Shown here: in pieces, positions 1 to 64,000 of the stretch | How the letters are laid out: each line of letters starts with the position of its first letter | Numbering within the stretch: position 1 is the stretch's first letter | NCBI GenBank assembly: GCA_051362555.1 | Contig: CM120642.1 | Span: 18,600,001-18,664,000 of the forward strand | DNA: 64,000 nt | Origin: Lingula anatina | Taxonomy: Eukaryota > Animalia > Brachiopoda | Direction: 5' to 3' | Position numbers and translations under genes: made by a program | The notes under the pieces: generated by a model | Seen by the model: only the letters and a program-made list of their open reading frames with translations | Told to the model about the DNA's origin: nothing | Databases searched by the model: none

Positions 1-1116
1 CAGAACTAGTATCTTGATCAAACATACGAATGAACAGTACCAAAACTGGGGCGATCGATGACTGGACATATTCACTGTCCATGTGCATATAAAGATAAAA
101 ATCACTAGTGTACATGTATAAACCACTCTAGTTTAAGTTTGTGGGATTGATGGGGTACAATCACAAACAACTATACTACGCAATAGACATGATTTTCTAA
201 TCTTATACATTTTTCAACGTTCCCAACGTACACCCCTCACTTTTACACTATACATAGGCTAGACTGCGAAAAAAGTGCATGTCATCATTTTAATGTTTAA
301 AACCAACTATCATAGTATCAAGTAATAAGGTTACAATTTGTTCACATCTGCATTCTTAGTCAGACACTCAGAGGAAACGCCATACATTAGAGCAGGAAAC
401 GGTGCCATCAGCGAGAGCGTGAAACGTTTTCGTAAATTCTGGAAATATCGATTTTGGTATTACATAGCGCTGGCCCAAGAAGCTTGTGCGACAATTTTCT
501 CGGTTAAAGAAGATTCGATTATGGAGCTACTTTGTTAGCTGCGCAATGAAGTCGTTTGCACGCGACAATTAAATACTGGATTATAACTGAGTCAATTACA
601 AAATGTGCAAAACGATTTAATCCGTTTACACCGCACAAAATGAATGTTTTTTTTTTCTTTTTAATTTTCAGAATGAGCGTGATTCACTTTCAATAAACTG
701 ACAAATTCTGTAAACCATAATATATTTTAAAACAAGCAAATATGAAAATTTTGAAATGCAGACTGCTGTATCATGTAAGGTCCAGCCCCCCTCTCCCACC
801 CCACCCCCCCTCCTCTTTAAATAGTGTTATGACGATTACAATGAATACGGTTATTACTTGAATTTTTCAAACGGCTCGTTTTTTGCCTGTGTTTTATTTT
901 CATCAGGCCTATGTAGGCCTATCATTTTGAAGACCCTCACAATGTAGGCTACATCTGACATAAAGCCATCTAACATTTTCGAAACTTTTAAACCAGCATA
1001 TTCATATAAAACATTACTAACGATAAAAATTCGGGAAAATAATCAATTGCTTTTGTTAGAATTTATTAAGAAACTATCCAAGGTGGTCCTATTACTGAAA
1101 TTCAATTTTTCACAAA

Positions 1117-1299
1117 TGCGTCAATTTTTCTACTTCGTCACTGTTCTAATTGTGACGTCATTTTTATTTATTGTATGGAGTGTGACGTCTTTGAACGTTA
1201 CGCCATCTTCCACAAATGACGTAGTGTCATACTGTATGGTGTTTGTTGACGTCATAACCACCATAGCAACTAAACGCGCCCTGAAGAAGTAAACAAACA
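1117..1299 (+). promoter_or_regulatory. Proximal promoter of the gasdermin-like gene: CRE cluster, X-box and forkhead motif
   Basis: Perfect TGACGTCA at 1153-1160 and 1247-1254; near-CREs at 1183-1190 and 1217-1224; CGTCA half sites at 1117-1123 and 1134-1140. ACCACCATAGCAAC at 1257-1270 fits the relaxed RFX X-box RYYNYYWWRRNRAC. GTAAACAAACA at 1289-1299 lies just before the ATG at 1302. Confidence 0.6.
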
Positions 1300-1301
1300 A
1301 G

Positions 1302-1731
1302 ATGAATGACAAACAGTACCATGGTTTGACGACATGTGATCCGGAAAACGCTTGGTCTTTAATTCGGCGCGAGGTTGGATGTCAGTTAGTTGGTAAGACA
1401 AGTAATTTTGGATTTTGTGTCTTCACATAAATTGTGAAAACACACTTAGACATAAGGTTAATATGTGGCACGTTATGGGAGTCATAGATATAGGCTTAGG
1501 CCTAGACTAAGCCCTATTATAAAATTGTATTGCCAATAACTATGAGAAAAAACGTGACTGTAGATCTAGTGGCACCAAGGGTGAGAGCTGAAAAGAAAAG
1601 AAAACCCCATACGTCGATTTCAGTAAAATTTAACGCTGCAGAACAGTCCATCTAATGCTTCCTTTTCGAAAAGGTAGGCCTAAATCTATAGTTATCTACA
1701 GTGAAAACTAACTTCAACAAAAAATAACTTC

Positions 1732-1791
<60 letters not shown>

Positions 1792-4700
1792 AAGGAGAAG
1801 ATGCAGTGGCAGTGCCGTTTTTGTCCGAGGCCCAGGAATACGAAGCTCTTCATATACTCGTCAAAGAGCACCGAGGAGCCATCGAGAAAATCACTCGGAA
1901 AGTTCCGTGTCTGCAAGAGATCGGGCATCTCCGGCATTTTCTTGACATCCGGTCCAACAGTGGGCTAATGGATACCCCCACCCAGAAGGTCGCTGCAGAT
2001 CTGAATACACATTATAAATACGACGTACGTGTTGGATGTTTTTAAAAATGCACTGTTATACCTCACCAGTTTTTCCCACGTGCAAGTCTGATTAGTGATC
2101 TATTTTGATATAGTCCTATAGGATTTACACAAAAATTAAAAAATAAAGTATTTATTTCCTATTTTTTATCTGCGCTAAATGTTTCATTATTTTCAAGTAG
2201 AAAAGTGTAGTCTCAAGCAACTCCGTAGCTATGAATTCTATAAGATTAAATTATTATAATTTCCTTTTCACTCTTTCACAGATCTCAGACATGAAGAACG
2301 GAGAAACCCGAGCTGTAGCTCTAGAGTTACACGGTTGTGAGAAACATGTGGTAAATGTGACCTGGAAAGACGGCGAGCTCATCTTGGATCAGACCGCTCC
2401 AGGTGAGAACTTTCTAAAGTACGGTTTCCCTAAATCATTGAAGACAAAAAAAATTATTTTAGCTTTAAGAAAGATAAATCGCTATGTCACACTAATATAT
2501 ATGGTAACTTTTGGTCTAATAAAATGCAGATTTCTCTCTATATATTTTGATAAAACGCTTACAAGATTTCATTAAGGTTAGCAACTGCTGGTTTATCTGA
2601 GAGCAAAGCTGATCGTTTTCGTCTAAATGTAAAGATAAACTTTCGGTCTAAAGTTAATTTTTGAAAGCGGTACCTGTTGTTAGCGCAAAAAGCAAGCACC
2701 TATTTCAAACTGTTCGTAAACTCTTAAACTTTTCACCTTATACAAACTCAAGCTGCCACGTGCTTATTAATTTTCTGTTAAACTGTAAATCCGCCACGCG
2801 CCACGTGCTCATTAATGTTATGTAAAACTGTAAATCCGCTTATTGCTGAAGTCCACTTTTAATAATAAGAGATATGTCCAAGTTTAAGCTGAAAAAAATA
2901 ATAATCGTCAAATTTAAGGCGCACCGTTCATATTCAATTAGTTTTTCGTTCCAAACTCTTTAACTTTTTATCTTTTAAATTAATGCACCAAAGCTGAAGA
3001 AAAAAAAGCTCTCTGATTTCCCACGGATTTCTTCATCATGATGAGCTCCAGTCACGCACGCTTATTGATCGTTCTCATTATTTCGATTCAAATGATTTCA
3101 AAGATAAGCTACCCGATTGAACGTCCAAATGCCCAAACATCCGAACGCCAAAACTTCAGAAAAAGGTTGCTCACAAAAGATGTTTCCATTTTTGATGTAG
3201 TGGCATTTTCTATCAAAAGGAAAATTTAACAATTTATCTTTCACAGACCTGTCTTACAGACATGTAAGTTTTGTGTGGCGTAAGTGTTTCCTCGAATACC
3301 ATCATTTTGTGAGCACAGCTCAATAGTTTATAATGTGCTCGATCCAAGCTCCGACACGTTGAATCACTGTGGCTACTCGAACACTATATAGTTTGTAATG
3401 ACAATGTTCAACGTGTGATGGGGAATTCTCCTGATCTCCGTTCGAATATTATTCTTGAGAGCATCAGAGGTTTGGGATTGTTGTTAAAGAGACTTCTTTT
3501 AGGCCTCCCCACAGAAAACAATCCAAAGGGCATACAAGTCTTCAATCGTACTGACGACCGACTTTGTCCTGCACATTCAACAGACCCATCGATGTCCCCA
3601 TTGGATTTTTTCTATGTATACGTTAAAATTACCTGTGTTTTCCCTGAATATCTAACTCTACGTTTTCTGGGGTTTTCATCGCTTCTTTGCAACGCTTTTT
3701 CTCTATATTTTCGTCTTCATTCATATCTTAGGGTTAGAAGATACGAAAAAGTTGTACATCATTAAGACAGTGTATTACGTCAGCAAGATCAGAATGACCG
3801 TGACAGTTGGAAAGCGAAGCAATACAATGGAAATGAACGGCAGATATCCCATCGCTTTCACAACGGAAAAACATCAGGTAAAAGTCGCGCAGACGACAGA
3901 GTGTTTTAAGACCAAGAATATCGTAATTATGGTGCAGGTGAACTCATTGGAGTAGATTTATAATACGAGAAGTAATTTCAAACAGATTTTAACTTATTTC
4001 TATGATTACTTAATACTTACATACCCAAGCCCATCGCCTACGGAATCTGTGAATAACAAATTCAATTCAGGGGGCTCGGTGCGTCAGGATATTAACGATT
4101 TAAATTTCTAAAAATTCCTTACCAACCCCGGTCTCTGAAAGCGAGTTCGGTTCTTAAAAATTCTCAAGTTGATACACATTATAATCAGTTGGAGTACCGA
4201 TTCCATATGAAAGATATAATAAATTCAATTTTTTAAGTCTAGAAAGCCCATTTAGTTGTCTTAATTGAATTTTGGGTGTAGGTGTTCAGTCAAATGCTTA
4301 GCAGCTACGTTTATGACAGTGGCAACAACAGAAGGGCGAATTGTAACCGCAAGTCCTGGACAAGGCTGAGTTGTGGTTTAATGGCATGTTAGACCTTTAC
4401 ACATGTATAGTTGAAAAATATTTATGAAAGTTTTTAAGTTTGTCTTAAAAGGAAACTTAAACGACATTAGCCAAAGACGGATCGCCAAACAAAAATTTAT
4501 AAGAACATCTGACACCTTAACAAACGGACTGAATAAGGACAGTTTCCCAAATGAGTATTATTTTTTTCTTTGTTACGTAATGTTGACGAGGTTTACGTTA
4601 GGCACGCTTTTGTGGCATCGCATGTCTTTAACACGTCATCGACGTCACGTATCCTAGGAGTTTTTTCTTTTCTTTTTTTTTTTTTTCAAGAAAGAAGAAA

Positions 4701-5417
4701 GCCTAGCGACCGAAAGTTTAGAAAGGATGTTATATCTTTATAGTAGATCTCGTAGATGCATCATTATGATAACTTATTCATTCCTTTCTCGCCGAGATAC
4801 ACCATGTGCAAAGCTGTAGAAAAAAATTACGATCAAAGGGTTACTGAGTTTTAAGTTTATAATTCTCGTGATAGAGATGGGAATTTGAGACTGGTGAATT
4901 ACAATCACGGTGGTTACGAATAGAAATTAAGAGCTTGCAAACGGGTTTCTAGAACGTAATTTTCCCTGCGCTTTTGGCTGAATACACTTTGATGAATTAA
5001 AGGGGAAATTGATTAAATATGTTTTTCTTATATAAGGGTTTTACGCACATTGCGTGCTTCTTACTAGACTACATAAGGCACGCAGTGTAGTTCGAGAGCA
5101 TAACAATCTAGAAAAGGTAGAGTCAAGAGGAGAAAAACCCTCGGGATGAGGACGACAGCTGAATTGGCAGATTGATTAGTGTCCTTATAAACTAGTTCAC
5201 TTGTATTGAACAGTGCCAGCACCCACACGCTGACTATCTTATTAATCTATCCATAAAAACTGTTATTACTATATTCTTCGGGAGGATTGATTTCAGAAAT
5301 AAAAAGGTCAATCGAAAGATGATTGTAAATGAGTAATTCCCAATGTGGATTAGGGACTTTAAGGGTATAGTCTTAATTGGTGTTAATTTGGTGGTTACAA
5401 ACAAACATACACTCGCG

Positions 5418-5457
<40 letters not shown>

Positions 5458-6900
5458 TTGTGAATATATTCATGCCCTACATGTACATTTCATTTTCCCG
5501 GCCCAAGTTCATTTCACAAACTCTGTTCATTTATTAATTCATTAATTTATTTGTTCACACATTTATTTTACTTGATGATTCGTTTCCTTAAATCGCATTT
5601 CCTTCTTGATCTACCTTACCTTTATCTACATGTATATATTAGATTGACAAAGAGGGCAAACTTTCCCCTGATGGCCAAGACGAGTCCCGCGAGGTAGCTG
5701 GCTACCGTTTCGTCCGTAACTCTGCCTACAGGGACCCTAACGACGAGCTGCCGACCGTCCCCTGCACCGATAGCCAATCAGGGCTCAAAGCCGCCAAGAG
5801 GAACCCCAAAGATCAACTTCCAAAGCTCCCTGCTGCACAGGGTAAGTATTTGACTTTGATTTCGTTTCATTTAAGTCATTAAGCTAATACATTAGATGGA
5901 AAAAGCTTACATGAAAAAGGGATAACAGGCCTACCCAACTACCAGACTCGGCACCGAATGATCCTGAATTCACCGGTAGATCGGACCACACTACCCGTTT
6001 TTAAGGTGTGAGTCAGTACGCATTTCACAGTATCATACCCCAAACAAATTTTGAGTGGTGACGCAATGCTTTTCAACCCCGCTGAGAATCGTCACTATCA
6101 CATCGCGTACTAGGCAAGAGCGGTGTCGCGTCTGATACTGTGAAATGCGTACTTATACACACCTTGAGAACGGGTAGTGTGGTCCGGTGAATTCAGGATC
6201 ATTCGGTGCTGAGTCTGGTAGTCGAGTAGGCCTGGATAACAAATGTTTACTCTGCAATCAGTCCACGCTCGCATTTTTCTCTTGTGTTACATTTTCTAGT
6301 TCTCAGCTACAGGTACAGTTATGTTTTAGTTAACGTTACCTAGACTGGAATAAAACTCTAGAATCCCCATTTTTTTAGTTTCTGTGAACGACTAGTCGCA
6401 ATTTCGAATTCATTGATTTCTTCTTTTGTGTCGTTACGTACCTTACAAGAGCCTTATGTAAACTTTGCATCTAATTCATTATTTTTTTCTGTCCATCTAA
6501 TTGAAATCACTTCGAGATTTTAACCTCGCTAATACCTGATGATTTAACTGATTTTTTAATTGTTCAATTAATTTTACTTTTTTTAATAAGTCCCTTTTCA
6601 CATTGAGCAGTACATTAAACCGGACCGGTCCACTTCGAGAGATTTGCTTTTTTTATTAAAACATTTATAACATAAACGGAGCCCCTGTGCTCGACACAGC
6701 CAGTTTAACGATCTAAATAAACAACAGGGAGCGCACTTGCGAAAAGGGAATAAAAAACCCAACACCGTAACTGCATATTATGGCATCTCTAAATAGACCG
6801 GTCCACTTTGACGTGACTTTGCGAAAAGGGCCTTATTCAGATATTTGTTCTCGTTTTAGGATCAGATCGCGGTCCTCTCCCGCCGATACCTAAAGAATAA
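1302..6900 (+). CDS. Gasdermin/pejvakin-like protein, 275 aa, 6 coding exons (N-domain plus short Pro-rich tail)
   Basis: Exons 1302-1392, 1795-2024, 2282-2402, 3732-3877, 5643-5841, 6860-6900. All junctions GT-AG, phases 1,0,1,0,1 consistent; 828 nt from ATG (A at -3) to TAA. Protein MNDKQYHGLTTCDPENAWSLIRREVGCQLVGEDAVAVPFLSEAQEYEALHILVKEHR...KLYIIKTVYY...SNTMEMNGRYPIAFTTEKHQIDKEGKL...GPLPPIPKE. The gene model is high confidence; the gasdermin assignment is by eye and more tentative. Confidence 0.8.
1736..1790 (+). repeat. Poly-T tract (about 55 nt) serving as polypyrimidine tract of exon 2
   Basis: Uninterrupted T run ending just before the GAAG acceptor (AG at 1793-1794). Confidence 0.9.
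2755..2840. repeat. Two-copy direct repeat, about 40-45 bp
   Basis: GCCACGTGCT(T/C)ATTAAT..CTGTAAATCCGC occurs twice in tandem. Confidence 0.75.
5414..5454. repeat. (CG)n(CA)n microsatellite
   Basis: cgcgcgcgcgcgcacacacaca... read directly. Confidence 0.9.
5926..6234. mobile_element. MITE with long TIRs and 5-bp TSD (CAG...CTG ends, hAT5-like)
   Basis: CAGGCCTACCCAACTACCAGACTCGGCACCGAATGATCCTGAATTCACCGG is mirrored at the right end; the inverted arms extend about 110 bp. GATAA flanks both sides (5921-5925, 6235-6239). Confidence 0.85.
6585..6837. mobile_element. Small TIR element (unclassified MITE)
   Basis: Imperfect TIR AATAAGTCCCTTTTCACA / TGCGAAAAGGGCCTTATT; GACCGGTCCACTT is repeated internally. 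Confidence 0.55.
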
Positions 6901-6920
6901 ACCACGGGTGTTCCGCCGTA

Positions 6921-7083
6921 GCCGTCTAGATTTGTAAAGACATTTTTTTTTTAAATTTCATTATGATATAAGATATTTTAAAATTTTTCATTATGTGCCA
7001 TATTGCAGCCGTCTAGATTTACAAAGACAATATAAAATTTTTCATTTTGTGCCATATTGCAGCCGTCTAGATTTACAAAGACA
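6921..7083 (+). repeat. Three-copy direct repeat in the 3' UTR
   Basis: GCCGTCTAGATTT(G/A)(T/C)AAAGACA at about 6921, 7008 and 7062; the last two are preceded by GTGCCATATTGCA. Confidence 0.8.
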
Positions 7084-7288
7084 TATACGTGCCAAATTCT
7101 GATGACTTGATTATATCACCTCAAATAGTGACAGCACAAATTGTGACATTTACGAAAATAATTCCGAATGTTACTTTCCAACTTTAGATTACTTTTAGTT
7201 TAAAAACTACATTTTTTAAAAAACTACATTTACAATTTCTAATTGTTACTTTGAGTATAAAATGGAACATGGGAAGCACTCATATTTA

Positions 7289-7294
7289 AATAAA
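7289..7294 (+). terminator. Candidate polyadenylation signal of the gasdermin-like gene
   Basis: AATAAA about 390 nt after the stop, followed by T/GT-rich sequence. A second AATAAA overlaps the stop codon (6896-6901). Confidence 0.5.
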
Positions 7295-7456
7295 ACTTTT
7301 TATACCGATACTGTTGCTTCATTATTTCTTCTCAGAAAAAGAATTGTAGGCAAGGATCGGATAATTACTGCTGTAGAACCATTTCAGATTAGTCTTCCCC
7401 ACTGTCTTGCAGAAGCCACTTAGAACGAGTTCAAGTGAGACATACATCTTTCATTC

Positions 7457-7457
<1 letters not shown>

Positions 7458-7495
<38 letters not shown>
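7458..7495. repeat. (AAT)n microsatellite
   Basis: Read directly. Confidence 0.9.
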
Positions 7496-7497
<2 letters not shown>

Positions 7498-8043
7498 AAT
7501 AGAAAAAAAATTAAGTCACATGTCGTGTAGACTACCGTTTTTTTTTTTTTTAGTGTTGAAGCTTAGACCTACGTCTTTCTTTGCTCCGGCTCGCACGTTT
7601 ATTTGCACCTTATTAGCACGGATTTATACTGTAAGATTCAGCTTATCCTGTTTTGCCGGAAATTAAATCAGTTCATTAAATGAACGATCCTGTTATTGTC
7701 ACGCAAAGTGATAAGACTATAGTTTTAGCATTTGGTTGTTTTGAAAACTAAGAGCGAGCTTATAAGACAAACTCTCCTGGCAAATGTAGAAATTAATCTA
7801 ATACATTCATCGGAAATCTCTGGATGTGCATCACAATTCAATGTCGGACATATCATACGTCAAAACACGACTTGAACTTTAATACGTTCAGAGTATATAT
7901 CCCGATTTCACCTCACGGGCATATCACATTCGCCCTTTCTCCTATGAAATAGATCCAAGAATTACTATCACTATAAATTAAGGGATCTTGGATATTAACG
8001 AAAAACTCCAAAACTAATGCAGCTAATGAAATTTCCTATTAAC

Positions 8044-8470
8044 TTAAAGATAAGGTCTAGCAAGCCAAACAATTTTTCAAAGTTTGTAGTCACAGTGTAA
8101 CACGAGTGACGTAATATCAGCGTTTTGAGGCTAAAATTGTCTTTTTTTTAATCAAGAATTTCTCTTAAACAAAAAGCCCTATTAATACGATTGAAATAGC
8201 TATCTAAAAGTTAGCACAAACTCCAGTGATCTCTGTCAGGATTTTCTCTTTTTATTTTTGCTTTTGATTTTATTTTGATAAAACGTGAATTTTACGAAAT
8301 ATATATGGACCTTCCAATTTCAGTATTAATAACTTCAAAAATAAAAGGTCAATCCAAAAACCAAGACTCAGTCGACTAGATATTATACTGAAACAGAGAC
8401 ACATCAAATTTCATGTCAATCTGACAGTTACAGAATGAGATATGGGTATTGAAGTTTAGACTATGTTATC
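8044..8470. mobile_element. Degenerate non-autonomous DNA transposon, Kolobok-like
   Basis: Starts TTAA|AGATAAGGTCTAG and ends TAGACTATGTTATC (imperfect TIR). The right TSD is not clean. Confidence 0.4.
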
Positions 8471-9892
8471 AATCTTCAAAGCTGAGAAATCGCTCCTAAA
8501 CCATTTTGCTCAGGTAATTGGGCTATTTAAGCAAAATAATTGCACCTCCACCTTACCTGTTATCATCTTGTTGATCGGGAAGGTCTATACACCATTACGT
8601 GTTAAAATTGGGTTGTTTGTTTCTATCTAGATGCCAGAAAATCTTACTTTTGTACGCAAACTTATTCGTACCACGAAAGCCGCTCTTCCCTGAGAAATGA
8701 TTGACAGCTGAGTAGGTCTACCTTCTCTCGTTTCACTGACGTAATTAATCATAATTGTGCCTGACGCAGTAGGAGTCTGTGCACTGTCTAGGAAGTGTCT
8801 AAGGAAGCGCTTACAAACAAAAAGAGGATTACTTGGTGTGCCAGCAGAGGAAATTTGCCACCCGTCGTGCGTGGACGCCGCTCTACACACCAAGACACGA
8901 AAATTGAGAAAGCAAAGCAAGATTTACTCCGAGAAATGGCCGAATGTGGGTACGCATATGCCATGATGCCACAGAGTGCCAAGACCGTAATATGCGAATT
9001 TGAAAATGTTTTGGGTGGCAATATTACTTAAAAACTTGCTTGCTATTACAATCTTTATTGTGCATAAAATGATTGCCTAACGATTTTTTTCTGACAACCC
9101 CAGACGTTGTACGAATACTCAGCAGTTCAAGTGTGATCTCGAGTCTTTACCTAGACGTGATTTAGACTCTATAGTAGAAAATTTAATATATCGTACACTC
9201 TCTTTCAAAATTCTCTTGTTTTCCTCGCTCATCCGTTTTCTCACGACTTTCTTTCTTCCCATGACTGTTTATATAACTGTGTTCTGCTTAGCTGACGTAA
9301 GACTTATGAGCTGCCAGGGCACGCGTAACAGCTTAAGAAGTTAGACAACCATTCTTGCCCCGCCCCCCATAGTAACGGTGCTTGACAACGGAGGCGGAGC
9401 CTAAAGCCTGCCACCCGTACCAGTCAGGACAGGTAGAAAAACTCGTCCAAATGTATATTTTTAGTCCGTGTTTCACAAATATAACTTAATTGAGTATTAG
9501 ATACAAAATTGATTATTTCTAACGTATAAAAAACTAAAATTCGAGTTTTAGACGTATTTTTAATATCCTAGACCCCTTAAGCTTACATTTGATTTTCACC
9601 GAGGCAGAAACAGCTGCCTGCATGACAAATAAAAATTTGCCCGGTCAATGTTCTGTTATTCAATGAGAAGCCCAACGCACACTGTAAGGCAAGGGCTGAG
9701 CTACCGGTCCCGGATATTTGACTGTTTTCATTAGTGCAGTTCAGAACGAAAATTGGTCTAAACCTCATGTCTGCAATGTCGGTCTAATTCGACCAAATGT
9801 GCGACAATCATTTGGCAAATAAAGGAAGTCTTCCGTTTTAGTCTGTATTTAAGTGGGCCAATACATATTTATCTTGGATTGAAGAAGACTAA

Positions 9893-10438
9893 GAGCGCAT
9901 TCTCAACGAATTAAGCCAGGCTTTACAAAGCCGGTGACCTAAAAATGGCGGACGTACATGAAAGAAAAAGCGCCTAATCTTTTAATAGTCTCTCCGCCTC
10001 TCACACGCCTCCCCACACGTCGTCCCTGCGGGATACAATAATTAAATCTCGGCTCCGAACATTAATATTTCCGTGAATATCTCTGGTGATATTATCTCCG
10101 TAGATAGTCGATTCATTGCTTCTCTACGGGCCAAATTATTCCTTTTTCGTCTCTGTTTTCAAAGATAATAGAACAGAAGAGCTTTTTTCCTTCGATCGCC
10201 TTCAGCCGCCATGCTTTCTTCACCACGAGTTTAACTGATGAGCATGCGCACTTAATATTTCTCAGGTAGCTTCCGCATGGCGAACGGTGCCGAGATTTAA
10301 TTACTGTACCCCGCAGGGACGACGTGTGGGGAGGCGGAGAGACTATTAAAAGATTAGGCGGTTTTTCTTTCATGTACGTCTGCCATTTTTAGGTCACCGG
10401 CTTTGTAAAGCCTGGCTTAATTCGTTGAGAATGCGCTC
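9893..10438. mobile_element. PIF/Harbinger-like MITE with about 170-bp TIRs
   Basis: GAGCGCATTCTCAACGAATTAAGCCAGGCTTTACAAAGCCGGTGACCTAAAAATGGC is inverted exactly at the right end. TAA TSD at 9890-9892 and 10439-10441. Confidence 0.9.
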
Positions 10439-11518
10439 TAAACTGTTTGAAGTTGCCTAAATTTCTGAACGTTCAGACAGGCTTTCGGTCCAAAGTTTTC
10501 TTGTGAATACAGTCCCAATAGCTAACGTAAGCTACATGTATTACCTAGCGTGCGCGGTTGATATTTCAATCAAACCACGTCATATTAATACGCAAGTTGT
10601 AGAATAAAACAAAAAGCAAAGCTTACACATTTTTTATTTGCTATTTTTATAAAAAAAAAATTGTATCCAACATCAAACAGCTTTTAATTCAATGCCATTC
10701 TTACATCACAGATTTAAATTTAAAATTGTTCATTTCTCCATAAAATATACACATCTATATGCATTTATCCTTTGATATTTACACACGTAAGTGTTCTAAA
10801 AACACATCTGATTAACCAATAAATAGAAAATGCAAAGCATAAACTTTCATAATTTTACTTTGGTATCATGTCCTTCTCGCTATTTACTGGCGTAGTAACT
10901 AAGTACGTGCCAACAGCCTCGTTTTTGGCTGTTTCGGATGATTTCCATAAGTCACAGCAATCTCAGTCAAAAACGCTAAAATGTTGTATTGCACTAATAG
11001 ATATAGCTCATTTGATTATTACACGATTTTAACTTAATTGAAAGAACTTGTTGAAACAAGATTTCAACATTTGCAGATGGATTATTTCACCTGGCAATAG
11101 AAATACTGAAGGCATATCAAAAATTGTAATGCTATTTATTTGAACATAATCATATCGATTTTTTTAATTATACAAACTGATGAAGTTATAAAAAAGATCT
11201 ATATATGAAAAAATGAAATAGTCATTGCTTATCAAATGGTATATTTTACTATTTTCATTAAAACTTGCAACTGGCATCTGCATTAGAATAACCAAGTTTG
11301 TCACTAAAGCACCATTCAGCATTTTTTAAATCACAGATCAAAGCTCAATAATGTTATAATACATTTAATTCTAATCTACTGTGATATATGTACTACTTAT
11401 ACCTTCTAAAAATGATGAAAATAGATACAAATATGTGCCCTTAAAATGAATAAACTGTAAAAAAAAAGCACTGCAATTTTGTCAAATGAAATATGTAAAA
11501 CTGACAATGAAAAATCAA

Positions 11519-11923
11519 AGGTATAGTGAGCGAACTATTGGGACAAAACATTTATTTTTAATTCTGTGAAAAATTTTTTTGCCTAATGTCAATTTCATAT
11601 CACCCCGAGGTTCATAGATAACATCTGAGGCATGCTGAGGCTATAAATGAGAGTCCAGTTATCTGATATACAGGGCAGCTTCAACCTATTAATTTACTGA
11701 AAAATCTTTTTCCAAATTTCGTAATTCTTTTTTTTTTTTTAATTTTTGCAGTCTTAACAAGAACTAATCACCACCAATTACCATAATAAAAATCTCATAG
11801 TATTTGTTTTTGAAAAAGCAATGTAAGTTTTGAACACAGCACATTTAAGTTATGTTACAAAATCCCTAATATCAATATCGAAATTTATTTTGTTTTGAGA
11901 CACAAAATTCACCCATTATACCT
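11519..11923. mobile_element. Kolobok-like MITE (TTAA target)
   Basis: TCAA|AGGTATAGTGAGCGAA ... TTCACCCATTATACCT|TTAA. Confidence 0.65.
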
Positions 11924-13328
11924 TTAACAGACTTGGCTAACAAGTGTCTGTTGGTTTCCTTTCCCATAATTAATACTAATTCAAAACAACTTGACTAGAA
12001 TCGATAAAAATGAAAATTGTTGGCACTGCTATCAGTTCTACTCAATACTGTTAATTGTGTGACAGACTAAAATTTAATTTAATTAAATGAGACTTAGGTT
12101 TCTATAATAATCGAATACAGTAAAATTAAAATGCAAAAAATTGTGACTGCTCATGAAATGACCTGCCCTTCCCCCTGACAAAAAAAAAAATATATTGTGA
12201 CATTGTGTGGTGGGCAGGGGCAATATTTTTGTATAATTTTCAGCATACAACTTAAGTGGAATCACATATATTATCTGCATTTATCATGCTGACACCAATC
12301 AATGCACTCAGTGACATTCATTTCCAACCAGTGTAATATTACAGGCTATTTTTGATTGCAGTAGTTGCTACAACACATTCTCAGCTTTTCTCAACTACAG
12401 CATTCGGGTCTTTGTTAAGGTCTCACTAGAGGGCAATGGCAGACACCCCCCCCCCCCCCCCCCAGTGTTTGCCTCTTAGGAAAATAAGTTGCTGGACCGA
12501 AAGCTCAGCCATCTTGGAAATTAGCTGGCTAGAATGCCTGCCGGGTGGGAAAACTTCTCTGCCCATTCTGAAAGTTGTCTGCCCCGGGCAGACGGTCCAG
12601 CCTTAATTTCTAACACTGCCCCCCCCCCCCCCCCATTAAAAAAAGGAGGTATTCTCCTACCCCCTTGAAAAAATAATGTAACAGGCTAAATGAGACAAGA
12701 AAATATTTTCCCTTTCTGTACCTTACACATTACAGTAAAATTTATCTACTCTACTGTAAGTAATTTTGTTTTTACCTCACTTCAGTTAGCAAAAAAAAAT
12801 TCCCCTCCCACTTCTTGCCCCCCTCAAGAAAATTCCTGGCTCTGATAGTGAAAACTTTTCGATTAACAAGCAAGCTGTCTCTTTCTTTCTCTCTCTCTCT
12901 CACACACATACAAACACACCCACATACACACACTCACAGTAAATACTACAGCATTCACATCCATCTCATGTATAACACATTTCCAATTTGGAATTCACCT
13001 TTTTAAAATGTAAAGAATTGGAGATAACTTATATTGTGTAGATTAGATAAAAATGCATAACTATTAAATATTTTCATAATAATTTGAGCACAATAAAATA
13101 TTCACAACCAGACAGTCATACAGTTTTACTGATTTTTAAATAACACTACATTGCAGCTAAAATTAAATTAAATTAAGTTAAATTAAATTAAGGACATTGA
13201 ATTAAAACACTATAAACTCAGAAAAATCCTGTTAAATTTTTCCAAGTCCATAAAAACTTCTTTCTATAAAAATCTACCAAATACGAACACCCTGATGCAG
13301 CGTCCATCCTGGCATGAGAAAGGACGCC

Positions 13329-16300
13329 TTACTTGGTGGCAGTCCCCATCAGCATTGGTTGAATAAGTTTAAATTTGATAGCAGAGTTGAAGTGTTCTTG
13401 GTCAACACTTGAGAAGCCTGCCTTCTCAATATGAAGTGCTGTGTCTTGAAATTCACACCCATCACCTGAAAAAATAATAATAATACCATAAAGTATGAGC
13501 TTTACCTACTTGTGATTATATTCAATCTACCTGTAATAAAGATCTACATAGATTTGCTATACATTTTCCTCACAAGTGACTAAATTACATATAAAATTGT
13601 AAGAAATGGTAATTAATATCCAACACAGACAGTCTTATTGGTTTATAACAGAAGGTATTTCATATATTTGTCTATCATGTAATTTTTAAAGAATAAATAA
13701 ATCAAAATAGAAATTTCTCATTCGGAAATATTTTAAATTATCAGCCATACATTCTATAAATCAAATAGAACTGCTGCATCAGTGACAATAAAAAACACAG
13801 AAGAAAAGAATACATTCATTTGATAAGATTCTTCAAACTTTTTCTCGTCTTGGTCTTGGAACAATTGGTCTACATTCATATGCTGCAAGAAAGAGAATGA
13901 GATTATTATATTTCAGTTTCCCATAAATTCAGTATGCCTCTCCATTTTGTTGGCCATATTTCCTTTGCCTTAGAGGCTCCTACAAAATGATGACAATAAT
14001 AATAATGAAAGTAGTAATATCAATAGTAATAATAATAATCATTATTATTATTTATTCTTATATGGCATATTTCATTGAAATCTCAATGCACCTTACAAAT
14101 CAAGAACTATAAATTAAAAACTTCTGATTAAAGTACAAAAGGAATTATAATTAACATCAATTAAAATTTATTTACCAATTATAATTAAAATCATGTATAA
14201 TTAAGATCAATTAAAGGATGGAAGTCTTAAAACAATAAAACTTTACAGTATCAGTACTAGTAAGTAAAAACTGGTTTAAAATGCAAGTCTTTAAAAGAGC
14301 CTTTGAATTTTCCAACTCATTTGCCGCAGTTCTTATATCACATTCAAAGTAAATTATATAACTTTGGTGCATATATTATAAATGCACATTTGTCATTAAA
14401 AAATACTTTAATTTTTTAAGGTGCGTTCTAAAAGGAAATGCACCATAGTACCACAGGCCAAAATTCTTACGGCAAAAACTGAGTACATGTATGTAGTATT
14501 TTGTCTGTCTATATGATTGTATACTGAGCTACAACTAAGCATTTGATATAGTTTTTTGCTGCCTTCCATCCTAGATATTGTGTTTATTGGGGTCACTTCA
14601 TGGTTGGCTTATTCAAAAGCCCCATGCAACAAAGAAGTGCTTGGTCTGCACCCTCTCGTGGAAGAGATTTTTGAATAGATCTCTTTTCTTTTCACCAAGC
14701 TCCAGGTAGATTGGAGTGCCAACAACCCAACCCTCGCAAGCTCCAAAAGCGCTGGTGATTCCTTTACATGTGGAATAGTTGTACCAGCTCAAGAGGGAGC
14801 CTCCTCGCTGCTGTGACCAAGACTTCTCCCTGATTTACGAAAATCAGAAACTTAGGACATTTTCAAATCAAGAAGTACAGTTTTCTCTGATGCTCCAGTT
14901 TGAGAGGCTGACAATGTAAATGCCTGGCTATAACATAAAAGAGTCACCTAAACGAAGCCCCCATATCCCAGTTAAAAGGGGATTCAGAACACAGGACTAA
15001 TAGATCCATGGATCAAATATGGCTGACCCACTTGAATCCTTGTGTTATCTCGGCAGAGAATCTATTCAGTGTCTAATCGGGAATTAAGCAGCAAGATTTT
15101 TAGTTTTATTTGATCTGCAGATTTGTTGCACCCCATTTCCATAGATTTTTAGATCGATCTATCCCTGTGGGGAGTCTCACTAGATAACTGTCAGCTTGGC
15201 CGGCTTAAGCGTCTGTCCCGCCTACTAAAAGCTGTAAGGGGGTAATTAACTATGGTGCCCGCTCAGCTGACTGCAATTTAGCGTGAACCCCCAGGGAGTT
15301 AGGTCGATCTAAAACTTAATCTTTAGATCGATCTAAATCTCTGGGAAAGCACCCTTGGTCAGCTGCTCTGAATACACTCTTAAAATGGATTCATTTTGAA
15401 TGAGGCCACTAGGACATGTGAAAAAGAGAAAGACCCCATTCCCATACCTAGACCTTTCGACCAGGATCAATCATCTCCCGAGGGATTTCTCCTAAATTGC
15501 TTTTTTTTTTTGCACTGATGTCTGGCATGCCTACTGAAGCTGCTAGGGTTAATTAACTATTGTTTAGCAGCTTCAGTGCATGTGCCAGACATCTAAACCA
15601 CTTAAGCTAAAAGCAGTTTAGTGAGAAACCCATTGGAGATGGATAGATCCTGTTAGATTGATATAGGTATGGGAGTGGGGTCTAAGACCACAGCCTGTGG
15701 TGTGATTACATATTAGGAGCATTCAAACTGGTGTGGTCCAAAGAAACTGTACTGCCCTATAAGAAAATTAAGTTCCTAAAACATGATAAAACTGGCTGTT
15801 TAATCAAAAGCAAGTACCTCGGGCACATCGTGTTAACCTTGTCTCACTCAATTGCAGTGTATGTATTTCATAAATCACTGCCACTCACCTTCTCAAATAT
15901 TATACATATCCTCTGCATCAAAAATGAAACAGTATCACCATCTTCTGGTCCCAATTTCATAAAAAAAACTTAAGTCAGTTTCCTGGCTTAGTTGACTAGG
16001 ATTTCCATGAGAGTGCTGTTACACTGTTCCTGATAGGGTAAGATGTGCCTATGTGACCATGTAACCTTGGTAAGTAAGTTCTTAGCCAGTGAACCTGACT
16101 TGAGTTTTTTTGTAAAACCAGGGCCAGATCTAACCTGACTGACAGTAACATCAAACCTTAACAAAAACAATGTCTGTTCAAGAGAGTACTGACCGACCCA
16201 TTTCCACACTGGCCTGATGAAATTTTGCATCTTGTACACCCATGGATGTGTCTTTTTATCAGCTAGCACATGCTCCAGGAAGTAAAATTTCCCTCCCTGG

Positions 16301-16674
16301 AAAGATAAATAGCAAAGGACACTGTTTACAATACAGTACTGCATTATATATTATACTAACCATTTCTAAGTTCTGGTTAGGCTTGACTGTCACTTGATAG
16401 GTTTATATAAACCTAAAAACCACAGGAAACAACTTAAGTAATTTTTTAACATATTAACTGATTTGGATCATGTTTTTAGCAATTTAGTTGATTAGAACAT
16501 ATAGTATTCCAAAGCCATTTTCTGGATATCATCTGATTATTTAATTTAGCATAACCTGAAAAGCTCTATTGTCAAGTAAAATAAAAATAAAATGGTTAAA
16601 ACAGGATAAAGGTGCAACTACAGACCAGTGGGACACATAAGGCATCTGCACTCCTTTTAACTTCGGTGGTTTCC

Positions 16675-16705
<31 letters not shown>

Positions 16706-17292
16706 CACGACATTCATGGCAATTATACTTGTAGGTATAAGAGCGAACTGATATATGTCGAATTTAAAGAAATACTTACTGGGCGTAAAACCCTTTTTAT
16801 CTCCTTCAACACTTCTTCTATATCTTCTACGCTACATAAGACGAATGTACACACTATTGCATCAGCACTGTTATCATGAAACCCGTGTAATTTCTCTGCC
16901 GTTCCTACCACAAAACCCTTCAAATTCACGTGAGGGAATTTGGAGTGGTTATCCTTTAAGTACTTCTCAAAATGTGGGTTTGGATCGATGCAGATAAGGT
17001 TTGATCCAGGGGGATAATATTCAAAATTCGTGCCCCCTCCGACTCCGATTTCTAAGATATCCAGCGGTCGACCGTCAACATGTAATTTCGCCAGTGATGA
17101 AAATAATCTCTCCTTTTTCCTGTATGCTTTTTTCGCCATGTGAAACCCCAGTCGGTTTAAGAGCCAAGCATAGGCAGCCTTATAAGGACTGTAAATATAA
17201 CTATTGATATAGTTTAAAATTATAATCACAAGTGCCCAGGGTAACACGTAATTCCAAATGAAGGCAGAAACTGTGGCGTCCACCTCCGCCAT
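13329..17292 (-). CDS. METTL7A: Thiol S-methyltransferase TMT1A/METTL7A-like, 250 aa, 3 coding exons
   Basis: Exons 17292-16780, 16296-16194, 13465-13329; GT-AG, phases 0 and 1; 753 nt. N-terminal hydrophobic anchor, SAM motif ILEIGVGGGTNF, IDPNPHF, CTFVLCSV, RVLRPGGKFYFLEHV, GDGC, and C-terminal GTATK as in METTL7. A versus B orthology cannot be resolved. Confidence 0.93.
14975..15379. mobile_element. Harbinger-like MITE (ATTCAGAAC family) interrupted by a nested MITE
   Basis: The left part matches 62461-62600 (CAAATATGGC.GAC.CACTTGAAT...GAATCTATTCAGTGTCTA). Its right end resumes at 15355-15379 (CTGCTCTGAATACACTC). TTA flanks both sides. Confidence 0.7.
15129..15354. mobile_element. Harbinger-like palindromic MITE (TTCCCA..GATCGATC family), nested
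   Basis: Reverse-complement homolog of 58482-58695; central GTAATTAAC; TTG TSD at 15126-15128 and 15355-15357. Confidence 0.85.
15432..15682. mobile_element. Harbinger-like palindromic MITE (same broad family)
   Basis: GACCCCATTCCCATACCTA ... TAGGTATGGGAGTGGGGTC; highly similar along its length to 25838-26093. Confidence 0.85.
16678..16706. repeat. (CT)n microsatellite
   Basis: Read directly. Confidence 0.9.
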
Positions 17293-17577
17293 GTTGAGTT
17301 AAACTAGGTCAAATGAGGCCAATCTATTAATAGATTCAAACGGCACCCACATCGAGACTCTGTTAGTTGAGAAGTAATTAGTTGAGATTATTTTCTAAAA
17401 CACAATCAAGGGGAGGTTTCACAAAAATGATAAAAAAAATAATAATAGTAAAAGAAAAGGAAAAGAATAGCTCCGAAAATTAATCCAAAACTGGATCAAA
17501 GATTTGGTCTACCTTGGTTAAAGATAAATCCATGTAGTTCTCCACTTAAATGAAATACCTTTATAGGCCTACATGTA

Positions 17578-17637
17578 TATTGGTATATTTCAGACCAATA
17601 TACATGTACATGTATATTGGTCTGAAATATACCAATA
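17578..17637. repeat. Perfect 60-bp palindrome without spacer
   Basis: TATTGGTATATTTCAGACCAATATACATGT|ACATGTATATTGGTCTGAAATATACCAATA; all 30 pairs checked. Confidence 0.95.
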
Positions 17638-18609
17638 CAATACTGATAGATAAATTAGACATTCCGTTTGTTTTGTGACATCATAATTTTGTATAAAACA
17701 AGCCTAACACTTAATTTAAGTATTTGTTGGTTACCACAGATTAATCTTAGGTCAAAATAAACTAAAATTTAGAGCAAAAGTTTAGAGCAAATTTTTGCCA
17801 ATTTTGGACTTAAGTTGTGTCCCAGTTCTGGATTAGGTCGAAAAAAAGGACCGAGGTTCTCAGGAATAACACTTTCCTTTTTGATATATAGCGTCTACAT
17901 GCAGGCCTACACTATATCTCGGAAATTCAAATAGAAATCACTGTACATGTATGTTGATTTTAACCTGATAAGTGTTGTATTGAAAATACTGTGTTGATAA
18001 ATACATACATGTACATAAATGAATAGGCCTACTAGCACATTTTTTAAAAATGATAGAAAGGAGCCTACAGCTGGATAATTGAAACATTTATATAGCCCTA
18101 CATGTACATTGTATATATGGTACATATACAGGATATATATCCAGATAATATGTGTTTGCGGTTGACCATCCAAATGCACAGCACACAGGGATACAACCTA
18201 CATCTAATTCCACGTAATGAACTTCATTAAGAACATATCAGAACCAGGACTGTGATTAATGACAGCTATGACGGTGCTGCTGAATATTGTGCAGGGTTAC
18301 ACAAACAGCGTGGTGGTCCCGGTGATATTTATTCTATCACTGTTTTAGAATATGGTGCGAGGAAAACAAACATGCTGCGATACCTGGAGGGACGAACGGG
18401 GGAAAAACAGTGAGGTTCAGTGTGTATTTATATGTCATTATGTATGAGCACAACAATAACATCATTTACATCTCTGAAATGATTATAGCAGTTCTTTTGC
18501 ATGGGACGGCCCGAATTCGGAGGATCCATGTACATATACTGTAGGCCTACATATGTGAATTGACTATCTGTATATTCATGATCACACACACTCGCACTCG
18601 TATGTATGT

Positions 18610-18630
18610 ATAAATAAATAAATAAATAAG

Positions 18631-18669
<39 letters not shown>
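18610..18669. repeat. (ATAA)n microsatellite
   Basis: Read directly. Confidence 0.9.
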
Positions 18670-20780
18670 GCAACATTTTCTCAGACGCGCTTATTTGGCT
18701 CCAATATAATGTTAAGTTGCGTAGATTAATAACAAAAAGTTTTAAAATATAACGGAGTAAGATTGGTAAAAATCCTAGATTAAACAAGGACAAGACCTAA
18801 TATGCTTTATCTGCAGAAAGTGAAAAGGAAAAATAATTTTATGTACTTTATTACATTTCAATAGAAAAATAAATACTTATGTGGTTCTCTTTTGGTTCTC
18901 TGTTGCGTTATACAACTCATATACTGACTCACGAACTATTGCATGCTGCTACATTTATAATCGTTTTATCATTTAAAGAAATATTGAAATACAACTCTAT
19001 CCAAATGAGATTTATATCTGGACTGCTGAGGACGGTTCTCATAATGTCATACAAGGCGAATGTTTTCCACAATTAGTTTATTCAATTTACATGCCCTCGC
19101 GCCATCACAATTTGCAGGGTAATGTAATTTATACACAGCGCGATATTTTCCCTGTCCTTAAGACAATTAAGCCAAATCTTAGCGTCAAAATGAAAATTCG
19201 ATTGTATTGGTTAGGTTATAGCAATAAGAATGTATAGCCTCTGCAGTAAAGCGCCAGTATTTCCCTGTGCTTATCTGCATCTATTCGTGTTCTACCGATT
19301 TGAACAGTCATGTATTCAGTGATTCATCTAAAATCCACGGACATTTGAACGGCATTGAAAGAGTGAAAGGCATTTATACGCTATTAGCATATAAGGATTA
19401 GGAAATCATTGTAGTACCTTATGTCGGTTCGGATAAAGACATTTGTAAATAAACAGCTCGCTGAACAAATAATAAGCGCACTCAGAAAGGTTGATCCTTG
19501 GCCCTTCGATTTCTGACAGCCCAGACGCCCGGAAAATTTTCTCTAAATGGTTCACAAGACAAGCGACATGGGAGCATACTCGCACAACAAGAAATGGTCA
19601 AGAAATGGTCAGCCGGCAACTGACCGATCTGGTTACAGAAAACAGACTGACAACACGATGTCCAGCCGAGACTTAACACACTCGTGCTGGTCGTAACTTA
19701 TCCATTTATCGCTCAGAGTACGCGCATGCCTAAAGGAAAGCTGTCCGTTTTCGACTAACATGCGCTGATCAGAAACAGGAGTAGGTTTACTACTACTTTC
19801 AGAGACCGGCCAATGATTTTTATAGATGAGAGTTAGTATTCGCGCAGACACTGGGTATTTTGGCTACATCTCCAGATTCGGACTGAGCGCTGGCACATTT
19901 GCTCTTATTTTACTACCGTCCTCGTGACGCACGTTGACACCCTAGGATCCTAATTAATACCGTCCAAATAAACGACGACTGACGCACCGCGCCGACCCTG
20001 GAAGGGCGCCGCAGATCGGATCAATAGGTTAAGTGCGGATTACCCATAAGAACGTTCAATACTGAAAAAAGCTGGTCTTATGCAATGTAGTTTGAAAGTT
20101 AAATCTGAACATTAACTGACAGTCTCAGACCGGAATCTTAAGAAAAATCAGCGCGTTCCTGCTACCTTCATTGCTTGAACAGTAAGAGAGCAATTTTTCT
20201 GTTGTCAAGAAACTATTTCCAGATACTTATGCATAGGAAAAGTCAATTTGATTGATTACCCGGAGCTATTAATACCCTTGACGCGTTTAAAAAAGAACCC
20301 ACTAAAAAGTAGACAACAGAGCAATCTTGAAGCTTCAAGCGAGGGAGTCACAACAGGGACACGAAGATACTCAGCAGCGTCATCGGATTTTTGTAATCGA
20401 TCTGCTATACATTTGAACCTAGCGATCTCAGAATAAATCCTTATTAACTCTGCTTTGGACAAGTAGATTAGATGACGCATGCTGCTTCAGGGGACCCAAG
20501 GACACTCGGCTATCTGATTCGTTAATAGTTACCCTCTAAGGCGCCTTTTGGTAATTTTTGAATAGCTCGCCAGGTACTGAGAAGATCTAAGAAGTCTTGG
20601 TGATCGATACGACTGAGAGGTCCGCGATACAAGTACGCACAGAAGTCACACGTCCGATAAACTGCCATAACAGAAAACAAGCTATGCTTGTTGTGGACAT
20701 GGAATTCCGGCACTGCATATCAGTTCTACTGCTGTGTTGTAAAGCCAAGATATATCTACAGTAAAAAGGAAAACCGCAAT

Positions 20781-21554
20781 ATGAACGCCTTATTTTCCCT
20801 ATGCATTCATACGGTTATGATATTTATAACAGTATCCTTCGCTGCTGAAAAATCGGACAAGAAGGAACACACGGAGACAACACAGAGTCCGGCGTTTCAT
20901 GGTTTTTCTAACAAGGATACAGCCTCGGAAAAAGATCCGCGGAATCCTGTCCCCGGTCTTGTTTCTGGGAGAGTTTACAGAAATACAGTTGTCAAAAACG
21001 CATCTGAAACAAATAATGACGATGTCAAAGGGGGTTCCTGGACCGTATATCCCGAGGATGATTCACCTTACGTCTCATACAACTCTTCTACCAAAGAACT
21101 CGGAAATTACCAACCATTGTGGCTTCAACCGGACCACGTACACCACGGGGTCAGTGACACTCCGGCCAAGTCCAAGAAAGGCCGCCCAGTGAAAGTTTTG
21201 TACATTGGGGGGTTCTTTGAGCTTTCAGGGGACCCTCGCATGGCAGCTATGGGACTGTCCGAAAAGGTCGCGGCCTTAATGGCGATAGACCACATCAATG
21301 AACAGGACATTTTGCCGGGATACGAGTTGAGGATGTTCTATGGCGACACAAAGGTGTGTTCTTATTTTGCTGTTGTCCTCTCCTTTCAGTCTCTTTCTCC
21401 TTTTCCTCATAGATGTATAATGACAGGCTAATCTTCCTCATGTAATTTTCTGATATTGCATTATTTTGTTACTTTTAGTCGTTTTGTAGTTCATTTGAAC
21501 TTTATTTTATCATACAGTGTATAAATCAGAAGAGAATGGAGCATCAAAAGAGAC

Positions 21555-21617
<63 letters not shown>

Positions 21618-24600
21618 AATACCCCCAAACATAAGCTGTATAATGCCTTCCAACATTGAAGACAGTAGTTGCTAGCACTCGAAGGGTACAACGTGCAACA
21701 GTGTGTACACTTAGAAACAGCTGTGTCTCAAAAGTCAGCTCAACAAACAATTCCGTATGAACACGACAAATAACGGTACTGCAGGTGAAAATAGCAGGGT
21801 GACCCTTCATTCCTAGACCACATATACATGTATCATCGTAACCCATTGAAAAAGACATGAGCCATTGCCGTTTCTCCGCCCACGATATCTTTTGATTAAA
21901 CAAACGTGGGATTGTAATAATTCTTTGTACATGTATGATTATTAACTCACTACAAAAGCTGTTTGTTGAAAATGTCGAAGATGAATATTTAAACATTTAT
22001 TTGGGCGTCCTGAATGACTTGTGGCCCCAAGATTCTGGAGTCTTTAGCAGTCTTGTTTAGAAGGCTCATTAATGTGTCAGTTGATTTTGCAACAGGTTGC
22101 CGAGCGTGAATTCACAGCTACATTGGGTAAAGGCAAACCTAATGCCTAGATCTTTAATGTTCGTCGACTGTAGACAAAAGAAGAGATATGTTAACAGGCA
22201 GGTGTGTAGCCAGCAAATTTCAAAAAGGGTTCTTTTTCTAAAACCTTTTTAACCTCTAACCACCCCCAACTTGATAAATGGCATACAAGGTAGAACCTAG
22301 ATAAAATTCGATTCAGAGAGATCTTTTTCAACCAAACGGGCGACCCCCTCCCTCCCCTACGCCCACCCCACCGTTCGCCTACGGGTCTGACAGGAGACAC
22401 AAAGGATCTTGTCTTTTTGTAGACAGCCAACATTTAAATGTAGCAGTCACAGGAAGATTTCTACATATTGATAATCATTTTAGCCCCCCCCCCCCCCAAA
22501 AAAAAAAAAAAAAAAAGAAGAAGAAGAAGAAGAAGCTAAGAATAAGATTTCAACAGCATGCAACGTAAAGGTGTAGTCCCTCTACCCGACTATATGTAAA
22601 AACTGAAAACGCATGCATTATGTAAGACGCATCGGTCAGTCCGTCCCGACTGCATGTACATATGCGTCCGTCTAAATGGACGGTCTGTCTATCTGAAATG
22701 GATTCAGGAAGGATGATTTCCTTAATGTGATGAATTGATATCAGCTGTAATACCGGTATTAACGCCCGTGCGGGGAGTTGCCCTCTAACACTTTCCCAAT
22801 CTTTAGTCAACCGCAAAGTTCAGGTATTTGTTTTTGGCTAACCTTGAAAGTAATCAATAAAATGTAAGATGCTTCCTTTTTAGCCAATTTATAAACTTGG
22901 AATGCCATCAATTGATCTACGCTTGGACTCGGTACTGTGTTTTAAGTCCATATTAAGATAAACCGGCAGTAATTCACTTACATCGAGTATATCGCACTTT
23001 TTTTTTCACAAAAGGTGAGGAATGACTTATGTTCTAAATCGACAGTGCTTTTATTCTTAAAACAGCCAGTGATTGATTAAGAATCAAATCACACTGCAGT
23101 GGTTGGTTTCAAAGTTAAGGCCAACAAAAGTCCGGCGCATTGACCTGTCGCCAGCTCAGCATGAGACCACGGCTTGAGACATTGTTTTTTTTTCTAACCT
23201 CACGTTTTATGAGACGGAAGCTCAAAGGTAGAGGGGCGAATTTTGTTGTTGCCAGGCCTTGCAAGGCGGTGGATCATTTTTTCTTGACAGTGAGCGTGTA
23301 CTGAATTGTATCCTCCATTCCTTTTATTTATATTATAACATCTGCTCATGTTTTATTCTGATGTTCTGTGCACTTTTATTTAAATTGCTTTTACACATCG
23401 GTAATTCGATTAACAGTTTACACAACCTAATATTATGAGACGATCAATAATTCATGTCCGAATGTCGTGTCGTCTTTATTACATAAAGTGAAATATTTAT
23501 GCGTTATCTTTGTCATTTGAGTATCTTATCAAAAAGCATTTGGTTTATGTAACCAATCCTCTTGAGATTTTTAATCTACATAAAAAAAGATGTGAAATTG
23601 GTTTTTATTTGAACAGAAAAAATGTGAAACTGGTGTTTATTTGAACATGCTCGAAATAAATATCTCGTATAAGAATAATGCTAAACAACTGATTTTTCTA
23701 AACCCAATAATGGAATAGGCCTACCATAAAGCGACAATGAAAGACTGAGTTCCCATCCCTAGATCGCGATCGATCTAACAGGATCGGTCCATCGCCACGG
23801 GGTCCCTCGCCAAATTGCTTACAGCTCAAGCAGCTTAGACGTCTGGGACGCCCACTAAAGCCCTATCGGCCTCAGCAGGCGTGACAGACATCTTAGCCCC
23901 CCAAGTTAATTGCAATTAAGCAAGAATCCCCTCGGAGATAGTTCGATCCAAAGTTAGTACGTTAGGGTCTGGGAATGGTCTCAAAGACAAGGTAGCAAAA
24001 GGAGATCGCTATGCACCAGTTAAGCTTCCAAATGAATCGGTTCCGCCGAGTACGCTCGACCAGTTGGACTTTTATCGCGTTATTTTCATTAAAAGCGGAG
24101 GCGTTACGGTGCTTGACCACCTCAAAACAGCCACTGTTATTCACGGTATGTAGCAGCTTTGTGGAAAGTAACAATTGTACCCCCGATTGTCACGGCCAGC
24201 GAACTATTAATAAGGAATGGAAGGAAATAATGACGTGCACTTTAAAGTCCTCAGCAGGAAAACTCTGTTCAGTGAATACTTAGAAAACCAGCCAGCATGG
24301 ATGATGCTGATATTATAAAGTTTCATGCTAAGGATAATCTTTTCTTTTTAATTAAGTCACCATAAGTAGAACTAAAATGTGTGTGTGTGTGTGTTGCAAA
24401 GAGGCAATAGCTAAAGAAAAAAAAATGTTTTTTCTCACTGGTGTGTTGTTGCGGTACAACGTCAGAATAACAGGCAGTCCCAACGCGTGATCTTTCTACA
24501 CCTGTTCGATTGATTTTGTTGTGAAATAACGAGTTTCCATTTGTACCCCCTACCAGGACGGCAAATATTATAGGCAAAATTTCAAAAAAAGCCATGGCAG

Positions 24601-27600
24601 AGAATCAAATAGCTGTCTATATATCTAAAGACATAGCTGTGAATATCTTGTAAAAATCAATCTGTCGCCCTGGTAGAGGGTAAAGTACTTGCCTTTCTTG
24701 GTTACATGCTGCTTTGTGCTCATTTATACCACCGTGACTCAAGATTATTTAAATATGATTAAGGGTTCTTTTTCCTTAAAATACTTTGAAAGAAATGGGA
24801 AAGAATCTGTGGCCACCTTATGAAGGCTAACAAACGTCAAATTTTCGGATCCCTCCTCCATAACTTTTGGTTGTAGTCAGATATAAGCTCGTGATCAATA
24901 CGTAGTTTCTCTTATTTTGATATTATGATGATTATATGATGGTCCTGGTGATCTTTATTTGCTCTACCTTTTGGCCTCTGCCGAATAAACAAACAATTTT
25001 GAACTCAAACAAAGTAGAGATGAGCTATAAGCCCTTGCCGTTCCTTGTAGCAGTAAAAGGGTCGAAAGGACTTGCACCGCCACGCGAGTCGTTTAATAAA
25101 GCTTTGAAAGCACATACACACACAGCAACAACAACAAAAATGTGTCACAGTTATCATGGTGTTTGATTTTTTTACTAAGATGACATGACTTTCTTGTCGT
25201 TAAGGTGAATTTTTTACGCTCTACCAGGGCCACAGATAGATTTGTCACTAGATATTCACATATATGTCTTAAGATATATAGACGGTCATAATTTTCTCTG
25301 CGAAGAATTAAACTATATACACTGTAATTCCTTGACTAGAATCAGCCCTTCATCGTGCTCGTTAACCCCTACTCGATGATTATCAGAACTTCTGGTATTA
25401 CGCATTCGGACGGACATTAACTGAGCCGCTGCAGGAAGCTTGGTTAAGGAAGAACAATAATCCAAACAAATAGCGTATTATATGTTTCTGTATTTGTAGG
25501 GCGCAATGGGATAATTCACGTCAACATATTTGGATTGAATTATTCATTACATTGTGTAATGTAATCTTCTTTAAATGACTAATTAGCCATTCGGAACGAT
25601 TACACAACGAAATAGAATCTCTCTCTTAAATGGCAACATTCATATAAAATTCAAGAAAACGAACAATAACGGTTTATCATGAATAACTTAACTTACGCTT
25701 AATGAAATATTTGTTGCAGTTCATTTCAACTGTGCATTGTAAAATTGGGTAATACATGTATACAGTTACATGTTTCGTTTCTTGAGGGGCTTTGCACTCG
25801 AATCAAGAGAGTAGCTGGAGAAGGAGTCAGGATTTTAGAGCCCGTTCCCATAGCTAGATCAATCTAGCAGGATCGACCCATCTCCGAGGAGTTTCTCGCA
25901 AAATTGTTTTCAGCTAAAAGCGGCTACGATGTCTGGCACGCCTACTGAAGCTGTTAGGGGTAATTAACTATCGTTTAGCAGCTTCAATAGGCGTGTCAGG
26001 CATCTAAGCCGCTTAAGCTAAAAGCAATTTAGCAAGAAACCCCTCGGAGATGAGTAGATCCTGCTAGAACGACCTATGTGTGGGAATAGAGTCTTATTTC
26101 TATAATCAAAATCACCTTAGTACAATAAACAGTCTCAGTGGGGATGAGGGTGGGGCGACATGCTTGTATGCAAAATAACCCTATATTTTTAATTTTAGAA
26201 ATTACACCGAGTTACCGAGTGTTGCGATCGGTATACTATTTTTTGCTTGCACAAAAAGAACGCATTCAGAACAGATAAGCTGCGGACCAACTGACTAAAT
26301 ATGGCCGACCAAACTTTAAAACAGTGCCTCCACATGCGCCGTTAAAGTGATTAAATCCCAGCTCCGAGGTTTTTTTGCACGGCCCCTGCAGCGACGGCGC
26401 GGGTGGAGACGGGGAGGCCATCATGGAATTAGTCGGGGCTGCTTTTAAGTTGAGTTGGACATATTTAGTCCGCGGTTCTGTTAGTCCGCGGATCAATCAG
26501 TTCTGAATGTCCTCTAAGTGAGCCCATATTTTCAATTCTGGAGATTCAAATAAGCGCTTTCCAAAGATGAAAGACAATTAAACGATGGGCAATGGGCCTG
26601 TTGAATGAATTTTCAGGCTTCTAATTTGCTTCTACTATCGTATGACAGATTGCGGCTTTCAAAATGACATTCACGAGACATTTTGTAAGTACACGATTCC
26701 ATTACGTGACCGGAACAGAGCAATTCTGAACTAATTTTTCATATGCATATCTCTTCAATTGTCCGTCCAGTGATGCGTCCTTATGAAACGTGTAGATAAA
26801 CAGTAGACGCCGGTGTTCATAATGCGTTCACTTTAAATCAATCTCGTTGAAATGAAATACGGGTACAAAATCACGCAATTAAATGTCACCTTTTGTTACA
26901 CAGAGCTCTTGTTAAGTGAACTTAATAAGTAGATCGCTTTAATCCTCAGCTAATTAACCACTTGTCGATATTAAAGAGGCTCATCCAGTCGACGCTACTG
27001 AATCCAGATCGATAGTATATTCGCATCACCGCGGCATTTGTGAAAATAGGGGCCAAATAGCAAGCCCCCCCCCCTCCAAAGATAGATAAATAGAATATTG
27101 AATAGATACAAAAGAGAGAGAGAGAGAGAGAGAGAGAATGAATTTGTTAATGAATAGATAAGACGAAAAGGAATTATTTCAATGAATATAATACAAGGTC
27201 TTTATAGGGGATAAAAAATTTCAAACACAACAAATCACCTAATTACATATCACACTAATCCGTGTGAAATCTGATCACTTTCCATTAGACTCAAAAGGTT
27301 AAGTTGTTTAAATCCCGGGAACTATGACCTGAACACGACCCACATAAAAACAAAGCGTGCCCACACAATGCTAAATCACTTGCTATATTGATATGCTGAA
27401 GATACATTAATTTTGGTTTTATTTTCTTTTATATTGTATAAGATTTTACTCATTTTTAAGCAAAAATTTGCCAAATAATATACATGTACAGTAAAAGCAA
27501 GATACTTAAACAGTGGCGGATTTAGGGGGGGGGGGTCAGGCGAGTCATGAGCCCCCCTTCAATTTCCTTTCCCCTCTTGTATAAATTAGAATTAAAACTA

Positions 27601-29187
27601 GCTGAATCATAATCCTAAACGGTACCAAATGGCACCGTTCGCTCTCTAAAATAGCAAAATTTTTCAGAAATACCACGCCAAGTGGGGGGAGGGGGGGAGG
27701 CTTCGCATCCGCGGACCCCCCTTTCCAATAATCCTGGATACGCCCCTGCTTAAACAATAGAGAGGTTGGCATTTTCTCCGAAACCTTTTTTCTAAGCAGT
27801 GCGTTACATAAGCTGAGATACATGTATCTATGTGCAGGCAATTTTAGATGGAAGAAACGGCTGTAAACCTTCAAAACCAACATGCCAATTGTCAATAGGT
27901 TTTTAGCCAGTCAATATTCACAGGAACTGAATAACGAAGTAGCATAGCCCTCGAGACGGAACTTAAAGCGCACGAAATGAAAGCAGCATACCATTAACTT
28001 CATCATTCTCTATTGGTTCCATCATACAAATCACACACAGCATTTTTATTTTTTTGCTCGAAAACGCATTCATAAATGGTCCAATTTATAAACAGGAATT
28101 TTTCTTGCTGACCTCACAAGACGATCTGAAACCGCAACCAATAACTCAAAAGTACATGTTGATGAGACGGTGCTCTTTTTGACTGCTCTGCTATATGTTC
28201 GCCCTGTGACACCAGTTAAGATATGTCGGGTTTTTATTTAAATCCGCTTTGAATGCGGCTTCAAGGTGCCCTGACTGAACTTTGCCTTTTGGGAGCGAAC
28301 TTTTCTTTTGGGAAAGGACTTTTATTACCTGAATAATACAGGCCAAACAGGGATACAGATATAGATGCATACAAACGAAGTGATATAAATAATATTTTTC
28401 AAGGGCTAGGAGACCACATATTTGAAAAGAATGAAACACAATAAGAACTGCATTGTTATGATAAGTCATAAGGGACATGGTTTATTTAAACTGGAATATT
28501 AAGGGCAGTTCGTGGAAATACAACTGATTCAGATTATTTTTGCATTCTTGTTCTCTTAAAGAATACGTGACCCCGCTGGCGAAATAACATTCGTATTACA
28601 AGGAAGAAAATAGATGTCATGAAATAGACATCATTTTGCCTGACCTGCTGCAGGCATATATGACCGAACACCTGTACAAACTCGGTCACATTAAATATTC
28701 CCTGTGCAAGCGAATTAAAAATTTTGCGACAAATTGCGTTATCTGTTTTCCTCACGCTGCAGAATATAAATACAAGAATGCTGTTTGCACACTGTATTGT
28801 AAACAGACTTGTTGCCGAGGTCACTTTTGGCACAGTTTCTGAGTTGGCAAATATTCCACATTAAATGCATAAAATACCAGCAAGAACATGGCAAATAAAA
28901 CCCTATTAAATTTAGAAATTAGCTCAGTAGAGGACAGCTCCCTTGATCAAATTAGTATCGGGTTGAATAATGGCACGGGCGAAAGAAAACAAAGAATTTG
29001 TGCTCTCTAACAGCTGGTTAACCTTACGGACCAGCATCGATATAAAATTGTTGTTAAATATTTACTAAGTTGGAGGTTGTATTTGTTCTTGTTAACTGAA
29101 TAGGGTAAAACCAACGCCTTAATGCCCTGCGCCAATAAAGTGCCTAAAATAGATATAGTCCACTAACTGGCGGATTCAGCATAGATA

Positions 29188-29227
<40 letters not shown>

Positions 29228-30646
29228 TGCGTGCGTGTGCACGCGCGTGCGCGTGGAGGGGGGGGGGTCGATCCACTTTTTACCAGGAAACTTCAGCAAG
29301 GCTGAAAACATGGTAGGATCAACCTTATCCCAGGCTCTATTAACCCACCCCCAGTGTTCTATGCATTTTCTTTGAATAGATAAAGAGAATGGAATGATAG
29401 TTTATTATCATATTTAAACAAAATATAAAAGGTTTTTCGCGATCTGTGGATCAAATGTCCAATTTTCATAATAAAAAAGACTCGTCTTTTCTATCCAGAA
29501 AGACTGTTCTTTCTTGCCGCCCCTCGACCCTTCGGGATTTCTAAAAACTTTTCCAGGTTTCTGATCAATTCTGATTACGTGATCTGATTTAAATGAAGCC
29601 TGTCATATGGAGAATCCCCTGTTAGGAATAGTACATTCAGGCTTCCGTTGTACTACGAGGGAGAAACCGTAGAAAAATACATGTAGCTCGTTGATGCAAG
29701 TTTCCTTCATAACCCTTCTAAGGTAACGATTCTTACATACATGTGTATTTGTAGATTTCAGGAATACAAAGCCGTACTCCTGATCAGGTTAGCATTCTTT
29801 TTAAAGTACACAACAACTCCAACTTTGTCGCCCTATATTTTATAGATATCTTATTTAATTTGACATGTGGGCGTATTTTTCTTGTTCACAGTATAAGCAA
29901 ATTTAGCGGTCAAGGTGGGTTGGAAAGATAAACATACTTACGTATATTGCATATTTACAAAATACATTGTATTTCCGGTACAATGTACAATGTATTTTTC
30001 AAGCTTTGGCGTTCTTGGAATAATGTCGTGATTATGAGACTCAGAGAAATAATTAATTGCAGGCATGGATGAAAACATTAAGCCCTTGAATCACTTGAAT
30101 ACTGAAAAATATTTGGCTGAAGGATGTAACAAAAATGAGATGTGGCGAAACCACCTACAAAAAATGAACATTTGTCAGGTGAAGTAAAGTGAAATTTATA
30201 GGAAAACTTTCCAGTAGATTACTTGCAGGCTAAAGTCGTATACAGACACATGAAGTAAAATTAATCCCGCTTGACACCCCCGCCCGGACAATTCCCCCCA
30301 AGAGAATCCCCCAGGGCAATCCCCCAAGATACCCCCAATCCCTGGAAAGAAAATGCCCTGCATTTGTGTTATCTGTTTGAGGCATTTATAATTTTTGTAT
30401 ATATTTTACTGAATATATACAATATATAAGAAAGTACACAAAAAAATTTAATATAAAAAAGATTGTCTATTAATTATAAAATTAAGGAAGCTCTCATACG
30501 TGCTTAAACAGATCTGAGAGGTAACTTTAAATTATCAGATGCTATAGATGCAAATTTAAATTCTATTAAATTTTCTAAAAGCAAACAAATGCCATATCAT
30601 CTGCTTTCCTTTGATGTTTGTGAGTTTTCTGAATAACGAATAGGGG

Positions 30647-30694
<48 letters not shown>

Positions 30695-33600
30695 AACTTG
30701 AAAAATAAAGCAAACTTCGAAAGCCATTATTTTTACGTCAGGGGGTAGTGGTGAAACAATATAAGCAGACAATTTGTTCATTAAAGTGTTATCTGGATGA
30801 GTGAGATTATTTGTTTACCGCACATCTACCTGGGGATGCACCTTGAATTAAAGGCAGACAACGTGATTAAGGAAGGTAAAGCAGTAAAAGGTGTCAGTTA
30901 GTTCACCAAAGGGATATCTGGATGAGTGAGATTATGTTAACCCAACCTCTACCTGGGGGTATCCAGGAGAGAAATTGGAGGGGGGTGTCAGGGGGGATTA
31001 TCGGGGGGGGGGTGTCCTAATACAAAAATCAACGTCATTTCTCTTTGTTTTTTTTTCCGAGGCTGAAAATGGGCCATTGACAACGTCCTTATGTCTGTAC
31101 CTCATACATGTACATGTAGCTCAGTATCTACATATGTCCTCCTTAATTACTTCCCTGGAAGTGTTTTCCTTACTACCGTATGAATAGAAAGTTGGAAAAC
31201 TACATGTAGAGGCAGGCTGGCGGTTTACAATATTTAATGTGAATTCCAAAATTAGATGTTTTAATAGATATTTGTATAGTGCAACACGAATTACATCGAT
31301 AAGTTAATAACGTGAAATTGCAAAGACACAGAAGGTGAATTAGTTAAACAAGAATATATATGCATTAAACAAATTCAATTAAAGAAAAATAATTTAACAT
31401 TCGCATATACTGGGTCCTTGAGGTAACGTACATTCATCTATTTTCTTTGTTTCTTGGCCAAGCGTTTCTACGCCTTCCACTGTTTTCGTTTCCCTGATAT
31501 TCCTACCTAGACCTTTCTTGGAGTAATTATATAAGGGACCCCCCCCCCCCCCCCCACCAAAAAAAAAAAAAAAGAAATCATCGATTATTCAAAACGAGCA
31601 TTGTCATTTTAAGCCACTGCCCTTAGCTACAAACGGTTAAGTGAATGTACTAGTATAATTTTACACTTTAGAAACAAAGCATTACAATAGAGGCTGTTTA
31701 TAGCTTCTTGTCCATGAACTTTACCCACGGTCAATATTAAGTAACCAGCTATCATTTTCGTTGTTGACAATATTGACCGGGTTTCAACTTAGTCATCTAT
31801 AATCAGATATCAAAATAATGGCTTATGAAACACGTGAATCTTCCTGTTCCGTTGTATTCTTAAAGGTATCACAGAAGTCATGACTTTATTATTTATTATT
31901 TAAGTTACAAATTGCTTTTTGTTTGATCCTGCTTTCAGCTAAGCCATGGGTGAGTGAAAGGTGAAAAACACATTGTAGGTAAAAGAAATGTCTGCATGTT
32001 GCTACATTTCCGTGAAAATGCAATCAAATACTTATGTATTGTTTTGTATAAAGTGTTTTGTGACGTACAAATTACCGTGTAACTCGATTATACACTTTTA
32101 AGTAGTTCACAAACAAAAAGAAGTTTTTTTTTTTAGTAATTGAATCACCAATCATGATAAAATGGGTAATAAAGGTACAAAAATGTTTACCTGTAAGTCG
32201 AGGTCCGCATTTAAAAATCTGCAGTGAGAAGAAAAGACGAAAAAAAAGCGAAGACAATGATTGTTTGACATCAATTATTTCATAGAAAAAAGTAAACCTG
32301 ATAAACCTGAAAACTGTAAAATTTTTCTGTGTTTCAGTGTGACCCTGGTACGGGTGCTGACGCGTTCTACGACATGGTCTACACAGAGCAGCTGATGATG
32401 TTGTTCGGGAGCTCGTGCAGTGACGTCACCAGCATGATTGGACAAATTGTAGAGTACTGGAATCTTCTCTTTGTAAGATAATAATTTGTTTTGCGACTTT
32501 GTCATTTAAAAAGAGGACTGACAGTGAGTTAAAGAATTCATTGAGTTTTTTTTTTCTTAGGTTCATATTATTGAGTCTGGTTGTGCGCCAGTGACGGGTC
32601 CAAGATACCACAGATAATGGAGGTGTTCGATTTTGAAACATTGCCATAGCTATGTAAATCTCCTCTGCACCCTGAGATAGCCCACAGAGTGTTATGAATG
32701 TACCATTAAAATGGTCTTTAATATAAAACATCTTATCTTCGAGAGTTCATTGGGGGGGGGGGATTCATCCCCGAACCCCGAAACCAAAACGTCCGTGTGT
32801 TGAGCAAGGTAAACAGAACTGTTATTTATTTATATATTTTTTATTTATTTATTTATTTTATTTATTTATTTATTTATTTACTTATTTTATCTATTTGTTG
32901 ATAATGGTTTCAGGTGTCCCACGCTTCGTCCGCCCCTGCCTTGAGCGACAGGGAAACTTTCCCCACATTCTACCGCCTGGCTGCGGCTGATGTCTCACAC
33001 AACGCGGCGCAGAAGAAATTCATCCAACATTTCAACTGGAACACCGTGGCTATAATACACGAAGATCACGAGCAGTATAATTTGGTAATTGTAGACCCGG
33101 AACTTCTCTGATTATCTTGCTGAAAAAGCTTTGTTAATAGCAGGTTATTGATCACTTAATGGCTTTGTTTACACACTTACAGGCTCTCTGCACCATACAC
33201 TTCAGTAACATGCATGTTTGTTTGCCGATGCTTTATAACTAAGCGTCATTCTCCATTGCTTTTTTTAAAATTAATTTGGGTAGGGCGCATGCGCTGTTAA
33301 TTGGAAGTTCGGTTTATTTACAGAGTTTCTTAAAATGCCTTTTTGTTTATTAATTTTGGTGTGTGGCTGCTAAGTGCACTGGCGGAATGGAGAGGCGGTC
33401 TATTGGTGTATAATTGTTTACGGATAGATAGAGTCCAATATATTAATGACCATTAATCGACTGCATGAATAAATGAATTTTGAGCAGCCTTGCAGAGTGG
33501 GAGGCTATGTAACTGACCGATCGGTGATAAAATGAAATGAAATGAATGATAAATTGAATGATTAATGTACCGATCGATCGATTGATTGATTTGTTTATTA

Positions 33601-36600
33601 TTTAATCTGGTTGTTTATTTACTGTTTGGTTGATTGATTGGTGGGCTGATTGCTTTTTAGTTGGTTGATTATCCTAAAGAGATGACTACTCCTCGGTGTA
33701 TTGATTGACCGGTCAGTTGTGTTGATGAAAACATGCTATTTTGTTTTTTATTATTATTATTCTTTTATTTATTTGTATCATTGATGGTAGGTCCCTAATG
33801 GATATTATTTATTTACATTCATGTTGATGAAGGTTAAAAGTAACAATCGCCACAGAAAGAATTCCATGTTCCTAAAGACACCTGTGTATTTGGACAATAT
33901 GGTATCGATTTTTGTTATAGGCTGTAAACAATCTGAGAAGATATCTGGAGAGAAAGAGTTCTCAGGTTAATATGGACGGAGTAAAATTATAGCTCTCTGT
34001 TCTGTGGTGGAAGAAAAATAATTTTGGTGTTGTTATGTCTGTATTGGATGTGGGTTTTGTGAAGTTGTGTGTGTATGGTTTTTTGGGATATCACTCAATC
34101 TTTTCCTTGTTGTGTGAATACTAACAAGGAAAGCCGGTTGAGATCCGACTGATGGTTGTCTTGGGATGGTGCTTTGGTAATGTAAAGCTCCTGCTTTTTA
34201 TATCACAAATGTTTTTTGCTGTTTTGTTTTTCCTTTGATTCGTTTCTGCCAATTCACTGAATTTCTCTGTCTGAATTTCCGTATCCAATTGGATAACGAT
34301 ATTTTTCAAACGTGATTGAAATCAATCGGATATATACTTGCCATACTGAAACTAATCTTTCAATACATTCGTCCACGATACTCAATTTAAGATAAGCTTC
34401 AGCCATCAAAATGTTTGATTTATGTGTTTCATTTATTGGGGAATTATAAGCCAGGTCAACTTTCAATAACCAGTACTAAGATTTATTCATTGATTGTACG
34501 AAACGGGTTAGGGTCACTATCAATTTTTGGCTGGAAAATCTGATGGTCGGCTAAAATGTCAGAATGATTTGAATTGATTTCTTCCTTCGGTTCTCCAGGG
34601 GAAACTTGAATGAAGCTAATAAAATAGGTATATTTGTATGAAAACAAGTATCAGATGTGCCTTATCTTATATTCCACGCTGTTGCTGATACATCCTTCTC
34701 TGTCTTCAGGCTGTACACACTCTACAGAGCACCATCGAGGCGGCAAACATCAAAGTAGCCCTCACCACCAGTTTCAGGATACAAGACTCAAACTTACCCG
34801 ATAAGATGCGGCAAATAAAGGTAAGTTGCAGACTGCAGCTACGTGTACTATTACATCATTCTATTGCTTTGTTGTGACTTTTAAGGCATGCAATGCGCGT
34901 TACACCTGTTAATGGCAAAAAACAGTTTGAGTTTATTTTTCTGGGAATTTCAACTAATTTATCGCCATGTTTCAGGGATCACGATCTTAGACGCGTTCTA
35001 TGGGGTCTTTTTGAATCTCACTTCCCCAAATCCATCTATGTATTTTTAAGTAGTATGGTGATACCGATTTGCCAGTTTAACATGTGTCAGTTCTAAGGTA
35101 TGTTTGTTTTTTCAAGATTTTTAATTAAGCCTTATACACACAGACCGCTAGGTTTGAAAAAGTGAAAAAATAAAAAAAAAGCACAGAGAGAGAGATCCGT
35201 TTTTATCGGGCAATCACTGTTTTATCCTCAGGACAATGACATAAGGATAATTATTGGCAGTTTCTCGGAGGACATCGCCTACCACGTGTTTTGTGAGGCG
35301 TACAGGCAACAGATCTACGGGCTAAAATATGTGTGGCTTCTGGTTGGTGATTTTACCAGCCAATGGTGGGAGAAGTCGCATAACTTCTCTGATTGTACAG
35401 TGCAGGAACTTACAGAGGCAGTCAATGGATATTTTGCGGTTAACAGCTTGAATTTCATCGTTGGCAACAGCAAGTCAACCTCCGGTTTGGTGAATAAGTT
35501 GAATTATGGAGATGATATTTTTAATAATAAGAAAATATATAAGAAAACAGACACAGAACTGTAAAATTCATTGTTACGTCCTTACCAATCAACTTGTATT
35601 CTCGGGTTAATTTTGTTTGATTTTTCATTGGAACAGTAAGTTACAACCAATTTGAACATAGATATATTTCATCTTTTGTCAATAGTGTAAAAAATGTTTT
35701 TAGCATTAAATGTATTAATTTTGCTAGTATATTGAGGTAGGTGTATTTGTCAAATAATATTTTACTCTAATTACAGACCAACGAGAAATTTGAGGCACAG
35801 TATGACCAAAAGGCTAACGAAATGAATGTGCGAGTAACCAGAAGTGCGCATGCGCCTCAGATGTACGATACCGTGTGGACGATAGCATTGACACTGCAAG
35901 CAGCCGCCAACGCTTCCGGTGGTTTAGAGAATTTCCGATATGAAAATGGAACAGTTTGGAAAAGCCTGTTTTTTGATATTATGGGAAAGCTTACATTTCA
36001 AGGAGTTTCGGTAAGAATCAAGATACTAATATTGACAAAGAACTGTTAAAAAACAGAAATAAATGCGTGATACTAGACTAGTTTTTTTTTAATATCAGAA
36101 TTTTTTCTTTTATCATTTATGATATCATTTATCATTATCATTTTATCAATTAAATACACCTTATAGTTTTTTTTATGTTGCGAGAACTGATCAACAGTTT
36201 AACTTGCAAATATTTGTTTAAGATTTAATTATGAAAAAATATCAATATGTTTAATTAAAACATTTTTCTAGGGTCCAGTCTCGTTCACCGACACAGGCGA
36301 CAGGCGTGGCATATCTGCCTTCACCCGATGTCAAAATGGCGTCATGACCTCAGTGGCGTTATACTATCCAAACAACGACACGCTGTCACTGAATTGCAAG
36401 GAGTGTAAACCTCTTCTTTGGACAGGTTGGGAGTTTAGTGTTGGAGGCATATAGTGTGCGTTAATTCTTTCTACAACGATTTTTTTTAGAAATTTAAGCT
36501 ATTCTTTCTTTAATGTCATCTCATACCCTACGCAAATACAATTGAGAAAATAACTAACTGTGAACCCATTCCAGATGGCCGACCGCCTGCCGACAAATAC

Positions 36601-39600
36601 TCGGTGGTGATCCAACGGTCTCTCATTGACCCCGTGGCCTTCTACACCATCAGTGCCTTGTGCGGGGCGGGCATCTTTCTGGCGCTGGTGTTCTTGTTCT
36701 TTAACCTCCTGAATCTCAGGCGAAGGTAACAGCTACAAATTTTGGGTTAAATTGGAAATGGGAAAGATAGTAAAAGGAGTCTGATAAATATAATGTTTAA
36801 AATATTAATTTTTCTCATCTTATTTATTTAACTTTTTGCGGCCAATGTCAAAATGTTTCTGTTTTCCATATGCTGAAAAAAAGACTCCTATGCCCAGGAG
36901 AAGGCATACCTTTGAAATATACATCAAATTAAATACGTACATGTACATGTAAGAAAAATCAAGCCTTTACAAGATAACTAAATCAAAGTACATAATTCTT
37001 GAACTCTACGCGTAACAAAGCCAGTTCTTATACGTTGTATCCAACATTTATACGAAAACCTGCATCAATTAAATTATTTGATTAATTAATTAATTTATTT
37101 ATTTCAAGGTACATAAAGCTGTCCAGCCCAAAACTTAATAACGTGGCAGTGATAGGGTGCATACTTGTGTATTCCGCAGTTCTTCTCCTGGGATTTGACG
37201 ACGGGACGCTTAGCTCCAAATTATATCCAACTGTCTGCACGGTAAGCAAAGTAAAATTCAACTCCATTCAAATATATCGTTTTTAGAAAGGATAACATTA
37301 AACGCACGTCTTATATAGTCGTTGGTGATAACGGGCTTACCACAAGTATCTTTCTATATAATAATAGACAATATTTTTGTTAAAAAGCTAATACCAACTT
37401 TAAATACTTTCTTGAAATAGGACCCTGGTGTGATAGTCAAGTCACCATTGTTAAATCTATACCTTTTCACTATTGAATTCTCACAGGTGCGTGCGTTCCT
37501 GTTCGCTGCAGGATTCTCTCTGGCGTTTGGCGCCATGTTTACCAAAACCTACCGCGTCCATCAAATATGTATAGGTGCAGGGACAGGACTGGTGAAAAAT
37601 AAAGTAAGAGTTTTGTTTGTTCATTCGTTTGATTTTTCAATAATATCAAAGTTCTTAAGGTATATAAAATACATTTACTATATACTGACATTTAAAATAC
37701 ATGTCTTTACATATTCAATAAGCAAATAGACTGCTATTGAAAAAATTAACTGATATTCACGAGCTAATATTCAATATTAACGTATTCATTTTCTTACCTT
37801 TGATAACTGTATATTTGTTTTGACCAGTCGTTTCTGGATTTACAATTCTAAGCAATGCAGCATCTCAAGACAATTGATACTTATTATACATGTAGTTTAA
37901 CCCGTGAACCTATTTCCAGTTATTGAAGGACAAGCACCTGTTCTTCATTATCGGTGCCTTGCTGGTGTTCGACTCCGCCATAGTGTCTCTCTGGGCTCTG
38001 GCAGACCCCATGGTGCGGAATGAGAAAAATATAACTACTGAGGTGTGTGGGTGTGGCACCAGAGAATCATAAGCCTAAAGTTCAAGTTCATTCATGTAAT
38101 TGAAGTGCACATTTGTTGTTTTAACGAAACTATAAAAGTGATATAGTTGTCCCTTCTATACTTGGTGAATTTCTTGTAAGGTGTCGACGGCTCACAGAAA
38201 CCAGATTTAAGTCCTGAAGAAGTCGAAAGGCAAATTGACAAAACTTTTGAATAGCTTACAACTAAAATTTTTGTCACAAGGACAGTTCATTCTTAAACTA
38301 TACATCCTTCTTGAGGCCTAAATGATAAGACCAACTTGCCCTTCTTTCTTTCAGCCCGCCCCAGAGGACCCACACCGTATCCTCTACGTCCGGCAACATC
38401 TTCACTGCCACTCCCAGCAACAGAACATTTGGCTTGGCGTCTTCTACACATACAAAGGCCTTCTCATGATTTTTGGGACCTTCCTTGCCTGGTCTACCAG
38501 AAAGGTGAAGATAGAGGCCCTTAACGACTCCAGGTACATCGGTCTCAGCGTCTATAACGTGGTGGTGATGAGCATCCTCGTTGTGGCGTTGACGGCTGTG
38601 ATACCGGACCAACCGACATTGGCGTATTGTATAGCGTCTTCCATCATCATCGTCTCTACTACGGTGACGCTGTGCTTATTGTTTGTTCCCAAGGTGGGCG
38701 TTGTCATAGTCTTTTTCGAAACTGTTAAAACTGATTTTGTATTCTCTCTAACTTGTATTAAGTTGTTTTGGCAGTAACTTCATAAAATTATTATATACTC
38801 TATTGGTTAACTGCTTTCATGTGCATTAAATACAGAAATATATGAGGTACCTGTCTCTTTATCATAGTGTGGAATATTGTTACAACACTGCAGTTCACTA
38901 CCAAGTGATTTTTTATAGAGGAGCCCGTACCTTACTGTATATAAGAGTTATGTGATTTTGTGGCTGCTTTTAGACATGACTTAGTTCTTATTTCTGTGTC
39001 CACTAGATCCACGCCCTGGTCAAGTCCAGCGGTAACCCGGTCATCACGACGTCCGGCCTCACCGTGGAGGCGGAAACACGGCGACTGACCTGTGACGACA
39101 GCAAGGAGAAGCTGTTCAGAGCTGAGGTTCAAAATAGGACGTTCAAGAGCGAACTTGCTGAGGTGGGGGCTCTTTGGATCCAGTTTTCTGATTGAGAGTG
39201 TTACTTATACACGTGTAATCGAACGAGATATGTGACAGTGAGAATTTCAGTATTGTTCTTCAAAAACGTCGTCGTTTTCTTTGATTTTTTCAGAGGTTTG
39301 GCAAGATTGAGGCCACCTAACTTCTGCAATAGTACATGAAATAGATGAAAAGAATTTCATTTTAAATCTTGGATGATTTAAAATTTTGTGCACAACTGGC
39401 AGCATGACGCATAATTTGACTTGTGTCACAGACGTTTCAGTTCGTTATGTCAGAGTTGTTGGTTTTTTAATTTTCACAATTTTCTCATCTCATTTTACAA
39501 ACGTTTCTATATTTCAGTTGGAGCGAGAGATTTCCCGTCTACAAATATTGCTAGATCTCCCCTCGGACCGCCTTGCTGCCCTAACAGGAACCATTATCAA

Positions 39601-40476
39601 TACCAGTAACAACGCATGCCTCAGACGCAGGCGGCAGTCTTCCACGTAAGTCCATTTCTTCTTCAGAACCAAAAAATACATTATGGTCAACGAGTTGCCA
39701 ATATTTGAAGTAGTACGTGTAATTTCGATTAACTTCGGGTTTAGGGAACAAACGTAAAATGTAGCAAGTTCGTTTCATACCGCCGAGGTCTTTATCAAAA
39801 CGTCTTTTCAATTCTCACCCTTGCGTTTATTCATATAGTTATCCATTTCCATTTTAGAATTTTGGATCTCATTGGAAATGCTGACTTAGCTTCGCGCCAA
39901 CAGCTAGCAAACGTTACTCATAGCTTTTCTATCCCACATTCAAGAACTTTTGACGAATGTCACAGGTCTTCCAACTGCAGGGCATCGGGTTATAGACATT
40001 TTAAGCAAAAAAACAGACGATACTCAACAGCTGTTGGTAACGCAGACGATTTCAATTTGCTGCGACACACGTCTGCTGGGTTTATCAGCAGACTACCTAT
40101 GCAAGACACGCTCAACAACAGGTATATTCTCAGGAGACCGTCTTGGCTTACTGATGCCGACTGTATCTCATTATCAGATTTGCCTGTTAAAAACCTCAAT
40201 CGTATATCCTGTAGCTTTCGCCACCGCACAAAACCGAAAAAAGTGACGAAAGAATGTGGAACACAAGTCAGCAATTATCAGTTGGAAGTTTTCAACCCTG
40301 TTGACATCAAATATATCGATGAAAGCACCGATGACATAACAATTAATAAGGATGCAGTAAATTGGAAAAATAGAAACTCTCCCTCTGGGAAAAGGGCAAA
40401 GCGAAAAATGGAATTACAACAGAAATTACAAAGGATACGAAAAGAGTTGGAAGAATTAGAAACAACGGACATATAG
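20781..40476 (+). CDS. GABA-B-R3: Metabotropic GABA-B receptor family class C GPCR, invertebrate GABA-B-R3 type (GABBR2-like), 1133 aa, 15 coding exons
   Basis: Exons 20781-21353, 32338-32472, 32914-33084, 34710-34820, 35232-35489, 35777-36010, 36272-36425, 36575-36725, 37109-37241, 37487-37603, 37920-38042, 38355-38693, 39007-39162, 39518-39645, 39858-40476; all GT-AG and in phase (3402 nt). Signal peptide. Venus flytrap (LYIGGFF, DTKCDPG, PALSDRETFPTFYR, YDTVW) with no Cys-rich domain. 7TM (IKLSSPKLN, KTYRVH, YKGLL, LNDSRYIG, LFVPK). Coiled coil RAEVQNRTFKSELAELEREISRL resembles the insect R3 RVEVQNR motif. Confidence 0.92.
21556..21615. repeat. (CT)n(AT)n compound microsatellite
   Basis: Read directly. 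Confidence 0.9.
23743..23982. mobile_element. Harbinger-like palindromic MITE (diverged member of the TTCCCA..GATC family)
   Basis: GACTGAGTTCCCATCCCTAGATC ... TAGGGTCTGGGAATGGTCTC; internal similarity to 25838-26093; AAA on both flanks. Confidence 0.7.
24597..25301. mobile_element. Non-autonomous TIR element, about 90-bp imperfect TIRs, unclassified
   Basis: GCAGAGAAT..GTCTATATATCTAAAGACATA..GTGAATATCT..AATCTGTCGCCCTGGTAGAG is mirrored by CTCTACCAGGGCCACAGAT..AGATATTCAC..ATGTCTTAAGATATATAGAC..TTCTCTGC. Confidence 0.75.
25838..26093. mobile_element. Harbinger-like palindromic MITE
   Basis: GAGCCCGTTCCCA ... TGGGAATAGAGTC with whole-element dyad symmetry about GTAATTAAC; TTA TSD at 25835-25837 and 26094-26096. 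Confidence 0.88.
26258..26514. mobile_element. Harbinger-like MITE (ATTCAGAAC family)
   Basis: GAACGCATTCAGAAC..GCGGAC..GACTAAATATG mirrored by CATATTTAGTC..GTCCGC..GTTCTGAATGTCCTC; shares AAATATGGCCGAC with the 62461 copy. Confidence 0.75.
27113..27136. repeat. (GA)n microsatellite
   Basis: Read directly. Confidence 0.9.
27511..27748. mobile_element. hAT-like MITE with G/C tracts and 6-bp TSD
   Basis: CAGTGGCGGATTTAGG ... CCTGGATACGCCCCTG; CTTAAA flanks both ends (27505-27510, 27749-27754). Confidence 0.75.
29188..29254. repeat. (CT)n(GT)n compound microsatellite
   Basis: Read directly. Confidence 0.9.
30273..31016. mobile_element. TIR element with C-rich/G-rich repetitive arms
   Basis: GACACCCCCGCCCGGACAATTCCCCCC ... 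GGGGGGATTATCGGGGGGGGGGTGTC. Internal (AAT)n and a duplicated TATCTGGATGAGTGAGATTAT..CTACCTGGGG block (about 30790 and 30915). Confidence 0.6.
32822..32890. repeat. (ATTT)n low-complexity repeat
   Basis: Read directly. Confidence 0.85.
33921..33992 (+). other. Candidate duplicated or alternative exon 4 of the GABA-B-R3 gene
   Basis: TTTTTGTTATAG|GCTGTA acceptor in phase 0; encodes AVNNLRRYLERKSSQV, parallel to the main exon 4 AVHTLQSTIEAANIKV. Weak in-frame donors after 33965 or 33980; otherwise TAG at 33990-33992. Confidence 0.45.
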
Positions 40477-40745
40477 CCAATATACAAAAAATTCAGTTTT
40501 CACAATAGCGCATGTATATTGTGATGAACACCAAAATTAAATTGAAAGGAATTAAAACAGCTACTGAACGTACTGAAACCTATGAACATATCACACTATA
40601 TCATTAATACACATAAACAAAACTGCTCCGAAATCGACAACGGTGCTGCATAACAACCAACGTATGCAATGTTTAAAATTTTATTTTAACAGTGATCAGT
40701 TTAGGCGGTGATATAATATTGTACATTATATACATTGCAGAGTGC

Positions 40746-40778
40746 TTTATTATACATCAAATGCATTACGTTAATAAA
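40746..40778. terminator. Opposed polyadenylation signals of the two convergent GPCR genes
   Basis: AATAAA on + at 40773-40778; AATAAA on - at 40746-40751 (others on - at 40680-40685 and 41013-41018). Confidence 0.55.
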
Positions 40779-41177
40779 TTATACAATATTTGAAATCACA
40801 TGAGAACTTAACATAACATTTGGCACCTTTTGTGTCTTGGAAACTCTTCTACAATTAAGTCCCAAAAGAGCCCAAAATACCACATGGTCAAGTAGTGCTC
40901 CCAATGCAGACATGAGTGACTAGAACTTTATAAAACCATTAAATCGCGTGTAAAAAAACTATCGCATCACCTCTTTTTGATGTTACTGTTAACATTTTAC
41001 AAAATATTAAAATTTATTATTTAAAAATGAACTATGATGTGAAAGAATGCGCGGCGCATTAAATACATCCAGTGATGGTAAACTGACACTTGAGATTCCT
41101 TTATCGTAAGCTAGACTACTGCTACGTTCTCGATGATATCCGTAGTTTCAGTTGCTTAAATGTAAAAAAATCTATTT

Positions 41178-44100
41178 CTAAACGCTGCTCACTGCTACAT
41201 TTTTGTTGACCTCTTCCTCTGGCCACCCCTCCTCACCGTCCAGTCCGTTCTGCTCCTCTATCACAGTGCTGTATCTCTGACCAATAGTGGGACGATACCC
41301 CGGATACAGCTTGTCTTGATTGTGGACAAACGTGAACGCCGACTGTCGGGAATCCTGCAGGTGGTGATGGTTCAACTTGCCGTGCTTGTGATAAGGGAGT
41401 ATTACAGGCGCATAGCTGATACTCTCTAAGGGAGATGGGGGAGGGGCGGAGGGGAAATCCATGTGACTTCTCTGTACGGTAAATACCGAAAATGGAGATT
41501 GTTCTAAGTTTGAGTCATCTGAAGGGGAGTTAATTCGTAAGTCCTTGGGTGGTGTCTTCGTTAGACTTAATGTTTGAGCAACATCCCTAACAGGCGACTT
41601 CTTACCATTCAAAACAGCCCCGTTGCTGTGAATGTACTCATTGTTTTGTGAGGCAGCCTTTTGTGAAAGAGCTTCGGAAAGCTTTTTGCTTTCTTCTCGA
41701 GGTAGAGTTCCCAGATCACCCGGTTCTAAAGCAGGCCTACAAGCCTGTCTGTAAGAATCGTTCAATTTTCTCCGGTCTATCTTAAACCCGATCTCCGAGG
41801 CTTCTGTGTCCGTATAAACAACGTCGTTGTTATGGAACACCGGGTTCTCAAAGCCCACTTTTTTGGGTACATAAAGATTTATCTGCTGTCCATTAAAAAC
41901 GGGAGATTTTGAAACTCCGCGTTTCACTGGGGACGCCGCCCTTGCAATCCCGGGTACTACAGTATTTATCTGTTGCGGATTTTTCAAAGCCCGAGAATCA
42001 AGAGGCTGCGGTTGAATTTTAACTTTTTGTTTCACAGGGGGCGGCTGCATGCCAGGAATATGTCCGTTACGCACTGCGGTCGGCTTGTTACGCACCACAA
42101 GTCTTTCTCTATCGCTCGTCTGGAGTAATGAAGATTCTCGCGAAGAATCCCGCAAGTCCGGAGACGAGACCTGAATGTCGGATGGAATCCTGCCCTCTGA
42201 GAACGATTCTTCAGACGTTTCTAGGCTAGAACCTCGTTCGATGGCACTGTCGGTGTTCGGAGATTTAGAGGGCGATAGCGACCGCCTTTCTTTTGGTAAA
42301 AGTTTTCTGGTGCTATCTTCCAATAACCTCTCCCTTCCTTCGCTCACCATGCTCTCTGAACCAGGGGACAGATCAGAGGACAGTTCCGCCCTCGTTGTAT
42401 CGTTAAAACTTGTGTTAACTTTCATGGAGTCAATGACGCTTCGTCCACTTATATTGGGACTTGTCACATTTTGGGTGGTGTTTGAGACCTCCTGACCCCC
42501 ACTTGACCCCTCAGTGTCATATCCCTCACGTGGGGAGTTCGGCTGTGTTTCCGGTTCCTGTTCCTCCTTAACTGTCGTGATCACTGATATTCGACCATCT
42601 GCCATATCTCGTAAATCCTCGCGAGACATAATGATACTTTCCTGTGACTTCACTCGGTATATATCGTCCCGAGATTTGCCGAGGTACTCCTGAGACCTGG
42701 TCCTCAGACGGACGCGCCGAGACATCACCTGCTCTTCAGACGGGCGCTTTGGGTTCCGTAAGTAGTTCTGGAACTTCTCAGAACCGTAGAATAGACGATC
42801 TGTGAGCTCCCTGATAGATCTGTCCTTCTGTAAACCAAATTGGAAGCTATTGACTAGCAGTATTTGGGTTATGGCAATGTAAACAATTTCAAGATTATTG
42901 GCAGAATCAAAAGATAGTAAATAACAAAATTATTGTCAGTCGAGAATTTTTTCTACAATGGATAGTAATATATTTCGTTTTGCATGTTACTATGTTACAT
43001 GAACAAGTTTGGCATATGACATGTTTATCTTGGTGGAGTCACTGCTTCACATTTATTTCTTTTCTATGGCAACGAAGAGGACTATTTTACTTGCCTCTTT
43101 AAGCATTCGTTTCAGAGTATCAATTTCCGTGGCGACAACTTCTTTAACATATGGATTATCTTTGGATTTTTGACCACCGAAGCATCCACAGAAGCCATCC
43201 TTAGTTTTCTCTTTAGTTTTCTGTACAGATTCGCTGAAATTGAACTTCGGTTCTGCGCCTTTCTTTCTCTTCTTGTCGTGTTTTCTCACCAACAGCACCT
43301 AAACAACATTAATAGAAGCAAAGAGTAGAAACGCTTATATCTTTGCAGTATTACCATAAAATACGATTAATCGAGAAAGGTAAATTTCGTATTCACATTT
43401 ACAAAGAGATAATAATACTAATTTTTATTTAACTTATGTCAATGGTGGATAACAAAGTACATAGCACATGAAATATAATAATGTGTTAAAAGAATAAAAA
43501 CAGACGTTAAAAAAAATGAAATAGTGATATTTTTAGGGAATATAGAAGCGTGACAAACCTTTGGAATGAAGGCAATGGTGAGCGTGGCAGTTGTGAGCAC
43601 GATGAGGGCCGTGGCTCCAGTGGCGTACTTTATAGGCGCCGACATCTGTGTTGAGAGCATAATGGGAAGAATAAGAACGCCAACGGCAAAGGCGCTGTAA
43701 ATTATGACGTATAAATACTGGCTGTCTTTCAGTGAGGGCAATGTCACGTGACGCGTCTGCCATGCGCAGTAGAGTCCTCCAATCAATAGCAGCATCTTGT
43801 ATCCAAAGAGTAGAAGTATCCACATTGCGAAGTAATCTGACGTGCATTCATTGATTGAGTGCATGATGTCAGTGTTACTGAGATTCTGAAAGGTAAATGA
43901 CCACTTAGTAGAGGTTCACTGCTACTAAATCTGTTTTCATAGAAAAAATAAAACATATGCAGTTTTTGCTCACTTTTTATCTTGCCGAAACATAAACAAT
44001 AATTTAGAACTATATTAGCGGTATCTATTAAAAGCAGAGACGAACCAAATTTTCCAACAAGTTGCGGTTACTGTCTCACCTGATATACTTTGACCTGTGA

Positions 44101-47100
44101 CATCTGCTGACAGCTGATTGGGTCAACTAGTATCCATGGCAATAAGATGACCAGGTCGATGGCCAAAAGTGCGCCCAAGGCAAGCAAAAGGTGCTCATCC
44201 TTAGTCGTCTGAAATGACAATGATAATTTTGAACTCATTCTGTTGGTGTCTGCAAGTTTCAATCAACGTACTCGAGTCGGGTACAACTTTTTGAGATGAG
44301 ATTTAATGAACCGATAAACAAAAAAATTAATTCCTTTGAAAGTTAGTCTAAAATAAATGACTGAAAATAACAAAAGTATTTAATAGATTTGCTTTAAAAG
44401 AGGTACTGGAATTTGAAACTGCCAGGCATAAAAAATAATTGCCACTGCTGGGATAACAATGGGGATCATGTGAAAGATAAAAAAACGCAGAAGCTCTTAA
44501 AATGCACTTATCTGTTTATATATCTTTCTATACTTGAAGAGAGGCTGAAAATAAAATAAGGCATCTTCCAAGAAAAATAAAACTCACTTTTCCATTGACC
44601 TGCATGTTTTTGAAGATGAGATAGACCCTCCATGTTTTGGCAAAGATGGACCCGTACACAATGGTAAACGACAGCGCCGTCAACGTCACGGTTGCCTAAA
44701 ACAAACAATTTAAGAATGAAAATATTAAGTAAAATATATATTGGGAAAATAGGGATGTAAATGTGACAAAGTGACCATGGTAATTGGTTAATGCGTTTAC
44801 AAATAGATTAATAGTACACAGGTCACAGTTTTGCTCATAATATTTGCGTCCACTACAGTTTACTGGTATCTATGGAATATAAAAAACCTGAAGCTTTTTT
44901 CTTCAAGAGCTTACCTGATAAACCTGACCAAGGATGTCAAGAGCAAAGTAGCCATTGTCCAGTCCCCCAAGAATGGCACAGCTGTATGCAAACACGGCGC
45001 CTACACAGACTATAACGTTTATGTTCGGACTGGTCATCTTTATGATTCTGCAACACCAAGGAACAATTCAATCAAAGCGGAATTTACGTATTTATATTAT
45101 GTAAAACAGACAATAGTAAAAAGCAAAAACAAAACAATACAAAACATAGTAAAATGTTATCAAAATATCTTAGATCTTCTATGATAATTCTTCTACTACC
45201 CCAAACAGTAAACATAATATTTTTCCAATTACATATGCGATATGAATTAAGTGTCTCACCTGTCTTTATTTTTGTTGACGTTGTACATCAGTAGAGCAAA
45301 TGCATACGCCATTCCCAAAACTGCGAAGGCACTCATGATAACCAAAAGATAGAGGGGGACACCATCAAGTTTGGTTTCCAAGACAACCTCGTCCTGTCCT
45401 ATGACTTTAGAGATGTTAGTCGTAAGCACGACTTCCGCCTCATATTTACCGATAGATGTCAGCACCATATCTTAAATGAAAAGTAATAGGGGAATTTTAA
45501 TGCCGTACATTGAAGATTGAGTGTTAGATATTATATATATATATACAAGTTCCATCGACAAGACAATTTCATGATGCTAGAAAATAACCACGGGTCAAAT
45601 AGATGGTAATATTTTTGAGAGAACAATTTGATAATGCGAAAATGTCATATAGGTTCATAATATCTGTTCAAGATCATCAACAAGATTCTGAATGATGTTC
45701 ACAAGAAGAAGAGCTCATTTATTTCAGATATCTTTATGGTTATAGAATGCATGCTGTTTTGTCAAATAATTCAAAGGTGTTTTTCTTTTTCTAAAAAAAG
45801 GGGGGTTTCACAGATACAATTAGTTCCAAGATTTATAACATGCAATCACCTGCATCTGGCTTAACGCAACTCTGGTGGGAAATAAGGACAGTTCTGCATA
45901 CCAAAAACAGTTCTCTGTTCATCTATAATTAGTTTTGATTGTTGCACAACGGTTTAACCGATTCATTAAAATGTAAAAAGTAAGATAGCCTACCCTCAAA
46001 CCACGATATGCTGACGTTCACAGTTCGGAGTCCGGTTTTTGAAAACTTCAGGTATCCCTAAAATAGAAAATTCGTGTATCATAACTCTTGCTTAAAACTA
46101 AAGTTTTTGTGCATATATATTTCGCGTCAGAGCATACATGGATGTTTGAACTTTTGCTTTAACTTGACCTGTGCCTTTATTTTCACCATCTAATATTTCA
46201 GAAAACTATCCAACGAACGCACTTTTAAACCAGTCGATTATAATCTTTCCTTTCTTTGGCATTTTCCGTATCTTACTCCAATCAACACTGGAGCATTTAT
46301 GCACTTTTCCCCAAAATTATAATGAATTGAAATGAATGAATAAAAATGCCGAGAGAACTTACCGTTTTCCCGGACATACGTATGTTCCACATACTGGCGT
46401 CAAAGACCCTGGACACTTCCCGGAAGTCCTGGCTCCTGGACGTCTCCGCCAGGCTGGTATTGAGGGCTGTTATAACGGCCATGGTCGCATCATAAGCATA
46501 GGCGGCAGCACTGTACTGGTCTTCTGTCATCGTCTGACTGACTTCCAAACGTTGACGGAATGCCTGGTAACCCTGAGAATATGACATGTAGTCTTTTATT
46601 TTCTATTTTTGGATATTTTTAGACTGAATGTATAAAGACGAAATGAATATACAAATTAATCCATTGTAATAGTTCCCAATCCTTTCGCTCGATTTCTGTT
46701 ATTTTGTATTGAAAGCAAGATAACTGACAGTTCCAACTTTTTTTTTCGTTTTCTGGTATGATTTTATTTCCATTTACACTTAACGGTGCGTTGAATCGCT
46801 CCGATTTACTGAAATAAATTGACCAGTAACAAACAAAAGAAACTTTACAGACGGTGCCATACATCTTTAGAACTGCAGCGTTTTTATAGTTACACGTATA
46901 AACTTTTCGAACAGCTCACCGCAACAGTGTTTGGTACATATCACTACTTGGAAGGAAGGAGTAACGTATAATTCAAGTTTGACGTTCAATTTTCAACGCA
47001 AATATAGTTCCAAAAAGAGTCAAAACACCAAAACACTCACCACAACATCATAAAGGGACTTCTTGACGTCGACCAAGACCACTGAATTCATCCTGAAGTT

Positions 47101-50100
47101 GTCACACTCCAGAGTGGTCGGCAGGGAAAATAAGGTGTCGTCTGATGTAATGGGGACAATAAACCTGAACCGCCCGCTGTGTCGGCTGGTAGAAAACCCG
47201 GCAGAGCAAACGAACTTCTGTATGTTTTCCGCCGTTAGATAAATGATGACAATACGCAATTGACTCTCCTGTAAAAAAAAATGCACCCATGATTGTTATT
47301 GTCTTTCACCCGCCTGACTTGTACGCGGCAATTTTCATGGGACAATTATGATTTTTTGACAACTGTTCTCCATTTAAACAGCTTCTGTTTCTTTGTCTTG
47401 CATTGTCCATTATATAATAATATTTTTAGCCCCCTATTCTCTTTAAACTTTTGTCATCATACTGCATCTTTCAGAACCAATAGAAAAATTTTCCTTCCTA
47501 AGTGATTTATGTCATATTTTCACTGCACTTACTTCCAGTGTCGCCGCAGCATTGATTTTATTGAATTCCATTTCTAAGGAGACGTCTATGTTGCTGTTTC
47601 TGAGAGCATTTGCTAGTTGGCGGTATCCCTGTATAAATCAATGATGATTACCGTCTTAATACTACATAAAAGTACTTAAATACAATTTTTGTAACCAATG
47701 GTACTATATCCCACGTAATTGTTTTTCAACTGTTCATTTAGATCACGCCATTAAACATATTTCATGTAACACTACTTTTCAAGAATGTGGTAAAAATGAA
47801 AATGATGATCAGCGCCAAAAGTACTTTAATGCTGTTAAATTAAAATTTAAGTTTTTATATATTCATTTATTTTTATTATTTATTCATTATTATTATTTTA
47901 TTATTTTTTTTTTTTTAAACAGAAAACATACAATCAAATGCAGCCCTGTCGTCTGGTAAATGATGGCCACTTTCCTCCACGAGTATGTTTTCAAGAACCC
48001 AATCACGGCACCGTGAGAACTAAGGATTGTGGGATACGTCGTAAACACGTGTGGGGTTTCTTCCGTCAGAGGTTCTGCGGTTACCTGCAATGATAGAAGT
48101 TCTAAAATTGTTAACACACTTCGGTAATATGTATAACATGCTAAAAAGTGGAGCTTAAGTTTTTACTCCCTCGAGAGAGACATAAAATCAATAAATGTAT
48201 CTATATCTGTATCTAGCTGACTCGACACTTCTGTTTCTAGGCAGGGTTTCTGTGGAATTTTACAATAGCCGATTGGTTCTGGAACTTATATCATAATACA
48301 ACTTGAAACTTATAAGTCATAACACTTCGATTATCTTACGACTATAAATATAACAATATCAGTATTTCAAACCGCACAAAGATTTTTAAAATAGCATCCT
48401 ATTTTCTTTCAATTTTTCACCTGGGGCACTATTCCCCGCGTGGAGGTAGACATGGGGGTGGCGCGGTCATTTGAGCATCCTCCGCCCAGCAGTAAGACAT
48501 TGCCACTGCCACTGCTTAACTGATGAAGTAACAGACGTAGTTCTTCTGTGGCGTCGCACTGAAAAAATAGTGAAAGAAAGACTTATAATGAATAATACTA
48601 AACCAAAATATCTTATCGATGTCATCTTAGTTCCATGTTATAATTCATTATTTTAAAAAATGTATAATTGTATAATTTATTAAAAAAATTGGTAAATTAT
48701 AATGGCTTAGTGACCCACTTTTTTTAAAGATAAGTGAAAACGTTTTTCCATGCATATTTGATAAGAATCGTGAGTAATTAATTATTTTTAACCATGCTTC
48801 CATGCAGTGGATGTTTTTCAGACAACCACGACACACAATCGTACGTGTTGCAAGCAAGATAGCATATCAGCAAGAATACGTATGGATAAGGTTTCCCTTC
48901 CTGTTTGCTATATTTAAAGTTGTCGCAGCTGTGGTAAAATATTGAGTAATTGATGCGTTATTTGTGTTTAAAGGTGACTTTACTTTTTTCTGTATGAAAC
49001 GATTAAGGTACATGTAAAGCATGAACAAGCACATTCTGGTTTCTGCCACTTCCCTATAGCTAACGAAGCATTGGTTCCCATTAATAAATTTTACATCACC
49101 TCGTTTACTCGATTAATTGTCTACAAAAAGGTGTCACACACACACTCGCTCATATTTGGTGGAAATATTGACGCATTCGCAGTGTTACCTTCCAACTTTC
49201 CATTACATACAGCCCTGTACTCTCGATTGCTGTTTCAATAATAGTAGATTTGTACACAATTCAATTAACACAGTACTTATGGTGCTAAATTTAGCGTGCC
49301 ATACAGATGGATTATTGTCATGATCATCTCTATAAGTAAATACCACGTTTGTGATCCTCAAAGCTCTGCACCGAGTGGCCTGTTCGGAATCTGATTCATA
49401 ATTCTCAAACTATGCGACTGATAGTAGAAAGATTCCCCAGCGGCCTCGTGTTATGGCGTATGGCAGTCACCTTTGGCCGTTCTATTCTCAAGGATAGGTA
49501 CCATGGGCTATAGATTTAGCGATTATCATCTGGTCTCCGATTATCTCAAGTTGAAGAGGATGGAAAGAACCCATCATTCGCCTGATTTAGCGTCAATAGA
49601 TTTAATTAGGAAATGTGTTTCTTTTCCCGTCTGTATGATTTTCATTTGTGTATAGCCATGTTCGAAACGATGCCAATCTCGGTTTTAACCTTTATTTAAA
49701 AATACTAAGGGAATGAGGTAGGAAGCACAGGGAATGGGAAAATAATAAACGGCGACACTGAGAACCATGACGGGATAATATTTTTACTATAATTTTTAAG
49801 AAAAGGCATATATTGAAAAAAGTGGGCACGAGTCAAGAGTTTTTAAATAATTATATGAATATCAGCTTATTCTGCAAGTCAAGGTGCACCTATGCTGAAA
49901 ATGTTTAACACCCAGATTATGCAGAGACAATGACTTTTGGGAAAACTTTAAGATTGTTTTCCTTGTTTAACTATGACAAAGGTATAGCCAACGCTCAGTA
50001 CTCATACGATGTTTATCTCAAAATATGGTACACGAGAGATGACACTGTAATTATATTTTTAATATTTCTTCATAAAATACATATTCGTTCTAGCCATTCA

Positions 50101-53100
50101 AATACTGAAAATTACAGGGGTGCAAATTGCCCCAAACATTTGTCGTTAAAGTATAATTGATTTAAGGTATTCCTTGATGTCAAAATTATTGAGATTCCCA
50201 TCGATTTCTTTTGAAAGAATATGACACGTTACGAACCCGTTGATTTTTATGTCAAAGAAAAATTTTAATCTATGCGTTCTTCTTCACATATAATATCCTT
50301 CCCTAATATCATATTTAACATGCCTTTGCAATCATGTCAAATTATGAGCTATTTTCCAAGGACATTTTCAACACGCTACTTGCTAAGACGTGTCGCACCA
50401 GCCGTCATATGACTCAAATACACAGATTCAGTCTTCAACTGAATACGACAAGTCTAACATTTTTCATAAACTCATGCTTGATTTAACCATGTTTGCCATT
50501 TTTTACATCAGTTGTCTGGTTTCTATCAGTGTTGTTTGATGATTTAGAACGTGTAGTCAAACATGCAGTCTATATTTAATTGTAACGGGTCAACACGGGC
50601 TAGCGCAAAGCTTTGAAGCAACTCGCAACAATACATTAGTGTTTAAAACAGCATGTTCAAAATTTTAATTCATAACGGACCGATCCTACCCCACCTGACC
50701 TCCGACCTTCAATAATCCCGACATTTGTTACTAGCAGATCGGACCTAGTCATGCACATGAGAGTTTTCAAAGGAGGTTTTGCTTGAAACGAAATTATAAC
50801 AACAACGGGATGAAAAGCGATTTTCTATCCGAACAGGCGGCGTTCTGTATCAAAGTTGACTCAAGCCTTGTATTACATCCAAATCTTTTGTACGTTATGC
50901 AGGCCGATGACTGTATACGCAATCCGTACACCAAGAATACACCGCCCGGGCCACGCGTTAAACCAAAAGGACCCTGGAATGCGCACAGTTTTAAAAATAC
51001 AGCTCGTCTAGTGCCTCGAATAGTTCAACATTTGTTCAAATGTTTCCCATTCAGGTATAGTATCAATAGAAGAAAGTTACTTTGAAGCACGGGTCGCCCC
51101 AAAGAGCACAGGTGAATGGGCGAGGGTAAATAGGTTTAAGCCTGATTGTAGAGGGTAATCTGTTTAACTTCAATATAGAAACACATACACTCGGTTTATA
51201 TTTGTCACTTCAACTACTCGGATAAGTATGTGTATACTCTTAATCCATAAACACAAGATTTGAGCAAACAAATCAGTTGTAATAAAGACTAAGTGCATAT
51301 CAAAGGTACTGAACCTCATTGAGTCCAGATTAAAACACTTTTCTGTTGACTATTAAAAACGCTGCGTCTTGGGACGCTTAAATTTTGGGAGGCCATGCCG
51401 CGACGCAAGTCACTTGGAAAAAAAGATCTGGAAGCCAGATAACGACGAGAGAATAAAGGAAAAATCTTGACTGCACCTATGCTGGGTGAATAACTGATTG
51501 AAAGGAGGGAATGGGGTCCAACAAGACCGTTTTTATCGAAATATTTGGCGGTAATTTTCACAAAAGGGAACATTCTCTCGTAACGATCCAAACTTCGGGC
51601 CTGTGTATAGACCGTCGAGGGGTATACAAACCGTCTACCTAATGGAGAAAACATGAGACTAATCTTAGCCTATAATCCCTTAATGTAGACCCCTTGTAAA
51701 TCTGAAGTCAAGTATCTTAATCCCAACGTCCAGGTGAGCTAGTGGACATGAAGATGACAGCTCGGACACGGGTCAGCGGCCGTAATAACGCCGGACCATA
51801 AAGACTCCACTTTCTTCTCTGACAGCTGCAGAATGACTCTTTACATAAAGACCCGCTGTAGTACTGACCCAATAATGACAACGTTCCAAACACGATAATG
51901 TGACAACTAGCTGGCGCTTACAGATGGTAAAATTACTTTCTTTCTGTCACAGAAAACATAATTTTCATTTATAATATTAGTCCGGTCTGACTGCAAACAG
52001 CCACTATTACACAGACAGCTTTATAAAGTTTATTATCAGATGCAGGGTATTGCGACATGTTTCTTCCTGCTCATATTTTAGATCCCTCATGTTATTTGCC
52101 GGTCATGGGTGTTCTAAATTTCTCCCGGGGTCAGAACTTGTATTGCAAAAAGAGAATTCCATACATCATTATACTTCCATAGATATGAATTGTATACTTA
52201 ACTATTATTTAAAACGTTTGGTATGGTATTTGTAAATATGTAATTTCGAAACTCTAACCTTTAAAACTAGATATATACCATTCACTTCCGCAACCCATAA
52301 GTAACTTCAATAACTAGTTGTCAACCTGTGGGCGGGACGCCCGCCCAAATCTTACATTATCGCCTTTACCACAGTGTCAGAGAGATAAAGAAGAGAGCGA
52401 GGGGCAGACATATTTCAATATAATTTACTCTTGGCACGATTACAGATTGTAACGGTTTGATAGGCTACCCCTGCATTCCTTCTTAAATCGTGCTTTGTTC
52501 ATGTGGTCTGTACATATTAGTCATACTAATTCAACATAGTTCATATAGCCGTTATATTTATATACTGAATGGGTTTTCTCATATTGTGAACAATAAATTA
52601 AAATCATACCAGAAAAACGACTCTGTGTCATGAACTATTATGATTGTTCTGTTAATATTTCTTTTGTTTCTGCTTCTGCGTATTTCGTATTGTTTTCCAA
52701 GTTCGTGGGATGTGTGCTGAATAGTGTGTGATTTCTCCAAATGAGAACCAGTTCAAATTTAAGTTTTCACATGTGAAGTGAATGTTCGGAGGATATAGAA
52801 CTTATGAAATAATCCTGAATGATTGGTGTTTCAAGTTCATCTCAGTCTATTCAGTGCCCCCCCCCCCCCACTTCCCCAATATTTGGCGCTGTTGTAAAGA
52901 TCAAGAAATAAACCCAAAAGACGAAAATCACAATTTCAATTTCCTTCTGGTTCATTTTCATCTTTCAGATTTTTATCAGACTTCTCGTAAATTTGACTTC
53001 TAAGCCACTCCTTGTTCGACAACCGAGTCACCATATATAAGCTTATCCGGTTTTGAGGTGATTTTCACCAACACTATAACATTTGGTGGGTTCCTACTCA

Positions 53101-56100
53101 CACAAGCACCCTGAAAATCAGTAACATTTCATGCACACTTTATGCCCACTGTCAATACAGGGTAGGGCCTTTCTGAGGGGCTTCTCGTGACCTTAACGCC
53201 ATTTTTACTCTGTATGTAAGAAACTGTGAAAAAATTAGACCGTGATTAGAGAGAAGGGGTGAAGGTGTTAAGACATATTGCCTGTAAGACTTTACAATGC
53301 AACGGAGAAGACTTTGTCTACCTCGTATAGAAGATATCCAGGTTTCGGTCCACGAAAATCAGGGTATTTATGCCAGGCTAGACTAGGTTGATGGACCCGC
53401 CCCCTTAGATGGAAAAGTTCCTCTCTGAATCAAAATTTGTTCTAAATTCTGTGTCAGTTTCCAAAGCATGATCAAAAGGGGGGGTAAAAAGTCCACCTTC
53501 AGTACAAGACCCCCCCCCCCCCCCCCCCCCCCCCATTTTAAACTGCTGGCTTCAGACCCGTATGCTATTCAACAAGAGTTCTTGACTCTTCTACAACTTC
53601 CACAAACATAACCTTTTCTGATGCACCCCTGTTAGGCATCAGACATACCTATTAAGGTTAATTTACCTGCCACCCTTGGCTTTAATGCTAGTCTTTAATA
53701 AAGATCGAAGATGGATTATCACTCTGCAGTGACTACTCCGGCTTTGCTGATTTCGGCAGGGGTCTGCCGCGGGAGTAAGTGTTGCTAATATAGCGACGGG
53801 AAAATTGAAACGACTTTATTGACCATTCTGACAAGGAGTTCATAGACGCGAAATGAGGACATTTTTTTTTCTTCTTTTTCTAGATAAACTCGATTCTCCC
53901 CGGACAAAGGGCAAACTGGAGATTTTGGGCAATTTGCTGCCTGGTCGCATTTTGGGTATTGTCCTCTAGCATTGGTGCATTTTTCTGTTTCCTTTTATCC
54001 CTAAAACGCACTATCACAACATATCAATTTTTGTTTTAGTATGCTTGGTCTACGCCACTTTATCTTTGAACCCTCAAGTGCAACATGAACACCAGTTCTT
54101 TCTCTCTAATCCTTCAAAACAGTGTTTTCTCCCCACGATAATATCGAAGAGAATGGTATTATGGCGCAGGACTGCTGCACTTGCAGACAATGAATTTGTC
54201 ATTTACGATCGAAGCGAACCTGTCAACGAAAGCAGCCCAGCAGAAGAAATAGGAGATATGAACACTGCATGCGTTCTAGTCTTTGGTACGACAGGCGGCT
54301 GCACACTTGACATTTTACGGAGACGACTGCTGTCATTTTACAGAGACAGACGCTCGAGTAGGGTCCTCGCGCGCGGGAACTGACAAGTAAACATACGTTT
54401 TTTGAAAAAAAAGTCAATGAAATTGATTCCACTTTTTTTTACCTCACAATACAAGATTTTTCCTCTGAATGAACCTGAATGCAGAGGCATGGTTAAGCGT
54501 TACCTACAGTCGCCAGTATTCTGCATTAATCCTATTATTACATATAGAACTTCCCTTTGATCCATACTTGATTATATACCGTTCAAGTATAACTACATGA
54601 TAATAAAGAAGGGGAAAAAGCGGTTTCTGAACTGCAGCATTTTGAACACGACAACTTTTTCTATCAATATGAACATTACGTTTTAAACAAGTAAATTAAA
54701 TGTCATCTCTCAGCGTGTCAAAGTACCGCTAATGAGACAACGAGTTAAGACGCCTCGGCTTAATCTTTGTCTCTTAATTAGACTGCACGAGATAGAATCC
54801 ATCCACGCGTCGGTTCACCCCGAAGACACTTTGCACTCGATAGAGTCCCAACAAAGCACTGATCTCTAGTTTATTCACATAAAAAATTATCATTTTTCTC
54901 TCAAGTATCCCCTCGTGCTCGGATTAAAGTTGTTCATGTTTCGCTCACTAATTGGATTTTTTTCAATCACTACAGACCTGCGTTTTATTTTTCTTCTCAT
55001 TTTCCTCTCGATGAAATCAGACCTAATTCAACCGCGCCGAATCTGATAAATCGGTCAGATATCTGATTTTCAGTTGGAGAAAATTTATTGCCACGCTTTT
55101 TATCGTCATCTTAATTGCCAGTTCAACTCCACGCGGTTACCCTTACAAAAATGTTATCAGTGTGTTGAACTGCGGCTCCCTACAACTGTGTAACATCAGG
55201 ATTATTATTATAACTGGAATCTGATAAGAATATCTAATAGTCGAAAGGTAAAATCTCTATGAATTCTTTTTGGGTTTACTCATGATGTTGGTATTTTCTT
55301 ATATATTAAACAATCTAAATTTTGAAAATTTATTCCTATCTAAAATGTAATCACATTCCTAGCCTAACCATATTGATGATATGATACTAGAAAATTAAAA
55401 AAAAATTTCACCTCAGCAGACATCAAATAATCCCGACCTAAGTGGTATGTTTTTGTAATTAGAAAAACAGAGTTAAAACCTATAAGAGGCATTTTCTTTA
55501 CACATTTTTATCACCAGATATAATGGTCCCATCCTAAAATTTAAGCTGACCAGTAAAAACTGAGGCAAGTAAGCAAATATCTGCCCTGTATTATATGGAC
55601 ACTAAGTCACACATCTTCACACCGAAGACAACTAACACGGCTTATAAACTATGAATATGACCGCTATGTAACCAACATAATTATATAGTGATTTGCCCGG
55701 AGGGGTGGGGGGAGGGGCAGAGGGGGAGGGAGAGCGCAAAATCAAAGAAGTGAAATGCCAAGAGATAACTTATGTTTGTCACAAGCTAGGAATCGATCTT
55801 TGGTGCCTTAAATGTCGTAAAGGACGCCAGACGTGGTGGCCTTCCCATGCTCGTCGCATGTTTCAAGGCGGATTTACATCATCAGTATGAAATAATCTCC
55901 ATGTCGTTTTTCCGATATTTCTGTGAAATTATGAATTCTTAGTAATGGGGGTCACAGCAGGATGAAGGCGAATGTCGTGATACAGATCTGGCGGGGATTA
56001 CCGTGGGTATATTTTACATAGGTCAACGCACTGCAATATTGTATAGGGCATTACTAGATTCCTTGTTATTTGTCTAAATGACAGTTGTAGAGCGTTAAAA

Positions 56101-56221
56101 TCTCACATATTATTCCTTTTAATTTTGAAGGGCGTTTCAGTTTCAAAATATTAATACGTAACTGGTGCGAAAACATGTGGGTTGTAATCCTTCAGGTATT
56201 GATCTTTCGGCCACATGGAAT

Positions 56222-56252
<31 letters not shown>

Positions 56253-56858
56253 AGGATAATGATTCCTCATGTTAAACTGGATATTATGACAATTAACACG
56301 AGATCAATTTTATGTAATATTCTCCACATAGCTTTAAGCTGGCCTCTCCCCTTGGTTTAAATTCGCAGTTCATCTCTTAACAGTGCCAAGAATATAAAAA
56401 CAAAATTACATGTTTGGGAGTGAAAGAGTGCATACAGCAACTGAAATTTTGCCATGGCGTCATTCTCTCCAAAATGTATTTGGTAATTCCATACAGTCTT
56501 GTTGATTTCTTAAAAGTGCCAAGAAAATAGAAATAAAATAAATGTGGGAGTTATGAAGTGTTTTTATCAACTAACTATATCTTACCTTGGAGTCATTGTA
56601 GGCAAAGTTTATCAGGTAGTTTCCAAGGGTCTTGTTTTGTCCTAAGGCGTCCAAGACAGCGAGACGTGCCCCCCTAAGTTGGGCAAGACCTTTTTGGGAC
56701 TGGGGCCCAGTCAGCGGGAAAAGACCGTAGATTGTTACCGTGTTCAAACATGAGATTCCCGGAATCTGACACAATATTATCCAAGTAATAAAAAATCCCC
56801 CGAAAATAAACCTAGGCTGTTTCCTAGAAGGGGTGTTGTTTTCCTTTTCCGCCCTCAT
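41178..56858 (-). CDS. Divergent GABA-B receptor family class C GPCR (GABBR2/GPR156-like 7TM with degenerate Venus flytrap), 1307 aa, 14 coding exons
   Basis: Exons 56858-56586, 48558-48421, 48084-47932, 47628-47533, 47268-47041, 46572-46363, 46057-45994, 45470-45260, 45047-44915, 44695-44588, 44208-44080, 43885-43559, 43298-43095, 42827-41178 (3924 nt, in phase; last intron GC-AG). Motifs TIYGLFPLTG, NDSKCD, LLGGGCS, WRKVAIIY, YAYDA, IKMTSPNIN, AKTWRVY, WILVDP, GYKMLL, AWQTRHV, LKDS, FIPK. Coiled coil followed by an about 550-aa Ser/Pro-rich tail. Confidence 0.9.
42828..43094 (-). other. Non-canonical GC-AG intron
   Basis: GAG|GCAAGT is the donor giving the phase 0 required by the acceptor TTTACAG|AAG. 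The nearby GT (A|GTAAAA) is phase 1. The intron position equals the ELAE|LERE intron in the + strand paralog. Confidence 0.75.
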
Positions 56859-58481
56859 CTCCACGACGTACGTTCCGTTTCCATTCCCTGAGATGTATCC
56901 TTCTAAAACTGACGTGCGGACAATTCGACGCTAATTTTTGTCACATTCCCGACCATTCATCGCCGCTCTAGTATATCCACAGCGTTATCAGATGCCCCGT
57001 CTAGATAACGTGCACCTTCCGCTTCATCCTCAATCCCCTTTTCAAAGACAACGGAAATCTCGTTAGCTGCTATCACGTCTCCGAAGTTCCAATGGCCCTT
57101 GAGCTTTGTTCTTTTCTGTCCCCGTGTTTTGTAAATTCAGGTTTCGTTGATGGAATTTGTAGGGGATAAATAAGCATGAAATTCAATTCACGCTGCTCCC
57201 TCCTTACTTTTGTCTGCCCTTGGGTTGCGCCACTGAAACAGAAAATGAGACGTATTCTTCGAGACAAAGCTCTAGGAGGAGGGATCTATCGCGAAAGGGC
57301 CGCGACTATTGTTGCACATGTTTTCCCAATCATACGCTGTGTTTACGTTACGCTTCGTTCGATCACTAGAGGGCGCCAGGAGTTGCTATTCTGGTGGAAC
57401 TAATTTTGAACTGGATAGAGCTCGTGAATTTCAAGATAGACCCAAATAATATTGTGTGGAATGTTGTGCTATTAGCTATAGAGCAAGCTGTAGGCTCCGT
57501 CAGAAGGGAACGACGAGAGTAAACCTGTTTTTACTGTTTGATTGTTTTACTAGTTCTAATCTCAACATCCAAAGCTGCAGCGTTACCATGCAAGGCGCAT
57601 AACACTGAATACTCATACAATTACGTCATCATTCATCACCGCGATATTATACACTAATTTTCTAAGCTATTTCATAAGAAGGCCTAACCGAACTGGAAAT
57701 TCCCCTAACGATCTATAATAGACTATATAACGTTATAATCCCATAATATCAACTGCCAGCAAGTCCAATGAATAGCTGAAAACTGCTGCGTTCAAATTGG
57801 TTTTAAATTGTTTAGATGACCAGCTACATTAACCACGAATTTCGTCGTTAGAGGTATCTCTTGATTGCTGTTGGCACTATCCCTGAAGAAGACGTAAGAG
57901 AACCCTGCCTTTCGTGATGAACATGAGCACATTAAATAGATATAACATGCAACTTCACTGAAAAATCTGAGAATAGCATCTTTTGACTTTTTATAGCCTA
58001 GTGTGAAAAACACTTAAACATGGTTAAGTCATTAAATATCGTTTAAGCTCACAATATTCTATTCATGGAAAAGGCGACGCACGGTATTCATGTGCACGAT
58101 TGTCATCCACTTTCATTCAACATAATGAGGAGCAACAGACTTGGTGAATTGTTGGTTTTGTTTTATCGACTTTTGATATACATTGCACAAAATTCACTAC
58201 GGAAAATAATACGCTCGCCAGTTGGCAAAATGCAGTGAAGTTGTTTCCGACAAAAAAAAATATAAGAAATTTTTCCGTTTATTGTTTTTGTTTTTCATTT
58301 GTTTGCTCATTTTTCTATTTGACAATGTTATTTTGCTAATAAATTCATTTATACACTTATATATTTCCTATTTCAATTAAAAATGAATACTATCCATTTT
58401 TTCAATTTTTGAAGCTCAGAGTCATACTGAGATAAATCACAGTAAATTTCAGATTTCATCGAGATTACAGTTAGTGTCTTT

Positions 58482-58695
58482 GACCCTATTCCCAGAGATT
58501 AGATCGATCCAACTGGATCGACCTAACTCCCTTGGGGTTCACGCTAAATAGCTGTCAGCCGAGCGGGCACGAAAGTTAATTACCCCCTTACAGCTTGTAG
58601 TAGGAGGGACGGACATTTAAGCCGGATTATCTGACAGTAATCTAGTGAGACTCCCCACGGGGATAGATCGATCTAAAATCTATGGGAATGCGCCC
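58482..58695. mobile_element. Harbinger-like palindromic MITE
   Basis: GACCCTATTCCCAGAGATTAGATCGATC ... GATCGATCTAAAATCTATGGGAATGCGCCC; reverse-complement homolog of 15129-15354. Confidence 0.85.
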
Positions 58696-60499
58696 TTAAC
58701 CGAGTAACCAGGGAGCGTAAAGTAATACCAGCAGCATATAAGACATTAATCCACGGCTAAGTAGCACTAAAAGTGTCAATTTAAATCGCCGATACAGGAA
58801 GTGTCTTTGTGAAACAACTTCTGGCAAATCGATAAAGTAACTGGCTCTCAAAATAAAGGAAAACATCAGGTATAAAAACACAGCAGTATTCCCCTCACAT
58901 TTTTATAGTAAGCGTCTAGTAGGTGATCATCTAATCGATTAAAGTCTGTTTAAGATCACTCACCTCATGAATATTACAAAGAAATTAGCATCCTGATTAA
59001 CTTAAGTGGTATTTACCAAATAACCAGCTTGACAAAGCCAAGAACGCGTTTTCTCTTAGTTAAATTTCAAAATATGATATTGATTATTTTAATTAGAGAG
59101 CAAACTCAATGCCATGCGTACGAAAGGGAGATTTACTTGTCTGAGACTTACTATTTATACTCCTGGAAAAGAGGAAAGATAAAGAAAGCTGCGGATTGCT
59201 GCAGTTGCGACAAGGCCATTGCGACGGAGATTTTTATCTCAACTGTCGCATTCAATGTTTATGTCCTCTTAAAAAACTATAGTGATGCTCGCAAATTGAC
59301 AGCCCACTGATTAAGATAAGCCGCAGTGCCCGACTTGAGCACTGACAGCAGACACTATTCACGCTGGTTTATCTTAGCTGTTTACGAGGCGTGAAAAGTA
59401 CAAATCAGGCTATCGACGTTTTTTTAACAATCTATTTTACTAATCATCGGATCCCCCTTTCAGAATGGGATCCATTTTCCGGCTTTCCGTCTCAATCTAC
59501 ATACATTACCAATTGCAGGTTTACTAAAGGCAGCCAGGTAGGTCAATAATTCATTGTTTTTGCAGATCAGAAATGACGCCTTGCGCTTTTAATATTTTAC
59601 AGTATGGGTTTGGTTAATGGCGAGCGTGTTGTTTTAGAAGAATGTGTCACGCTGCAGAGAATGTATATAGATATAAAGTGCTGGTTATGCTTTTGTGTTT
59701 TGTACACGTGGCGTTATCTGGTGGCAAATTGCACTTATTTATACAAAGGTTTTTATTTGAGGTTTAATAGGCAGATGCTCGCGGTACTGGCGGCGGGTGT
59801 GAACGAACAAGGAAGTGACACTCTTGGTAAAAATTTCAACCGGTAAGCCCAGTGAAAATATATAATTCAAAAAAAATTTATGAGTTCCATTTTTAAGTAA
59901 GACAGAAAAACGATTATCAATGTTATTTTTTGATTCAATGATGTACCATGCAGGCCGTATCTGCTTAATAATTCATTCACATTAAGGTATAACAGAGGCA
60001 GCGAATTTAATTTGTTTATTTGAAATGTTTTTCTCATTTCAAGTTTACGAGTATTGCATATTACATTAGATATTATATTAGGCTACTGTTATTAACGGTT
60101 TCACGATCGTTATAAGATTTTTTGTTTGCTGTTAATTCTTACTGGGAAAACCAGGTTTGTTGCTTTTTTGTACTAAAGGAATGAACCTGCTAGCATGTTT
60201 TCATGAAAACATAATGTGATTAAAAGTCTTTAAAGCATCTCCAAATATTGAAATGAACGAAGATGCACTCACGGTAGATTCAGTGCATGTTAATATCGAA
60301 ATTACCGAATACTGTCATGATATTTTCAATTATATATCACCAGTATAGTGCAGCTCAAAATTACACTGATTCAAGTGATACAGTCAAGTTAATTTATGGT
60401 TTGAGTATACATCAGGAACCAATATAAAATGTTGTGTTGCTTGTAAGTAAGCAACTTTGAAAGCCTCGATCTAAGTGCTCGATTTTTTTTTCTTCACAG

Positions 60500-60539
60500 G
60501 TGCTGGATCACAGAACTGAAAGATGAAAGAGCCGCTTTG
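60500..60539 (+). other. Probable exon (possibly first coding exon) of a further + strand gene extending beyond the window
   Basis: Strong acceptor TTTTTTTTTCTTCACAG| and donor TTG|GTGAGT; contains AAGATG at 60520-60525 (MKEPL..). Further strong donors at 59843, 60443 and 62081 could end 5' UTR exons. Confidence 0.45.
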
Positions 60540-61197
60540 GTGAGTTTTTTTCATAGTCAGATGATTACTGTGATCTATTTGCTACTTTTTTCCCTTTGTT
60601 ACCTAATTTTCACTAACAGATTTTTGCATCATTTTCACTTACAAAAAAGTTGAGGCCCGTGTATGGAGCTTCTCCTACCTCCTCCCCTCCCCCTTTTAAC
60701 TAAAACTTGGACAGGGACGTTTTTTATCGTCAATTTGCGACCTCTGGTCACTACTTACATCACAGACTTACCTCGCCGCTCCAGAGAAACATTCTAAATA
60801 TTGGATGTAGCAACCATACGTCAAATTCCTGGACTTCAAATAATGTTTCGATTTTCAGATATCTCTTTACCCAACTTGGCGGTAATGTGAGTTTAGGAAC
60901 CTCCTGCATAGAAAAAAAAAAAAGCTCAGACGTAACCGTAATACACTTCACAGCAGTTTAACCCATCTCTGTGTTATATACGCTTATTTCACTATTGATT
61001 TCTTTATTCTGTTGTTGATAGTATTATCAATAACGGTTCCACAAATAATTGGTGGTACTTTATTATAAAATATATGTATAATCTTGCATGATATGCATAA
61101 TTTATGCAGTGCCTGTATATCTAGGACGTTTCTCTGTACTGCGTATATATACTTATATATATTTCATAATTTGGAACAGTGCAGCAACACTCGAAGT

Positions 61198-61350
61198 GAT
61201 TGGCGGATGTTACTATGTGATACTGAATAAAATTAAAAAAAAAAAAACCTATCAAGCCCAAACGGAATGATTGGCGACAGTTACTATGTACTTCTGAATA
61301 AATAAATTAAAAAAAAAAATACAATACATATAAAGCCCAAATCGGAATGG
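61198..61350. repeat. Two-copy tandem repeat, about 75 bp
   Basis: GATTGGCG..GTTACTATGT..CTGAATAAA..A-run..AAGCCCAAA(T)CGGAATG occurs twice. Confidence 0.8.
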
Positions 61351-62460
61351 TTTGAATAACGTTTCGCACACGATAAGTTATCATGAGGGGCAATTCAGCA
61401 GGGCTTTCGTTAAATATAGATACCGTATTTAGTCAGTGTAAACAGAATGATTTCTGGGAATATTCCCTGGGAGTTTTTAAGCAACTTGGATGCAAAACAA
61501 AACAAAAAGATGAGTTATTACACAACGAGCAACGTGACCTGGTTTTATTCGAATTCGCCTGTTTCACCCGATATACCCGTTCAGGGTGAATTGATGACGA
61601 GTCTACATTTTGGTGTGCCGCTACGTATAGACATATAACAAATTGAAAACACCACGTCATATTAAACTAGCCCCGTTTTAGCAAATAATGCACTCGAAAC
61701 GTGACCTAACGTATTATGACGTCTATTATATGGATACTATATCAATATATCAGCTCAATTATAACTAATTAATTTTGTAGCCCTGTACTCGCTTGCCACG
61801 GTGTCGTCTATAACACAGCTCAGTCAACCACATACGTGGAACGCGTTAAGTGCAGCTAGTCAATTTTCTCCTCAGTTTAATACATCAATAATTGATCGTA
61901 TCGCTGACCTGCGTCCGAGTAATCCCATCTGCTACAAGGCCGCTTGGAACAGATTTATGTACACGTAGCGTTCTGGCCTGCAGTACGAATTAGTAATCAA
62001 ACAGTCAGGAAATTGCAAAAATATAATTTGTAAGGATTTGCGACATTGAAACGTATTATCTTCAAATCAGCGTGTCAAAGGTAAGCAAATATTCAACAAT
62101 TCACGCGACTGATGTCAGTGAATGCATTAGACCTACGGGGAGTACCAGTGCAGGTGTGGGGAGGGTGGGGGGTTTAGTTTGGTGCGTGGAACCCATTCAC
62201 AGGGTCCTATCCTTTGTAATGACGCGTTTTCAAGTCGAGGCAAACCGTCCGGCCTACATTTCTTCAAGGTTACACACGACACTTGAAGAAAAAGCAATAA
62301 ATAGTAAAAGGAGAAGACAACACGGATTGCTCGAGAAGGGTGCTCCATTTTTTTTAAAATAAGGTTCTCTTTTAATCAAGAATTGTTTACTTTTCACTAA
62401 AGAAGAGGATTGTCATTCTTTAAAATTCGTGTTAGTCTTAGTTTCAGGACGCAGACTCTT

Positions 62461-62632
62461 GGGCCGCATTCAGAACAGTGGACTAACTAGTCCGAGGGTC
62501 AAATATGGCCGACGCACTTGAATACTTCCCTACGGGGAATCTATTCAGTGTCTATTAGCGGATTAGACAGCAAGCGTTTTAGTGCCATATTTGACCCACG
62601 GACTAGTTAGTCCACTGTTCTGAATGCGGACC
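62461..62632. mobile_element. Harbinger-like MITE (ATTCAGAAC family), well preserved
   Basis: CCGCATTCAGAACAGTGGACTAACTAGTCCG.GGGTCAAATATGGC is mirrored by GCCATATTTGACCC.CGGACTAGTTAGTCCACTGTTCTGAATGCGG. Confidence 0.9.

Positions 62633-64000: not shown

Follow-up and report, generated by a model that had tools for sequence, protein, structure and literature searches.

Gene model and upstream region

The window analysed here is a 64,000-nucleotide stretch of Lingula anatina DNA. Near its start lie a cluster of CRE sites and a predicted six-exon gene:

1117..1254, no strand assigned: six CRE (CREB/CREM/ATF) sites in the likely promoter or 5' leader; two are perfect TGACGTCA palindromes (1153, 1247) and four are half-sites (1119, 1136, 1183, 1217)
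1302..1392, plus strand: exon 1, residues 1-30; start codon, conserved Cys12, predicted helix alpha1; DUF4663 positions 10-35 (E 0.012), 12/30 identities with P0005
1795..2024, plus strand: exon 2, residues 31-107; putative strand pair likened to pejvakin, putative basic loop and start of hairpin 1; DUF4663 positions 39-67 (E 0.0036), 25/76 identities with P0005
2282..2402, plus strand: exon 3, residues 108-147; remainder of the short hairpin 1, Asn-Gly turn common to P0005; DUF4663 positions 136-174 (E 0.0027), 13/40 identities with P0005
3732..3877, plus strand: exon 4, residues 148-196; putative core strands and truncated hairpin 2, 33 residues between two anchor motifs; DUF4663 positions 176-230 (E 0.0094)
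5643..5841, plus strand: exon 5, residues 197-262; domain end and Pro/charge-rich tail, probably disordered, DxxD at residues 206 and 227; GC 0.58, strong donor, weaker acceptor, no Pfam match
6860..6900, plus strand: exon 6, coding part, residues 263-275; R-x-x-L-P-P-x-P motif, then TAA; drawn from the sequence, with no homology or RNA support
6896..7294, plus strand: likely 3' UTR; two copies of AATAAA, one at 6896 that overlaps the stop and one at 7289

Joined in order, the six exons give 828 nt that translate into 275 aa and a TAA stop with zero internal stops, and an in-frame stop lies upstream of the ATG at 1290. All introns are GT-AG, with phases 1, 0, 1, 0 and 1. The sequence-only reading of this DNA had proposed six phase-consistent exons for a 275-aa protein; that model is present with its frame intact, and the protein stretches it quoted occur in the order given. 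The five donors rank at the 92nd to 99.9th percentile among all plus-strand GT sites, and pyrimidine content exceeds the 95th percentile at three of the five acceptors, those of exon 5 (67th) and exon 6 (81st) being weaker. GC content is 0.50 in exons versus 0.36 in introns, and GC3 of the reading frame is 0.53 in a background of 36% GC. Independent support for the exon joins comes from the homologous protein P0005, whose alignment is gapless across junctions 1/2 and 2/3. The DUF4663 profile also runs in exact register at junction 1/2 (residue 29 at position 35, residue 33 at position 39) and at junction 3/4 (residue 147 at position 174, residue 149 at position 176). The splicing of the six-exon model is a prediction from the DNA; RNA sequencing, suggested earlier as its confirmation, placed no reads on any exon in four runs (of nine listed; about 6, 6, 6 and 25 in every 100 of each run read).

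With splicing as predicted, a helical C-terminal repressor domain is absent, the 275-residue protein ending in a Pro-rich tail, as the sequence-only reading had noted. It is conceivable that the model errs at its 3' end and other downstream exons, possibly encoding a repressor, are used, or that the gene is silent at a locus no longer expressed. The lack of RNA in all four part-read runs is consistent with this, as are exons 5 and 6, which have no homology support and the weaker acceptors. We nevertheless judge it quite improbable, as the frame is intact over six exons with a GC3 far from the background, and the DUF4663 profile is itself just 367 positions long. Between 5900 and 16700 there are only six candidate phase-1 exons of at least 25 codons, all low in GC (0.32-0.43) and none convincing. 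Stranded reads at ~10.4-12 kb suggest that a minus-strand transcript converges on the gene, which would limit the room downstream.

Membership in the DUF4663 family

By profile and pairwise comparison, the predicted 275-aa protein is a member of the DUF4663 family (PF15668) and not an orphan. DUF4663 was the best Pfam match for four of the five exons scanned (exons 1-4), and the matches are colinear over positions 10-230. Scored singly, the exons reached 15.1, 16.9, 17.3 and 15.5 bits, each below the gathering cut-off of 25 bits, and a rough sum of the separate exons is 64.8 bits. The sole relative retrieved among 1.84 billion proteins was P0005 (exon 2 query, E 1.1e-4), a partial homologue for which DUF4663 is the only family (88.4 bits against the cut-off of 25). 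It aligns to residues 1-155 with 99 bits and 50/146 identities, and against its BLOSUM score of 268 none of 1000 shuffles exceeded 56. The sequence searches retrieved no vertebrate member of the family. Since the profile runs 137 positions past the matched domain, a tail belongs to the family layout. Relative to the profile, the Lingula protein is more compact, with ~21 positions fewer between profile positions 67 and 136, an exon 4 shorter by 10 positions and a tail of ~80 rather than 137 positions. The proposal of an undescribed subfamily found no support, as the family already has a Pfam model.

We take DUF4663 to be the family of human C11orf42 (UniProt Q8N5U0), a little-studied testis protein of which this gene is the likely counterpart or orthologue. 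A 1% identity is given in print for human C11orf42. A structure search assigned C11orf42 a GSDM fold without membrane-penetrating regions, a prediction rather than an experiment (PMC8986115). Its expression is mostly spermatid specific and it is an SNX5 interactor (PMC8564638), and in interaction networks it clusters with SNX1, SNX2, SNX5 and VPS29 of the SNX-BAR/retromer complexes (bioRxiv 10.1101/2022.06.20.496772). PMC8986115 was the only source connecting C11orf42 with gasdermins in the literature searched; the available part of a gasdermin evolution paper does not mention C11orf42, and our searches, supplements included, found nothing on DUF4663 or PF15668.

A probable gasdermin-like fold with putatively short hairpins

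The protein probably keeps a gasdermin-like fold of ~200 aa and, behind it, a short tail rich in Pro and charged residues, as the sequence-only reading had proposed. The DUF4663 match, the presumed link to C11orf42 and the structure search in PMC8986115 favor this part of the proposal. The profile search that had been suggested gave no match to PF04598 for five exons scanned singly (E ≤ 10) or for P0005 (E ≤ 1), and no PDB gasdermin chain matched in sequence searches at E ≤ 10, exons 2 and 4 included; such short pieces lower the sensitivity of both. The sequence-only reading likened the putative exon 2 strand pair to pejvakin, counting 10/18 identities by eye.

A DUF4663 protein with some other role, a small alpha/beta protein whose motif likenesses are due to chance, would be expected if the C11orf42 link or the gasdermin-fold assignment were wrong. 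That link is presumptive, the 18-residue likeness was picked by eye and is weak, and structure models of the partial homologue P0005 were poor (pLDDT 40.7 and 37.1), with nothing returned by Foldseek. We regard this as unlikely, given that the motif-based gasdermin call agrees with a separate structure-based call for the presumed family (PMC8986115) and that the protein runs from an N-terminal helix through a strand pair, a hairpin and core strands to a tail, in keeping with the gasdermin topology of PMC12547243.

The two putative anchor motifs of hairpin 2 lie only 33 residues apart. In gasdermin D, ~57 residues separate these anchors. Against that spacing the region would be ~24 residues short, a deficit near one whole hairpin. 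Gasdermin membrane hairpins have 27-30 residues each (PMC11802827), and neither hairpin region here looks long enough to span a bilayer. A transmembrane helix is also absent (maximum Kyte-Doolittle 0.94).

The tail contains 11 Pro in 79 residues, compared with 6 in the 196 residues of the domain. Its exon 6 motif is, we assume, of the class I SH3-ligand type, and the two DxxD motifs fall directly past the domain, in a region absent from P0005. Cys12 and Cys126 are common to P0005, the one homologue compared, and Cys69 is absent there; Cys69, which would lie near the beta1-beta2 loop, thus does not match the conserved loop cysteines of the Trichoplax type.

The sequence-only reading had likened the layout of the protein to the short-tail gasdermins of fungi and bacteria or the pore-domain-only gasdermin of Trichoplax. 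A true pore former of this kind would be held inactive by disulfide-linked dimerisation, as Trichoplax gasdermin is, or by a short tail that caspases remove, as in bacteria. Repressor-less and short-tail pore formers do exist (PMC12547243), and that C11orf42 forms no pores is itself a prediction (PMC8986115). The missing repressor, the position of the DxxD motifs and the two shared cysteines also agree with a true pore former. Caspase-3, however, disfavors Glu right after its cleavage site. Glu follows both DxxD motifs, Cys69 is not kept in P0005, neither Pfam Gasdermin (five exons, P0005) nor PDB gasdermins matched, and the hairpin-2 region appears short against the gasdermin D spacing. The domain has ~200 aa versus 250 in Trichoplax gasdermin (PMC12547243), and pejvakin likewise lacks a repressor yet is non-lytic (PMC8742441). 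We consider a pore former highly doubtful. The proposed gasdermin fold of C11orf42 (PMC8986115), the missing repressor, the short hairpins and the Pro-rich tail together suggest that the gasdermin idea was probably right on the fold and wrong on the pore.

A CRE cluster before the ATG

Two of the three perfect CREs in the 64 kb fall in 1117..1254. A 200-nt stretch holds 8 CRE half-sites versus 3 in the next best, a count reached in 0 of 5000 shuffles, and the CRE five-mer class ranks top among 512 five-mer classes in the cluster stretch; these statistics are post hoc, motif and stretch having been picked after being seen. In mouse, CREM drives spermatid genes via such sites (PMC3091680, available sections), and the cluster hints at germline expression of this gene.

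Discussion

The reading we favor, and think fairly likely, is that the gene encodes a DUF4663 protein, likely the C11orf42 orthologue, with a gasdermin "palm" whose hairpins are too short for a pore, and that it serves as a scaffold which associates with membranes without lysing them, probably in male germ cells. CREB/CREM-type factors may confine its activation to a particular cell type. The palm is predicted to be kept, and with hairpins likely too short for a pore a repressor domain would be unneeded. The helix-alpha1 and basic-loop surface would bind membranes, with Cys12 as a possible lipidation site, and the Pro-rich tail could recruit SH3-type partners, so that the protein would be a non-killing scaffold and not an unrestrained killer.

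Human C11orf42 has the same layout of a ~200-aa domain and a tail with no repressor. Its description as a protein that "lacks membrane penetrating regions" (PMC8986115) agrees with the short hairpins here, and its spermatid expression is compatible with the CRE cluster and with silence in four RNA runs; the gene here differs in being invertebrate, with six coding exons. Pejvakin (PJVK/DFNB59) is likewise a non-lytic gasdermin relative without repressor exons, but it retains a good part of the segment that inserts into membranes, its defect being attributed to oligomerisation (PMC8742441). In our protein PF04598 finds no match, and it is the hairpins that seem to be gone. With GSDME and the invertebrate two-domain gasdermins it probably shares a fold and has in common an N-domain of four exons (PMC8742441); it differs in lacking a repressor, in its short hairpins and in its exon boundaries, as intron 2 would split hairpin 1 and hairpin 2 would lie within one exon. 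The Trichoplax gasdermin, Neurospora RCD-1 and bacterial gasdermins are also single domain or short tailed, and the conserved Cys by the N-terminal helix is reminiscent of the cysteine that is palmitoylated in the bacterial proteins, but theirs are ~250-aa domains with full hairpins and 22- to 52-mer pores (PMC12547243), and their PDB chains had no sequence match here.

What is new is an invertebrate DUF4663 member, together with the six-site CRE cluster before its ATG. The surprise is lowered because this is not the unrestrained pore former first hoped for. The C11orf42 family is known by name and from one structure-mining paper. With a member in an invertebrate, the disarmed branch would be older than the vertebrates, and its sequences could help to link the family to pejvakin and GSDME by profile-profile comparison. 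As a natural "hairpin-less" control, it would also show how gasdermin palms function when they form no pores. More tentatively, C11orf42/DUF4663 might represent a third branch of the animal gasdermins that predates vertebrates and lost its weapon early, when the hairpin tips were deleted. It would then have persisted over hundreds of millions of years as a germ-cell protein under CRE control, still able to oligomerise on membranes or bend them but not to pierce them, with invertebrate members retaining a visible sequence link to pejvakin and GSDME that the human protein has lost. If so, a structure-only resemblance would become demonstrable common descent.

A predicted six-exon gene encoding a DUF4663 family protein

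The six exons of the gene are joined by GT-AG introns into a reading frame of 828 nt (275 residues plus stop), in agreement with the gene proposed by the sequence-only reading. Scored with textbook frequencies, each of the five donors lies beyond the 92nd percentile of plus-strand GT sites, and three of five acceptors exceed the 95th percentile, those of exons 5 and 6 being weaker. GC content is 50% in the exons compared with 36% in the introns. A run of about 50 T at 1739-1790 immediately precedes the exon 2 acceptor, whose last bases are AAG. When exons 1 to 5 were scanned singly against Pfam, DUF4663 (PF15668) was the best family for four of the five, with each score below the 25-bit cut-off.

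Exons of the gene and their single-exon matches to DUF4663
1302-1392, plus strand: exon 1, profile positions 10-35, 15.1 bits
1795-2024, plus strand: exon 2, profile positions 39-67, 16.9 bits
2282-2402, plus strand: exon 3, profile positions 136-174, 17.3 bits
3732-3877, plus strand: exon 4, profile positions 176-230, 15.5 bits
5643-5841, plus strand: exon 5, no Pfam match when scanned alone
6860-6900, plus strand: exon 6, too short to scan

At junctions 1/2 and 3/4 the profile continues in exact register. Exon 2 was also used as query in an exhaustive HMMER search of 1.84 billion proteins; it returned five matches, of which four were repeat proteins and were dropped. The fifth, P0005 (182 aa, from one Logan contig), has DUF4663 as its sole family (88.4 bits). 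Model residues 1-155 align with P0005 at 99 bits, gap-free at junctions 1/2 and 2/3, and over exons 1 to 3 the two are identical at 50 of 146 positions (score of 268 versus a shuffle maximum of 56). Since two outside sources track the model across junctions, exons 1 to 4 are far beyond chance; exons 5 and 6 are predicted from splice signals and composition. The likeness to P0005 ends with exon 3 and gives way to a hydrophobic tail, which suggests that P0005 has an intron at this position too and that its gene call read on into it. Searches relying on shared exact words or large clusters found no further relatives, which, because of that reliance, is weak evidence that the family is rare.

The proposed gasdermin/pejvakin-like assignment was not borne out by the Gasdermin Pfam profile, which matched none of the five scanned exons at E ≤ 10. 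The proposed lack of a repressor domain after the matched domain did hold in the gene model: the frame ends at residue 275, there are poly(A) signals at positions 6896 and 7289, and a downstream screen confined to phase 1 exons of at least 25 codons gave six candidates, all at background GC. Given the DUF4663 matches, the silent Gasdermin profile and the missing repressor, we would file the predicted product under DUF4663/C11orf42, DUF4663 probably being the C11orf42 family, and not under gasdermin proper. The gasdermin link of this kind of protein is already in print, with a gasdermin fold predicted for C11orf42 in PMC8986115; the kind is known but barely studied.

A possibly shortened hairpin and a proline-rich tail

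The DUF4663-matched domain spans residues 1-200. Proline accounts for 11 of 79 residues at 197-275 versus 6 of the 196 before, and the C-terminal end carries an R-x-x-L-P-P-x-P motif, which we take to be of the SH3-ligand type. The 275-aa protein has no predicted transmembrane helix. Its first 70 residues, like those of P0005, are slightly acidic, and Cys12 and Cys126, but not Cys69, are common to both proteins.

The hairpins that gasdermins insert are beta3-beta5 and beta7-beta8 (PMC12547243); in GSDMD and GSDMA3 each has 27-30 residues (PMC11802827). Here, the motifs flanking the putative hairpin 2, as anchored by the sequence-only reading, are just 33 residues apart. The equivalent distance in gasdermin D is about 57 residues, which suggests that most of one hairpin may be missing. 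The putative hairpin 1 region also appears shorter; its tip is charged, and its Asn-Gly turn recurs in P0005. This mapping is provisional because both folds failed: models of P0005, built from shallow alignments and without the exon 4 strands, reached pLDDT values of 40.7 and 37.1, and Foldseek found no matches with these low-pLDDT models.

Expression, promoter and surroundings

Four of the nine RNA runs listed for the species label were sampled (about 6, 6, 25 and 6 in 100 reads of each). In these samples no read fell on an exon and none spanned a predicted splice joint; reads within the gene were intronic, mostly on the inverted-repeat element of intron 5. The silence of the exons is compatible with restricted expression. 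The intron 5 element is MITE-like (5926-6234; 51-nt terminal inverted repeats, 94% complementary; inner arms of 64 nt), and many RNA reads with loose ends mark it as a common repeat in transcripts. The likely 3' UTR contains, at 6920-7084, a 54-nt tandem duplication plus a third copy of 24 nt.

Two of the window's three perfect CRE palindromes lie within 200 nt before the ATG, together with four further half-sites. Counting a palindrome as two, this makes eight half-sites versus three in the next best window, a count reached in 0 of 5000 shuffles, and the CRE five-mer ranks first among 512 five-mer classes there; the motif was spotted first and tested afterwards. Because stress and cAMP responses use CREs as well, the cluster offers a lead only toward a germline role. 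In mouse spermatids, CREM works via full and half CRE sites (PMC3091680).

Neighboring genes
15988-17298, minus strand: SAM-dependent methyltransferase gene (Methyltransf_11, E = 5.8e-18), presumably METTL7/TMT1-like
20661-57000, both strands: class C GPCR gene cluster (ANF_receptor, 7tm_3 and GABA-B receptor chain matches for pieces)

In its membrane region, one of the GPCR genes is identical to human GABA-B receptor 2 at about half of the positions (59/113, hand count). The methyltransferase and GPCR genes mark the window as animal DNA, and this degree of identity points to an invertebrate, a diverged vertebrate paralogue being less likely. A minus-strand frame in the cluster (41178-42929) encodes 583 residues rich in Ser and Pro that match no Pfam family and are perhaps a very long cytoplasmic tail. 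Stranded reads at 10444-12000 (first mate on plus; runs X1 and X2; many mismatches) probably belong to a convergent transcript of the minus strand and cover its 3' UTR; the methyltransferase gene or a paralogue may be its source. A repeat at 9935-10390, with high coverage and strand-switching joints in RNA reads, is probably another inverted-repeat element.

A possible non-piercing role

We favor, with some confidence, a C11orf42-type protein whose gasdermin-derived palm may bind membranes but be unable to pierce them, and would therefore need no repressor, with a probably disordered tail that, in germ cells, would recruit partners from trafficking or the cytoskeleton. Pejvakin, a gasdermin relative that also lacks a repressor, provides the precedent for a non-lytic state (PMC8742441). 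A pore-forming protein seems improbable, keeping a small chance because DxxD motifs follow the domain. Further unannotated gasdermin-like clusters are described in PMC10584675. The gene probably represents a pre-vertebrate member, has a CRE-rich promoter and may offer a sequence bridge to pejvakin, so that where this branch came from and what it does become testable questions.
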